A stretch of DNA of 64,000 bases from NCBI RefSeq assembly GCF_037042905.1, contig NC_087250.1, positions 12,464,001 through 12,528,000 of the forward strand, written 5' to 3'. The notes under the pieces are model-generated. The model had not been told where the DNA came from. It searched no databases and saw only the letters and a list, made by a program, of their open reading frames with translations. The position numbers were made by a program, and so were the translations under genes. Positions 1 through 64,000 of the stretch are shown piece by piece; the stretch's first letter is position 1, and every line of letters begins with the position of its first letter. Source of the DNA: Lytechinus pictus (Eukaryota).

Positions 1-2482
1 AACTGGGGCCATACCTACTGTTAACTGGTTGGTTTCTCTCGAAAACCCCATGATTTCACTAATTAATATATTTTATCACCCCCCCCCCCCCTGGGAAGAA
101 GTCATTGTCGCACAGTGTGTCTCAAAGTGTGTTCACACTCTGAAATATGAGTAATTATCTTCACACTGTTGGAATTAGGCATGTTACTCGTGTGAACCGC
201 ATCTTTGTAGTATCTACTATGTGAACACACTTGTGGACAGACGCTCTCACTGTACAGTCGTCCACAGTGGAATTTCAGCATTTAGACAGTATGAGACATA
301 TCTGTAAAAAGCCCATTATATGATCACACTCAAACCTAACAATGTGGAGATTTACACAGTGTGGAATTACCTTCACACTTGTAAATTTGGGAATTTAACC
401 AAATGTGAATTACATCCTTACATAGTCCAGTATGTAGACACACAGTGATCAAGATGTATGACAATGTTTTCTATCCTACTGCGATCGTCATTTACAGTTT
501 CATGAATTCTAAGTGCATGCTATTATTATTCAAACGATTATCATGCAGAATGCAGATTCAGTGTCACTATTGTAATGAAGATCGACAAAATATTATATTT
601 TCATAATTATACTACTTATATCTCAATTGTAATATTATGTTGCTGTTTTATGGTATATAATTATTTTTTTTATATTATCTGTATGTAAGTTATACATTAT
701 TTATTCCAATGTATAAGATTTGCAGGTACGTCTCTTTTATACGGTAAACATTAAATGCATGGCCTTGAGTAATTTGCCTTAGAATAGATTGATGCTCTAC
801 GATGTTGAAATAATGTAAACAAAAAATCAAAATAATCATTTTATTAATATTTGATGGTCTAGCACTCATACAACAATCTGGAGCGAGAAAACTGCTCGAG
901 GAATTTCTAGGTGAGGGTGTGTGGCGATTGCTGTTTAAAAAGCTCAGATATAATAAATAATAACCGCCCACCATGTTCTCAATGTGTAATGACATAATAT
1001 CGCTGATTTTCACTGTGTGAAAACCTAATACACCTATTCCATCATTTAGGTTTTACTAATTGTAGACTTGTGCACTTAAATTTCGTTTGACTTTCTTCTA
1101 TTACGATATGAACAAGTATTTCGTGGATGTGCATTTGTGGTGGAGGCTTAATCAGTATGGACTCCGATTTACCATTCTTCGTTAGAAGAATTTAGCTCCT
1201 ATTACTCTTACCAATGGATGAACTCTACCCAGTATTGCATGATATCATGTTCCTTCTGTAAAGTAACTACTAGTATAAAATGAACGAATTAAAAAGACAA
1301 ACTAAAAACCAACAGTTAACTTATTTGCTGTGACTAATAATTCCTGTCTTCCCGAGAAATCCATTAATACATCATTTTAATAGCAATTCTTATTCAAAAA
1401 ATATTTCAAAATATATCCTACAACAAAGAGAAAAAATCACACTTAAAGTGTTCTTACAAATTTCATACATCAATTTTTACTATACGAACATTAAAAGTTG
1501 TTGTTTAAAAGGTTTAAACAAGTATTTAAAATCTTAAACAAAACCGTTTATTTTTAATAAACTTTGTTATTTAAGATTTCAAAATATGAAGATATCAAAA
1601 TTTTCAGTTCTTGATAAATCAAGCATGCTTTTTAAACTGTTAAACAACTTCTGAAAGGTTTATATACCATAACAACGTTGTATTAAAATCTTAGACGGTG
1701 TTTCTAGCTTTTAATCCCCACTGGAGGATAAACACAGTTTTCGACAGTGTAACACACAGTGTGAAATAACCTTCACTCTGTTGATTTTAAAGCATTATAA
1801 CAGTGTGAATCAAATGTTTGAACAGTCTACTAATTTTATTTTGCAAATATTTACACTTTTGAGATATCCACAGTGTGAACATTTCTTCACACCGTTCAAT
1901 ATGAGCATTTTGACAATGCGGTTCCCATTTTTACACTGCACATTTACACTGTCGACTTGTCCACAATGGGGAATTATGCTAACATTGTTTAATTTAACAT
2001 TATGGATTATATTTTACAGAGTACCTTTATTCACACCGTGAAGCTGTCCACAGTGGCTAATTTGAGCATTTTAAAAGTGTTAATCACATCTTATCTTCGC
2101 ATATCCCATATTATGGGAACACTGGGTGTTGGGTCGTGCGCCTGTAATTCACGCTATATTTGGGGAGTTACAAATTGATGCAGAGGTTCGAGGTTCAAAC
2201 CCTGGTTCTGTCTATTAAAGGTGACGTAAAACGTCAGATCCAGGCAAAAAAACACATCTGATTGAGACATGTCTGCTAACAGTCAAACATACACACACAC
2301 AAATAATTGTGTGAACCCATTTTAATGCACTGTGAAAACAATGTCTTATCTCACAAGGCAGGTAGTTTTTTACTCGCTAATCCTTACTGTCATATTTTTG
2401 CATATAAGATAAGAATGATAATAAAATTCTCATCATTATTGTTTTCCTCCTACTGCAATCATCCCCCCCCCCTCCCCTCTAG

Positions 2483-2586
2483 ATTCTGGAAACTCTACAC
2501 TCCGGGACCCGAACGAGCTCGACTCGGAAACCGAAGAGGATATCAGAAGGGCGCCCCCATTGCGGGAAGAGATTGCAGTGTCTATG
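2483..2586 (+). CDS. RASEF: RASEF (Rab45) internal exon; upstream EF-hand/coiled-coil exons lie outside the window
   Basis: Pyrimidine tract + AG at 2481-2482, GTACGT donor at 2587. Translates (D)SGNSTLRDPNELDSETEEDIRRAPPLREEIAVSM, resembling the DSGLSTLRDPNEYDSE segment I recall from vertebrate RASEF. Ends phase 0. Confidence 0.85.
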
Positions 2587-3534
2587 GTACGTGACGCACC
2601 CACTGAGAGATCAGTGGACGCACCGTCAAAATCCCCCCCAAAATAATAATAAATAATAATAATAATAATGATAATAAGAATGATGAAAATAATAATAACA
2701 TAAATAGATAAGTAAATAAATAAATAATAATAATAAAAGTAAAAATAAAAAAGGGAACAAATACATAATTAGATCAAAAATTAAATACACATATGAAAAG
2801 GAAATAAAAACAAAAAGGAAGGTGAAAACCCAATGTTTAATTTTCAAACTGAGCCTTTAGCAACACATACAAATAAATGAATGAGTAGTAATTTCATTTT
2901 CCAATATTTATAGGAATGTTGTTTAAATTTTGGAAATATGAATTGTTAAAATCTCTTTGAGCTCTTCATTAACAAATAAAAATCGTATGGATCTATTGTT
3001 TTTTATTATGTTTGATATTCACCTCAAAGCCTTCCAACTGCAAATTCCCAGTATGATATGCCAGCATATGTTAATCTTTAAAAATCGCATGAATAAATGA
3101 ATAATTTATTAATTTCTCAGTGTATTAATTTAGAATTAATCAATAAATAAAGCTTTTTTACAGATACGAAAATAGAAAGGGTGTGAAGAGAGCAAGGGAT
3201 CACAACAGATTCTCGCTATTTTAAAACAAATTTATAAACAGATTTATATGTACAAGTCTCAAAGCAGCATGATATGACATTGATTATAATGACGACACAC
3301 GTACAGCTTATTAAAGAAATAGAAAGGAAAAGGTGATACAAAATGGAAACGGATATTTACTTCTTTCCCAATTTCGTAAAAGAGTGCCGTGGGGGAAAAA
3401 ACCCAAAGAAGTTTAATAGAGACACGGTCGAATGTAACCTCAAGAGCTAACAAAGTACAGAATTTCCAAATGAAATGGCTATTCTTGTATAAGATATCAA
3501 CGTTTTTTCCACCCACATCCACCATTCTATATAG

Positions 3535-3762
3535 AAACAAGAACTGAAAGACGCCAATCGCCAACAAGCCTCGCACCAACATGCGACACATGCAACGTCA
3601 ACCCAACATACGACCAATTCCAGGGGAGCAACGAGCGCAAGTCTTCATACGTCAAACTACGGGGAACCAATCAGAGACATGCGTTCATTATCACGTGGTA
3701 GCTCCCCGCGATCCAGCGGAGGGGGATCTCGAAAACGCGCTCTTCCCCAGCTTCCCCAACAG
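3535..3762 (+). CDS. RASEF: RASEF internal exon, low-complexity linker
   Basis: TAG acceptor at 3532-3534, CAG|GTACGT donor. Open phase 0-0 frame KQELKDANRQQASHQH...MRSLSRGSSPRSSGGGSRKRALPQLPQQ joins the flanking exons in frame. Confidence 0.75.
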
Positions 3763-5389
3763 GTACGTAAATCGTATTATGGTGGCTTTGAAGTACACTC
3801 GATCACGCATGATTTCTGTCGTGAAAGATCATTGTTGGTCGCTTATTTCACGACTTCATAGTCATGTTTGCCAATACTTCGTGAATGAATTCTCGATTTT
3901 TGGTGATAAATTCTGAATTTATAAAAAAAAAAAAAAATAAATAAGCATTTATTATTTACACATTGCACAACTCTAGTCGCAAATTTTCAATTTTATTTAG
4001 CAGCATATTTTGGAACTTTTCCTTTAGAGGTTATTTTTGTTGCGAAATAGACAAATGTTGATGTCATAGGATATCAGGTTGGGTTGTCAAAAAAGTTGCC
4101 AAAATTTTTTTTGTGACTGTTTTGGTTAAAAAGCATCGTCAGTTAACCCTACTAGGCATCCCCCAATTTAAATTTCATGAGATAAACTTTTGATTGGTTA
4201 AAGATAGGGCTTTCATCACTCTTACTTTAATATTTTTGTTCAATCATTACTTTACTCCTGTCTTTGTTCTCATTGAAGTTCAATGATTGCATTCCTAAAC
4301 TATTCATTTATAAACCGATTTATTGATTCTTTATTCAATGGAATAATATATAATTTGATACCACTAAATTTTAAATGGAATGAAATTATTTGAATATAAT
4401 ACATAATTTTAAAGTAATATCAAACTTTGATGTATTTCCTCGGATATGGTATTTGTTATTTTTACAGTGCAAAATTCAGAACCTGACTACTTAAGTTTAT
4501 TTGACTAATTATCTATTATAGTAATTATTTATATTTTCTTTAATTTACTTTAAATTTTTAGGTGACATCAGCGGTAAATAATCTTATGGAATATTTTGAA
4601 AATGAGGTATAGAAATTCATGCTGACTTAAAAGACACTTCTCAGTGGATTTTAAGTTCATCAATCTAACTAATACTTAAACGCCAACAGAAACGAATTAC
4701 TTTGTAGTCATAAAAGTAGCTTCGTGTTTTCTCTGTGTAACATTATTCTTCTAATTCCAAGACATAACATTCCTATGTTGAAACATAATCTGACAAAAGA
4801 AAAGTTGCAGAGAGTGTGATTCCTATGTTTTTGATGTTCTCTTGTTTCAGAAGTTACATATTAATATTCATCATTGACGAAACCGTAGTGTTGTAAGTTC
4901 GATGAAATAAACCTATGGGTAAATTGTGACAAAATTTCTTTGTGATGGTGAGCGCGTTCGGTACAAAATCTCGGTCTGATTGTAACAATTTAATAATATA
5001 ACAATACATGTCTTTGACAAAATCTCTGAATATTTAATATTTTAATGAACATAAGTTGTCTATCGTAGGTGTGCTCCATATTCTAATTTTCAGTTTTGAT
5101 GAAGTTTTATAACACCCGAATTAACATATGAGTTGAATGTGGTTAGAACGTTGTTAAATTACTGTAGCGCTACTTTCGAAAAAAAATGTACGGACTTGAG
5201 GTATGTTTTTATTTTTAGATAATTGTTATTGTGTTATAACCAGGTAAAAGCTATGCCTTCGTGTAAGTCCGAAACCTTTACAATGGCGTATATTTTGACC
5301 GAGTTCTCTCTAAGAATTATTTCGCTGATTCACTTTCTTTAACATTATGTTGTTTTATTTACTCCGTTTGAGTATATCGTAATGTGTAG

Positions 5390-5427
<38 letters not shown>

Positions 5428-6119
5428 TTGGTTATATTATTTATAACTATTATTTATTGGAACTGAGAGGGACTTAAGACAATCCTCTCTGATTTCTTGA
5501 AAGATTATTAATTAAATCCGGTGCCAATTATAAAAAGGCCCCAATTATACTCAATTTATAACCTTTGTTAGACATGTTAGATCGGTTTAGATAAGTTATG
5601 ATGTATTAGTTGCTTTTGTGAGTGCTTCAGTTTATGAGTATAAAGTCGATGACTGAAATTGTATATTTGTTTCATGATTGCATAATTTCAAGAAATCTAA
5701 CAACATGGATAATGAAAGCCTTCCAAAAGTACCTTATCTTTCCAGTAAATATAACAAAAATATCATTCGAACTTGATATGCAGCTGTGTTTACCCATTAT
5801 ATTGAACATTACGGGTGACAAAACACAACCCTTGATAACTCCTTTTAACAGATTCTAATTCTATGAAATCTATCAATTGACATGGATAGCTAAACCTCAG
5901 GTTACGCTGACCTGGAAAGTTCGTTAAAATATGTCTGAATGGTTTATGCGATTGTTCAGACGCGGAACACCTAGGGGGCATTCTTGATCAAGAAAATCTG
6001 ACAAAAACGGCATGTGCCCCCTCCCCCTGGTCCGCTACCACGATGGTTAAAGTTTTTTTTAATGAATCAATGACCTCATATCAATTATTCACATTTTTAT
6101 TATTTTTCTTTTGTTTTAG

Positions 6120-6258
6120 CCTCTCTCGCCAACACCATCAGCCCATCCAGAGAGGATGTACAAAATTGTTTTAGCAGGAGACGCAGCTGTGGGAAAGTCC
6201 AGTTTTATCATGAGATTGTGCAAGGGAATCTTCCACAGTAACCTCAACTCAACTTTGG
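6120..6258 (+). CDS. RASEF: RASEF Rab domain exon, P-loop (G1)
   Basis: T-rich tract + TAG acceptor, G|GTAAGT donor. [63 protein letters not shown] is characteristic of RASEF. Confidence 0.95.
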
Positions 6259-6325
6259 GTAAGTTTAGTGTGTTACCCCTGCTGGAAAGAACAGTGTCAC
6301 ACGGTGTGTTCACAGTGTGGACTAT

Positions 6326-7231
6326 GGCCCGTATTCTGAAGTCGGGTTTAACTTAAAGGAGAATGAAACATTTGGAACAAGATCGCTTGTGTGAAAACAG
6401 AAATATCAAAGAAACAGATCAACGAAAATTTGAGAAAAATCGGAAAAATAATGAGAAAGTTATGAGCATTTTAATATTGCGATCACTAATGCTATAGAGG
6501 TCCTCAAATTGGCAATGAGACAAAGATGCGTGATGTCACTTGTGAACAAGTCTCCCCATTACTTTAGTATATATTTCACTTAATAAATTGCCTCTTTTAT
6601 CACATGTATCAAGTAGATCATGTGTTCTTTCTATAGGAGTGCATGTAATACAGATTTTTAAAGAATACATCATGGATACAGAGTTTGTATCACCACAAGA
6701 AAAAGTAGAAAGATACATTTTGAGGGTATTTTATAGTCCATCAAAGGGAAAGTTGTTCACATGTGACATCACATATCATTGTTGCATTGCCAATGGGAGG
6801 ATCTCCATAGCATTAGCGATTGCAATATTCAAATGCTCATAACTTTCTCATTATTTGTCCGATTTTTCTCAAACTTTCTTTGTTCTTATTCTTTGATTTT
6901 TCTGTTTCGAAACAAGCCTACTTATTCCAAAGGTTTCATTCCCCTTTAAACTCAGGTTTTAAAGTTGTGGTTTAAGTATGAATAGCCAATTGTTACATAA
7001 ATCACTACCTGTAGAGATATATATATTTAAGCTCATTTGGCTCTCAAATCATTCATAATTGTCTAGAAAGTATGAATAGATGATTGTCTTTACCATTGAA
7101 AAAACAGGAAAGAGCACAATAAATATAAGAAACATACAACTTAATGGAAATTTTGACACTTTTGGCTTCCCATAATTTTAGCACAGAGTTAGACCATGAT
7201 CTAAGTTAAACCTGACTTCAGAATACGGGCC
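6326..7231. mobile_element. MITE family A (GGCCCGTATTCTGAAGTC TIR), interrupted copy
   Basis: TIR at both ends; homologous to 18426-18711 and 59599-59906 once 6357-6949 is removed. Confidence 0.88.
6357..6945. mobile_element. TTAA-flanked MITE (AGG...CCT ends, Kolobok-like) nested in family A
   Basis: TTAA at 6353-6356 and 6946-6949; long inverted arms starting AGGAGAATGAAAC / GTTTCATTCCCCT. Confidence 0.88.
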
Positions 7232-7512
7232 GATGTTAATATTTTATTCACACTGTTAAATATTCAAATTCAACAGTGTGAAGACAGTGTGACTGTTCAC
7301 AGCGCGTTCACATGCCCACATTGAAAAGTGTGAAGGTGATTCCACATCGTGTTGCACACATTTCCCTTTACCGTGCCAACTTAAGTTCGGATACTGAAAT
7401 TTCTGATCTAAACGTATTTTTTAGGGGGATGTCATTATTCTTTCTTTCCTTTTCTATGTATTAAGTCTAATCTATTCTTATGACGTTTTGAATCAATATC
7501 TCTTTCACGCAG

Positions 7513-7709
7513 GTGTTGACTTCCAAATGAAAACCATTGATGTGGACGACCGAGTCACATCTTTACAACTATGGGATACTGCAGGGCAGGAAAGGTTTCG
7601 CAGCATCGCTAAATCCTATTTCAGACGCGCTGATGGTGTCTTGCTGCTCTATGATTGCACGTGTGAGAGATCGTTTATTAACGTGCGTGATTGGATTGAG
7701 GCAATAGAA
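7513..7709 (+). CDS. RASEF: RASEF Rab domain exon, switch regions / G3
   Basis: CAG acceptor, GTAAGT donor at 7710. [66 protein letters not shown]. Confidence 0.96.
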
Positions 7710-7910
7710 GTAAGTATTTTATAATAATTTATTTTTATATTGACGATAGCGACAAAAACAATATAGTGACAATCACTGTTCAAACTAGTATCGATTATAC
7801 TACTGATAATGAAGACAATGACAATAATGATTATATTAATTCTAATTGCAATAATGATAATAATGATAAGGATAATGAAAATGGCAAGATTCAGCCTGCT
7901 GTCTTCTATA

Positions 7911-8328
7911 GGGTAAATTGCCAATTCGTCTACTGTCAACTCATCCACTCACCACATGGTCTACTTTCATTTAGTCTAATGCCATTTGGTCCATCAAAAT
8001 TTCGTCTAACAACCATTTGGTCCATTAACCATTTAATCCAATTATCATTACGTCTAATCACCATTTCGTCTATGACCATTTCGTCTCATAACCAGTTGGT
8101 CTAATATCCATTTCATTTTCATTCATTTTGCACAAAACACCTAGTCAAATTGGACCAAATGGTAAAAGGACTAAATGTCTATTGGACCAACTGGTTATTA
8201 GACGGAATGACATTAGACTAAATGAAAGTAGACCATGTGGTGAGTTGACGAACTGATGATAGACCAAATGATAGTAGACGAGTTGGCAATTGGACGAATT
8301 GGCATTAGACGAATTGGAAATTTAAGCC
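7911..8328. mobile_element. Palindromic MITE with short internal subrepeats
   Basis: Left arm of CCATTT(G/C)GTC(T/C)A-like units mirrored by TAGACCAAATG/TAGACGAA units in the right arm. Confidence 0.7.
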
Positions 8329-8471
8329 TTCTATAGTAGGATGACTTTTTTCATCAAGCTTGGGATACACAATGGCTACAAAACAGCTTGGAAAAGTAAG
8401 GAAAGTAAGATAAGAGGCAGCAAGATGCTCACTTTAGATTACATACAACACTTTTTCACATTTTTTAATAG

Positions 8472-8591
8472 GAGGGCTCACACAAGCCGGTACCAGTGAT
8501 GATCTGCGCGAATAAGTTGGATGCCAGGCCGCTGGCAATGACTGAGGGTGTTCGCTGTGTGAGAACAGAGGACGGTCAAAGACTCGCTACG
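8472..8591 (+). CDS. RASEF: RASEF Rab domain exon, G4 (NKLD)
   Basis: TAG acceptor, GTAAGC donor. EGSHKPVPVMICANKLDARPLAMTEGVRCVRTEDGQRLAT, phase 0-0. Confidence 0.93.
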
Positions 8592-8750
8592 GTAAGCAAT
8601 GAACTTCCTAATCAGTGTAGGTTTCACGGTACACCATTCGTCTTTCTTGGGCAAGTGTTGGTCCTGAAAAGAACCACTCAATATCTTCCTAAACAGTTTA
8701 CACTGTATTTTGGTTAAAAGGGAACATGCACGTTTGATTTACCAACGTTC

Positions 8751-9349
8751 AATAGACCAGGGGCTCGTTTCATAAAGGACTTGCAACAGTTGTAACTTTG
8801 CCATTATGGCAACCACTATGGTAACCTCGATTCTGATTGGCTGCTGAGCCATGTTACCATGGTAGTTGCCATTATGGCAAAGTTACAACAGTTGCAAGTC
8901 CTTTATGAAACGGGCCCCAGTTCGATATTACCTCATGTACAATTTTGGTCAAATGACCTTTCATTTTTGACAGTATCATAGGCAGATTTCAAAGCAAGAT
9001 ATTATGTAAGCATGCCTTACATAGCAGGATGCATAAATTGTATAGACCAAGTGATTAGAATAGCACACCAACTCTTTGAAAGTATTTGCTGCATTTTTAC
9101 TTTGAATGCATTAACCAGTTGCTATAACAATGTAGGCCCTACTTGGCCTAATGTGAAATACCAGTCGGTAGTGGACGCATTGTTGTTGTTTTTTGTTTAT
9201 CTAATGAAAAACAAAAATCAAAAGAATGTATGAATAATCAAGACATCAAAGTTGGTGCTTATCTCATTAGATATTAAACCACCATGTCACTTTTGTCCGA
9301 TTGACCTTTTTCTGATCATGCGCAGAATGGAACTCTGAATTGGCTTATT
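8751..9349 (+). mobile_element. MITE family B (AATAGACCAGTTCG...CGAACTGGCTTATT), interrupted copy
   Basis: Homologous to 28789-29244 and 54035-54490; contains the insert 8761-8917. Confidence 0.85.
8761..8917. mobile_element. 157-bp palindromic MITE with CAG TSD (PIF/Harbinger-like)
   Basis: GGGCTCGTTTCATAAAGGACTTGCAAC / GTTGCAAGTCCTTTATGAAACGGGCCC; CAG at 8758-8760 and 8918-8920. A related degenerate copy lies near 32248-32408. Confidence 0.88.
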
Positions 9350-9684
9350 CGAAGAATACAAAACAGACACTAGTATGTTGGAAGGTATTGTCGAATTAGA
9401 CTAATCTTGACTACACACATCGGTATTGTTCATGCTTTCTCCACTCTCAATATTGCCAAAAATATCAAATTTTCATGACTGGGTGAAACAAATAACCCTG
9501 TAACAACATTAAATTTATAAAGTAGTTTACAAAGCATTTCAGTTTGTCCGATTCGGTAGCTTTACTCCTACAAAAAAGGGTTACGTGCATTCCATCATCG
9601 TGGTCACTTTGTAATGACAGCTCCTCCCCCTAGATGTCGTCATAATCCGTAACCTCTTTCTATGTTTCTTTATCTTTCTTCCAG

Positions 9685-9761
9685 TCGTTTAACGCTCTTT
9701 TTATTGAGACCAGTGCCAAGGAGGGGTCGAACGTAGAGGACGCTGTGATAGAGTTGACAAG
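9685..9761 (+). CDS. RASEF: RASEF Rab domain exon, G5 (ETSAK)
   Basis: Pyrimidine tract + CAG acceptor, AG|GTAATA donor. SFNALFIETSAKEGSNVEDAVIELT(R). Too short for the ORF track. Confidence 0.93.
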
Positions 9762-10197
9762 GTAATAGCAAGAATTATAACACGGTTTCAATGATGTAAG
9801 CAAGATTGGTCAACATACGTCACGTGGAATGCATTTAATGTTCCCACGAACGCGATAAAAAAATTGTCAAACGTATTGCAAGGATGTTTTAGTTTTGAAA
9901 TTGAAAATATAATCCCGATTAAACGAGATTATACTGACAAATTTGACCCCTGATAACAACATTTTGTGAGAGTCGAAAAGAAAAGAAGAAAAAGTTTTAG
10001 TTTATTGAGATAATGAAAATCATATGAGCAGCTTTAGTAGCAGCAGTTTCTAATAATTCTATATAGTATGAATATCATATATAAAGCAGTTCTTATAGCG
10101 ATGTTAAGGTGGTGAATGTGTTGATATAATGGTAGAAAGTAATATTCTTACTAAATAATATTTGATATTGCTCTAACCTTCTGTTTCTTTTTATTAG

Positions 10198-10300
10198 GCA
10201 ACTTCACAAGCGGGAGGATTTAGAAGTTAGCTCAAGTGGAATTACGCTTAACAAAGAAACACCAGCGAAGAAAAGGGATGCGGGATGCTGCGACTTCTAA
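10198..10300 (+). CDS. RASEF: RASEF last coding exon with CCXX prenylation motif
   Basis: TAG acceptor completing the phase-2 codon. (R)QLHKREDLEVSSSGITLNKETPAKKRDAGCCDF, stop TAA at 10298-10300. Confidence 0.92.
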
Positions 10301-11696
10301 GGCTTCTCTCGTTAGCTGCCGGCTGGAGTTTTCCGACTTTTCCCGAAGTATGTCGAAAGATGCCGATCGTAATGAGACGGTATAATATGCTTCAGACATT
10401 TGGAAATAATCGTAAATATGATACATGTGGTCTCAGATTGTAGCGAGTCACAACCGTACAAACTTAGCCGACAGAGACGAACATGATCCTCCCCAAATTC
10501 AATGATGCTGGCGATTCCATCCGAAGTTTACCGACCGAAAAATACCGAGTCAATAGCGCCACCTGCGAAATCTGAGTGTGTAGTTTGAACACTTCCACAC
10601 TCAGCTTGATGGATTTCGTTAATTCGTTCAAGGAAAAAATCCCAGTTTTGCTCCTGATGCCTTATTCATAAGACATAATTGAGACTACATTGATGGTGTG
10701 CCATATCATTCCCACTTAATGTTTCATAAGAGCTAAACGTGTTTAAATTTTTATGTATAAATGTATATATTTTTCTTTTTAATTATCCTTGTTTTCCTTG
10801 CCCATGTAAGTTACATTCCATTCGTACTGTATCTGTAGTCCGTGCAATAGGATAGCATGTTGAAATATTTGACATTTTAAAACATGACGCGTAACCGTAG
10901 ATCGTGATAAAGGGGCAGAGACGTTCCTTTTTTGTAAATTCTATTTTATTTTTCACTGATTAGCTTCATGCACATGAGAACACGGTTCGAAAATTGAATC
11001 ATATTTGAGCAATTGTTTTATGACGTCACATAGAAGATTGTAGCCGCAGCATGAATTTTGAGATGTGAATTGTTAATGATACATTGCTTTATTTAGCTGA
11101 ACTCTGAATGTTAAACACGGGGAGAATCAAGGATCGACTGGCATGTCCACAAGGGACATCCCGTGTAAAGTAAAATGTTTACATGATGCTGGTAATCACT
11201 TCGAAAGATAAAAATTGTATCTATAAGTGAATTACATTGAGTCAACCTATCTACATGATCTATGAGAGGAAACCCGAAGGCATGACGTCACAATAAGAAT
11301 GCAGCTTGCGTGCATGTAATAAGAAACACCCGAACCGACCCTCATCAAGAAATGGACTAGACGTTTTTTCATTCTTAACTGAATTTTCATGCAAATTTGT
11401 ATTTAAATGTTGACCTCGTTGCTGAGAATAGAATAGAATAGAATATATATAGCGTATTTTTGGTTGGTTTTAACAAATTTTAAATAATATATTTGTCAAG
11501 CATACTGGTTGGTATTATGCCACAGTTGTCACTTGCATGTGAGTATATTTTTTTTAATCATTCACATGAACATGAATTCTTACACGTGACCAGTCATATA
11601 ATTCATTCTAACAAAAATTGTCCCTTTCTGGATATACCTCTAATTATTTATTTAAGAGTCTACCATTCGTGTGATGTAAAACGAAAAATGATATGA

Positions 11697-11702
11697 AATA
11701 AA
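11697..11702 (+). promoter_or_regulatory. Candidate RASEF polyadenylation signal
   Basis: AATAAA about 1.4 kb after the stop, followed ~30 nt later by a T-rich stretch and then repeat DNA. Confidence 0.35.
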
Positions 11703-12365
11703 TCTTCAAAATAATTGAATTGGCAACGTCTTTTTTGGTATTCCAATATTCTCTCTTAGAGGCCTGGACCTATATTTTGAGTGACCTTTTAATATAATTT
11801 TGTTCAACTTGTATTTCAAAGATATTGATGAAGATTTGTCATGATCATGCATGGTAATCAATGATAAAAACAATCATGATATTAATAATAATAATATGCA
11901 ATCATTATAATTATGATGATAATGACAATAATGATAATAATAATAATGATAATAATACTAATAGTATTGATAAGAACAATGAAAATAATAAAAGTGATAC
12001 CAATAATAATAGTGATGAGGAGATGGCGGGTTGATCATAATACTCGGCTTCATGCAACAATAATTGATACAATCTAAAAAAAGATTGAGTAAAAATTTGC
12101 CCAATATTGGGTAAAACGGGAACAAGCATGTTTGATGCGTAATTTTTTCCCATCATATTGGGTAAAATGCAAGTTTAAAGGGTAAATTTGATTGCAACAT
12201 TGCGTAAAATATTTACAAAGTAAATTACCAAGCAAGCAACATTTTCCCATTTTACCAAATATCTTATGGGTAAACTGTTCTAGAGTGTAAATCGGGACGA
12301 TATCTTTGTCTACGATATAATCGTCTCTAAATAGAAGCGACGAAACAGTGACAGATTTTCTTTTA

Positions 12366-12604
12366 CACTGCAAAAACTCAGGTGTTGATTTAACACCAGC
12401 CCGGAATCTATATATGTCCACACCAGAAAAGTATTGAAACAACACCCGTTTGGAATCAAACCGATGCTGTTTTAATAATAATTGGTGTTGAATAAACACC
12501 TATCTGGTGTTAGACCAAAACCAAACTGGTGTAGTTTAACACTTCTCTGGTGTGGACATAGATTCCTGGGCTGGTGTTAAATCAATACCGGTGTTTTTGC
12601 AGTG
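12366..12604. mobile_element. CACTG-ended palindromic MITE, TA TSD (CMC/EnSpm-like)
   Basis: CACTGCAAAAAC...GTTTTTGCAGTG flanked by TA; internal AACACC/GGTGTT subrepeats. Confidence 0.85.
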
Positions 12605-14102
12605 TAAAAATGCACAGGCGAATGCGTGATTAATTCGCTCAGGAAAATTTATAAAGTTTGGCAGCTTAAAAAAAAAATCATTTGGAAAGAAAATACAATG
12701 TTAAAAAAAGTTATAGGATTTAGTTTAGGAGAATTAATGGTATTAAAACGGTTTTTCGAAGGGCTAATGGCCGCCCTTTGGCCCGTAGCAGAAAGAGTTG
12801 CAATCAATCGCAACTCTAACAATCATGCGTAACTTGATTTTTTTCAACCAATCAACAGCGCGCATTTGGGACTTGCGATTGATTTTTTGACTTGCGTTTA
12901 AACGCAACTCTTTCTGCAACGGACCCCTGTTGTGTAAATAAAATCATGTTTAAAAGACTTATACATTTACGATCGATGTTTATGCTTAGGACAATCAATA
13001 TTGTAATAAATTAATGCTTGTATCGAGATCGCCAATAATTGATGCCTTACATACAGTAAATATGTACAGTATGTATATAAAAATGTTGGATTTATCATGT
13101 ATATTTTGATTGATCGGCCGTATAAAATTTCTTTGTGTATCAGTGTAAACATCATAAGTGCAATATGTGCTGATATTTTGAAACAAGTAATAGCCTAAAG
13201 GAATTTGATGTTCTTTTGTATGGAATGTGTAAAATGGGCTTCCTTACTTCATATAAGTATAAAGGTTTAATTTTTAACGTGAGCTGTTTTTTTCATTTGA
13301 ACTTTTTATTTATTTCACTTGTCAAAGAAATACAAAAGTGCCTTAACCAGAAATAGCTATAGAGTTAGACCCTGGTCCGGTGCCTTATCAAAGTCAATAT
13401 AGTAGACTAGAGTTCGTGTGAACAGAAAATTATATTTTTACTTTTTCGTAGGTATATTGTAAATATAGAAAAGTGCCTCAAAAGACTGCCTTCAGAAAGA
13501 GATGCATGAATCTTATGGATAACCCATACGATCGTCATTCGATAGAGCATATATTTTCTTGGCTAAGTAACATAAAATCTTGTATTCTGTTGCCAATTTC
13601 AAAACAAATTCTGATCACTTTCCTAATCATGCTAATAGCTTTTCGAACTAAATTAAAATGCAACACTGATCTTAAGTTCTTGATTATGTGAGGTCACCAT
13701 TTTACACATCAATCTGAGTTGTAAAATATATATTTTTTTATTGATGGAAAATTATAACACACCTTAGAGATTGCCTTTTCTATAGATTATCGAAATCGCA
13801 AAAATAATGAAGGTTTGACGCAATTTGATGTGCATTGTAAGAAAGAGTTGTGCTGAATATAGGCAATTTTAAGATTATGTAATCCGCCTCAATTTTCCAT
13901 GCTCATCGATGAGGTTTTAGTTAAAAAGGAAAACTTATCTCTTCCTTTTTTTTATTAATTCAATCATTCTATTTTTTGGTACTTGAAATGTAAAATGTCT
14001 TCCCACAAATATATCATACCTATACTTCCAGCTAGCTGAGAAGTTGTGTATTGTCAGTGCGAAATTTGTATGACGTAACTATTTGTCAGTGCAGCTGACT
14101 AA

Positions 14103-14519
14103 AAGCCACCGCAAACTTTACGATTGGTCTGCAACCCAATTTTGGAATAACACATAGTAGAATCTGATGCTAATATTGAGACATGGAATATCTTATTGTG
14201 TAATGCTCTAAATCCTCTTACGAAAATATATTCCAAATCTGTGTCTATGAAATCGTCCTTATTTGAATAAAAGCGAATTTAATACCTAGCCGTAATGACA
14301 TAATAGCAATCGTACGATTGGCTACGATTTGAAATTAATTTGGCCGTTTACTAAAAAATAAAGGCTTGCAAATCGACCAAAATTGTTACATTAATTTTCT
14401 TTCAGTTAATCTGAACCTCAAATCAGAACATACTTCTCATTCAAATTTCAGAAAATTAGCAAAATGCGATTTATTCCGAAATCGGATCGTTGACCAGTCG
14501 TAAGGTCTGCGGTGGCTTT
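14103..14519 (+). mobile_element. MITE family D (AAGCCACCGCA TIR)
   Basis: TIRs at both ends; homologous to 52212-52630. Confidence 0.8.
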
Positions 14520-16698
14520 TGTACTGTACTATTACCGATGTCAGCATGATCACATAAAAATAATAAAGACCTTTTTTCTCTCTGATGGGATATGTGAGTT
14601 CGTTTCTAATTACTCTATTCAATGTCTCTGAGTTCAAAGGATTGTTATTTGGATAAATCATAGTGGTATAGGTCAAGTTCACCCTAGAAAAAAATTACTT
14701 TCAATCACTTGAGAAAAATCAAACCAGCATAATGCTGAAAATGTCATCAAAATCGCCCTTGCACTGAGAAAGCTATCAGTTTTGCAGTGTTGTAATTTTT
14801 TATTTACACATTTTTATGCACAAAATTAGTGTTATGCAAGTGTGTCACTCATTATTTATTTCGTTTAATTGTTGTATGAATTATGAAATATTTCAATATT
14901 TCAACGACTTGATTGAACACAAAATGTTGGAAAATGGCAATTCCTCATGTTCAGGGTAGATTAAAACTTTGTTTAAAATTAAGATGGGGAAAATATAATC
15001 AGTTCTGTCTTTTTGAGCAAAGCGTGAGCTAAAATCTTGATTTTTCCGACCTGAAACCTGGACATTTTAAACAAAGAGAAAGAGAGATAAAAGAGAGGAA
15101 AGTACGAGGCCGAGAGCTGAGCACGTTAGTCTTAATCAAAGTTTTCCCACTTAGCCTGATCTGCAATGTTAACTGAAGTATACACTTATGAAAAAAACAC
15201 CATGGTCATTTTGATATCACCTCCTCTTCAAGTCGATGTCACTTTAAAGTTTCGGAGAACTCATGTATTGTGATTGAAAGAAAAGAATTCAAGGAGAGTC
15301 CTCGTAATATTTTTCTTGTTGCTCTTCCCGGTTTCTTGTAACATTGGTTTCCTGCATTCAGTACACAGTAAAAAAGATAAAAATAACACGTTGTTTAAGC
15401 CTGTCACTCTAACATCAAGTTGTTTAAACATTTTGGGGGATATAATTTGAATCTTTTAAACAACTTGTTTAAAAAGTTTAAACGTTAGTTGTTAGAGTGA
15501 CGGACTTAAACAACGTGCTTAAAATGTTAAACTTCCCAAAACGGCAATAGAAACAGAAACAGAAAGAAATTTAGACCAATCTGCCCATGTCTATGTTTTT
15601 TTTTTCAGACGGATTTGAATGATCTACCATTTTGTAACCATTCGCGCTGTTTGGGGACTCGTATTCAAGCGGGGAAGGGGAGGGGGGGGGGGTGACACAA
15701 TAGTAGGGCCTATGCACAATACTGTTTTAATATAATTGTGCTTCTGATTCCACGAAGGCTCCAACTTTTGTTTGTATATCGGTAGCGTGGATGATAACAT
15801 CACATGATCACTTAATGGACCCGTTTACGTCAATACCGAATTATTGAACAAAGAGATTACAAGGAAATGCAAATATAAACATTCACTTCTAGAAACTGCG
15901 TCTGGTCTCGCGGATGTAAATACAAAAACCCCTTCTCGATTTCCCCTTTACGCTGTAAATGTATTGCAGTTGCAGACAAGTGAAACAGGATATTTTAAAA
16001 GGCATTAGTAAGCCGAGCATTAGTGAAACCAGCACATTGGTAGAAAAAAGATTGCATCTTCTCTTCAAGACCCTTGAAGACCCTCGGGTTTTCTCCTGAA
16101 ATTGTGAATGTCTAAGAAAATCGCAGATAACTTGTCAAGTGAGACTGCATATCTTCTATAATCCCTCAGAGAAATCGTCACACATTGAAGAAAGAATCTA
16201 TTCTTCTTTTGATGTCGGCCTAGACAGATAAAGGTAAGTATATAAATACATATTATTATTTGGAGCTCATAATACAGTCACAATTACCTTTAATAGCTGC
16301 CCACACGACAAATCGAAGACAATCAATTTATTTATTTCTTGGCAATTACCGTTTAACGTCCGTTTTCGACGAGGAAATGTAATTCTCTCGCAATTTTAAC
16401 CACACTGTTTGTTGTATATATCTTTTGTGCCTGAATACTATATTACTAGTATATTGGGCCTCATACGCATTTTGTAAATATGCATATTTTTATTATAAAG
16501 CATAATGATTTATTATTTTAGTTCTAGGTATAGTCAGTATAGTTAACTAGTTTAACTTTCGTAGTATTTTTCTATACGTGCTTTATGTTGTGAGAGGTGT
16601 GACAGTGTCTAAAGCACCCGCTTGTATTGTCATACCTCTGCATGTTTGTTTCTTACATTTTTTATTATTATGAAATAAAGACCTCACAATATATATAT

Positions 16699-16729
<31 letters not shown>

Positions 16730-16944
16730 TCTATGGTTCTATGTATATATATATATACATAGGTTCTGTATATATATATATATATATATATTTAATTTAA
16801 TATTTATATATCTATAACAGATTAGAGTATTCTTGGTCGCGTATCACATAGGCCTAAGATTATTCAATAGCAATAATATATAGAAGAGAGTTTCGCACAT
16901 CAACGCAGAACTAATACGAGAACACAGTAAATGCATTAGTTAAC

Positions 16945-17148
16945 AATGCCCTTTAAAAATCCAATGTACTGCTAGGAGGTCTTTGTCGAAAATTGGTGAA
17001 CCGGAAGAGCAGTTTCGTTCTTAGTTTCGGAGCTGACGAAAAATTGCAAAATATGTCGTTCGTGCAGAGTCCAGGATGAAACTGCTGTTTTTATTCACCA
17101 ATTTTCGACAAAGATTTCTTGGTTTCTCATTGTCACGAAGGGCATTGG
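16945..17148. repeat. Old dispersed palindromic repeat (family G), five copies in window
   Basis: CTTTGTCGAAAATTGGTGAA...TTCACCAATTTTCGACAAAG. Related copies at ~30725-30935, 43200-43358, 48950-49132 and 52689-52847. Confidence 0.75.
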
Positions 17149-18425
17149 TCAATATAGGTTCTATGTTCTTGAAATCGTTTTGAGTCGCGGTGCAAAAATC
17201 CGTCATAATGCTAGATTTGATAAGAGCATCTTACTTAAAACTTAATGTGTGCTAAATTCCACCCTCCAAATCCACTGTCCAATATGCCACCGTCCAATGG
17301 GACTCGAGAACAGTAATCACGTGCACATAGATATGCAGCTGCCATTAAACCGGATGGCATTCCCACTAGCAATGTAAAATTGCCCGCACCTGTATCGCAT
17401 TCTTTTAATGACAGTACATACATCTCATACACTCGCATACACAGACAGCATGGTCATTATCAATATCATTATGTCTGCGCGCTCCTCCGCAACACGTACA
17501 CGAACATGTCGAAGCCTGTGACCAACACACATGTTATACCTTCATACACACGCATACACACCTAGATTAAGTGAGCAGTGTCTTGCATGAGCATTTTGTG
17601 CGTTCGGCCTGTCTTCGGGGACGAGGAGCGCATGAATACTTGCGTGCAGTAGTGAGTTCATATCAAATGAAGAAAGTGAACTATCGTCCGGTGGTTAGCA
17701 TATCTTCACTGCCGCACAAGGAAAGCGCCGCGTCGGCGAACACGATCCTTTAGACTGCAATTAATTGATTTAACGCTTGGCCAAACTGAATGGATACATG
17801 TGGACATTTCAGTGATTAAACCCTAACAGCATTTCATTGACTTTACAGACACTTGTTGCAGGCACTCGTCACGTGTGACGGTATTTTTTAAGAATAGAAG
17901 AGCTTCCTAATGGAAAACTACCACGTCGCTTAAATTGATGTAGACCGAGCTATGAGGTAATTGAATTTTGATTATTCTATTTTTTTTCCAGTGGTTACAA
18001 CTCTGGTCCTCATGAGAATTGTTCATATTGTCTTTATTTATATTTTTGTTTACAGCAAATGGAACAAAATTGGAGGTAAAAGATATGTATTTTCGTTTAG
18101 AATTGAGATTCTGAATGGAATAAGCATGATTTGAAGTTTTACTTTAATTCATTTGCATTACGGCTTTGCTTCTACTGAAAAAAAATATGGAAAAGGGTTT
18201 TTAAAAAGCAAAAACAAATTTCGTTCGCTTCACTTTAAACAGCCGGAATATTAGTTCATTGAATTTGGTTTGAATGTAATAACCTTAAGTATGCAGACCA
18301 AAAATGATATTTCCTTCTTTATTGTAAATGTGAATAGAGTTCCAACTGAATATTTTAAGCTCTGACTCAAACAGAAGCGATCTGGTATTGGGACTTGAAT
18401 ATTAAAAAGGGCTTCTATACTCTTT

Positions 18426-18711
18426 GGCCCGTATTCCGAAGTCAGGTTTAACTTAGCCCATTGTCTAAATCTGTACTAAAATTATGGGAAGCCAAAGTGT
18501 CAAAATGTTTATTAAGTTTTATGTTTCTTATGTTTACTGTGGACAATCATATATTTATACTTCCTAGACAATTATGAATGATTTGAGAGCCAAATGAGCT
18601 GAAGTATATGATATTTCTGCCGTTGATGATTTATGTAACAATTGGCTATCCATACTTAACCCACAACTTTAAACCTGAGTTTAAGTTAAACCAGACTTCA
18701 GAATACGGGCC
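18426..18711. mobile_element. MITE family A, intact copy
   Basis: GGCCCGTATTCCGAAGTC...GACTTCAGAATACGGGCC; opposite orientation to the 6326 copy. Confidence 0.88.
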
Positions 18712-21700
18712 AGTGACTTTGTATGTGTTTCATTCTTTCTCTTCTAAAAACCAACAGAAGAAAAGCGCAAGGATAGATTAAAATAAAGAACGAAATCGTT
18801 ATTAAACCAGGGAGTTTGGAGTAGAAACAGGGAGATAGAGAGGCAAAAACACAAAAACAGAACTGAGAGGGGGAGAGAGACATTGACAGAAAGGAAGAGA
18901 GGGGGAGAGAAGTGAAATGATTTTCGACTGAGTGCGTGTGTGTTTCAGGTTTTCAATTTGAGCGTGCGGGCACGTGTGCATGTGATAGAGAGGGAGAAAG
19001 AGAGAGAGAGAGGGGTACAATGGGAAATTGAATTATCATGGTAATTGATAATTACTTATCTAATTTATCTTGCTATCAAAATCGAATTGCAGAATCGTAG
19101 TAGCTGCATCTTGCGATGAAATACATTAGCAGTAGCTCACATCACGGTACCACAATATAAAGGACTATAAAAGGATCAACACTATTTTACCATTTCGAGA
19201 ACACAAAACATCTTGAGAAAACGGTTCAGGCTGGGTCATTTTCGGATACGAGTGGAAGCCAATATGCACTCTGTCCAATGCACTAATGACGAATTCTGAC
19301 TCGTTAATGGAGACGCTGTCACGATTACTGGTCGTGAATTACCCAAGACGGAATCAGAAGGTGTAGGATCTGGAGTGAGGGGAGCGCAGGGGGGTAGTGG
19401 GGTTGTAGGGGGTGCATGTAGCCCTTTAATCCCTTCGTTTACTTTCACAGTAATTTCTTTAGGAGAAAAATTGCACCTTTGCTGGGAGGGGGGGGGGGGG
19501 GCGGGGGGGTAAGATATTTGTCGTTTGTTCTGGATAATTCTGTTCAAATTACTCCTTTCTGTTCCCTTATAACACTTTTGGATATTTCTCACGCAGTTGG
19601 TAGATTGTTGGTTGCGACTGGAGTGTTTCAAAGACAAATCCTTCTTTCACACGACGAGGATAAATACAGATTTTTCATATTCCATATAATAAAATATAAA
19701 ATCAAATAATTAAAATCCTAATAACATTTGTCTTCTCTTTTGATATATTTTCCTTTAATCTTCAGCAATTTTTTTTTCTGCTACTTTTATAATGAATTTT
19801 TGTCAGGGTGAACTGTCCCTTTAAGTAAGTCTGCCAAACCGAAGTGATATATGACTTGAAGCAAAAAGCACTCAGCATTTATGAAGCGGTATCCCATAAT
19901 GAGCTTAGGCACAATAAGCAGTATACATAAATAATCGGTGATGACAACCATGGCTCGTGGGGGATTCTGGCACATTTCAAGGGGTAATCAGCCCACGAAT
20001 GAAAATGATCGGGTAGGGCATGGAATTGGTGTTTGGGGGGCAATTCAGTCCTATACTCTAGATGAGTCTTAATCCCTTAACATTTTTTCACGTTAAATTT
20101 GAAGAAAATAAATTCCTTTATTGTCATGGAAACAGTAAAGATTGATACCATTATTTAATTAAATTTGTTGCGTTTGATTGAAATTGTGCATGAAAATTGT
20201 TTCAAGTTGGTAAGTTAATTAATATTCTCCCCCAGAATTACTTTATTTCATAAAAGGTTGTGCAACTCTGTTATTCTGGGGGGGGGTATGGTCTATGAAT
20301 TCTGTTTCGGTGGTAGGCGACTGGAGAACATTTCACGACACAAACCTAGTCCAAACAAAAGGGGATTTTTACTCACTACTGTTAAATAAGCTAATGCAAC
20401 ACTTGCATCTAACTGGCTGAGAGCACAATAAAGCTGTAACAACCAGTGACTTACATTTTCATGAAACTCTCCCTTGGGTACATGTACAAGTTAATGCTAT
20501 TTAACTTGTTTCATCAAGGAGTAAGCTCCTTGGTTTCATAGAGCCGATGCATTTTGCCTTTAGCGGCTGCATCGTAAGAATACATCCCTTCATCTCTGCA
20601 TGGAGAATTGTGGGAATTAGGAATCGATCCCCGTTTACAGGAAAAAACCGGAGGCTTCGGTCGCTGCATGGAATACCGAAGGGAGTTGTTGAAATAAAGG
20701 GAGTTCTACTGTCTATATCAACCAGAAAATAAATAGATAGCGAGTGTTATTTGTCATGTTTTCCCCCTAAGGTTATCAAAGGAAATTCGATAATGTAGGA
20801 TAACTTGTGAACACTTTTATCGACTGAAATTGGAATGAAGATTCATGTATCACCAAGGTGTTACTTTTTCTTCTTTCTTTCTCAGTTTTCTTTATGGTAC
20901 AAATTACAAAGGGTATAATAATACCTCTTTGCCCATTTTCGTAAGTGTAGTTGCGCAACGAGATCAGAACTGAAAGTTCACCAGCAAAGCAATGTTTCAA
21001 GCGAAAAAGAAACAAATTATTTATGATCATTTCAAATGGTTGTCTTTATGTCAACATTTTATTTCGGGGTTTTTTGTAGCAGAAATCACGGAAAATCAAT
21101 AGCTTTTATTTGCTTGTTTGCCAAACTTTGCTGAGGTTTATTGGAGAAAAGTTTTCCTAAATTATGAATCAACTCTCTAAAAATATATATTTTTGAGTGA
21201 ATTTGATTTTTAAATTGAAAATGATAAACAGTGTTTTTAAAAGAAAAATACGAAGCCGAACTCCAAGGTTATGTCTGATCCTGTCATAGTTAGGTCTTAT
21301 TACTTAAAAGACATAATGCTATATATTCATCATGACAAAAACGATGAAATTTGATACAAATTTACATAAAAAAATATATGCTAAATTTAGTAATGAAGAG
21401 CACCTTCCCCTAAAAAATAATAAAAACATGTTATCATATGACTGTTACCGTTAAAACGAACATGCTCGATAAATCTGAAACTATAATTATGCAATCTAGG
21501 AAATGAAACCTTTCAAAATATTTTAATTTTTCAAGGTTCAATCTGGTTTGATTTAATCCAGAATCAAACTAAGGTTTCTTTTATGGAGCAGATAAATTGC
21601 CATGAACATGAAGACACGCATCCTATTATTCTTTACTGACCTAAATTGTTTGCCAAAAAAAGTATGTACTAAAACATGGCAAGTGACTGTTGAAAGTGCG

Positions 21701-22458
21701 GCAGTAGGATTAAGGCGCGGCATCCATTGGATAAGTGTTCTTTCCCCAGTCTTAATCGAAATCTACACCAACGATCAACTTGTTTCATTTAATTACCGGA
21801 AGCTTTCACTCCGTGGAAGACCTCGGATTTACAATTCAGACCAGCGATGGAAGGGAAAAACCCATTACATCATAGAAGCGAAACAGACAGCACATTATAC
21901 ATTCAGAGACAAAGGCTCAAGTTTGCACCTTAAATCAAATCCTTTCGTGAGTAACCTTGTCCTGTAAGTGGCGAAAGGGGAATAATGTGCACGTCGTATT
22001 TTTGTTATTTGAACCCAGAGATTCTCAGTGGAACAGCTATAACTGCAGAATATACGGGTACACGTAGCGGAAAAGATCAAGAGAGAGAGAGGGGGTGTTT
22101 GGGAGAAAAAGATACCAAGAGAAGCGAACAAAAGCAAGATCATCACTTCAAAACGTCATTGATTAGTCACATACTAATATAACAATGGAAACAAACAATG
22201 GAACAAAGGAAAATTTGATACATTTTTCTAAATTTCTTTATTCTTTTTTGTTTTGTTTAAAACCTTTCGTAATCGCTAACCTTCATTAAATCAGTCTAAA
22301 TTGTATAAACATCATGGGTGTTAGGTTCAAATTGGTTTGTACCAAATGAATTCAAGAAGCATTCATGGCGAGATATTGGTTAGATATGAACCTCCCGAAC
22401 ATATAAATGTATATGTGTGTGTGTATATATACATTTATATATATTTATATATATATAT

Positions 22459-22494
<36 letters not shown>

Positions 22495-22581
22495 GTATAT
22501 AAGACATCAGAAATGCGAAACAAATTCACGAGTAATGCAGTTTTTGAAGTGCCAACAATTAAGTTCTTTTATTCACTCTCC

Positions 22582-22638
<57 letters not shown>

Positions 22639-22971
22639 TCTATATATTGGTTTGCACTAATCATTGCTCGATTACTTCTTTTCAATGTTTTCATATATTT
22701 GCCCTCACTGGTCATTTTTTCCTATTTACACAATTGAATACACTATACAAAATTCATGACAAATGAGGGGGCCGTAATTGAATATATTGTATATTATTTG
22801 TGATCTTTTTATCAAATGCATTTTCAAATATGTCAAGAATTTGCTTGTTCCTACATATTTACGACCACATTTGAATAAATCAAAGTTAAATGTCATAACG
22901 ATGGTAACACGAACACAAAAATCATATATCAGAAATGAACGATTCGTGTAAGTAGCAAAGTATATATAACA

Positions 22972-23020
<49 letters not shown>

Positions 23021-23023
<3 letters not shown>

Positions 23024-23351
23024 AAAGAAATGAATGAAGAGAACAATGGTAGGCGTAGCTTAAATCAAGGTTCCCCAGAGCTATCTACCCTTGAGAAAAA
23101 TTGGTGATGCCGAAAAAATGTCTCTGCCGGGAATCGAACCCGGGCCCCCAGCTTTGAACGCCGGTGCCTTAACCACTAGACCACAGAGACAGGTTAGTGG
23201 CTAGGGCGACCCCGATCCGATTGACCGTCAGATAGACAGATTTTCGACACTATACCAATTATAATTTCCTTTGTCGGGTGAAGGTGGGTTTTGAACAATG
23301 ACAAGCCGCCATGCCTCAGCTGGATCAAAGCTATTGCTTTGATACAGTACA
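23021..23351. mobile_element. ~330-bp cassette carrying the TCA tRNA, inserted in a (TA)n microsatellite
   Basis: Complex sequence sharply bounded by long (TA)n runs on both sides; starts TGTA and ends near TACA. Confidence 0.5.
23119..23190 (-). tRNA. 72-nt cloverleaf tRNA (or tRNA-like gene) with anticodon TCA, short variable loop
   Basis: Minus strand: GTCTCTG TG GTCT AGTGGTTA AGGC A CCGGC GTTCAAA GCTGG GGGC CCGGG TTCGATT CCCGG CAGAGAC A. All four stems pair (two G-U), A and B boxes intact, TTTTTT immediately downstream. Confidence 0.75.
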
Positions 23352-23352
23352 C

Positions 23353-23403
<51 letters not shown>

Positions 23404-24449
23404 AAGTTAAGGTGTGAGAGTGCGTGTGCGAATGTGTGTAAAATCACAGCATATCGTCTCGTTTAACTTTTTTTATCCATACCGATAATAACAAAATAAT
23501 GATAATCTCGGGCAAAACTGATTCCCCCTTTAAGACGACAGCTATAAAATAGAAGAAGTACGGATTCGATTTTAACAAAACGTGCTAGGCATTAGAGCTT
23601 TGCCATTTTGGTAAATGTGCAGAGGGAAAACCCACAAGTTATTTATCTCCTGGGGGTTATGTTAATTTGAGGATGCCCTGTGTACCGGTGAGGACTAGAC
23701 CGCGCCTTGCCCTTTGCAAACTGCATCGATTTTTGGCTCTCCCACTCAGCTGAGGAAAATTGATTTCAATGTTCATCATGTCTCTCTCCCTCTCTCTCTC
23801 TCCAGGAAATTGATTTCAATCAATTTCTACAAACCCCCGGCCCCCCTCTCTGACTCTCTCTCTCCCGCGAAGGAAAATGTATGTCAATCTTCATCTTATC
23901 TCTCTGTCTCTTTTCTCTATCTCTTTCCCACCAAGGAAAGTTGATTTAAATCTTGATCATCTTCACCCTCCCCCCTCTCTCCCGCAAAGGAGAATTATTT
24001 ATATCAATCTTCATCTCATCTCTCTGTCTCTTGTTCTCTATCTCTTTCCCACCAAGGAAAGTTGATTTAAATCTTCACCCCCTCTCTGTTTCTCTCTTTT
24101 TCCGAAAAATTGTTTCCATGTTTATCATGTTTATCCCTTCCTCCCTCCCTCTCTCCAACCAAAAAAACTCTACCTTAATCTTTAGCATGCCCTTCCCCTC
24201 CCTCCCTCTCCCTATCTACCTATCTCCAATCCTCTCTTTCTCACCAAGTCACTTCCTCCCCTGTATTACCAAACTCAATCTCTCCTCCTCTATTCCGCTT
24301 ACTCTTCATCCTCTATCTCTACGTACACATTTGTTACATTTTCACCATGGGTGTTTGGTTAAAAGTTGTTCGTACCAAATACATTCAAGAAGCATTCATG
24401 GTGATCTTTGTTAGATATGAACCTCCCAACCATATAAATATGTGTGTGG

Positions 24450-24522
<73 letters not shown>

Positions 24523-24758
24523 TGTGTGTGTGTGTGGTGCTCTATAAATTAAGCGAACCCCACCAGAAAATATTTAATTGTGAAGTCTGGTGAAAAAATA
24601 CTACATTTAAGATAGTTTTTTTCTCTGCGCTTGCCAAGTATTGCAGTATTGTTGTCTATATTCAACACTCAGCATGAAAAAGCGCACCTTGTTGTGGGTT
24701 CATCAACGTTTGAGTACAACTCTGTGTGTCTGTGTGAGGGGTGTGTGTGTATATATGC

Positions 24759-24790
<32 letters not shown>

Positions 24791-24828
24791 TGCTTTGCAC
24801 TAATCATTTTTTGTTCTCTTTGATGTTT

Positions 24829-25076
24829 GCCCCGTCTTACAAAGAGTTGCGATTGATCCAATCAACCACAACGCCAATATCTATTATGCTCGTTTTTTCA
24901 AAATATTTTTTATGATGCATATTCATACATTCATTGTTTTCTGAAAAATTCAGTGTGCTTCTTTTTGTGTACAAAGGAGATTGAGCACATTTCCTGTACA
25001 AAAAATATGACATTGATGGCTTTCCATAGAGTTGAGATTGATTGGATCAATCGTAACTCTTTGTAAGACGGGAACC
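24829..25076. mobile_element. MITE family E (CCCGTCTTACAAAGAGTT TIR)
   Basis: Inverted ends; homologous to 50601-50873. Confidence 0.8.
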
Positions 25077-27080
25077 TGATCTCATTCATTTTTTTAATAA
25101 ATGAACCCTTCTCTGCACTTTCTGTCGTTTAATTTATTGACTTACTTTTCCCTACTCTCTCGCTATATATTCGCGTATACAAAGTTTACCGCGACTTGAA
25201 ATTCCTTTATTAGAAAAAGAAATATTTCAAATCCCAGGTTTTAGCAAAGGTCGCTTAATAAATTATCAATGACAAGAGCAATTTAATTGTACATTTGTTT
25301 GCTTTATAATATGGAATCATGTCTCGGTATGCCAACAGCAATGTTCCTAAAACATCCCCCCGAATCGCTTGAGATTCGCTGTAAGCCGAATACGTTGGAC
25401 ACAATTTTCTTTCTAAAAAAAAATCAATGTCAGCATATCTTCGTATGCATGCTCAGTGTTCATACATGTTACAAACGTCTGTTATATTACAACAACCACT
25501 TTGTATCGATAAAAAGAGATACAATGAAACAAGTACGCCGTCTACAATTTCCTCTAAATTCTGACTTAATGTTAGTGTGTTGTGACATTTCCAACAAAAG
25601 TTCCAACAAAAATTTTCGCGTTTGATTATTATTTGTATTTATTACGATTTAAATCCATTTTCTCTTTTTACTGAGCACATCCTATTCTTGGAATGGATGT
25701 GATGTTTTAAAATTGCCAATTGCTTCAGTTATATGCATTTTTTTTCATACGAAACTGATGAGGTAACCACAAATTGTTGTACTCTTATCACGTCCCTTTC
25801 CCAACTTATCTCTCGTTCCATCCTTCAGGCTAGCATCCTCCTTTTTATAGCTACTCTTTTTCCCCCTATCCTCCTAATGGTTTACTGAAGATTACTCGCT
25901 TATTCATTCAGTCAATTGTTTTAGCTTTATTTTTAGAAAAGTAATGTATCTTCCCGTTCCTCTTTTACCGTTTCAGGTGCAATATAAAGTGCTCCTACGT
26001 CATCGTCAATTCAACATCCGGCGAATTCTCCAATAACAGGTCTCTTCAACAAACAAGCCACAATTACGCGCTCTCTCTATCTATCTCGACCTGCATCAAC
26101 TTGCATTTCGAGCTCCCAGCTAGCTCTCACACACAGAGAGACGCACTCGCATAACGCCATACACGCGCACACACACACACACTCAGTCCAGCAACGCTTC
26201 CAACCCTACTGGAGACGACCGCATAAATAAGGGTCATCCAACGTCTGCTTCGATCGGGAGTTGATTAGGTGAATTTGCCCTCCGTTTGTTTTACGCCAGT
26301 TGAGTATTGAACGAATCAATAGCGGAGTTAGAGACAGCGGATGCATTCACCACTCGCTTGCATCGTGATCGTTTGTTACGGAAGCCAGTGTCCCGCCCTT
26401 GAAATACGGCCGGGTTGGGAATTCGCTTACTCTGAGAAACAGGCAAACTCATCCATTTGAAAAGGTGGAAAATGCATGACTGATTGTTCTCCCTTAGGGA
26501 AAAAATAGTGAGATACATTTGTGGAATTTTATAAGGGATGTGTATCAAGTGATTTTAGAAAAGGGATGTTCTCATGATGGATAGGTGAACAGCCCGCACT
26601 TGGCATTTTAAATAGTACTTTTTGAGGGAATATCCGGTTTGAATATCCGGGAAAGATCTTTCGAGATCGAAGAACTACACCCAAGAGGAATTATTTTGCT
26701 TTACAGGAGATACTGTTGAAACCTGCGCTGAACGTTATCTATTACTGCTATTTCCTCAAAGACAATAAGTTCGTGATTAAAAGTATAAAATAAAATCATA
26801 TGGGGAAACTTTTTCCGGTGGCAAAGGCGATTCTTCATATGTTAAGTAAAACAAACGACAATGGTTCCTTCAAGACATTTCAATTATTTCTGCTTGTATC
26901 ACGACCAGTGCTAGATACGGAGTAATCATAACAGAGAAACGGACACTCAAGCATCTGGAAGTTTCATTCAAACCTACAGAGCAACGGGAGGATACACTGC
27001 AATAATAAGGTGGTTGATAAAAGAAAGATCAGAAAGGCTTTGCCTAACGGGATTTTGACCGGTGCTTTCTGAATGTAACA

Positions 27081-28073
27081 ATGTCTCCAGGTCGTGACGG
27101 CACCCCAAGTGTTACACAGCTGAAGGACCAGAGATTGAGTGTCTACTGTTCGCCAAGATTCTGCAGGAGAAGTCGGTACCTTGAGAAAGCCTGCGTGAAC
27201 TCTATGCTGGAGAAGAAGGACGATTTCGGGTGGCAACGAGCTTTTAATCCGCGATTCTTCAGCAAGGGGTCGCCCTCGTCGACGCGCAAGGACGGGAAGC
27301 GCGCCATCTCTTCAAACGGGGCCAGTCCGCCGTTCCAGTGCCAGCGCCGGAAGTTCACCTCGCAGTCCACACTATCACATCTGTCGTCTTCAGACACCGA
27401 TTCGCTAGGGTGTACTAATCTAATGGCGAATCTGGATCTTAGCTCACCGAAAATCACTACCAATGACGCCGGCCCGGAAGAGGATAATCCATCGGCACCA
27501 GGCACTCCGACGCTGCTTCCAAAGCGACAAAAGCAGCGTCCCGTGTCTCTCGCTCTGCTCGACAACCACGCTTCGCAGAGTCTGGATTCGAATGCAAATG
27601 GTGAGCATCTTGGTTCGGCTTGTTGCAGTCTACACGTGCGGAAGGACCGCGCCGCCGACCGTAGCCCTGCCGGATCGGCTCGGGCAATTCCAACCTCTTC
27701 AAAGGGTCTGAACCCACCTTCCTATAACCCACTGAGCAAGTCATGTTCTGATTTGCGTGGGGGAACTATCGACGAATGCTGCATGATTCATCGTAACTTT
27801 AGCTGCAGGTGCCCCAGTCACCTCTCACTTCAGTCTGCGCGCGTATCTACGCCTTCAGACTCGCATACTGGCTCTAGAATAAGCCTTTTATCGGAAGGAG
27901 TTGACTCCTACGAGGGACTCTATGAAAAGGCCTATAGAGCCACGTACGTGATGGACAGGGACCGGCTGGTGAATGAGTCTAAAGTCTCTCCAGATAGACT
28001 GGTGCGGGAATGGTTAGCAAGACAAGAAGAAGTTACCCAGAATACACCAGAACAACAGGAAGTAAAACAATGA
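27081..28073 (+). CDS. Uncharacterised 330-aa Ser/Pro/Arg-rich protein, uninterrupted ORF
   Basis: 993-bp ORF, by far the longest in the window, visibly more GC/CpG-rich than its flanks, ACAATG start context, AT-rich sequence right after the stop. No domain recognised. Confidence 0.75.
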   Translation: MSPGRDGTPSVTQLKDQRLSVYCSPRFCRRSRYLEKACVNSMLEKKDDFGWQRAFNPRFFSKGSPSSTRKDGKRAISSNGASPPFQCQRRKFTSQSTLSHLSSSDTDSLGCTNLMANLDLSSPKITTNDAGPEEDNPSAPGTPTLLPKRQKQRPVSLALLDNHASQSLDSNANGEHLGSACCSLHVRKDRAADRSPAGSARAIPTSSKGLNPPSYNPLSKSCSDLRGGTIDECCMIHRNFSCRCPSHLSLQSARVSTPSDSHTGSRISLLSEGVDSYEGLYEKAYRATYVMDRDRLVNESKVSPDRLVREWLARQEEVTQNTPEQQEVKQ

Positions 28074-28788
28074 TTCACTTGATTTTTTTTGCGTTAATGT
28101 CATCAGAGACAACGAAACATGTTAATGAATAATCTTAATTGTGCAAGATTCCATATGCTAAAATATACATTATCCCATATAAATAAGGCGACAGGGTGAC
28201 TTCAAAATATGAGGTAGAGATAACTGAGTCTAAAATATCATGATATGCCGAAATTTTATAGTGATGGTGAATTTTCATTTACAAACGAATCTTCTTTCGA
28301 TTAAAAGAGAAAGAAAGGTTGACTCACCATTTGAGCCCTGTTAAAATATTAATGATATAATTTCATTTACAAACAAGTAGTTCACTTTATGTAGGCTTAT
28401 CGTTTCTGTCGATATTGCCAGAATTTTAAAACTAAACTGTATTAATTTGTATACCAACGTTTGTGTTACACACGCCTGTCGGAAACAACAAACAACAAAA
28501 CCTAGTTGATAAATGTAACCTGTATAGTTTATACGCAAAATGGGCTTCTTATATATGGCAATTTGTAAATACCAGTATATGTAATTATTTTGTGCTGCAA
28601 TTGATATATATATATATATGTCATGTATTTATGATAAATATATTGTAACCCGATGTAAGATAATTTAGTTTTGGAATGTGATGGCTTTAAATATTCTATT
28701 TTGATACGTTTTTATTGTGTTGACCCATTTTCCTTCCATGCACCAACACATGAAGATTTTCTTTTTTTGTGGATGTACATGTGTCCAT

Positions 28789-29244
28789 AATAGACCAGTT
28801 CGTAGTTACTCATGGACAATTTTCGGTCAAATCACCTTTCATTTCTTTAATTATGATAGGCAGATTTCAAAGCAAAATATTACGTAAGCTTGCCTCACAT
28901 AGCATGATAAAGAAATTGAATAGACCAGGTGACTAGAATAGCATACCAATGAACACTTTATGAAGGTATTTGTTGCATTCCTACTTTGAATGCATATCAT
29001 AGCATGTTGCACAATGTACTTGGCAAACTGGGAAATACCAGTCGTTCGTGGACGCGTTGTTGTTTTTTGTGGATGTAAATGAAAACCACAATTCAAAAGA
29101 ATATATGAATGATCAAGACATCAAAGTTGGTGCTTATCTCATTAGATTTTAAATCACCATGTCACTTTAGTACAAATGACCTTCCTCTGATCATGCGTAG
29201 AATCTTTTGATCATGCGCAGAAAGGAACTACGAACTGGCTTATT
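28789..29244 (+). mobile_element. MITE family B copy
   Basis: Alignable end to end with 54035-54490. Confidence 0.85.
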
Positions 29245-32200
29245 ACTTTGACAAAGAGTATAATTTATAAAAACACGATTAGAACGACTTTTTGCATTAC
29301 GAAATCAAAGACATTCGTCTCAACTTTTTTAAATAATACACGCGACGGTAACTTTCTAAGGGGATAAAAACACAAAAGAAAAATCAGAAAATGTGTAAAT
29401 CCGAGAAAGTAAGGCAGCAGAGTCAATTTAAAGGGTATTATTGTATTACAAGTTGTGTACGGCCTGTTGCTAGGTTTTAAAATTCATGTTAGATTTGTTT
29501 TTAGTTCGTATCGAAAAAAACCCATGTCATCCTTTTACGTCATGCCTTTGCACCTTTTTTTTTCAAGTGCTAAAAGAAATATTGAAGATAAGGAGACATG
29601 ATGAAAGAAGGAGGGAGACGCCAAGGAACACGTTTTAAAAACAAATATAGTTTGAACGGTCATATGGAAATGCGATCTTTTCGTGTAATCATTCGAAAGA
29701 TTGGTTTATTCATTGGCGTTGCCCTACTGGTTATCATGGTTATTGTGCACATCAGTTCATTATTCTGTTTCTCCACGACATGCAATGGCATAAACAAACA
29801 ACCCAAAATTATCACGTGCATATTCTGATTAATCTGTAAAACTGAGCACGTTGAAACATTTGCATTTCTATGCAATACTACATATTTGTCATGATCTTTG
29901 AAATGCATTATTTTCCGAAAATGAAAAAAAAAGAAGAATAAATTGGTCAGCTTTTAGATGTAAAAAGGCAGGCACTGTGAAAAGATAATGTATTTTTAAA
30001 ATAGTCTAATTTCGTTCTATGAGTGTTCTTTATTACCTATACAGCCCTCCTCGAAAAAAAAATGGAATTGTCTATGTGGCATTGAATACTTAGGATGTCG
30101 ATATTGATGGTGGTGGTGATTTCGATATTAATGATAAGAACAACAATGATATAAATGATAATACTGATGATGATAATGATCCTCTCGCTTCTAATTCTAC
30201 TACTGCTACTATTCCTACTACTACTAAAGATAATAATAGTAATGATGATAAAGATAATAACAATAATAATATCTGTCATCCTTAATAACTAACAACGATG
30301 AAGTGCTATTTAAAATGCTAAAATGACTGTCGTAAAGAACCAATAATGTCTAGCTCTTTTTTGCTGAACTAGAAGATAGAATTGCCAACTTTCATACACA
30401 AACTATCTCTTCATTATACAGTTACAAGACAAATTTTACATCCTTTGAATGAAACTGTCCATAGTATCATAATTTCATCCCAGCACGTACAGACGTACAA
30501 AACACATGAAACAACGGTGGGCAATATCCTCTTTCGTCATTAGACATGTTAGATTCGGCCAGCAGATTGGCATAATTCCGTTAATCAATTGAGTTACTCT
30601 TTAAAAATCCTCTAAAAAAAGCGATCTCTCTCTGTTTTAAATAGAGAGTGTTCGCTCCGCGAGACGCAATGGATTCAAGAAAATAAATCTATTGAAAATG
30701 CAAGCCAAATCGACAATGAACAGCTGGGAGGTCCTTGCCGAAAATTGGTGAACCGGAACAACAGTTTCGTCTTAAGTTTCGGAGCTGATGACAAATTACA
30801 AATATGTCGTGTGTGTGTGTGTGTGTGAGGGTGTGTGCGTGCGTGAGGGTATGGGTGTGCGTGTGTAGAGTCTAGGAGGAAAATGTTGATTTGATTTACC
30901 AACTTTTGAAGAAAAAAATATTGGTTGCTCATTGAATAACGTTATCAATACAACACATATAACTCTTTGTTACACTTGTCATTCAATATCCTGTTCAAGG
31001 GAATAACATGCAGTACTAGATGTGGTCTTTATTTTTTTAAGAGAGAGTTTACCATTCATTCGTCTTAAATGCCGTCTAAAGGCTGTTAAGATATAAGTTT
31101 GGCGTCTATATTTTTGTTTAAATTTAAAGAGCTATTTGAGCAATTGCAGATTTAGAAATTGTCACTGAAATGTTCTACCCATCCCATAATGCCTGAGAAG
31201 GGTATTATATAAACATACCAAAATGCGTATATCATTTATTATGATTGGGCACCCGACCGAATTATACTTATTCTATAATATCGGTAAATCTATCAAATAA
31301 AACATATTTATATTACACGACCATTTTAGGGTACATGCATTCATATATTCCAGTAATAAATTGGAAAAGTGACTTGCACTTTGGGATTTTTTCTATATAA
31401 ATAAAATAGGATTTAATGAAGACCTGTATGATAAAAAAGTGAGCTCAGCTACCAACCCCTCATCTAGGGATCTGTAACAATTATCCGGTTTATTGGGTGA
31501 TATAGTGGAGGAGAGATAGAAAAAGAAGGAAATCTTCTGGATGCCAAGTATGAATGATTACATGTAGAGTAGCCTTGGTATCTCTTTTATTGCAATATGT
31601 TTTATACATACAATACATGGTGACACGAGATATGCTCCTGCGACAATTGCTTTATTTCGTCTAAGATGTAGGGTTAAGGTTGCAATAGGGTTTTATGTTA
31701 GGTTTAGGGTTGGGTAGGGTATATAGTTAAACCCAGGTTGAAGTTGGTCATTCGATTATTGTATCGAATTGTCGCCGGATATCAAATAAGGAACAACACT
31801 ACAAGATACACATCGACACACACACACACGCACAGAACCCCCCTCCTACACACACACACACCCTCTCATGCATATATACATATATGTGTGTGTTAGGGTG
31901 CGTTTGTGTGTGTGTAAAGGAAGTGGGCTCTTTGCGGAACATAAGGTGCAGGGAATAAATGAGGAGATAATGATGCAAGACGTACTATGTACCTTTGTCT
32001 CGGGATTTACCTACTGCATTTTATTCTTCTTTTTTTCTGGAAAAAAAAATCGTCACACGGCTTCTGACCATCAACCCCTCCCCTTGTCCAATTCAGAAAC
32101 ATGCAAGTCTTTAGAGCATGGGTGGACTGCCCATCCATGAACTCTGTTTATGCGAAACGGATGTTTAATGATGCAAGTGTGAAAGAGTGTGAAGAAGAGC

Positions 32201-33375
32201 GCTGCTGATGTCAGTGTACCTTGCAGAGGTGTGACAAACGAAGCCACGGTTCCCGTTTCATAACGACTTACAGCTATGGTGTCTTTGACGTTCTTGGAAA
32301 CTACCATATGGAAGCCTTGATTGTGATTGGCTGCTGAGTCCTGTTACCATGGTAGCTGCCATGATCAGACAATTCATAAAGTTGTAACTCTTTATGAAAC
32401 AGGCACCTGCTGGTCTTGTGAAGAAGGGTGACTGCCTAACGGAGCGCTGTAATAAATCGACAATCGGCTGTAGGTTAAGATTAGCTAAAGAAGCCATCTT
32501 AAGTTTTTCAGACCTACAAAAAAATATCGTCTGGTTTGCGTTCGTGCAAATGGTTTGGCTCCAGCTGACAGAGATCGACCAAATACTGGTTTGCTATCGA
32601 TGTTGCAACAGACTGAAATTTTATTGCTCGCAATCGTTTCTAAGGGGGCATAGAGAAAGAGGGTAGTTTTACTAGGGATGAAGCCAACATAAAGGTTTCT
32701 GGCAAGGTTTTTTTAATGATAGAGAGGTAACGGGTCCAAGGCCAGAATAAAATGAGGGGGCATCCTTCTGGAATCATCTATGCTGAAGTAATTTGACTGT
32801 TCAAGGGGCTTGGCGGATAGAAGGTGTTGGACATTTCTATGAGCATCATTAAGGGCGTGGGTTGACTGGCTTGGCATGATGGGCGTAGGCGATGTGTGGG
32901 TGTGCTGAAAGCATGTCTGGACATCTATGAGAGCCGAGGTTCCACTGTCCCAAAGGCATTGCTCAAGAAGTTTGGGCTTTGTAAGAGGTGGTGGATACTT
33001 CTATTAATATATATTACCATGATCATGATGATCACAGATGGTTCTTTCGGCCTTCTTAATGAAGCGTCCTCCAAAGGGAATATTAACGCAGGGGTGCTTC
33101 TTTCACTTAAGCATCTATGAGGGGTAGGTATATATTTATGAAGGGTGGGTGTTTTTATTTTATAAACTTTGTCAAAAAGAAATATAACCCTCGGGCAAAA
33201 CTAAAAACTGGCTTAGCTTACGGGTTCATGTGAATTAAAAAAAAAAAGACATTTCGATAGGACAACCCCTTCCTCAAAAAAGGAACAAAATCAGCAAATT
33301 GCAGACAAAATAATGCATTTTTAATGTTTATCCTGGGTCATGAAACACAAGATCTACCAGATCTACCCCTATAAA

Positions 33376-33670
33376 CGCGTCGTGGTCTAGTGGTTCTGAC
33401 TCTTGCCTTTCAAACCGAGGGTCGCGGCTTCGAATCCTAGCCATGGCGTGTTTTTCCTTCAGCAAGAAATTTATCCACACTGTGAGATGAATGAGTACCC
33501 GGTAGGAAGAAATTCCTCGAATGCTCGGGCGCCCGATCAAGGTAGCCGTGCTAAAGCCGGTGTAATAATAACATTATGTTAAGCAGGGCCCGCTGTTAGA
33601 ACAGTTTCCAGAACTGAAGTGGCGTCCCTGGGTAGAATACGACGTTATTATCATTATTATTATTATTATA
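33376..33670 (+). mobile_element. tRNA-derived SINE, near full length
   Basis: A box (GTGGTCTAGTGG), B-box-like CTTCGAATCC, central domain, LINE-like tail and (ATT)n end. Confidence 0.88.
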
Positions 33671-33719
33671 AACAGATTCTTGGAAAAGGCCCCTAATGTA
33701 GGATGGTGTAAAAATTACA

Positions 33720-34185
33720 TTTATATATTTATTCATATAAAATATATTTAATCAAGGTCGTCCACTCAGCGATAAACTGATCTCCCATGGGGCCCAGGGA
33801 TTCATGATAAAAACAACTATAAAATATTGAAAAACACATGTAAACAAAAAGTTATTTTAAATAACAAGTTAAACTTATCCGGCATCGTTATGAAATAATG
33901 CAAACTGTAGTAAATGAAGAATATTACAGACATAACAGTAACAAAATAAATCAAGCAGATAGACATAAAATGTTCAATTCAAAAGGCATTAATAGAACTT
34001 AAAAAGATGCAGTTTGAGCTTTTCTATAAAAATTGATAAAGATTTTGACTGCTTCAAATTAAATGGCAAGTTGTCCCAAAGTAAAATTGCTGAGTAAGAT
34101 AAAGAGTGTTTAAAAATTTCCATATGAGCTTTTGGGGTGATCAGGTTATCTTTTGCTGCATATCCAGTATTGAAATACTTGTTTC
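33720..34185 (-). mobile_element. 5'-truncated LINE 3' end (L2/CR1 group)
   Basis: Minus strand reads ...DNLITPKAHMEIFKHSLSYSAILLWDNLPFNLKQSKSLSIFIEKLKLHLFKFY*, the typical LWNxLP...SL..FK..LK ORF2 C-terminus, followed by a 3' UTR. Confidence 0.8.
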
Positions 34186-34353
34186 AGAGTAAACACATTA
34201 CGATAGAATTTCGATGACAGACCATTGATACATCTATACATAAAAACATCCATTTTGACTACATAAATTTCAAAAAAGAATTCCATAGATTTTCTCTGTT
34301 TATCCCACTCCGGTTATGGGCTAGAACGTAAAAATATCCCAGTAGGTCAGTAT

Positions 34354-37300
34354 TAGTCCAGGATAGAAGAGGCATAACCTTGTTTTTTTCATATATATAA
34401 TATTTTTTATGGTTTCTTGTCAGTTTGAGGGTGCTGATTACGAATCTAAATGATTCCACTCGCGTAACCTTGAGCATTTTCTGCAAATTGGCAAAATCCA
34501 ATATGGCAGCCAAAATATGTGAATTACCCATGGAAATCATAAAATCGCCCGGACATTGCCTATAAAATGCATGATATTGCGTGGCAAGAGTGAAATACTC
34601 TCTGAAAAAATAGTTTTTGACAAAATATTTATTTTCTGGATATTCAAAATGGCCGGCATAGGCCCATGTATACTCATTATGTACAATATGAATAGGGAAA
34701 ACCAATTTTCACATACATGAGCACTAAACTGCAAGAATTTGTGATCTATGAATGAAGTACTGTATGCAAATTATCATCACTAACGAGATATATTATTTAG
34801 TATGTCATGTATGAGAATATTGCTGTATTTTGATATTTAAAATGGCCGCCACTTGCCCAAACAATATTATGTACAATGGCAATGGGGGCCAAAAATTCAC
34901 AAGAGTGAGCACTAAAATGTATATTATTAAGATAAACGAGTGGAATACTGACTAAAAACATAATGTTTTAACGAAATATATTATTTAATATGCCATGTAT
35001 GTGATACATTGTAAATGTTGTATTTCGATATACCAAATGGCTGCCAAAGACCCAAACAATATTATGTACAATGAGAAAGAGGACCAAAGAAATCACAAGA
35101 GTGAGCATTAAAATGCATACATATGTGATAAAGTAATGGGATACTGTCTAAAAACAATTCTCAACGAAATATATCATTCAGGTTTCAAGTGTGTGTTAAA
35201 TACTGTATTTTGACTTTCAAAATGGCCGCCATAGACTTTGACTGTAGTATGTATAATGCGAACTGGGAAACCAATATTCCCAGTAGTGAGCACCATAAAT
35301 GCACGTAATAGTGATCCGTAAGAAAAATATTGTCTGAAAGCATGATTTCTAACAAGATATATCATGTATTCTGCCAGTTAGGTGACAAATATTGTATTTT
35401 GAAAGTCAAAATGGCCGCTACAGGCCCTAACAGTATGATGTACCATGTGAATGGGAACAATATGATTTCAACAGATTTTGGCTTTGCTTGACTGAATGGT
35501 GTTGTATGAGTAACATTACAGAGGGATAAAATGTATACACAAATAATGTTTCAGCGTTGATTCGCGATATTTTGTGTCAATTTCATGAATTATCGTTGTT
35601 TGAACATTTAAAACATCATTATAAAGTGAAAGGAATAAGCAAAACTTAATTTTCAGACTTACCTATGCAGTGGTAAGCCATGATGCACCCCTCGTCTACA
35701 TAATGGACCCCATCACAATATTCAGAGACATATCCATCTTTCAGAGAACAAAATTGATTTTTGTTGGCAAAAATAATGGTATCTGATATATCTATATCTA
35801 TAGTTCGGACTGACAATGTATATATATTTATATATTCCTAATGTTCAGCACTGCGATGGAAAGAGCTGGAAAACCGCTGTGACTCGAACAACGCACCGAC
35901 GTACACAAAAGCTCTGTCCAGCCATATATGTTGAATGCACGTCGAGTGTAGGTTTGCTCTTCGGACATCACTATCACAAAGAAAATCTCCTCTGATTTGA
36001 TGATAAAAGTGCTCTATTTCCTTATTAACCAATCCCCATGGTTCTTTCATGAATATTTACCTTACAATGTGCCCTTTATTATAATCTGAACGGAAATTCT
36101 TGATACCATCACCCACAGATGTGACGGCGGATATAATCCACCCGGGTACTATAAAATGTCCCCAAACCCATTATCCCAATACATATTCCTGACTTTGGAT
36201 GGTGTTGAGTGATTTTAATGTAATAAGTGCCATATTTCCCACCAATTGAATGCAAATAGAATTATGGTCATCTGATAGAAAAACTTGTTAACATTCATTT
36301 CAGGGGGACGGAAATTCTATTTGAATCAATGCTTGTCCTTGATATACATTTGTTTGTGAAAAAAGGGTATGATGCGAGGGAATTCTGCGTGTTATAAGGG
36401 TGCGCGCGTGCAGCGAGGACCTTCTGTTTGCTAGTTTTCCATATAATTACTAGTATATGCAATATTTATAGTCAAGCAAAGCCAAATTCTGTCAAAATTA
36501 TATTTCCCAAGTTACAATGTACATAATACTTTAGGACTAATGGCAGCCATTTTGGATTTCAAAGTGAAGCATTTATTACCTCCATGACCATTATGTGATG
36601 TATGTGTTTAGAAATCATGTTTAAGACAATATTTTTACTCGTACATCACAGTTACATGCATTTTATTACTCTCACTTTTGTGATTTTTTTTTATACGCAT
36701 ACAGAATTTAGTAAGGGCTTGTAGCGGCTATTTTGAATGTCAAAATACAGTATTTATCACCTACATGGCAGAATAAATGCTATAATTCATAAAAATTATG
36801 TTTTCAAATAATATTTTACTCATACAACAGGATCATATGGATGTCATAGTCAAGCAAATCCAACTGAATTCTTAAAAAATCATATGTCCCCATTTTATTG
36901 TAAATAATACTGTCAGGGCCTATGGGCCATTTTTAATTTCACAATACAACATTTATCTCATGCATGGCAAAAGAAATGATTTGTCTCGCTAGAAAACACG
37001 TTTTCAGACAATATTTTACTCCGGCGTAGATCACAATTACATGCATTTTATGTTTCTTACTCTTGTGAAAATTAGTTTCTACATTCGCATTATATAGTGC
37101 CTATGGCGGCCATTTTGAATTAAAAAATACAGCATTTATCACATATAGTACATGGCATATTGAATAATATACTTCGTTAACAATTGTGTTTTTAGTCAGT
37201 ATTCCACTCGTTTAATCGTAATAATATGCATTTTAGTGCTCACTCTTCTGATAGTTTGGCCCCCATTGCCATTGAACATAATACTGTTTGGGCCAGTGGC

Positions 37301-37807
37301 AGCTACTTTAAATATCAAAATACAGCAATTTTCCCATACATGACATAATAAATGATATATCTCGTGAGTAATGATGATTTGCAAACAGTACTTCGTTCAT
37401 ATACCACGATTTCTTGCAGTTTATTGCTCATTTTTGTGAAAATTTCTTATCCCTATTCATGTTGTACATAATAGAGTATACAAAGGCCTATGGCGGCCAT
37501 TTTGAATATCCAGAAAAAAAATATTTTGTCAAAAATTACTTTTTTCAGAGAGTATTTCACTCCTGCCACACAATTTCATGCATTTTATAGCCAATGTCCG
37601 GGCAATTTTGTGATTTTCATGGGTAATTTACATATTTTGGCGGCCATCTTGGATTTTGCCAATTTGCAGAAAGTGCTCAAGGTTACACGAGTGGCATCAT
37701 TCAGATTCGTAATCAGCACCCTCGAATTGACAAGAAACCATCAAAAAATATTGTATATATGAAAAAACAAGGTTTAGTCAATTTTCTATGGGGCCTATTT
37801 TGGACTA
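34354..37807. mobile_element. Non-autonomous foldback DNA transposon with ~1.1-1.3 kb inverted arms (Academ-like termini)
   Basis: TAGTCCA...TGGACTA termini flanked by TAT on both sides. 34354-35495 is an inverted copy of 36468-37807, and the arms are built of ~190-bp subunits. Confidence 0.85.
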
Positions 37808-38719
37808 TATATCATTATCATCGATTGAATCTCCGAATAAAAATAATCTCATTATGCCTTAAAAAAGCTTAGATAGTGCTGCACCCTGACGCACCTAATT
37901 TATCGCACAAAAAAATTGTTCTCTTCTTGTAATCTATTAAAACGGGGTCCAGAAAAAGAATCATCTAACTTGAAAAATTGGAAGCCTCCCTGATGTGTTT
38001 TAAGTGTTTCGTTTGACCATGAATATTGATTTGTATATCCAATTAATTGATATTTTCCATATGGATGATGTGAATTTGTGACACTGAGTAAAACAGAAGT
38101 CTGAAAATAGCGAATTGTATTTTCGATTGTAACTCATTTTTGTGACGGCCGTCTTTGCGGACCATCTCTATTGAAATTATTACTCTTGTACAATGATTTT
38201 TTTTTTTTTACCTTATCATTTAATCTATTCGGTTTGTGGTTCTGAATTCCGTGTATTCCGAATTATTGTGGAGAAAAGAGAGAAGAAAAAAATGGAAAGA
38301 ATCTTCCTTTATTCTCGGCCATCCAGTGTCAGCTTCCCATCTGCAAAAACCTAAGAGTGAAACTCAAACCATGACAAACAAGAGTAGTAACACAATTCCT
38401 TGCCCCGGAACAACGAAAGCTAGTGATTGAACATAAAGACGATTTACACGTTTGATGTAATTGATTATGGCGTGTGATCAGTTGTAAACTCATACCTACG
38501 ATCCTCATACCTACGATTTATGTTACCAGGTCCACGGTATCAAAGAGGAGACTAACTTCTTTATCTCCTGGGGAAGAGCCGGAGTATCATTGGTAGTATC
38601 TGATAGTGTGTGGCAAGGAAGAATTTATTGCATCTTTTTTGGCTTAACCCATTTTCTGCCGGCAAATAGTGTGTGGAGAAAGTGACGAGACCCTTAAATA
38701 ATGTAGCTACATTAGTATC

Positions 38720-39215
38720 TTCGTAACTGATTTTAAATGTCAGCATAAAGTGGCCCCTTTATACTTACAACAGCTTCTCAATGAGTATCACCGGTTAGGC
38801 AACTAAGTTCAAGTATGAGAAAGACGTTCATCCCCCTAAATGTTAATACAATGTCATATAGGCAAAGAGCGTTTCAATATTCAGTCCCTCAACACTATGG
38901 AATAAACATTCCACGACTGTTATTCTCTTGATCCATTAAGTCTATGTTAAAGCGTTACCTTTTCCAGAGATAAGTTCAAATTTTCCTAAAATTGAGGCAT
39001 TATGTAGTTCCAAATTCTCAAAATTCAGTCTCAAATATGCATAATGATGTATTTAGGTTATGTATAATGATGAATTAGGATCAATGTGATTGTTTTTCCT
39101 TTTCTCTCTCTCTCTCTCTCTCTCTCGCTCATACTACCTTTTGAGCGCGCTATGATACTTAACTGTAATTCGCGCTTCATCAAAATTAAGTATTATTATT
39201 GTTTATTATTAGTAT
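38720..39215 (+). mobile_element. Degenerate L2-like LINE 3' end
   Basis: IFKCQHKVAPLYLQQLLNEYH...RQRAFQYS...LWNK with frameshifts; (ATT)n tail. Confidence 0.72.
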
Positions 39216-41206
39216 TACATTTTCTTAGTGAAGCTGATTAAGCACGTAAACCGCTCAGGGAATTTATTGTCTACCCCATTTGCAGAAACCAAAATGTGAT
39301 TCGCCTATTTGGTTTTTACATTCCACACCAAAAAACAATTCAATAATAGGAGCTTATGTCACTTGAATGATAGAGATAATGTATTTTCCAGTAAGAGTTC
39401 AAATGCCTTACCTTACCGATGTTCCTTCTCTTTACAAAGAAAAAAATTGCCAGGGTGAACTTCCCTTTTACATCAAGTTTCTTTAAAGGAATCGTTGAAT
39501 ACCAAATTTGTTAACTCTGCAAATTACACATGACAGAATGACGAAGAAATTCTCATTTCAAGTGCGATGCAAAATACCCCGTGGGTACCTTTACCATGAA
39601 TAATGCATTACCCTTTGGTGTTCAAGTAGTCGACGTAAATATGATTTGCATTTTTTTCAAGAACAAGCTTATAGGTAAGTATACAGAAAAGGGGGAGAGA
39701 AAGAGAGGAGGAGTGAGAGATATAGAATGTGAATGTGTGAGAGACGTAGAGTTAGGGGTGGGATAGTCAATGAAGAAGAGATAAAGTGAGAGAGAGAGAG
39801 AGAGGGGGGGGGGGGATAAGAGAGAGTTCCTCTACCATGAACAATACATTACCCTTTGGTGTTCGAGTAGTCGACGCAAGTATGATTCGTCTTTTTTCAA
39901 GAGGTAAGAATACAGAAAAGGGGGAGAGAGAGGGGGTGGGACAGTGAATGGAGAAGAGATAAATTGTGTGAGAGAGAGTGAAAAGGAAGAGAGAGAAAGG
40001 GAGATGTAAGGTGTGTATATGGGAGAGATGAGAGTTAGGGGTGAGAGAATGCAGGAAGAAGGCATAAATTCATCGAGAAACATGAAATAACATTCTATAA
40101 ACTGCGACAAGCGCGCTAATCGAATCACAAGGGGAGAATAATCTAGCGCATGTTTTTGAAATTTGATATTAGCATCTGCATTTTTTGCCAGGCATTGGTT
40201 ATTGCCTAGATAATAGGGAATGATGTAGGAAATTGAAATCATTTAAAATCGGCAAATTTAATTACGGCACAATTGATTAAATACAAAAGTGCGCAATCTT
40301 TCGGTATCCAGCACTGGCGGAAATTTCGTATTTTTTTTACATCTGGGGAAGGGGAGATCGGGGGGAGGGGGAACTTGTCAATCTTTTCTTAATAGACTGC
40401 AGTTCACAACTATGGAATCAAAGCCAGGATACGCCCCCCCCCCCCCCGTTCCATGGGGACGGCTAACCGATGTATTAACATCCTTTTCAATAGTATTAAA
40501 CACAATTTAAATGTATATATTTTTTTCTTTTTATTCATTTTAATTGGACATGTCGGAGGTGTACGCTTTTTCGTCAACAATTAAGCATTCATATCAGGGA
40601 GTTGGATATAGCCGAGTTAATACCAGATGCGGGAGGTAATTTGACCTTTCCATATACAACCCTACAATTTATTAAATTTCCTCCAGTTTGATGAAGAGAA
40701 ATTATTCAAATTTGAGTCTTATTGGGTCATCCATATTAACCTCCTTTTTAAGGCATTGACCCCGAATGAAGTCCCGTCCTAGTAATCTTTTCTGTATCTT
40801 GTCTTCCCCTCCCTCTCTCTCTCTCTCTGTTTATTTCTTTTCCTGTCTATATGTTTCTTCGCTCCTCACTCGCTCTTGTCATATTTTGCCAGCGCGTGTA
40901 ATAAGAAAAGGCATTGTTTTAGCATCCTCCTCGTTTACTTGTAATGCTTTGCTAATAGGCCTAATAGGGTATTTTCAGACGGGTTCTCATTCCTATTTTC
41001 TTTGAATGGCCATTGTTTTTGCACTTGGTCGTGAAAAGCTCATCTTTCACAATAAACATCATGCCCATGCACCACCGTCAACATCACCAACAACATCGAT
41101 ACCCCCACCCATCACCATAAACATCATCAGCATCACCATCATCAGCATCAACGATCATTATCATCATGACCATCATCATCAACATCGCGGCCGTTATCAT
41201 CATCTT

Positions 41207-41427
41207 CACTCTAAAAAAGGTTTACCCAATATTGGGTAAAATGGGAACGTGCATATTTCTTGGGTAAAAAGATACCAAATATTTTGTAATTTTTACGCAA
41301 TGTTGCGTTGAAATTTACCTTTAAAACATCTATTTAGCCCAATATGGGGTAAAACAAATACACAGCAAACATGCACGTTCCCTTTCTACCCAATACTGGT
41401 TAACATTTTACTCAGTGTTTTAGAGTG
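41207..41427. mobile_element. MITE family C (CACTCTAAAAA TIR, 2-bp TSD; CMC/EnSpm-like)
   Basis: CACTCTAAAAA...TTTTAGAGTG flanked by TT; CCCAATATTGGGTAAAA motifs. Related copies near 12075-12287, 56440-56661, 60386-60611 and 63281-63536. Confidence 0.82.
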
Positions 41428-41795
41428 TTCGTCATCATCATTATCATCATCGTCATCATTATCGCCACAATCAACATTATCATCATCACGATCATCATCA
41501 CCATCAAAATAATCATCATCATCACTATCACCATCATCACTATTAGCATCATCATCATCATCATTATCATCATCACGATCATCATCATCATTATCATCAC
41601 CACGATCATCATCATCATCATCATTAACATCACCATCGCCACCTCCATCACCTCCGTCAGCGACAGCGATCATTATCAGTATCTTCGTCATCATTATCAC
41701 TATAATCACCATCATCATCACCATTTTCATCATCATCACCATCATCATCATCATTACCATCTCTACATCAGGATCCCTATCAATCACCACCATTA
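41428..41795. repeat. (CAT)n / (CAC)n trinucleotide low-complexity tract
   Basis: Visible; a matching tract at 41060-41205 lies on the other side of the family C MITE. Confidence 0.95.
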
Positions 41796-41931
41796 AAACC
41801 ACTACCACAGCCGCCTTGCTCACCAAAATGTTTTGTCATTATCAGCGTCAGCTGTTTAATCCTTCACACATGTAAGATAAAGATCTAAACAATTGTGATT
41901 TCATGTAATAACATAAGAACAAGGAAAATGG

Positions 41932-42988
41932 CAGTCAGTCCGCAAGCCCTGAAAAAGTAGCTTCTTTTATCCAAGTGATATTCATGACTAGAGGGTTTTT
42001 GCATAGTTAATGAGCTTGGTGCGAACCAAAACACCTCTTTTTATTCGGCCATTGCTGCTCTAAATATTGGCCAAATTTCATGTTTTTGGTATCTTTGTAA
42101 AGAAGAAGAATCATTCTTTTAGGTCATGTGTTTGAATTTTTAAAAGGACGTTGTAATATAGGAAAAACTTTTGATCTAAAACATGAAACAAAATATTTTT
42201 TTCATGCAACAAAAGTTGTTGTTTTCACACTTAATTTCTGTTTGGGCACAAATGATTTTTAAATCATGATAAAGCTAAAGATCTAAGCTTTAATATGATA
42301 TAATTTTTATAAGAAGACGTATTTTAGATGGGTCAGCAGCCAGCTTTTCATAGGCCAAGTACATTTTGCAGCTCAAAAACAAGAATACTGCCCTCTGATT
42401 GGTCATAGAGACCACACACCCATGCAAATTCCAATGTTCCCCACACTGGGCCTCTGCAAGGTCACACTCACCATGTGGTAATCTCTTCAAATTACCCGCG
42501 CCTGTTTGTTTTGAAAACAGTATTCAGCCAATCAGAATTCTGAATTTTATGTTACTCAGAAATTTCAGAAATCTCGTCTTGCATCTTGATGGAAAAAGCT
42601 GACTGCTGACCCATCTAAAAGATGCCACATAGAGTTTGAGCTTTCTGATGATATAGATAATGTTGGTGCCTAAAACACAAAATGTTGCACAATTTGCAAG
42701 TGAAAACAGAGGAAGAAAATTCTGTTTGATGCATCTTTTCAGGTAAAAAATTCACTTATTTATCAAAATATTTCATTCAAAAGAAATGACCAATATAAAA
42801 GAGTAACATTAACTCTTGCCCATGGTACAAAAATAATCAATATTACTCAAGGAAAAAGTGGTTAAATTCTTTTGAGAAAAAAAGTCTCACAATTCACGAG
42901 ATTTTACAGGGACATGAATTCAGCCACGAGAGGACTTGGATAAATCTTGCTCATTTGCTCATTAACACAGGGGCTTGCCGACTGACTG
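41932..42988. mobile_element. 1.06-kb non-autonomous DNA transposon with 4-bp TSD ATGG
   Basis: CAGTCAGTCCGCAAGCCC / GGGCTTGCCGACTGACTG TIRs; ATGG at 41928-41931 and 42989-42992; internal inverted-repeat unit at 42322-42620. Confidence 0.8.
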
Positions 42989-43374
42989 ATGGGGATGTGA
43001 CATTATCAGTCCATCTAATGCATATTCATGACAATGTGCATATAACTGTTTTCACAATATATTGCTAAACTTTAAAATTCAATAACTTTGCTATTTTGTT
43101 ATCAGATTTTGATGAAACTTTCAGCATTCTGTTTTGTGAATCTTACTCTATTTATTTAGATTAAATATGTTCAGCTCGGAGTATCCCTTTAAGTTTATTC
43201 ACAATGAAGTCTTTCTCGATGGTCGGTGAATCAGATAAGCAGTTTCGCCCAACGTTTCAGAGCTGACGCGAATCATCGTTTGTGCAGAGTCACGGAGGGA
43301 ACTGGCGTTCGATCCAACGGCCCTCGACAAAGACCTCATTGTCATGAAGGGCATTTGGAAAATATTCCCTATGT

Positions 43375-43472
43375 TTTTTAACGCTTCCGATGGCTGGAGC
43401 ACTCTTCCTGGCCGCCTTGGTTGCCAACTGCCTTCCCTCCGGTAGATTTGCGAGCCGTCTGCTTGGTGCCAT
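43375..43472 (-). pseudogene. H3: Histone H3 5' fragment (N-terminal tail only), two deletions
   Basis: Minus strand ATGGCA/CCAAGCAGACGGCTCGCAAATCTACCGGAGGGAAGGCA/GTTGGCAACCAAGGCGGCCAGGAAGAGTGCTCCAGCC encodes TKQTARKSTGGKA and QLATKAARKSAPAIGSVKK in different frames; truncated after about residue 37. Confidence 0.92.
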
Positions 43473-43567
43473 GGTTGGTTACTTGTCTGATGGTAAGCCT
43501 GCGAATCGAACGTAGAAAACGAGATGATGTTCCAGAAAGCGTCTGCGTTGCTAGTGCTAAAACACTC

Positions 43568-43800
43568 TTACCACCTCCTTGAGCATCATCACAATTGTCC
43601 ATTATAATAATTATTATGATAATAATTATTATAATGGACAATTATGAGCCATTACCACCTCTTCGTTCATCATCATAATTGTCCATTATAATAATTATTA
43701 TCATAATAATTATTATAATGGACAACTATGAGCCATTACCACCTCTTCGAGCATCATCATAAGTGTCCATTATTTTAATAATTATTATGAATTATAATGA
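43568..43800. repeat. ~84-bp minisatellite (about 2.7 units), each with an AT-rich palindrome
   Basis: Unit TTACCACCTC...AATTGTCCATTATAATAATTATTAT(G/C)ATAATAATTATTATAATGGACAA. Confidence 0.85.
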
Positions 43801-45005
43801 AGGAGGCGGTAATGGTGATATTTTAGAGAGCTTTCGCACTAGCAACGCAGATATCAACAAAAACACAAGTGTGACTTTCACCAAAAATCGCGGCTATATC
43901 ACAATCTCTTTAATTATTGTTATTTCAACACTACACGGCATTTATTACCGTTAGGTCGTATGTTCAGATGAATTACAAGACACTGCAGAGAATATCTGGC
44001 GACAACAATATATCGAGTGAAATCTGAGTCTTCTTTAATCCATGGCGATTCGATGTGTCTCTTGGTAAGACGTTTATGCCATTGGATCGTGTCCTGAATT
44101 TTAGCAACCCCATGTGACGTATGACTAGAAAGAGAAATGGGTATGGAAAAATATATATATTTCACATTTTTTGTGCAGTAGGCATTGAATGAATGCTGTT
44201 CGAAATCATAGAATTCTGATTCTGAAAAGTATTGCCCAAAATCATGGAAATAGCATTCTTTAATGAAGCAAAATTGGCAACTCGCGATTTACAGAGATTA
44301 AAGATTATATTTAAAGATTGTGTTATATCCATATTTCATTCTCTGCTCTTATTACACAATTTATATTATGTAAAGAAGTGAGTTTTCATTGATTTCATGG
44401 TACAAGACTTAAAAAAAATGGGTTGTAACCTCTTCATTTTGATATACAATGATTACGTCCACAATTAAATGATTGATTCAGAATAAGAGTTCACCTCCTT
44501 CACCTCCCCCCCCCCCCCAACAACAAAAAAATCAACGATTGAAATGAATAGAATAGTGCAGGGTTTTGCTGGGCAACATACAGATGATTTAAGAACGGAG
44601 AAAATGTATTGTCTAATGCTTATTCATGACAAACAACAAAGAAATCTTTGTCAAACACCTGTCTTGCCCTGAAATCTGGATACACGAAATACTTTCATTT
44701 TCCTTCTCGTTAGCTTTGAAACCGAAGACGGAACCGCTTTTCCGGATCACCTATTTTTTTCTACAAAGACCTTCCATCTATCCTGTGTCATTTAACGGGC
44801 ATTGTCAAGACATTACTATGTTATTGAGCCTTATACATGTAGGCCGCAGAACGAAATAAACATCCCTATTATATACTGTGTTTCAAAAGAAACTGATCAA
44901 ACAGATTCAAACGGTTTCCAGACTATCACCCTCTTACCGGGGCATCTCCTGGGGGATATTTGTGTGACTGTGTTATCGTTCCAGTCATTTGAAGTTTGAT
45001 GTTAA

Positions 45006-45605
45006 AGGTCAAGTCCACCCCAGAAAAATGTTGATTTGAATAAATGGAGAAAAATCGAACTAGCATAGCGCTGAAAATTTCACTAAAATCGGATGTAATA
45101 TAAGAAAGTTCTGAAAATTTCAAAGTTTCGCTTATTTTTTTTACAAAACAGTGAGATGCATAATTCAATGAAAAGCAATGATGTCTTTCACTCCTTATTT
45201 CTTTTGGTTTTTGTTGTTTGAATTAGGCCCTATGCAATATTTCATTTTTTACATATTTGACAATAAGGACCAACTTGACTGAACAATATCGTATTAAACA
45301 ATGCTAATTCCACATGTTCAGGGATGAATTAATCGTTGTTTCAAATGACAACGAGGAGAAAATTAGAATATTTCATATTTCATTTAATGAAATAAAAAAG
45401 AAATAGTGACTGTGGATGACGTCATCAGTCTCCTCATTTGCATACCGACCAGGATGCACAAATTGCTTTTTTTGTGAAATTAAGCAAAACTGAAATATGT
45501 CATAACTTTTTTATTTTAATCTGATTTGATGAAATTTTCTGTGTTATGCTTGTTGGATTATCTCTTTTTATTCGAATTAACGTTTTGTCGGGGTGGACTG
45601 TAACT
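45006..45605. mobile_element. MITE family F (TTAA-AGGTCAAGTCCACCCC, Kolobok-like)
   Basis: Homologous to 61590-62192 in opposite orientation; fragments also near 14680-15000 and 42993-43192. Confidence 0.8.
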
Positions 45606-45628
45606 TCATGTTAGCTCCGTTCTGACTG

Positions 45629-46060
45629 AGCCAGTCATCACACTTATTCCGAATCAAGCAGAATTGGCTTGAATGAAAGGACTATTGTTTGACCATCAGT
45701 TGGTCATTTAAATCTACTTCGAACACCGTTCGAAAATATCCCTCGAATGTTTTGAACATGACCATAACCTTCTGGACGGCCAAAAGAAATGACAAAAATA
45801 TTTCGAATGCACTCAGAATGCAGTCAGGATATTTAGCATGCCCCTAGAATGTCCAAGAACGTAGCACGAATTATCAATCTGACTCCATTGCGGTTCATTT
45901 TGACTAGTGTATGATGATACACGTGGTCAATTGACTGAATTTCAACTCCAGTTTGGTGAATTCATAAGTTCCTCCCAAAAATTTCTAGAGTTTTTGAATA
46001 TTTATTTCTTTCCAGCTTCTGCTTGATTCCTGCTGATTCCGAATAAGTGTGATGGGGGCT
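45629..46060. mobile_element. MITE with CATCACACTTATTCCGAATCA inverted ends
   Basis: Inverted match between 45636-45656 and 46034-46054. Confidence 0.65.
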
Positions 46061-47195
46061 TTAAGCATGCTGTGACAGAAAGACATATGTAATAAACTGG
46101 GAAGTTTGTTTTATTCTCATCTCATTTTCATCGGTCTTAATTTCAATGTCCATGCTATGACCATGGACCTTCACAGTAGTAGGTCCATGCTATGACAAAA
46201 CATTCAGAAACCAATTGATGTGACGGGCTAGAGCCTCGTTGTGATTGAACCCATCTCTTAATTATTGACATGTGCTTAGTAAGCTATTATTCTTTCCTAT
46301 CCACTTTCAATTTATATATACATATAATGTTTTCCCTCAGCTCTTTTGAATAGTTACATTATAGTTTCTTCCTCTACTTTCCTCCCATATCTCATACAAG
46401 CTCAGCTCCAATTTTTCCTTCCTTATTCAGGCGATATAATAATTATTATATATATATTTTTTTCTCCACTCACCCCTTTTAGATTTACCACATTTGCTTA
46501 TTTACATGTATACTATGGTTTCTTCATAATACACCCCCTCTCTTCTATATTTGCTTTTACCTTTTAGACAATTTGCTTCCTCTTTTCACATATACAGGTT
46601 TTTTTTGTTTTTTTTCCTACTATATAGTCTTGTGTGTTTTTTCCCGTCACACCTAGCGGATTACAATATCAGATACACCATATGTGTATTTACATTTTTT
46701 CATATACATTTCTTTTTTTGATATATTTATATACATATCACTTATAGATACATATTTACACTTACCTTCTTCTCTTAGTTTGTTTAATGCTTATCATATA
46801 TACTTATATGTCTTTTGTACATTATCAGTTGTTCCCCATTCTTTTCCCTTTTCCCCCATTCTTATGCACCAGTTTATTATGCCTTTCTTTGTAACCTGTT
46901 TGACCCACCTCTCACTAATTCTCTTGTTATTCATCTCTTCGTACTGTTTTGTTTCAGATCCTGTTTGATGTTGCCTGCCTCATTATCTTAATCCCTCTTG
47001 GCTTGAGGTCTTTTACTGGCCTTGCTTACACTAACTTCCCTTTGTGTCTGCCTACTCCTTTTCTTTCATCCCCTTCACTAACCTGATTGGTCTTCTCTAC
47101 TCACTAATGCCCCTTTTGTCTCCTTGTTTCTAGTGTTGCTGTAGCTTGTCTGTGGTCTATATTATGGTTGTTCCACTTTATATGTTTGTCATTTT

Positions 47196-47234
47196 GCCTC
47201 CGACGAAGATTCTGCTAGGATCGAAAGCTTAGGC
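47196..47234 (+). ncRNA. Minimal hammerhead-ribozyme-like motif (Penelope-like element type), core variant
   Basis: GCC-T-CCGACGA-A-GATTCT-gct-AGGATC-GAAAGCTT-A-GGC: CUGANGA box with a U-to-C change, 6-bp stem II, GAAA box, palindromic AAGCTT stem III, GCC/GGC stem I. Confidence 0.5.
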
Positions 47235-49306
47235 CCCTTTTGACTTTCTATTATTTTAGCTGGCATGTGTGAAAATATATTGTTCGTTGTGACTGAGTGG
47301 AATTTGTGCAGTGTTCTTGTAAATTTTGATCAGTTTCTTTTGAAACCCAGTTTCTACACAATAACTACATTTTGTATCAGAGGCATAATGAGCCAAAAGT
47401 TTTGAGGGGGCTCGATATGGCGTAAAATTAATAAAAAGTTGCAAGCGAGCGAAGCGAGCGAGTAAAAATTTCGACATTGTTATTACAGATATCTAGAAAG
47501 ATAGATTTTGACATAATATTATGAAAACAATATAACATTTCACCCTTATCCCTTCCCTTTTCTCTCTTGTTTTCTTGGTCGTATTTCTATTTTTTGGAGG
47601 GGGGTGGGGGGACAGAGCCCCCACCCCCATCTGTACGCCCGTGGTTTGTATGGCCAGTGAGTGTATGTATCGTGTCCTTCCGTATAAGAAAACATGCATA
47701 CAAAGCACCCATGCTCGGAGCATCCATTCCCCACCCATTTAATCTAAACTTCATTTTTTAAACTTAATCAAGTTTGGCGAGGACAATTTCGTTCTGTCAA
47801 TTTCATTGTAGCAGAAAATTGGTAATTGAGAAGAGCCTAAGGCTGAAGAATATATTCTGGTTGAATATGATTCAGGATCGGTTTCGCTTGAAGCCACTCA
47901 AGATAAGAATCAATAATGATAATGCCATGGTTACCATGGTAACGTAAAGACGATTGACGTATTGGTAGAATATATTGGATGAATTCGTAAGGTTGATATA
48001 ATTTAGAAAAGTGGACCGAAGTAAATGTACATTCTTTCTTTAAAAAGGACCCCCATGTTGTTAGTTTTGATATACAAATTTATAATGTTAATCGCGAGAT
48101 TGAATTGGATTTATTAACAAACGTCCATTACTTTGACGCGAACATTTTGTTTTACAATATATACAGTGATAACATAAGGGAGATTGAATACAAAATAAAA
48201 ATTGTATGTTTTAAGCGATTTTATGCAGCAGGTGTAGGACGTGCGTTACTGATAGAATTAAACATTTAACGGTTATTAGACCAAATAAGGTGGTTGGTAC
48301 AATGATAGAGAGATAAGAAAAATGAGGGAGATGGGCCTCATTACAGGTAAAAGTAAAGATGAAATTCACTATAATTTGAGCGGGATGACTGCTACATGTA
48401 AGCATGGTGCTATTATAGCTCCATGATGTAAGCATAAATCAAACTATATCATCTCGGGACTGTATGTTTTGCAATAACAGTTAAAAGCTACTGAAATCCT
48501 TCAATCTGATTGGCTTGGAGAAAAATTGTTATATGATTTGTGCATTTCTTGTAATTTAGCAAGTGTTTGTGAAACGGGACCCTGATTACGTTTGAAGAAT
48601 CACTTAAAAGAAATGAATGTCTGCATTTCACTGCAGTCACTTTAAAGAAGATGGGGGGGGGGGGCGTATACAGATGGGTGTGGATATGCAGCGTTTGTAA
48701 TATAAAAAAATATATTGCACGCGGAAATTAGATTGGGTGGTAATATGAGGTTTGGGTATTGCATTGGGTCATATTTTTCGGACATGTCGGACGGTGGCGC
48801 AAAAGCTCATTCCTTTCATAAATTAATTAACTGATAATAATTTCATGTCATCGATAAACCTTTTGTGAAAGAATTACCATAAACGAGTTTTCGCACCGGG
48901 AAGCAAAACGATCTCTAGAACACAGTAATTTTATTGAAAATGATCCTCAAATGACAATGAACAACTGTTGGCACTAAGTCAAGAATTGGTGAACCGAAAA
49001 AGCAGTTCGTCCTATTTTTCGGAGCTGATATGACAGAAATTTGCAAATATCTTGTTTGTCAAAACTGTTGTTTTGACTCACCATTTTTTTTACAAAGATT
49101 TCTTGGTTGCTCATTGTCATGAAGAGTATTTCAAAGGAAATTTTCTATGATCCTGAAATAGTTCTGCGTAGTTGTGTGTAAACTCCCGTTATCCGACGCA
49201 CACCCTCACACATTCACTTATATACACCTTCTTCTTCTTATTGTTATTCTCTCTCTCTCTCTTTCCCTATCTTTCACTCTCTTACCCATCCTCACACACA
49301 CATATA

Positions 49307-50372
49307 CAGTGCGTATACAAAAAGTTTACACTTTGAAAAAGCCATGGGAATTAAAAAATATACAACATGTGGGTAATTTGTTCACATATTATCTTGGGTT
49401 TGGGTCTCATCTATCCAATGAAAGTAAAAGTTTTGACAGAATGTTACACTTAATTGAGTGAGTACTGTCCATTTTTGTAAAGCTCGCAGAAATCTGTTTG
49501 CGCAGAAATGCTCGTTTTCACACCGTTTCAAGGGGAAAGGGCGAAATCAAACTTACCCTGCGAAACATTTCTCATACATTTCCCTTGTACTTTTAGTAAA
49601 TTTAAATAAAATGGTTACATTCAAGCATTTTGAAACAATTTTGCCACCCAAATTGAAATTTCAACACTTAGAAAGCACAACCTTTACGCTTTTTGTGCCA
49701 CCTGGATATGAGGACATAACTAAATCTGAACAAAAGTTTATATCACACATCTCCAGCATTTTTCACTAAGTTTTTATCATTTAAAGTGGGTTTACATTTC
49801 ATTTTTCATTTAATACTTGTTTCTCCACACTTTTTCAAAGCTTGACAATGATTAACAAAAATGAAAATCAAGCCTAAGCAATTTTATGTAAATAATAGCT
49901 CAATGTAAAGCAAATATCGTCACGATGGCTTTAGTGTATGGGGGAGTGGGGTGGGGCGCAATAATGATAATAATAATAATAATATAGAGTATTTCTAAAG
50001 CGCCAAATCCACATTGATTATGTGCTTACAAAGATGCACTCTTCGAGGTGTTTTGGGCAAGGAAACAATTTTAAAAGGTAAAAGATATCTTTAAATAAAT
50101 TTTACTAGCTTAATTCCACGTGTTCTTAATGATTAAGGTCTACTTTTATTCGCATAACTATATATTTCAAATTTCTGCGCAAATCATTTTTCACTAACTT
50201 TTCAAAAGTAAGTGGTGCTCACTCAAGCGGAAATATTTTTCGACAGTTACATCGTCATTTGCTTAAATGGATCTGTACCAATGTTAAAATGTGGAAAAAA
50301 TCTTCAGGATATTACAAATATATAATTTTACAGGATTCTTTCTAAGTGTAAACCTTTTTTTGATACGCACTG
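49307..50372. mobile_element. Non-autonomous Tc1/mariner-like element, TA TSD
   Basis: TA-CAGTGCGTAT...AAAAAGTTTACACTT / AAGTGTAAACCTTTTTTTGATACGCACTG-TA; no transposase ORF. Confidence 0.85.
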
Positions 50373-50600
50373 TAGTATAGATTCCAATGATAGAATTCGT
50401 AGTGTGTAAAGGAGGGGGGTGTGTATATGTGCAAGGGTCGATGGGGGTAATGTCTGTGGGCGGATGGATTGAGAGGGGAGCAAAAACATATCCTATCTCT
50501 CTCTCTACAAAAAAAGAACCCCTTGCACTTTTTCCTATAGGATCTGGAAGGCTCAAAATTGAACATTTTATAAAATTGTTACTTCACTCAACCCATTCTG

Positions 50601-50873
50601 GGGCCCGTCTTACAAAGAGTTACGATTGATCGGATCAATCGCAACTACGGAAAGCCAGCAAAGTCAACATGTAAAAATGCATATTTGTTCAAAAAAAAAT
50701 TCTAGATATGAATGTATATCCGTAAATTCATTGATTTTTTGACAAATTGATGTGTTCTCATTCGTTTACAAAGAACGTTTTGCAAATTTCCTGTAGAAAA
50801 AATCACGACACTGATGGATTTCCATAGAGTTACGATTGATTGGATCAATCGTAACTCATTGTAAGACGGGGCC
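50601..50873. mobile_element. MITE family E, CTG TSD
   Basis: GGGCCCGTCTTACAAAGAGTTACGATTGATC with matching inverted right end; CTG on both sides. Confidence 0.85.
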
Positions 50874-52211
50874 CTGGTCCATGTTTCGGGATTCGTGTGA
50901 GAGAATGACTAAGGCTTAATTAGCATTACTGTAAAGCCGGTGACTCATCCCTGAGATGTAACATGATGACGTCAGCACTCACGTGATGTCTGGCGATTTT
51001 TTTATTTTGTCGGCCTTCCATCCTTGATGCAAAGCGTGCCAAGGCATGATGATGGAGAACGGAGAACGCATTACAATGGATGAGGGAAATGACCTTGCTT
51101 TTGGATACGAGATGAATTTCCTGTATTTTACTTCATCAAAGCATTGCCTCTGTATTCTGTCTTCTCCATGATTCCGCCCCTCCCCGATTCCCCCAAATCT
51201 CCCCCCTTGACCTCTCCCCTCTCTTCCCCCCCCCCCTTCCCCTCTTTCTCTTTCTTTTTCTTTTCTCTTTCCCCCTATCCCACACCTCCCCTCTCTCTAT
51301 GTATATATTTCTCTCTGTACCTGTAAGTTCCTTCGCATTTTCTATTCTTCCCCTCTAGAGCAACTCTCTTGATCAGCCACTCTCCTTATAAATGAATGAG
51401 ACAAGACAAAAGTGATGATTTAACGAAAACGTACATAATTTTGTCTCAATTCCTGTTTAATGAAAACCAACGGTCCTTGAGTGGTTAGGCATCAATAACC
51501 CATAATTTCGAATATTTTTTGTCAGAAGTTGTATTTTTCGAGGTTTCATTCCAAAACGAGGTTAATACATTGAGCAGTAAAATTTGCCCAAAGATTTGAA
51601 TAATAGATCTTTGCAATTTAGTTGCATTAACTCTTTGCACACTTAATTAATTTTGGGGGGATAATAATGACAATTGTTTCCATGTTATATCATTCAGTTC
51701 AAGATATCCATATTGCACCATTGATAATTGTATCATTATATAGATTTCATCCAAGAACTGTTGCTTTTTATTTGCTGATCTAATTTGAAGGTAGGGGAGA
51801 AAACTAATTATTAAGAAATTTATTCTACAAATTATAGAATAATCTTTTTTTTTGCGAACAACTCCATTTAGCTCTCTCCGCTGGCTCCCGTTCTAAACTA
51901 AAAACAAAACTGTCGACATGAGCATTTTCTTTAAGACTATATATTTCTTATATTCTTATCTTCCACTTTATCAACAGTCGAGATGTGAGAAAAATGGGGC
52001 TCGCTAGTAAGGAAAAAAAACAAGAGCATGCAATCTTTCTTCTTAGTTGCATCGCCTTCCTTCTGTACAGATAGAAAGAGAAGGAAATCTTCTGGATGCC
52101 AAGTATGAATGATTGGTACAGTTGGTAACTCTTTTATTGAAATATGTTACATACATACAATACATTGTGACACGACATTTGCTCCTGCGACAAATGCTTA
52201 ATTTCGTCTAA

Positions 52212-52630
52212 AGGCGACCGCACGCCTTACGATTGGTCTGCGACTCAATTTTGGAATAAAACGTAGTAGAATTTGATGCTAATATTGAGACTTGGAATAT
52301 CTTATTGTGTAATGTTTGAAATCATCGTACGAATACCTATGTTCAAATCTGTGACCACGCTATCATCCTGAGAATAAAGCAATTTTAATATCTAGTCGTA
52401 GTGACGTCATAGCAGTCATACGATTGGCTACGATTTGAAACTAATTTGGCCTTTACTCCAAAATAAAGGCTTGCAATCTTTCAAAATGGTTGTATAAGTA
52501 TTCTTTCAATAAATTTTAACCTCAAATTAAAATGATACGTTCCATTCACCGTTCACATTTCCAGAAAATGAGCAAAATGCGATTTGTTCCAAAATCGGAT
52601 CGCGAACAGTCGTAAGGTGTGCGGTGGCCT
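52212..52630 (+). mobile_element. MITE family D, TAA TSD (PIF/Harbinger-like)
   Basis: AGGCGACCGCACGCCTTACGA...TCGTAAGGTGTGCGGTGGCCT flanked by TAA on both sides. Confidence 0.85.
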
Positions 52631-54034
52631 TAAGGCATTTCAGCAATCACTTCACAGACCCTTTGTAGAACACAGATAATCTATTGTCAAATGCCCTTCA
52701 TAACAAAGCAGCCCTTGTCGAAAATGGAAGAATCAAAAGAGCAGTGTCGTCCTGGACTCTGGACAAACAATTAACTTGCAATTTTTTGGCCGGTGCGAAT
52801 CTTAAGACGATGTGCTGTCCGGTCTAACAACTTTCGACAATGGCCTCTAATCTGTCCACTGTGATGTGACGTGGCATTTTCAATAGATTCTGAACGTTCG
52901 AGAGAGCGCCTGCGAAGTTGATGCTAAAGTACGAAAGTAAAGGATCCAACGGAATCTCTTAATCATCTTGTGTCTATTGGAAGTTCACCCTGACAAAAAG
53001 GAGCTAAATCCATATTTGCCATTATTCTGTAACGCATTATTTTTTTATATTCACCACCTCTCCTTATCTACTGTTCGTTTTATTCTGATATTTATATATG
53101 ACATTCTTTTCACCGTGGATTAATTAAATCATTTTTTATCTGGCATTCAAGATAATTTCTGTCTTATTCTAAAACTTTCAATTTGTATGGATTTTAATTG
53201 CTGTCGTCCGCATAGCCTTCCCTTCGTGAAGTAAGTTGTACGACTTCATTTTAGTCCCCTAGTTTCTGCAGAAATGGCCTATATGAAGGAAGTGCCTTTA
53301 AGATGAGAAAGGTCAATTTAATAGTTTTGAGATAATTAAGTTGCCGTATCCACGTGCAAACCATATCACGTGAATGGAAGGACACATGCAAAAACCGCAG
53401 CAATGGTATAGGGGCCTCACCCATTAACTTTTTTTTATTTTTCAGTCAGCCCCCTTTCACTTCTTGCTGTTATTGTAACGATTTTGAATGGATTTGATGT
53501 TATACAAATAGCGAATAGGCATGAGTGCGATATTTCGCATGAGGCGAAAGAAAGATGCTATATTCAACGAGGCGTTAGAATTGTGGCTAAAAACCCCATT
53601 TTGCATTGGATTTTTATATAAATGTGACAAAAATAATAGTAATTAAACAAATGTTATTGACACTAAGTGGGAGTAACGATTTTCAAAAAAGGTGGTCTTG
53701 AAAGACTGGCCAATAGTCAATCGCGGGGTTAAACGTATTTATGGTATGTTTTTCCTAAAAAGATTTTAAGACTATCCAAACAAGTTTAGAGTATGTTTTT
53801 TACGGATTTCCTTTTCATACATTATACAAGATAAAATTACGAAGCACGATGCTTTTTAAGTTAAGGTTCACATTTTGTTATTAGTATTTTCTGTAATAGT
53901 AACTTTATTTTATTCTGTATGCAGACGATACTAATCGCATTTTTAGAAGCAGTTTGCTGTAGAACACGAAGAAAATATATAATGGAATTCAAACACACGG
54001 CCATCTGACTAAAAGGCTAGAGTCATAACGGCCA

Positions 54035-54490
54035 AATAGACCAGTTCGTATTTCCATCAGGGACAATTTTGGTCAAATGACCTTTCATTTATTTCATTAT
54101 AATAGGCAGATTTCAAAGCAGGATATAACATATGCATGCCTTACATAGCAGGATGAAGAAATTGAATTATACCAGGTGACTATAGAATAGCATACCATTG
54201 AAGACTCCATGAAGGTATTTGTTGCATTTCTACTTTGAATGCATATATAGCATGTTGTACAATGTACTTGGCAAACTGCAGTGAAATACCAGTCGTGGAC
54301 GCATGTTTGTTCTTTGTGGATGCAAATGAAAAACACAATTGAAAAGAATATATGAATAATCAAGACACCAAAGTTGGTGCTTATCTCATTAAATTTTAAA
54401 CCACCATGCCACTTTAGTACAAATGACCTTTCTCTGATCATACGCAGAATCTTCTGATCATGCGCAGAATGGAACTACGAACTGGCTTAT
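54035..54490 (+). mobile_element. MITE family B copy
   Basis: Alignable end to end with 28789-29244. Confidence 0.85.
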
Positions 54491-56439
54491 ATGGCGCTTT
54501 TTCTTCTCCGAATCCTCGAAGTTGTCCAGCTCACCGAATGCCGTAGATGGCGATTTGACCAAATCGTTTCCAGGATTGAGTTGATTGAAATCACAATCCT
54601 GCAGATTTATGATTGCGACATGGCCGAAAATGCAAAAAAAAGAAAGAAAGAATAGAAAAAAAAGTTGCACGAATGACTGACCACTAACCCAGCTCAGTAC
54701 TTTATCTTGACAACCTAACAATAATTACTATGTTTGTCGCGTACAGGATGAAGTTTTTGTATTTTCTCAATTTGTTGTAATACTGTTTTTGTTTCATCTT
54801 GTAAATCGATTTTTTTTTTTAGATTTGAAATTACCGATTGAGGGCGTATTGCTATTTTGTCTGGTCATGCATTGGGAAGCGTGTCGCTTGTCCATAATTG
54901 TTGTTAAATTTCTTTAATTTGGTGATACGAGCCCAATGACGTGAGTATTATTTGTTTATCTTAAAGTTTATTAGTTACGTTATCAGATAAGCCGAGTGGC
55001 ATGCTGAAATATGGTTCCTAAGAAACGAAATTAATATGTGTCAAAGTTATGTAGGCCGAGTGAATTTTTTTCAAATGAAAACGCCGTATACGTGTACAAG
55101 CATGCATTATACGTAATGGAAAACGTACAGTTGTACGTGGCGTAGTTGTGTATGAAAGGCAAGAAACTTGAATTTGGCGCCTTCGGGCATGTGATGATTC
55201 CACTGTCATAAACCATGTAAACATAAAGAAGTAATGGGCAATTCAAAGCAAAAGTGGACATTTTCCAAAAATTTATATTGGCTCTATTTCAAATCTGGAT
55301 CAAAATTTTCTATCAAAACTCATATGGAATTTCATAAATACAAAAAGGGAACATAATTAGCCACAATTTTTTTTCTTCCGCATCTCCTTATAGGAGAATC
55401 CAAACCATACAAGAAATTCTATACATGGGAATACATATATTGTTTTTTATTTAATTTCAATTTAACAGAAAACTATTATTGCTTGTTTTGTAAAATTTTC
55501 TTTTGGGTAATCTGAAGGTCATCATTTTACATCATATCAAACAAAAAATTTAAAATATAAGTTCATTTTACGTTGCCCGTGAGTGGATATTTGTGATGTC
55601 ACTCCGTAACCAGGTATGGGTTTACGTTTTAAGTCGTAATTAATGAAATAATACACCAATTTTTGTTATGTAATGCAGCATATTAAAGCTAGAATAACAT
55701 AGAATCCAATCAATAAATCAAAATTATGAAAGCAATTCAAAATTCATAGAGTTTGAGCAATATGTTTTCTCCTCGATTATGCATGTCCGTTTTGCGTGAC
55801 TCCGTAACCATGTTTATGAATATTCATATCTCATTAATTCAGTAGATCAAAATAACAAATTTTATTATTTTGAAAAGTGGGTTTTAGCAACTACTGTCAG
55901 GTACCATTTCTTCGCAAATAACTATTTAAATATGGCTGATATCTTTGTTTGAATGCAAAAAAGGTGTTTCTGAATGTCACTCCGTAAACGTGGAACTGCC
56001 CTTATTAGAAACGCACTTTAAGTTGTAGTTGAAGGTGAAGGTTGTTTGACAAAAAGGTGGAATTTATGGCAAATAATCAATACATGACATTTACAGTATG
56101 CTAATACTTGATATGACCTTGAAGCATATGTCATGGTCATACTTGGTTGTTGAATATTTTAAATTGTAATGCAAGTCAACATTATTTGCCTGTTTTGGAA
56201 ATCTGTAGACATTATTCATATATTATGACATCTTGTCAATTCAGTTTATACAATTATTGTTTATTATGTATTAAATTGCAGGTTGAACCAGTCGCATTGT
56301 GCACACATCAACAACCAACTGGACTCGGTCTGATTCTGGGGTTTTGTTTAGTTTTCGACGTATCACACGCCACAATGTTGTTAAACATAAACCCCCTCTG
56401 TTAAAATAACGTCGAAATTAATTCGCACAGACTTCAATA

Positions 56440-56661
56440 CACTCTAAAAAAAAGTTTACCCAATATTGGGTAAAATGGGAACATGCAAATTTGTTGCGTA
56501 AAAAGATACCAAATATTTTGCAAATTTTGCGCAATGTTGCGTTGAAATTTACCCTTCAAACATGCATTTTGCCCGATATTGGGGGAAAGGTTACCCAGCA
56601 AACATGCATGTTCCCTTTATACCCAATATTGGGTAAAATTTTACTCTCTGTTTTTAGTGTG
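56440..56661. mobile_element. MITE family C copy
   Basis: Same TIR and internal sequence, flanked by TA. Confidence 0.82.
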
Positions 56662-57039
56662 TAATTGTAAGCTAGGCTGTATGTTTCCATTTATTACATA
56701 AGTGTTAAATGGTAGAAAATGCCTTACTGCTGAAAGCCGAGCAATAAAAACACAACCTTCTAGCCAGCTAGGTGTCGAGTTTTTTGCTCAAGGAATTCTG
56801 ATACACTCTTCAATATGTGCTTACCTGTCTATGCGATCTTTATTATCATTGCCTTCCTTCTTAAATAGACCTATCGTGATTTAGGGTAGGCTTGTATAAA
56901 TGCACCAGCTAAGATATTGGTCTACGGTGATATATAGTTATACATCGTATTTAATAAAGGATTTCCTCATGAAATTATTGTTCCTGCGACCTCATCAGTT
57001 TAACATATAACCCCCGGCCTTCTCTCTTCCCCTCTAACC

Positions 57040-57179
57040 TAGCCTCTTGTCGAGGCCCTGCCGGCTGCTTCCCTAGCGAAGCGAGGGATATAGCGCTCGC
57101 CAGGCCTAATTCGCTACGCGAATTAAGATATCCCTCGCTTCGCTCGGGAAGCAGCCGCCAGGGACTCGACAGGAGGCTA
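57040..57179. mobile_element. 140-bp palindromic MITE with 9-bp TSD (AcademH-type hallmarks)
   Basis: TAGCCTC...GAGGCTA termini with ~52-bp inverted arms; exact direct repeat CCTCTAACC at 57031-57039 and 57180-57188. Confidence 0.88.
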
Positions 57180-58024
57180 CCTCTAACCATGCTAAATGAC
57201 ATTGCCCGTTTTTTTTTTTGTTTTTTTTTGTCTCGCAAAGATTATGGATTCCTTGCATTTTGTAGGGCAATTTTGTAAAATTATCAACTCTTTTATACAT
57301 CCGACCCCCATTTTTCTCAAGTTTTACTTCACTTCATAAACTGACCAAATCATGATTATTTGAGAACATTGCAGACTGTCAAAAGAACCAAAAATCAGAG
57401 ACAGAAAATTTATTAAAGGTCTCACATACATGGGGTCGGACGTACATATTTTACGGAATTGCCAGGTATTTTAAATTTGTTTCTAAAATCCATATAAAAT
57501 ATCTTCATCGGCAATGACCACATTCAATATCACTTTACAAATACACACACCACACCTCCGCCACATGCTTACACACACACAAGCACATCATCACACACAC
57601 ACGCACCCGCACACACTCTGCACATTGAAATACACACACCCACCCACGCGCGCAAATCCCATACACACACTCTCACACTGTACACTCGAGCATAGGCCCG
57701 ACACAATACCCAACATAACACTACACACAACACACCATGCAGTCTCATCAACCATTTCAAATAGAAATATCATCTGACATGCCGATGACAATGGTTCAAT
57801 ATAGTCATAGTCTCAACCCTGAAATGTCACGCGCTTTCGCTCACGCTCGCTCATCTTTATAGCTTTCTCTGTTTTCTTGAACGTGGACAATAAAAATGAT
57901 AATAAAAACAATTTACGGCTTTGGGGTCATCAGCAATGATGTGCGTACCAGTTCCTAAGAACTAAACATAGCTGTGAACAACATCTGAGGCTCTTTTACC
58001 TACCGTACACAACTTTTTCCTACA

Positions 58025-58088
58025 ATGGCTGGTCAGAAAGTTAGAGAAATTTTCGTCTTGGTCCTGATCATCATTTATTTAAAAAAGG
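58025..58088 (+). CDS. C-type lectin gene exon 1 (signal peptide)
   Basis: ACAATGG start; MAGQKVREIFVLVLIIIYLKK(G) has a basic N-terminus and hydrophobic core; G|GTAAGT phase-1 donor matches the next exon. Confidence 0.7.
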
Positions 58089-58616
58089 GTAAGTTATGAG
58101 TTTCAACATTTTATGTAGGCCTATGTTCCCTGGCTAGATTCCAATATTTGACGCTAGTATCTGGCATTTTATATATCTTATTCTAATTTGACGGTAAACC
58201 TTGAATAATGAGAAGAGGATTATGATAATAAAATAAGTAATATAAGAAATTGATACATTGGTTTATAAAAAAACTGAGTTTGTCAATAACTTATCACTAA
58301 CATGAAATGATGCTGAAGCCAAAAAGTTTAATTGAAAAGGTTTATAGGGTTATTTTAGTTATATTACGATATTTGATGAGTTTGAACAAACAATATCTGA
58401 GGATTGCATTTGCTGAGTTTTATTCGCATTTTGTTTAATGTCAATCCTTGGATGAACGTATTCCAAAAGTATCAATGAAAAAAGTGGTGATTTTGAACAA
58501 AAAGTGTATGCCTACATGTTATAACAAACACATGATTATAAAAGATAGCTCCTTTTGATATATTTTATTTGGATTCTAAATACCCTCAATTGCCAAACTT
58601 GAAGGTATTGGATATT

Positions 58617-58795
58617 GGGGGCGTCGTGGTTTAGTGGTCACGACTCTCCGTCTTTCAATCAGAGGGACGTGGGCTCGAATCCCAGCCATGGCGTGTTTTT
58701 CCTTCAGCAAGAAATTTACCCACATTGTGCTGCATTCGACCCAGGTGATGGGAATGGGTACCTGGAAGGATCTATTCCTTGAATGCCTTAGCGAC
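58617..58795 (+). mobile_element. tRNA-derived SINE, 3'-truncated copy of the same family
   Basis: Shares AGCCATGGCGTGTTTTTCCTTCAGCAAGAAATTTA with the 33376 copy; a further fragment lies near 60290-60360. Confidence 0.85.
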
Positions 58796-59598
58796 TGTAT
58801 ACATGTCCCTGAGAAGCTTTTCTTTTTCGTTTCAATATAAAAGTGTAAAAATGGGACATTTCATATGACAAGTGAGGGTAAATTTCTTACATGCATATCT
58901 TCATGAAAAGTTCAGATTGAAAACACTTTCATGAGTTTAGTATAGGCAAGGATCTCAAGACTATAACTAAATCGTGAACTTATATATTTTTTATTTTATT
59001 GTCAAATGATGAATACTATGCGAAAATGGCAGGGGTGGGTATCATCCTTAGTAGTCCATTGAACTTTCAAAATTTCAAGTCTCAAGTTTCAATATATTTT
59101 CCATTTTCAAAGGATAAACACAACAACATACATATAGGGCCCACATGATTATACAAAGCATGATAACTGTCATAAGAAATACTTCAGTTATAAGTAATAT
59201 CGTAATATGATGAGTAAGTGAATAAATCGTTGTTTCAATATACACTTTGATAATAAGACAAATTACCGATTATAATTAATATACAAACATGAAAACAAGG
59301 GACCTATTAAAAAGCATAACCTATTTGGTAAGTTCCTCTGGACATAACTTGTAATATTAACCATAATAATAATAATAATAGGCATTTATATAGCGCCATC
59401 TATCTAGAAATATTCTATTCCGAGGCGCACATAACGAATTAACCATAACGAATTAAAAGTATGTTAGGATCAACGTGATCATGATATGATTAAGAGAGCA
59501 AAGTGGGTGTTTGATAACAAAGAAAAAAAAATCGAAGTTGTCTCGGTAGGATTGTAAAAAAAATGCGGCAAATTGCTGGTCAAAATATTGAACACAAT

Positions 59599-59906
59599 GG
59601 CCCGTTATTCTGAAGTCGGGTTTAACTTAGACCATGGTCTAACCCTGTGCTAAATTTATGGGAAGCCAAATGTCTCGTTTTTTACACTCAATGGTTCTCA
59701 CGTTTACTGTCCTCTTTACTAATTCTTTGATGGTGAAGACAACTGTCATACTTATCCTTCCCAGGCAGTTAATAATGCTTTGGGAGTCAAATGAGCTGAT
59801 ACATTGGACCTCTAATGTTAGAGATTTATGTAACAATTGGCTTTCCATAGTTAGACCACAACTTATAACCAGAGTTTAAATCAAACCTTACTTCAGAATA
59901 CGGGCC
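59599..59906. mobile_element. MITE family A, intact copy
   Basis: Same TIRs and internal sequence as 18426-18711. Confidence 0.85.
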
Positions 59907-60385
59907 TATCCCGATACTAATGTACAATTCTGGTCACCGATAGGGCTAGGGTTAGGTTTGGGGTTAGGGTTCCTTTTTGTTAGGGTTGGTTCGGATTTCC
60001 TTTCTTGAAATCAATCATCCCCAAAATCACGAATAAGTCATGCACTTCAAGGGCGTAGGCGGGTTTGAGCATGGGGAGGTGCACATCCTGCGGAGGTGAA
60101 AATAAAGTGATATGGGGGGTGCACATCTTGGGGAGGTGGAACTAAAGTTTGGAAAATCCTCTGTTGAAAGCAGAAGAAGGGCTACAAATTTCGTTTTGCT
60201 TGCAAGTATGGAACTCCTCTGCCTCAGCGGGAGGGTGCGCGTACACCCCGATGCCTACGCCCTTTCACAGTATCATGTTTATTGAAGATTTGCACGAAAT
60301 CAATCCACATTGTTCTGCAGGTGTGGTAAATTGGTACCTGGCAGGAATTTATTCTTAGAAACACCAAACGCTTAACAGCACTCTG

Positions 60386-60611
60386 CACTCTTAAAAAAAA
60401 CAAGTTTCCCCAATATTGGGTAAAATGGGAACAAGATATTTCTTGGGTAAAAAGATACCAAATATTTTGTAAATTTTACGCAATGTTGCGGTGAAATTTA
60501 CCCTTCAAACATGCATTTTACCTAATATTGGGGGAAAAATTACCCAGCAAACATTCATGTTGCTTTTCTACCCAATATTGGGTAAATTTTTACTCTCTGT
60601 TTTTTAGTGTG
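60386..60611. mobile_element. MITE family C copy
   Basis: Closely similar to 56440-56661. Confidence 0.82.
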
Positions 60612-60922
60612 CTAAACACGCTATAGTCAGTATCATTCTAGATCGCTTAGAGGCTTGTTAAAAAGAGATGTTCAGCGCTATGTTGCTATTATCATGATAA
60701 TTCATTCGATTTTACAATTACGATTTTACGATTAGTGCATGTCGAGAAGATTAGGTATGTGCGTTTTAAGGCTATTTTGCGATTTTGCGTTACCTAACAA
60801 TTATTTATTAATATGACTTATGATCAGTTTTCGACAAACTTTTGGCTAGTAACTGAATGCAAGTTATTGTTATCATTTTTTTATCCCACCCCTTCACATT
60901 ATTACAATTGGATTCTCTGTAG

Positions 60923-61090
60923 GTTGGACATCCTCTCGACAGAGAAGACAAGATAGTTATAATGGTCAACCAGCCGCTCAGGAGAGGAAGGAAATGCCTC
61001 AGACGATCAAACATTATGTCGATGACAAACGGTCTTATGGAAGGCCTGGAAAGAAGTCTATCCCTGTTCAACGAAAACATTGTGAAACTG
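60923..61090 (+). CDS. C-type lectin gene exon 2 (basic pro-region)
   Basis: TTCTCTGTAG acceptor, G|GTAGGA donor. Phase 1-1 frame (G)WTSSRQRRQDSYNGQPAAQERKEMPQTIKHYVDDKRSYGRPGKKSIPVQRKHCET joins both neighbours in frame. Confidence 0.7.
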
Positions 61091-61589
61091 GTAGGAAGTT
61101 TACTGTTATTAGGACACAGGTTACTTTTAACATGCTTTGCAGAGGATGTCCCAGACCTAATGTGTTACGTTAAGAAAAATAGACATGAATGCTATTTTCA
61201 TTGGGGCCTACATTTTTGCTGGGGTAGTTCACGCACGGTCTTTTTGAAAAGGTTATATCGTTGTATGTTTACCCAAAATCTCGAGGCATCTCTTTGGATT
61301 GTGAAGATATAAATATTCTCATTTTATTTCACTACACCTACAGCGTGATTTTAAAGTACCAAGATTAGCTGTCTAGAGCAGGGGCCGCGGAACGATTTTC
61401 AAAGTGGGGGGGGGGGGGGTGCTGACCATGCAAAAAATCACAATCATACGGTCATTTTTACGTTTTGTACACGGTTTTGGAAAAAAGTGGGGGGCTGGAC
61501 CCCCCCCCCCCACTCGCTTTCGCGGCCCCTGTAGAGAGTGATAAAAGCACTAATTGAAATAGAATTTACGATAAAGAGCGGTTGGTAAA

Positions 61590-62192
61590 AGGACAAGTCC
61601 ACCCCAACAAAAAGTTGATTTGAAAAGAAGGAGAAAAATCCAACAAGCAAAACACTGAAAATTTCATCAAATTCGGATGTAAAATAAGAAAGTTATGACA
61701 TTTTAAAGTTTCGCTTAATTTAACAAAACAGTTATATGCACATCCTGGTCGGTATGCAAATTGGCAGACTGATGACGTCACCCACTCACAATTTTTTTTC
61801 TATTTTATTATATGAAATATGAAATATTCTAATTTTCTCCTCCTTGTCAAGTGAAACAAAGTTTCATTTCTCCCTGAACATGTAGAATTACCATTGTTTT
61901 AACAGTTTATGGTTAAGTCAAGTCGGTCCTTCTTGTCAAATCTGTAAAAATTGAAATATTGTATTATTGAACAATAAAAAACAAAAGAAATAGTGAGTGA
62001 TGGACATGATCGACTCTCTCATTTGCATATCACTGAGTTGTGCATTTAACTGTTTTGTTAAAAATAAGCGAAACTTAAAAATGTCATAACTTTCCTATTT
62101 TACATCCGATTTCGATGAAATTTGCAGCGTTAAGTTTGTTTGATTTTTCTCAATCGATTCAAATCAGCAATTTTCTGGGGTGGACTTGACCT
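61590..62192. mobile_element. MITE family F copy
   Basis: AGGACAAGTCCACCCC...GGGGTGGACTTGACCT-TTAA. Confidence 0.85.
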
Positions 62193-62673
62193 TTAATGGA
62201 AAGTTTGTGTGCCTAGTAACCGACCTAATACGTTGTAAAACATTCCCGGGGGTTCATTTGCATTTTATTAGGAGCAGGTTCAATTAAAGGTATGTTTTTT
62301 TTTTCCAGGAAAAGAAAAATTATTTGCCCATTTACCTGCACAATTGCCAAAGAAAGTCACGAATACGCTGCAACTTAATGGGCAATAATCTCCGTAAAAG
62401 CGTTCTAAAGCAAAAGGACTTGCGCGATCTCCAGGATACCACACGAACCTGGGGCCTGTAGCATGAAATAAAAACTCTCAGACTGGCATTTTTTTGGCCA
62501 GTTTTCACTGTGTTATTGTCAATGGCATAATTTTGTTCGCCAGAGTTGTTAATTAATTGCCAGAATTTTTTTATGGCAAAATGCATCAGACCCCCTGGTG
62601 ACTTCGTGCTCGTGTGCAGCCACGGAGCATGACCCTGAGAAGCGCGGGGTGCTGGGGATGCTTACGCGCCCCC

Positions 62674-63184
62674 AAGATTTTCCTGGCGGTGCAGCTGCAT
62701 GTATTATTCTCCATAGGCAGCACCCCTGGAATTATGGTAGGTGTGAAAAAATTGATAAATGTAACAAAAATTACCTTCTTTTTTAGTGAACCCCCTTGTC
62801 CTCCCCCCCCCCCCCCTATGCATTATCTGTATAAATCATTCAAGTGACATAAACTCCTTTTATTGAATTGTTTTGGATGTGGAATGGAAAGCAAACAGGC
62901 GAATCACATTTTGGTTTCTGCAAATGAGGCAAAGATTTTCCTGGCGGTGCAGCTGCATGTATTATTCTCCATAGGCAGCACCCCTGGAATTATGGCAGGT
63001 GTGAAAAAATTGATAAATGTAACAAAAATTACCTTCTTTTTTTAGTGAACCCCCTTGTCCCCCCCCCCCCATGCATTATCTGTATAAATCATTCAAGTGA
63101 CATAAGCTCCTATTATTGAATTGTTTTGGATGTGGAATGGAAAGCAAACAGGCGAATCACATTTTGGTTTCTGCAAATGAGGCA
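62674..63184 (+). repeat. Direct tandem duplication, 2 x ~255 bp
   Basis: 62674-62931 and 62932-63184 are nearly identical, differing mainly in poly-C length and a few substitutions. Confidence 0.92.
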
Positions 63185-63835
63185 CACAATGAATTTTGAT
63201 ATACACCTTTGATCAGCTTCAAGTAGAAAATGTAGCTACATCATTTTAGGGTCTAGTCACTTTCTAAACTTACTATTTGTACACTGTCAAAAATATTGGG
63301 TAAAATTTTAACCGGCACGAGGGTGATTATGTGTCCAACAACGAATTTTTGGCAGTATTTTACCCAATGCGGGAAGCAGATTGTCCAGTAAGGTAAAAAA
63401 AATAATTAGCAGCAATTACTTTAGAATGGGCAAAGTTTTCATCACTCTGGACAAATAAAAGTGCCCAAAAGAAATGCCCAATGTTGGTTGGACACATAAT
63501 TCATGGAGCATTTTTACTCAATATTTTTTAGAATGTACATGGTACATATGGGCCCATATGGCTCATATAAAAACCAAAAAGGGCCCTATACTTTGCTATC
63601 TCGGTATGTATCTATGTATGTTCCTGGATATTTTGGTAACATATTCGTCTGCATTCGTAGCAAACAAATAATACAAGATTAATGAAATTTCAGCATTAAT
63701 AAATTAAACTTATAAATATGGAGCTCCAACTTTGGAGAGTAGTGAGCAGTACTTCTTCCTGAAATTTTTTCCTACATGTATTACCAATTTTTTGTTGCCG
63801 ATGGTGCACGTTTGAATTTGTCTCTATCTATATAG

Positions 63836-64000
63836 TGTGCCCTGAAGGTTGGGTGTACGGGAACACAAAATGTTTCCTGTTCGAGAACAGCCTCCAGGAC
63901 ATTCCCTGGACAACTGCTCGTGACACCTGCAACGCCCTGGAAGCAGTCACATTGTGCAACGGGAAGGCAGTGGAGCCATCCCTGCTCGTCATAGAAAGCA
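63836..64000 (+). CDS. C-type lectin domain exon (runs off the window end)
   Basis: TAG acceptor at 63833-63835. (V)CPEGWVYGNTKCFLFENSLQDIPWTTARDTCNALEAVTLCNGKAVEPSLLVIES fits the long-form CTLD start CPxGW...CYxF...W..A...C...L..I.S. Confidence 0.9.

Follow-up and report, generated by a model that had tools for sequence, protein, structure and literature searches.

A tRNA-bearing repeat inserted in a TA microsatellite of the window (by which we mean the whole 64-kb stretch of DNA that was analysed) is probably a ~400-nt non-autonomous retroelement that depends for its copying in trans on a Penelope-like element (PLE) with TA preference, of the Neptune, Naiad or Hydra type; it is retrozyme-like, but no hammerhead is seen in it. 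Far more tentatively, we propose that it may be a ribozyme-less, retrozyme-like, Penelope-mobilised RNA parasite, in which the tRNA gene and an antisense copy of it would constitute a conformational switch, masked in the long template and open in a short Pol III product, with host tRNA-processing enzymes either replacing the hammerheads or being kept off the template. The boldest form of this proposal, in which the short RNA would undergo maturation and act at UGA codons, is very improbable. The predicted masking of a tRNA by its own antisense copy is the new point of the present analysis.

The cassette in its TA tract and its family

In the first-pass annotation the cassette had been described as some 330 bp of complex sequence embedded in a microsatellite, with a central tRNA gene and a hairpin upstream of it on the minus strand, and all of this is borne out. 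Complex sequence occupies 333 bp (23021-23353) between two TA tracts that are both 100% pure (Table 1), the minus strand holds 163 nt on the 5′ side of the cloverleaf and 98 nt on its 3′ side, and the hairpin ATCAAAGC-aata-GCTTTGAT lies at 23324-23343 with pair probabilities of 0.92-1.0, extendable to 23320-23347; its one common variant (23340) turns an A-U into a G-U pair and keeps the pairing. The cassette starts with TGTA at 23021, TACA ends at 23351, and two more non-TA bases, CG, follow (23352-23353). TGTA and TACA had been taken for the ends of the element, a view that does not hold, as the window copy extends beyond TACA into the family continuation. Comparison of the flanks for a target-site duplication (TSD) of 4 or 5 bp (ATAT/CGTA and TATAT/CGTAT) gave no match. 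The last bases of the left tract (ATAT) and the first bases of the right tract (TAT) also match the family continuation, and both junctions are TA microhomologies because the family sequence there reads ATAT or TAT. Isolated in a pure TA tract and with microhomology at either junction, the window copy is a sub-monomer that lacks the spacer of about 55-66 nt present in other copies. Within the 64-kb window, neither a second copy of the cassette nor a convincing match to the spacer motifs was found.

Table 1. Features of the cassette and of its borders, in positions of the window
Feature	Position	Strand	Basis
(AT)23 tract, left target side	22975..23020	.	repeat purity; loose ends before 23021-23029
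336-nt piece of the ~393-406-nt unit	23021..23356	-	loose ends 23021, 23024 and 23356; RNA joint 23356->23017
3′ arm (tRNA sense), little-varying partner of the 5′ arm in a long rod	23021..23112	-	folding, depth
T6 run directly behind the discriminator base	23113..23118	-	sequence
72-nt class I tRNA-shaped gene	23119..23190	-	ARAGORN, Rfam, pairing check
Anti-tRNA leader	23192..23238	-	alignment and duplex against shuffles
5′ arm of the rod, partner 23051-23118	23239..23319	-	folding; outer arms alone z=-3.8, 0/60 shuffles
Stand-alone hairpin	23320..23347	-	folding
(TA)23.5 tract, right target side	23354..23400	.	repeat purity; family continuation

The TA tracts around the cassette look like repeated landing sites. 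Two segments on either side of it, 22310-22690 and 24343-24830, are paralogous (87% over 184 nt, plus a matching stretch past a second TA tract), and their TA tract is split by different inserts, at 22502-22581 and 24522-24750, respectively.

Among public runs, 19 of the 24 listed hold at least half of the sampled cassette words, and four were aligned to the cassette at 80% likeness, namely three of contigs (X4, X16 from organism C and X17 from organism D) and one of RNA (X24, 12.9 million records); organism B and the metatranscriptome X20 were left out of the counts. Matching contigs number 8181 in X4, 779 in X16 and 24 in X17, and 2036 RNA reads match in X24. Outside the last two bins the summed depth in X4 is 0.3-1.3 million, whereas the divergent contigs that are listed singly have 17-46; as overlapping contigs inflate it, summed depth does not equal copy number, and "thousands" is the safe reading of the abundance. 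The X17 contigs have a depth of about 100-560, the words are almost missing from two runs of that sample, and these copies are possibly carry-over and not the mark of a second host.

The extent of the unit can be read from the loose ends. At 23356, where depth just inside is about 480, 304 RNA reads together with 44 X4, 4 X16 and 2 X17 contigs enter one AT-rich spacer, and on the left side two sets of RNA reads (150 and 80) and contigs from all three contig runs continue into another sequence. The TGTA region reads three different ways among the loose ends listed, so the left end is not constant. Furthermore, 84 RNA reads with 36 different starts join 23356 back to 23017; since these reads are 150 nt long and place 42 nt on the shorter side, the spacer can measure no more than 66 nt, and with two 30-nt loose ends that do not overlap, the unit comes to about 393-406 nt. 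The units are arranged head-to-tail, or are circular, genomic tandems and a circle giving the same RNA junction; the head-to-tail junction is also supported by the DNA contigs, which in each of the three contig runs show the shared spacer on either side. One part of the original interpretation is supported, namely that the element is non-coding and TA-associated, exists in many copies and contains a Pol III unit of its own; the alternative offered with it, a solo terminal repeat, is not supported, because the left end varies and many copies continue into the shared spacer and the next unit.

The left half is covered more deeply than the right in all four runs, with ratios of 1.54, 2.02, 2.34 and 1.81 that are confounded by a possibly greater divergence of the right half; the 3′ arm, which includes a T5 run at 23096-23100, has 1.5-2.3 times the depth of the other end. 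The RNA library is not strand-specific. Half of the family RNA reads run on into other sequence, so that passive read-through may account for much of the RNA. Among the RNA reads no point was found at which many molecules start or stop, for which 150-nt cDNA reads are a poor test, and such reads are unable to show a 75-nt RNA. Reads ending in TA are indistinguishable from run-overs, and insertion into TA is seen directly for one copy only.

A subfamily that is scarce in the DNA run, marked by 23123 and other sites within 23053-23340, is abundant among the RNA reads, the T>C change at 23123 being present in 47% of the X24 reads against 0.5% of X4 depth; this subfamily represents either another population or a few expressed source loci. 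Truncated copies occur, in which 19 X4 contigs stop matching at 23092 and some keep only the left 70 nt, and single-locus RNA reads stop at 23088, 23256 and 23312. In X16, near-fixed differences are found at six sites (23204-23281), all of them 5′ of the tRNA; in the rod, four of these are unpaired, one keeps its pair and one breaks it.

The tRNA-shaped gene and its antisense leader

The gene matches Rfam family RF00005, the best match of its clan, at 60.9 bits (E=5.3e-12; gathering score 29), and is the sole tRNA called by ARAGORN in 64 kb (score 120, anticodon TCA). Its cloverleaf has stems of 7/4/5/5 bp in which 21 of 21 pairs are standard or G-U, and a 4-nt variable loop; the A box lies at about 23172-23183, the B box at about 23130-23140 and the UCA anticodon at 23155-23157, and the bases G32, U33, A37, G1:C72 and A73 are present. 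We take the T6 run behind it to be a Pol III terminator-type signal. tRNASec possesses a long variable arm and an extended D stem and acceptor-T domain. Identity as tRNASec was rejected on the 4-nt variable loop, the 4-bp D stem, the 7+5 bp and RF00005 as best match, and the "SeC" label given by ARAGORN derives from the anticodon. The UCA anticodon is held in common with tRNASec and opal suppressor tRNAs, from which the gene differs in its class I body, short variable loop, 4-bp D stem, G32 and residence in a repeat.

Reference tRNAs were drawn by a two-box pattern from at least 133 metagenome loci, which represent mixed eukaryotes of unassigned identity, an uncounted number of matches too near a locus end being excluded from scoring. 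The 145 scored matches among the loci listed comprise 118 Glu (CTC 65, TTC 53), 25 Gly(TCC) and 2 other tRNAs, and no TCA. The flanks of the cassette were found at none of the at least 133 two-box loci among the matches listed, and the exact tRNA patterns had no match in viral contigs or metagenome contigs. Among the matches listed, Gly(TCC) shares 17-20 of the 38 columns outside the pattern, compared to 11-17 for TTC and 7-15 for CTC, and it has G1:C72, A26 and A73 in common with the cassette tRNA. The latter thus appears by sequence to be closest to tRNAGly(TCC) among the matches listed, from which TCA differs by one change, and a Glu origin by register shift in the loop is possible. The Gly acceptor pairs C2-G71 and G3-C70 are lost in the cassette tRNA, and its G32 occurs in none of the 52 distinct natural reference tRNAs with the same boxes, among the matches listed. 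Most likely the UCA anticodon is an inherited change from Gly(TCC) that was amplified with the repeat and has no decoding use.

Among 40 of the 75 variant rows a single one falls in the tRNA (23123, U-A to U-G), and no variant of at least 5% lies in it among all 11 places in X16 and all 6 in X17; for X4, 25 of the 27 variant places are listed, and the other two could in principle fall in the anticodon. Variable sites amount to 1/72 in the tRNA against 31/261 in the rest (P=0.0055), yet there is no difference from the 3′ flank (3/98, P=0.64), and in X4 alone, with both unlisted places assumed to lie in the tRNA, the contrast is 2/72 against 19/261 (P=0.27). Selection on the cloverleaf therefore rests mainly on the 21 intact pairs, since the contrast with the 3′ flank is absent and X4 alone is insignificant.

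The minus strand of the cassette folds better than its shuffles (z=-5.85, 0/100), and the plus strand also folds well (z=-4.7), as would be expected of any inverted duplication. The minimum-energy fold contains no cloverleaf, and upstream bases pair instead with the D arm, the T stem and the 3′ acceptor strand. The leader responsible is a degenerate inverted copy of the D arm and of the T arm with the 3′ acceptor strand, without the anticodon arm. Its alignment with the tRNA scores 30.5 against 17.3±3.5, and the duplex of the two has -51.3 against -36.8±4.4 kcal/mol, each equalled in 6 of 2000 shuffles; the 3′ flank as control gives a duplex of -27.8 kcal/mol, as against the -51.3 of the leader. 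In the long RNA the leader is predicted to pair with about 40 tRNA bases. For the window copy the computed masked fold is better than a forced cloverleaf by 23 kcal/mol, and it is favoured by 21-30 kcal/mol in all six versions computed, namely the window copy and five with run-common substitutions, for which linkage was assumed and indels were ignored. When the transcript ends at T6 and holds 0-10 leader bases, the acceptor stem is computed to form with a probability of 0.97-1.0 and the D stem weakly (about 0.2), and with 15 or more leader bases the acceptor stem is lost.

The outer arms pair independently of the leader (z=-3.8). Variation is densest in the leader, with 17 sites in 60 nt, and the sparing of rod pairs is modest to weak, 13 of 39 being broken against 16.8 expected (P=0.07) and 6 of 24 against 9.9 (P=0.025). 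Inverted duplication alone would give a masked fold without function, and this by-product, together with the variability of the leader and the modest sparing of pairs, counts against a selected leader switch. A use of the leader as primer-binding site (PBS) for its own tRNA was rejected, as inspection by eye found no TGG opposite the CCA end.

If the leader switch were real, a retroelement could carry a perfect tRNA in a template uncut by RNase P and RNase Z, and the family would be a simple system for the processing of hammerhead-less Penelope-type RNAs. In practice, such a family is a source of numerous spurious "Sec/suppressor" tRNA calls in a genome. Charging of the short RNA would mean that a selfish repeat changes how its host reads stop codons, which nothing here shows.

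Proposed mobilisation of the repeat and its alternatives

As a passenger of a Penelope-type element, the repeat would be copied from the tRNA-sense strand as template. The long RNA, multimeric or circular, would arise by read-through, because T6 would stop Pol III right behind the tRNA. Reverse transcription would be primed at the AU-rich 3′ end on nicked (TA)n and would stop at variable points, which would make the window copy a sub-monomer; the depth polarity in all four runs has the direction expected of 5′ truncation, with the divergence of the right half as a possible confounder. In the long RNA the leader may pair with the tRNA and the unit form a rod, so that RNase P and RNase Z, which cut at the ends of tRNA (PMC10275265), would be kept off the template, and the A and B boxes would give a separate short tRNA-like RNA.

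As described by Craig et al. (2021, PMC8557442), Naiad and Hydra prefer (TA)n and form partial tandems with 5′ truncation, a TSD can often not be recognised, the insertions of non-autonomous Chlamys derivatives are arranged head to tail, and a sea cucumber is the listed source of a Hydra with (TA)n preference. The retrozymes of animals, some 170-400 nt in length, are highly self-paired and tandem, with neither PBS nor polypurine tract (PPT) (Cervera and de la Pena 2020, PMC7229834), and have been argued to be PLE derivatives (Li, Clavereau and Pollet 2026, 10.64898/2026.07.22.740005). No helper was found nearby: none of the six frames at 16-30 kb matches a reverse transcriptase (RT) or GIY-YIG family, no transposase sequence occurs there, and the one match of a Pfam scan of the same region, to CoV_NSP7, lies below threshold (18 bits, cut-off 25) and is put down to chance. 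A shared PLE 3′ end was also not found, five of six short motifs having no match in the available part of the Craig supplement of PLE consensus files, and the sixth having a single 10-mer match there inside an unrelated GC-rich sequence. The hammerhead core CTGAnGA...GAAA is absent from 21.5-25.5 kb, where the spacer is only partly visible, and a search of Rfam up to E=10 gave no ribozyme family.

The best-surviving rival, itself unlikely, is a satellite or DNA-level repeat (rolling-circle, Helitron-like or by unequal exchange) derived from an inverted tRNA-gene duplication, with the rod as by-product and the tRNA as passenger. Head-to-tail junctions, good folding of both strands, the terminal hairpin close to one end and the lack of a helper in 16-30 kb all suit such an origin, but it has to contend with the isolation of a sub-monomer whose two junctions with a pure TA tract both show microhomology, with the depth polarity of all four runs, and with 21 of 21 tRNA pairs being kept though the stems differ from those of the closest natural tRNAs, among the matches listed. 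Helitrons have a CTRR end after a hairpin, and the lack of one behind the hairpin here speaks against Helitron-type spread.

A shade less probable is the idea that the tRNA module replaces a ribozyme, RNase P and RNase Z cutting the multimeric RNA at an unmasked cloverleaf into unit-length template, with the leader setting the frequency; it is compatible with the Penelope-type passenger and differs in the purpose of the tRNA. It would account for the intact cloverleaf, free of variants of at least 5% at all X16 and X17 places, for the two mutually exclusive computed folds and for the missing hammerhead. Cuts at both tRNA ends, however, would remove the tRNA from the template, the lead of 21-30 kcal/mol held by the masked fold means that little cloverleaf is predicted in long RNA, and the reads, a poor test at 150 nt, reveal no site where many molecules begin or end.

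Improbable, by contrast, is a Helenus-type terminal-repeat retrotransposon in miniature (TRIM), in which the 331 bp from TGTA to TACA would represent a solo LTR, and the spacer a short internal region flanked by LTRs on either side. Its TG...CA-like ends, the internal tRNA followed by a T run and a length near that of the largest Helenus LTRs (321-323 bp in the available text of PMC10886601) fit, and LTR-internal-LTR would yield the same junction reads. Against it stand the lack of a TSD, the spacer bases that the window copy has beyond TACA, the inconstant left end among copies, and the first and last 30 nt of the spacer, in which inspection by eye found neither a TGG-type PBS nor a polypurine tract on either strand. 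Moreover, the available part of PMC10886601 includes no echinoderm Helenus, and the A-box 10-mer of the tRNA has 0 matches in what is available of its supplement.

The suggestion made at the outset of an element-encoded recoding system, in which the repeat would supply a working UGA-reading tRNA to an autonomous partner with an in-frame UGA ORF, is not sustained and must be regarded as very improbable. All stems are paired, the A and B boxes, U33, A37 and terminator are canonical, the anticodon is not among the variable sites listed, and the short transcript is predicted to retain its acceptor stem; clam and spider Naiads do carry in-frame UGA (PMC8557442). Those Naiads, however, use SECIS and selenocysteine (PMC8557442). 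Selenocysteine needs tRNASec, whereas the cassette RNA, with its 4-nt variable loop and 4-bp D stem, lacks Sec architecture. It further has G32, found in 0/52 natural tRNAs with the same boxes among the matches listed, the Gly pairs 2-71 and 3-70 are lost, a single change separates TCA from TCC, efficient opal suppressors in thousands of copies would be expected to do harm, and no partner ORF (RT, GIY-YIG or transposase) is seen within 16-30 kb. Just as improbable, and largely refuted, is an atypical tRNA-derived SINE, which has for it the tRNA with Pol III boxes, the high copy number and a weak resemblance (73% over 56 nt, E=0.017) to the tRNA-derived head of a genuine SINE elsewhere in the window, and against it the layout, recognised from the beginning as unlike that of a standard SINE, with a central tRNA, a T6 stop directly behind it, 163 nt of family sequence 5′ of the tRNA covered in all four runs, no simple-repeat tail of its own and units that join head to tail via a spacer.

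Related elements and other sequences in the window

Among known systems, non-autonomous Penelope-like derivatives (Chlamys MRC1-type, with Naiad/Hydra helpers; PMC8557442) share with the cassette partial tandems arranged head to tail, high copy number and non-coding sequence. The window copy further resembles them in lying in a microsatellite with no clear TSD, and the family in an apparent 5′ truncation that may be a mark of divergence in the right half. To this the cassette adds an intact tRNA cloverleaf and an antisense leader, which are not described in that part of PMC8557442; the word tRNA occurs once in its main text as available. To autonomous PLEs no sequence link was found when motifs were compared with the available published consensus files. 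Animal non-LTR retrozymes (PMC7229834; 10.64898/2026.07.22.740005) similarly have a unit of a few hundred nt in tandem and monomeric copies, are highly self-paired and transcribed, and are without PBS or PPT, but the type I hammerhead, their defining feature, was not found in the cassette or in the visible part of the spacer, and a tRNA module is present. Helenus/TRIMp3 (Kojima 2024, PMC10886601) resembles the cassette in its TG...CA-like edges and in a tRNA-like Pol III unit that is not terminal and has a T run behind it; the cassette departs from it in having no TSD and no visible PBS or PPT, in its unfixed ends and in its insertion into a TA tract; in Helenus fungal consensus LTRs, unlike the cassette, the tRNA lies near the 3′ end. 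No tRNA-bearing, TA-targeted tandem element of such a kind is described in the paper listings searched, and the family may be catalogued in Repbase or Dfam.

An ordinary tRNA-headed SINE is present in the window in two copies, 33376-33680, which ends in (TTA)n, and 58620-58729, 85% alike over 109 nt, and its heads, which also have TTCAA in the loop region, give a slightly better alignment to Gly(TCC) than to Glu. This SINE2 and the cassette have in common tRNA-derived A and B boxes and a head nearer to Gly(TCC) than to Glu, and the cassette differs in its central tRNA with the terminator behind it, its tandem spacer and its rod fold (z=-5.85 against -1.2 for the SINE copy).

Long imperfect palindromes at 6353-6949, 61588-62194, 8752-8926, 12361-12609 and 7914-8324 are probably MITE-like DNA elements, and 45002-45599 is related to 61596-62196. 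An open frame of 341 aa on the plus strand (27048-28073; frame searched 27048-28070), within a G+C-rich island, is probably a host exon; it had no relative among 3560 candidate proteins of 598-2000 aa and no Pfam match. Finally, a 195-bp tandem repeat forms two inverted blocks, 34376-35493 and 36468-37774, that are about 79% alike.

Follow-up and report, generated by a model that had tools for sequence, protein, structure and literature searches.

A tRNA-like cloverleaf with a UGA-reading TCA anticodon belongs to a high-copy repeat of inverted-dimer build in the sea urchin Lytechinus pictus

The closest described counterparts of the element reported here are the tRNA-derived SINEs of sea urchins and other invertebrates, and the families used for comparison were Repbase SINE2-1_SP to SINE2-6_SP and the MetaSINE, Deu, CORE, and MESC superfamilies, as treated in excerpts of two reports (PMC4824008, PMC4758252). 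According to those excerpts, such SINEs share with our element a tRNA-derived head, A and B boxes, and a short, high-copy unit, and also a stem-loop in the tail, internal T-runs followed by C, and heads that are called as tRNA genes with odd anticodons. In the invertebrate SINEs covered by the excerpt of PMC4758252, every internal run of four or five Ts has a C behind it, which makes termination by Pol III less efficient. The Lytechinus unit differs from the sea urchin SINEs (the Repbase families being compared by description only) in its flawless cloverleaf, in the run of six Ts immediately behind it, and in an inverted, degenerate arm upstream.

A repeated unit that begins well upstream of the tRNA part is also found in the pectinoid MESC elements, the LP-SINEs, and the 5S-tRNA Deu-SINEs, as excerpted from PMC4758252. 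In those elements the 5′ addition is a piece of a LINE 5′ UTR or a 5S rRNA, whereas the Lytechinus unit has part of its own sequence there, in inverted orientation. As the unit starts upstream of its tRNA-like part, a tRNA promoter by itself is not enough to explain the transcript that was copied. Palindromic SINE pairs of bivalves, described in part of PMC11481361, likewise consist of head-to-head copies able to form long hairpins; the pairs in that part of the report are individual loci that arose from neighbouring insertions, whereas in Lytechinus the inverted dimer itself has been amplified.

Repeats are also a known source of tRNA calls, as in the cow, where tRNAscan-SE made 31,868 calls (PMC2680898, in the part consulted). 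Animal predictions of Sup-TCA tRNAs, or of SeC tRNAs by anticodon, resemble the present case in that a repeat-borne tRNA-like sequence is scored as a tRNA. Repeat-borne suppressor predictions are usually flagged as pseudogenes; the sequence described here differs from them in its high score (60.9 bits) and in having no broken stem. With eukaryotic tRNA-Sec, a molecule of ~87–90 nt with a 9/4 fold, a 6-bp D stem, and a long variable arm, it has in common only the TCA anticodon and A37. The family is unusual in that most copies combine a flawless cloverleaf with a stop anticodon, in the T6 run with C immediately after it, and in the amplified inverted dimer. The literature that was searched, with Repbase lying outside that search, contained no report of a repeat with a TCA-anticodon tRNA-like sequence in sea urchins.

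The locus lies in a 64,000-nucleotide stretch of Lytechinus pictus contig NC_087250.1, referred to here as the window and numbered from its first letter. On the minus strand, positions 23119–23190 read as a 72-nt tRNA-like sequence of class I build with the anticodon TCA. The acceptor stem has 7 bp (GTCTCTG/CAGAGAC), the D stem 4 bp (GTCT/AGGC, with one T·G pair), the anticodon stem 5 bp (CCGGC/GCTGG, with one G·T pair), and the T stem 5 bp (CCGGG/CCCGG), with a T-loop of TTCGATT and a variable loop of 4 nt. Positions typical of tRNAs are present, namely T8, A14, the D-loop GG, T33, A37, and a discriminator A. The anticodon, which reads UGA, occupies positions 34–36 (23155..23157, minus strand) within the loop GTTCAAA, that is, G32-T33-TCA-A37-A38. 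Directly 3′ of the discriminator comes the T6 run (23113..23118, minus strand), followed by CG, and a second run of five Ts lies farther on at 23096–23100 (minus strand), followed by CT in the window copy and by CC in most copies. Within the module we take TGGTCTAGTGG to be an A-box-like motif and GGTTCGATTCC to be a perfect B box, both assigned against the consensus of these boxes.

ARAGORN reported a single tRNA in the 64-kb window, at 23118–23191 on the minus strand, and labelled it SeC(tca), a label that arises from the anticodon alone. The Rfam tRNA model (RF00005), for which the gathering score is 29, matched at 60.9 bits (E = 9.8e-11), covering model positions 1–71 of 71; this was the sole Rfam match at gathering level and the best in its clan, and the cmscan alignment flagged zero non-standard pairs. 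The initial annotation had described a 72-nt canonical cloverleaf on this strand with every stem paired, with TCA at positions 34–36, the conserved positions and T-loop listed above, and TTTTTT directly after, and all of this agrees with the letters themselves. The minimum-free-energy fold from ViennaRNA leaves the D arm open and is not the full cloverleaf (−30.4 kcal/mol, z = −2.0, with 5 of 200 shuffled sequences as stable), a weakness common for tRNAs. The G+C content of the 72 nt is 61%, and the D and T loops are canonical. Position 32 is a G, as had been noted at the outset to be atypical, whereas elongator tRNAs almost always have a pyrimidine there. The T arm presumably resembles those of animal tRNA-Glu, tRNA-Gly, and tRNA-Asp, in line with the Glu-like D and T arms of the initial annotation, and the 5′ acceptor strand presumably that of vertebrate tRNA-Asn; the acceptor and anticodon stems matched no nameable isotype.

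Contigs and reads from four public runs were mapped onto positions 23035–23348 (314 nt) at a likeness of at least 80%, and the ends of the unit and the variation of the family, as given below, are derived from the summary tables of that mapping. All or part of the 314-nt segment is contained in 20 of the 24 public runs listed (11 studies). Of the organism labels B, C, D, and E, which contain 0.63–0.70 of the sampled words, C alone entered the mapping and serves as evidence here. In the DNA run X4, 7300 contigs fell on the segment, 2384 of them at 99% identity or more, 2613 at 95–99%, 1837 at 90–95%, and 466 below 90%. Summed word depth in this run was 0.15–1.2 million per bin, whereas the eight single long contigs listed had depths of 17–46. 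On this reading the family comprises thousands of copies, perhaps on the order of 10^4, though summed depth is not itself a copy number. Single X4 contigs cover 23038–23344 unbroken, including the tRNA and both flanks, at ~85% identity; copies thus have the sequence on either side of the tRNA in common, which is not the picture of a stand-alone gene. The sequence at 23119–23190 (minus strand) belongs to a high-copy interspersed repeat and is not a lone gene.

The suggestion in the initial annotation that the cloverleaf resides in a mobile or repeated element is thus upheld by the 7300 contigs of X4. Its contrast with SINE heads, which were said to differ from this sequence because they run on into a body, has to be given up, since the repeat continues on both sides of the cloverleaf and past the T-run. 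Exactly one copy of the unit is present within the 64-kb window. Beyond it, run X11, which carries a different organism label, yielded a 173-nt contig of depth 177 on 23078–23250 with three differences, none in the tRNA, and the marine metatranscriptome X20 yielded three contigs on 23040–23250. An exact-pattern scan with the tRNA core, in which any anticodon was allowed, gave 0 matches in metagenome, genome, and viral contig collections, and peptide searches with ORFs crossing the tRNA and the upstream arm returned no candidates within the length windows searched.

The extent of the unit could be read from the loose ends of the mapping. Past 23038/23041 and 23346 these ends still read the terminal letters found in the window and only afterwards pass into unrelated A/T-rich DNA, which places the ends of the unit at ~23021 (TGTA...) and ~23351 (...TACA). 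The whole unit (23021..23351, minus strand) is accordingly ~331 bp long, with the ends TGTA...TACA, and it is bordered by (AT)n microsatellites on both sides, one at 22975..23020 adjoining the left end and one at 23355..23400 adjoining the right end after ACGT. A long imperfect hairpin is predicted for its RNA or DNA: positions 23022–23350 (329 nt) fold at −125.3 kcal/mol versus −89.0 ± 5.9 kcal/mol for shuffled sequences (z = −6.17, 0 of 100 as good), and this strong fold is due to an inverted repeat. The sense arm (23052..23152, minus strand) takes in tRNA positions 39–72 and the T-run and extends through the first half of the 3′ tail. The opposing arm (23200..23310, plus strand) comprises the 3′ half of the tRNA in antisense, a shortened T-run (TTTT then C), and tail sequence, and lacks tRNA positions 1–38.

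Aligned with each other, the two arms gave 77 matches in 121 columns, 30 of them gap columns, with a score of 51 (z = 7.8); 500 shuffles scored 21.5 ± 3.8, with a largest value of 40. The whole unit against its own reverse complement was not significant (44 versus 28 ± 6 for shuffled sequences, largest 56). Judged from the arm alignment, the upstream part is a degenerate, 5′-truncated copy of the tRNA-plus-tail monomer in opposite orientation. In X4, ~160 nt on the upstream side of the tRNA recur with it from copy to copy. An Rfam search of the upstream arm found no tRNA, 5S, or 7SL match at E values up to 10, and matches to mir-297 and the like in the upstream part were rejected as (AT)n artefacts far below their gathering scores.

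The monomer itself is laid out as the 72-nt tRNA, T6 followed by CG, and a tail of ~97 nt that includes the T5-C run and a stem-loop. This 10-bp stem-loop (23048..23089, minus strand; GGTAG-A-TAGCT ... AGCTA-CGC-CTACC) lies in the region of highest summed depth, the X4 bins at 23046–23078 reaching 0.89–1.22 million. Near the other end of the unit there is an 8-bp hairpin, ATCAAAGC-AATA-GCTTTGAT (23324..23343, minus strand), which coincides with a self-inverted blastn match at 23320–23347. Arrangements other than that of the window copy appear in the mapping as well. Joints between opposite strands make up 6 of the 15 joint rows listed for X4, and a loose end in the RNA run X24, behind 23283, reads the tRNA 3′ half on the plus strand; both observations indicate that the family contains inverted arrangements of other kinds. 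Some family copies carry palindromic insertions of 24–26 nt (of the ATGGACC...GGTCCAT type) at the joints 23065>23058 and 23237>23231, which may be footprints of another small element.

Variation among copies bears on whether the anticodon is peculiar to the window copy. Among the best 40 of the 69 variants, no variant was found at the anticodon (23155–23157) and none in the T6 run (23113–23118). Because no anticodon variant appears among the variants listed, TCA, together with the fold, is the majority state of the family and not a one-off change in the window copy. Five variants fall inside the 72 nt among those listed, each at no more than 1.2% of X4 depth: A68>G and C28>T keep a wobble pair, G44>A and G32>A are unpaired, and G42>T breaks a pair. 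A check for other anticodons or broken stems across the family, proposed in the initial annotation, thus turned up none of the former and a single pair-breaking change (among the best 40 of the 69 variants), and the described cloverleaf came through it. The change G32>A (23159) is found at 0.3% of X4 depth and in ~10% of X24 reads; it is the only variant listed at that position and is also a purine.

Whether the tRNA part is specially conserved depends on the comparison made. With a cut-off of 5% of X4 depth, none of the 72 tRNA positions was variable, against 22 of the 242 flanking positions (Fisher p = 0.0034). At the same cut-off, the tRNA and its own 3′ tail showed no clear contrast (0/72 versus 4/84). 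In the RNA run X24, the corresponding figures for tRNA and flanks were 4/72 versus 30/242 at the 5% cut-off (p = 0.13) and 1/72 versus 25/242 at a 10% cut-off (p = 0.013). The majority of the variable sites sit in the upstream inverted arm.

Three letters of the window copy, at 23093, 23094, and 23191, disagree with most of the family; it also differs at 23210, 23287, and 23340, where the family is approximately split. At 23093 and 23094 the window letter differs from at least 99% of X4 depth, and at 23191 from 96%. Overall, some 4–6 of the 314 positions differ from the majority, none of them in the tRNA. By this measure the window copy is a young one with a tRNA of the majority type, and its youth is probably why its cloverleaf is intact. 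We take the intact fold mainly as a sign of youth and homogeneity, and it is no proof of selection on tRNA function.

The cloverleaf is probably the tRNA-derived Pol III module of a non-autonomous repeat of ~331 bp, built as an inverted dimer, in which the stop anticodon is incidental. The head would supply the A and B boxes and hence the Pol III promoter of this short non-autonomous repeat. One arm would be a full monomer, consisting of the tRNA-like head, the T-run then C, and the tail of ~97 nt with its stem-loop, and the other arm a degenerate, 5′-truncated monomer in opposite orientation. The TCA anticodon would have been inherited by the family without a decoding role, because the head needs only its promoter boxes and perhaps its fold, and aminoacylation would be absent. 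It should be said that the intact fold, the A36-A37-A38 stretch, the T6 run, and the perfect B box are also exactly what is expected of a functional gene. As an argument for a stand-alone gene, the T6 run is weakened by the C that follows it, a setting in which read-through is reportedly favoured in SINEs of other invertebrates (PMC4758252), and by the continuation of the repeat beyond.

As for how such a module was multiplied, we lean slightly toward amplification by retroposition as a SINE. The tRNA-related region with its A and B boxes and the short, high-copy, dispersed unit are those of a SINE, but the head does not stand at the 5′ end of the repeated unit. Also in favour of a SINE are two older tRNA-derived SINE heads elsewhere in the window, which have a T5-C run in the corresponding place, and the published SINEs with 5′ additions or in palindromic pairs mentioned above. 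Classical SINE retroposition fails to explain the copying of the whole unit, since a Pol III transcript would be without the upstream arm and, if terminated, without the tail. Target-site duplications are unreadable because (AT)n lies on both sides.

The same difficulties leave some room for a carrier that moves at the DNA level, either a MITE or foldback element or a solo LTR or TRIM, which would have captured a SINE or tRNA unit and would carry a T6-ended Pol III gene passively, much as the Cassandra elements of plants do with 5S genes. We consider this rather unlikely, although the unit is a small imperfect palindrome of ~331 bp with the ends TGTA...TACA, occurs in high copy, and lies in A/T-rich DNA or (AT)n at the window copy and at others. 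The T6 run right behind the tRNA would end a Pol III transcript before the tail, and a transcript initiated at the tRNA cannot contain the upstream arm, and both points speak for such a carrier. Against such a carrier, blastn shows no clean terminal inverted repeat, the arms are alike in just 77 of 121 columns, and the target-site duplication that might identify it cannot be read. Depth also falls unevenly across the unit, at ~0.9–1.2 million summed word depth over the tRNA and tail versus ~0.5–0.8 million over the other arm, and 18 X4 contigs keep the tail end only, matching as far as ~23092–23102 and then diverging. This gradient and the tail-only contigs look like 5′ truncation of the retroposon type, or as if a LINE had the same tail.

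No transposase, LINE, or reverse transcriptase was found within the 64-kb window by a Pfam scan of 151 of the 161 ORFs of at least 70 aa. The 10 ORFs outside the scan lie in microsatellite or CT-repeat DNA at 22325–24912 or are other frames of the gene at 27 kb. What the scan did yield was the Ras family on two exon ORFs and one sub-threshold match to Vir1p. Two further element classes were set aside by eye, as the ends of the unit fit neither the TC...CTRR of a Helitron nor the TA-CAGT of a Tc1-type element.

Turning from the carrier to the cloverleaf, the module reading given above competes with a decoding role. In its strongest form, every young copy would be a self-contained Pol III gene for tRNA(UCA) housed in a palindromic element, with a fraction of the product charged, which we regard as highly improbable. 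Hardly more credible is the general case of a working opal-suppressor or UGA-decoding tRNA, in which some copies would yield processed, CCA-tailed, and charged transcripts that read UGA, whether weakly or only in certain stages. The sequence is well equipped for it: all stems pair, no conserved position for tertiary contacts is missing, the Pol III signals are there (A-box-like motif, perfect B box, T6 terminator), A36-A37-A38 suits the i6A37 context, and both TCA and the fold are the family majority. However, an active suppressor in thousands of copies should harm its host, G32 is a purine and the sole variant listed there is a purine too, and the acceptor and anticodon stems match no nameable isotype. 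A suppressor function predicted from such features is unlikely.

UGA also serves as a stop close to the repeat. The single-exon ORF at 27048–28073 (gene 27081–28073, plus strand) encodes 330 aa with no Pfam family, in an island of 48% G+C, and its product is 97% identical (321/330) to Lytechinus variegatus LOC121416869, 76% identical to a Diadema homologue, and 35–42% identical to those of starfish and brittle stars. Its last codons read ...EVKQ-TGA, and the stop falls at the residue where the L. variegatus and Diadema homologues also end. As far as this one gene can tell, UGA is read as a stop, with a C-terminus conserved as far as Diadema, and a host in which UGA is a sense codon is not what was found there.

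Expression data speak to the matter only in part. In X24, a standard paired-end cDNA run, 2002 reads were placed on the segment (first and second mates, 1014 and 988), with depth approximately equal on both strands and flat over the tRNA and its flanks. There was no site at which molecules start or end, no excess depth over the tRNA, and no tRNA-sized species in X24, a type of library unable to show mature tRNA. Loose ends with high agreement in this run point to a few expressed host transcripts that bear copies. The proposal in the initial annotation of a possible suppressor tRNA, or a tRNA mimic, maintained within a mobile element is thus sound in its first half, an intact TCA cloverleaf in a repeat; the step to an opal suppressor does not follow, given the thousands of copies, the G at position 32, the UGA stop next door, and the flat X24 profile, from a library ill-suited to mature tRNA though it is. 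Were the step nonetheless right, the urchin would hold a genome-wide, normally silenced reservoir of opal suppressors or of tRNA-like regulatory RNA. Plant Cassandra elements carry 5S genes, and the present family would then be their tRNA counterpart.

A nuclear copy of mitochondrial tRNA-Trp(UCA) (UGA encodes Trp in echinoderm mitochondria) or a relative of tRNA-Sec can be dismissed with near certainty, as both are suggested by the anticodon alone, for which ARAGORN prints "tRNA-SeC", whereas the 61% G+C, the canonical D and T loops, the 60.9 bits on a general tRNA model, the cytosolic-type Pol III boxes and terminator, and the thousands of copies with common nuclear flanks speak against the former, and the 7/5 acceptor/T build, the 4-bp D stem, the 4-nt variable loop, and the length of 72 nt, with no 9/4 fold and no long arm, speak against the latter, as the initial annotation had rightly held, the eighth acceptor pair drawn by ARAGORN using position 23191, at which 96% of X4 depth differs from the window.

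For annotation, the immediate consequence of the repeat is that tRNA finders run on Lytechinus assemblies will return "SeC" or "Sup-TCA" genes by the thousand, all with high scores; the TCA family should be masked as a repeat and excluded from tRNA gene counts. For the biology of mobile elements, its unusual build poses a puzzle over how such a unit comes to be transcribed and copied. Long hairpin RNAs are predicted wherever a copy sits in a transcript. Consequences for translation would follow only from a TCA RNA that is both expressed and charged.

The window as a whole is ~35% G+C and rich in microsatellites. ORFs for exons of a small GTPase of the Ras/Roc family lie at 6120–6353 and 7425–7721 on the plus strand (Pfam PF00071, E = 8e-6 and 6e-22). 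Two older, degenerate SINE heads derived from tRNA are present at 33377–33484 and 58621–58729, also on the plus strand, and match each other at 85% across 109 nt. Both have broken acceptor and anticodon stems and the loop CTTTCAA(A/T), and their likeness to the TCA tRNA is ~69%; the tRNA-like part of each passes straight into a T5 run, followed by CC and then CTTCAGCAAGAAATTTAYCCACAYTGTG. Both are missed by tRNA finders at default thresholds. With the T-run excluded, the trailer of the TCA unit compared with the bodies of these two heads only at chance level (251 of 2000 and 539 of 2000 shuffles as good).

Several other repeats lie in the surrounding DNA. A different repeat, with two copies at 22310–22665 and 24343–24808, brackets the locus at a distance of 2 kb between copies; the left ~180 nt of the two are 86% alike, an internal (AT)n follows, and the right part is 93% alike over 61 nt. 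Positions 23759–24182 hold CT-rich direct repeats with a spacing of ~54–121 nt, including identical 42-nt copies at 23913 and 24034. Finally, a short repeat at 24911–25085 recurs at 50604–50882 (82–88% alike), is present in both orientations, and has an internal inverted pair at 24831–24872 and 25031–25072.
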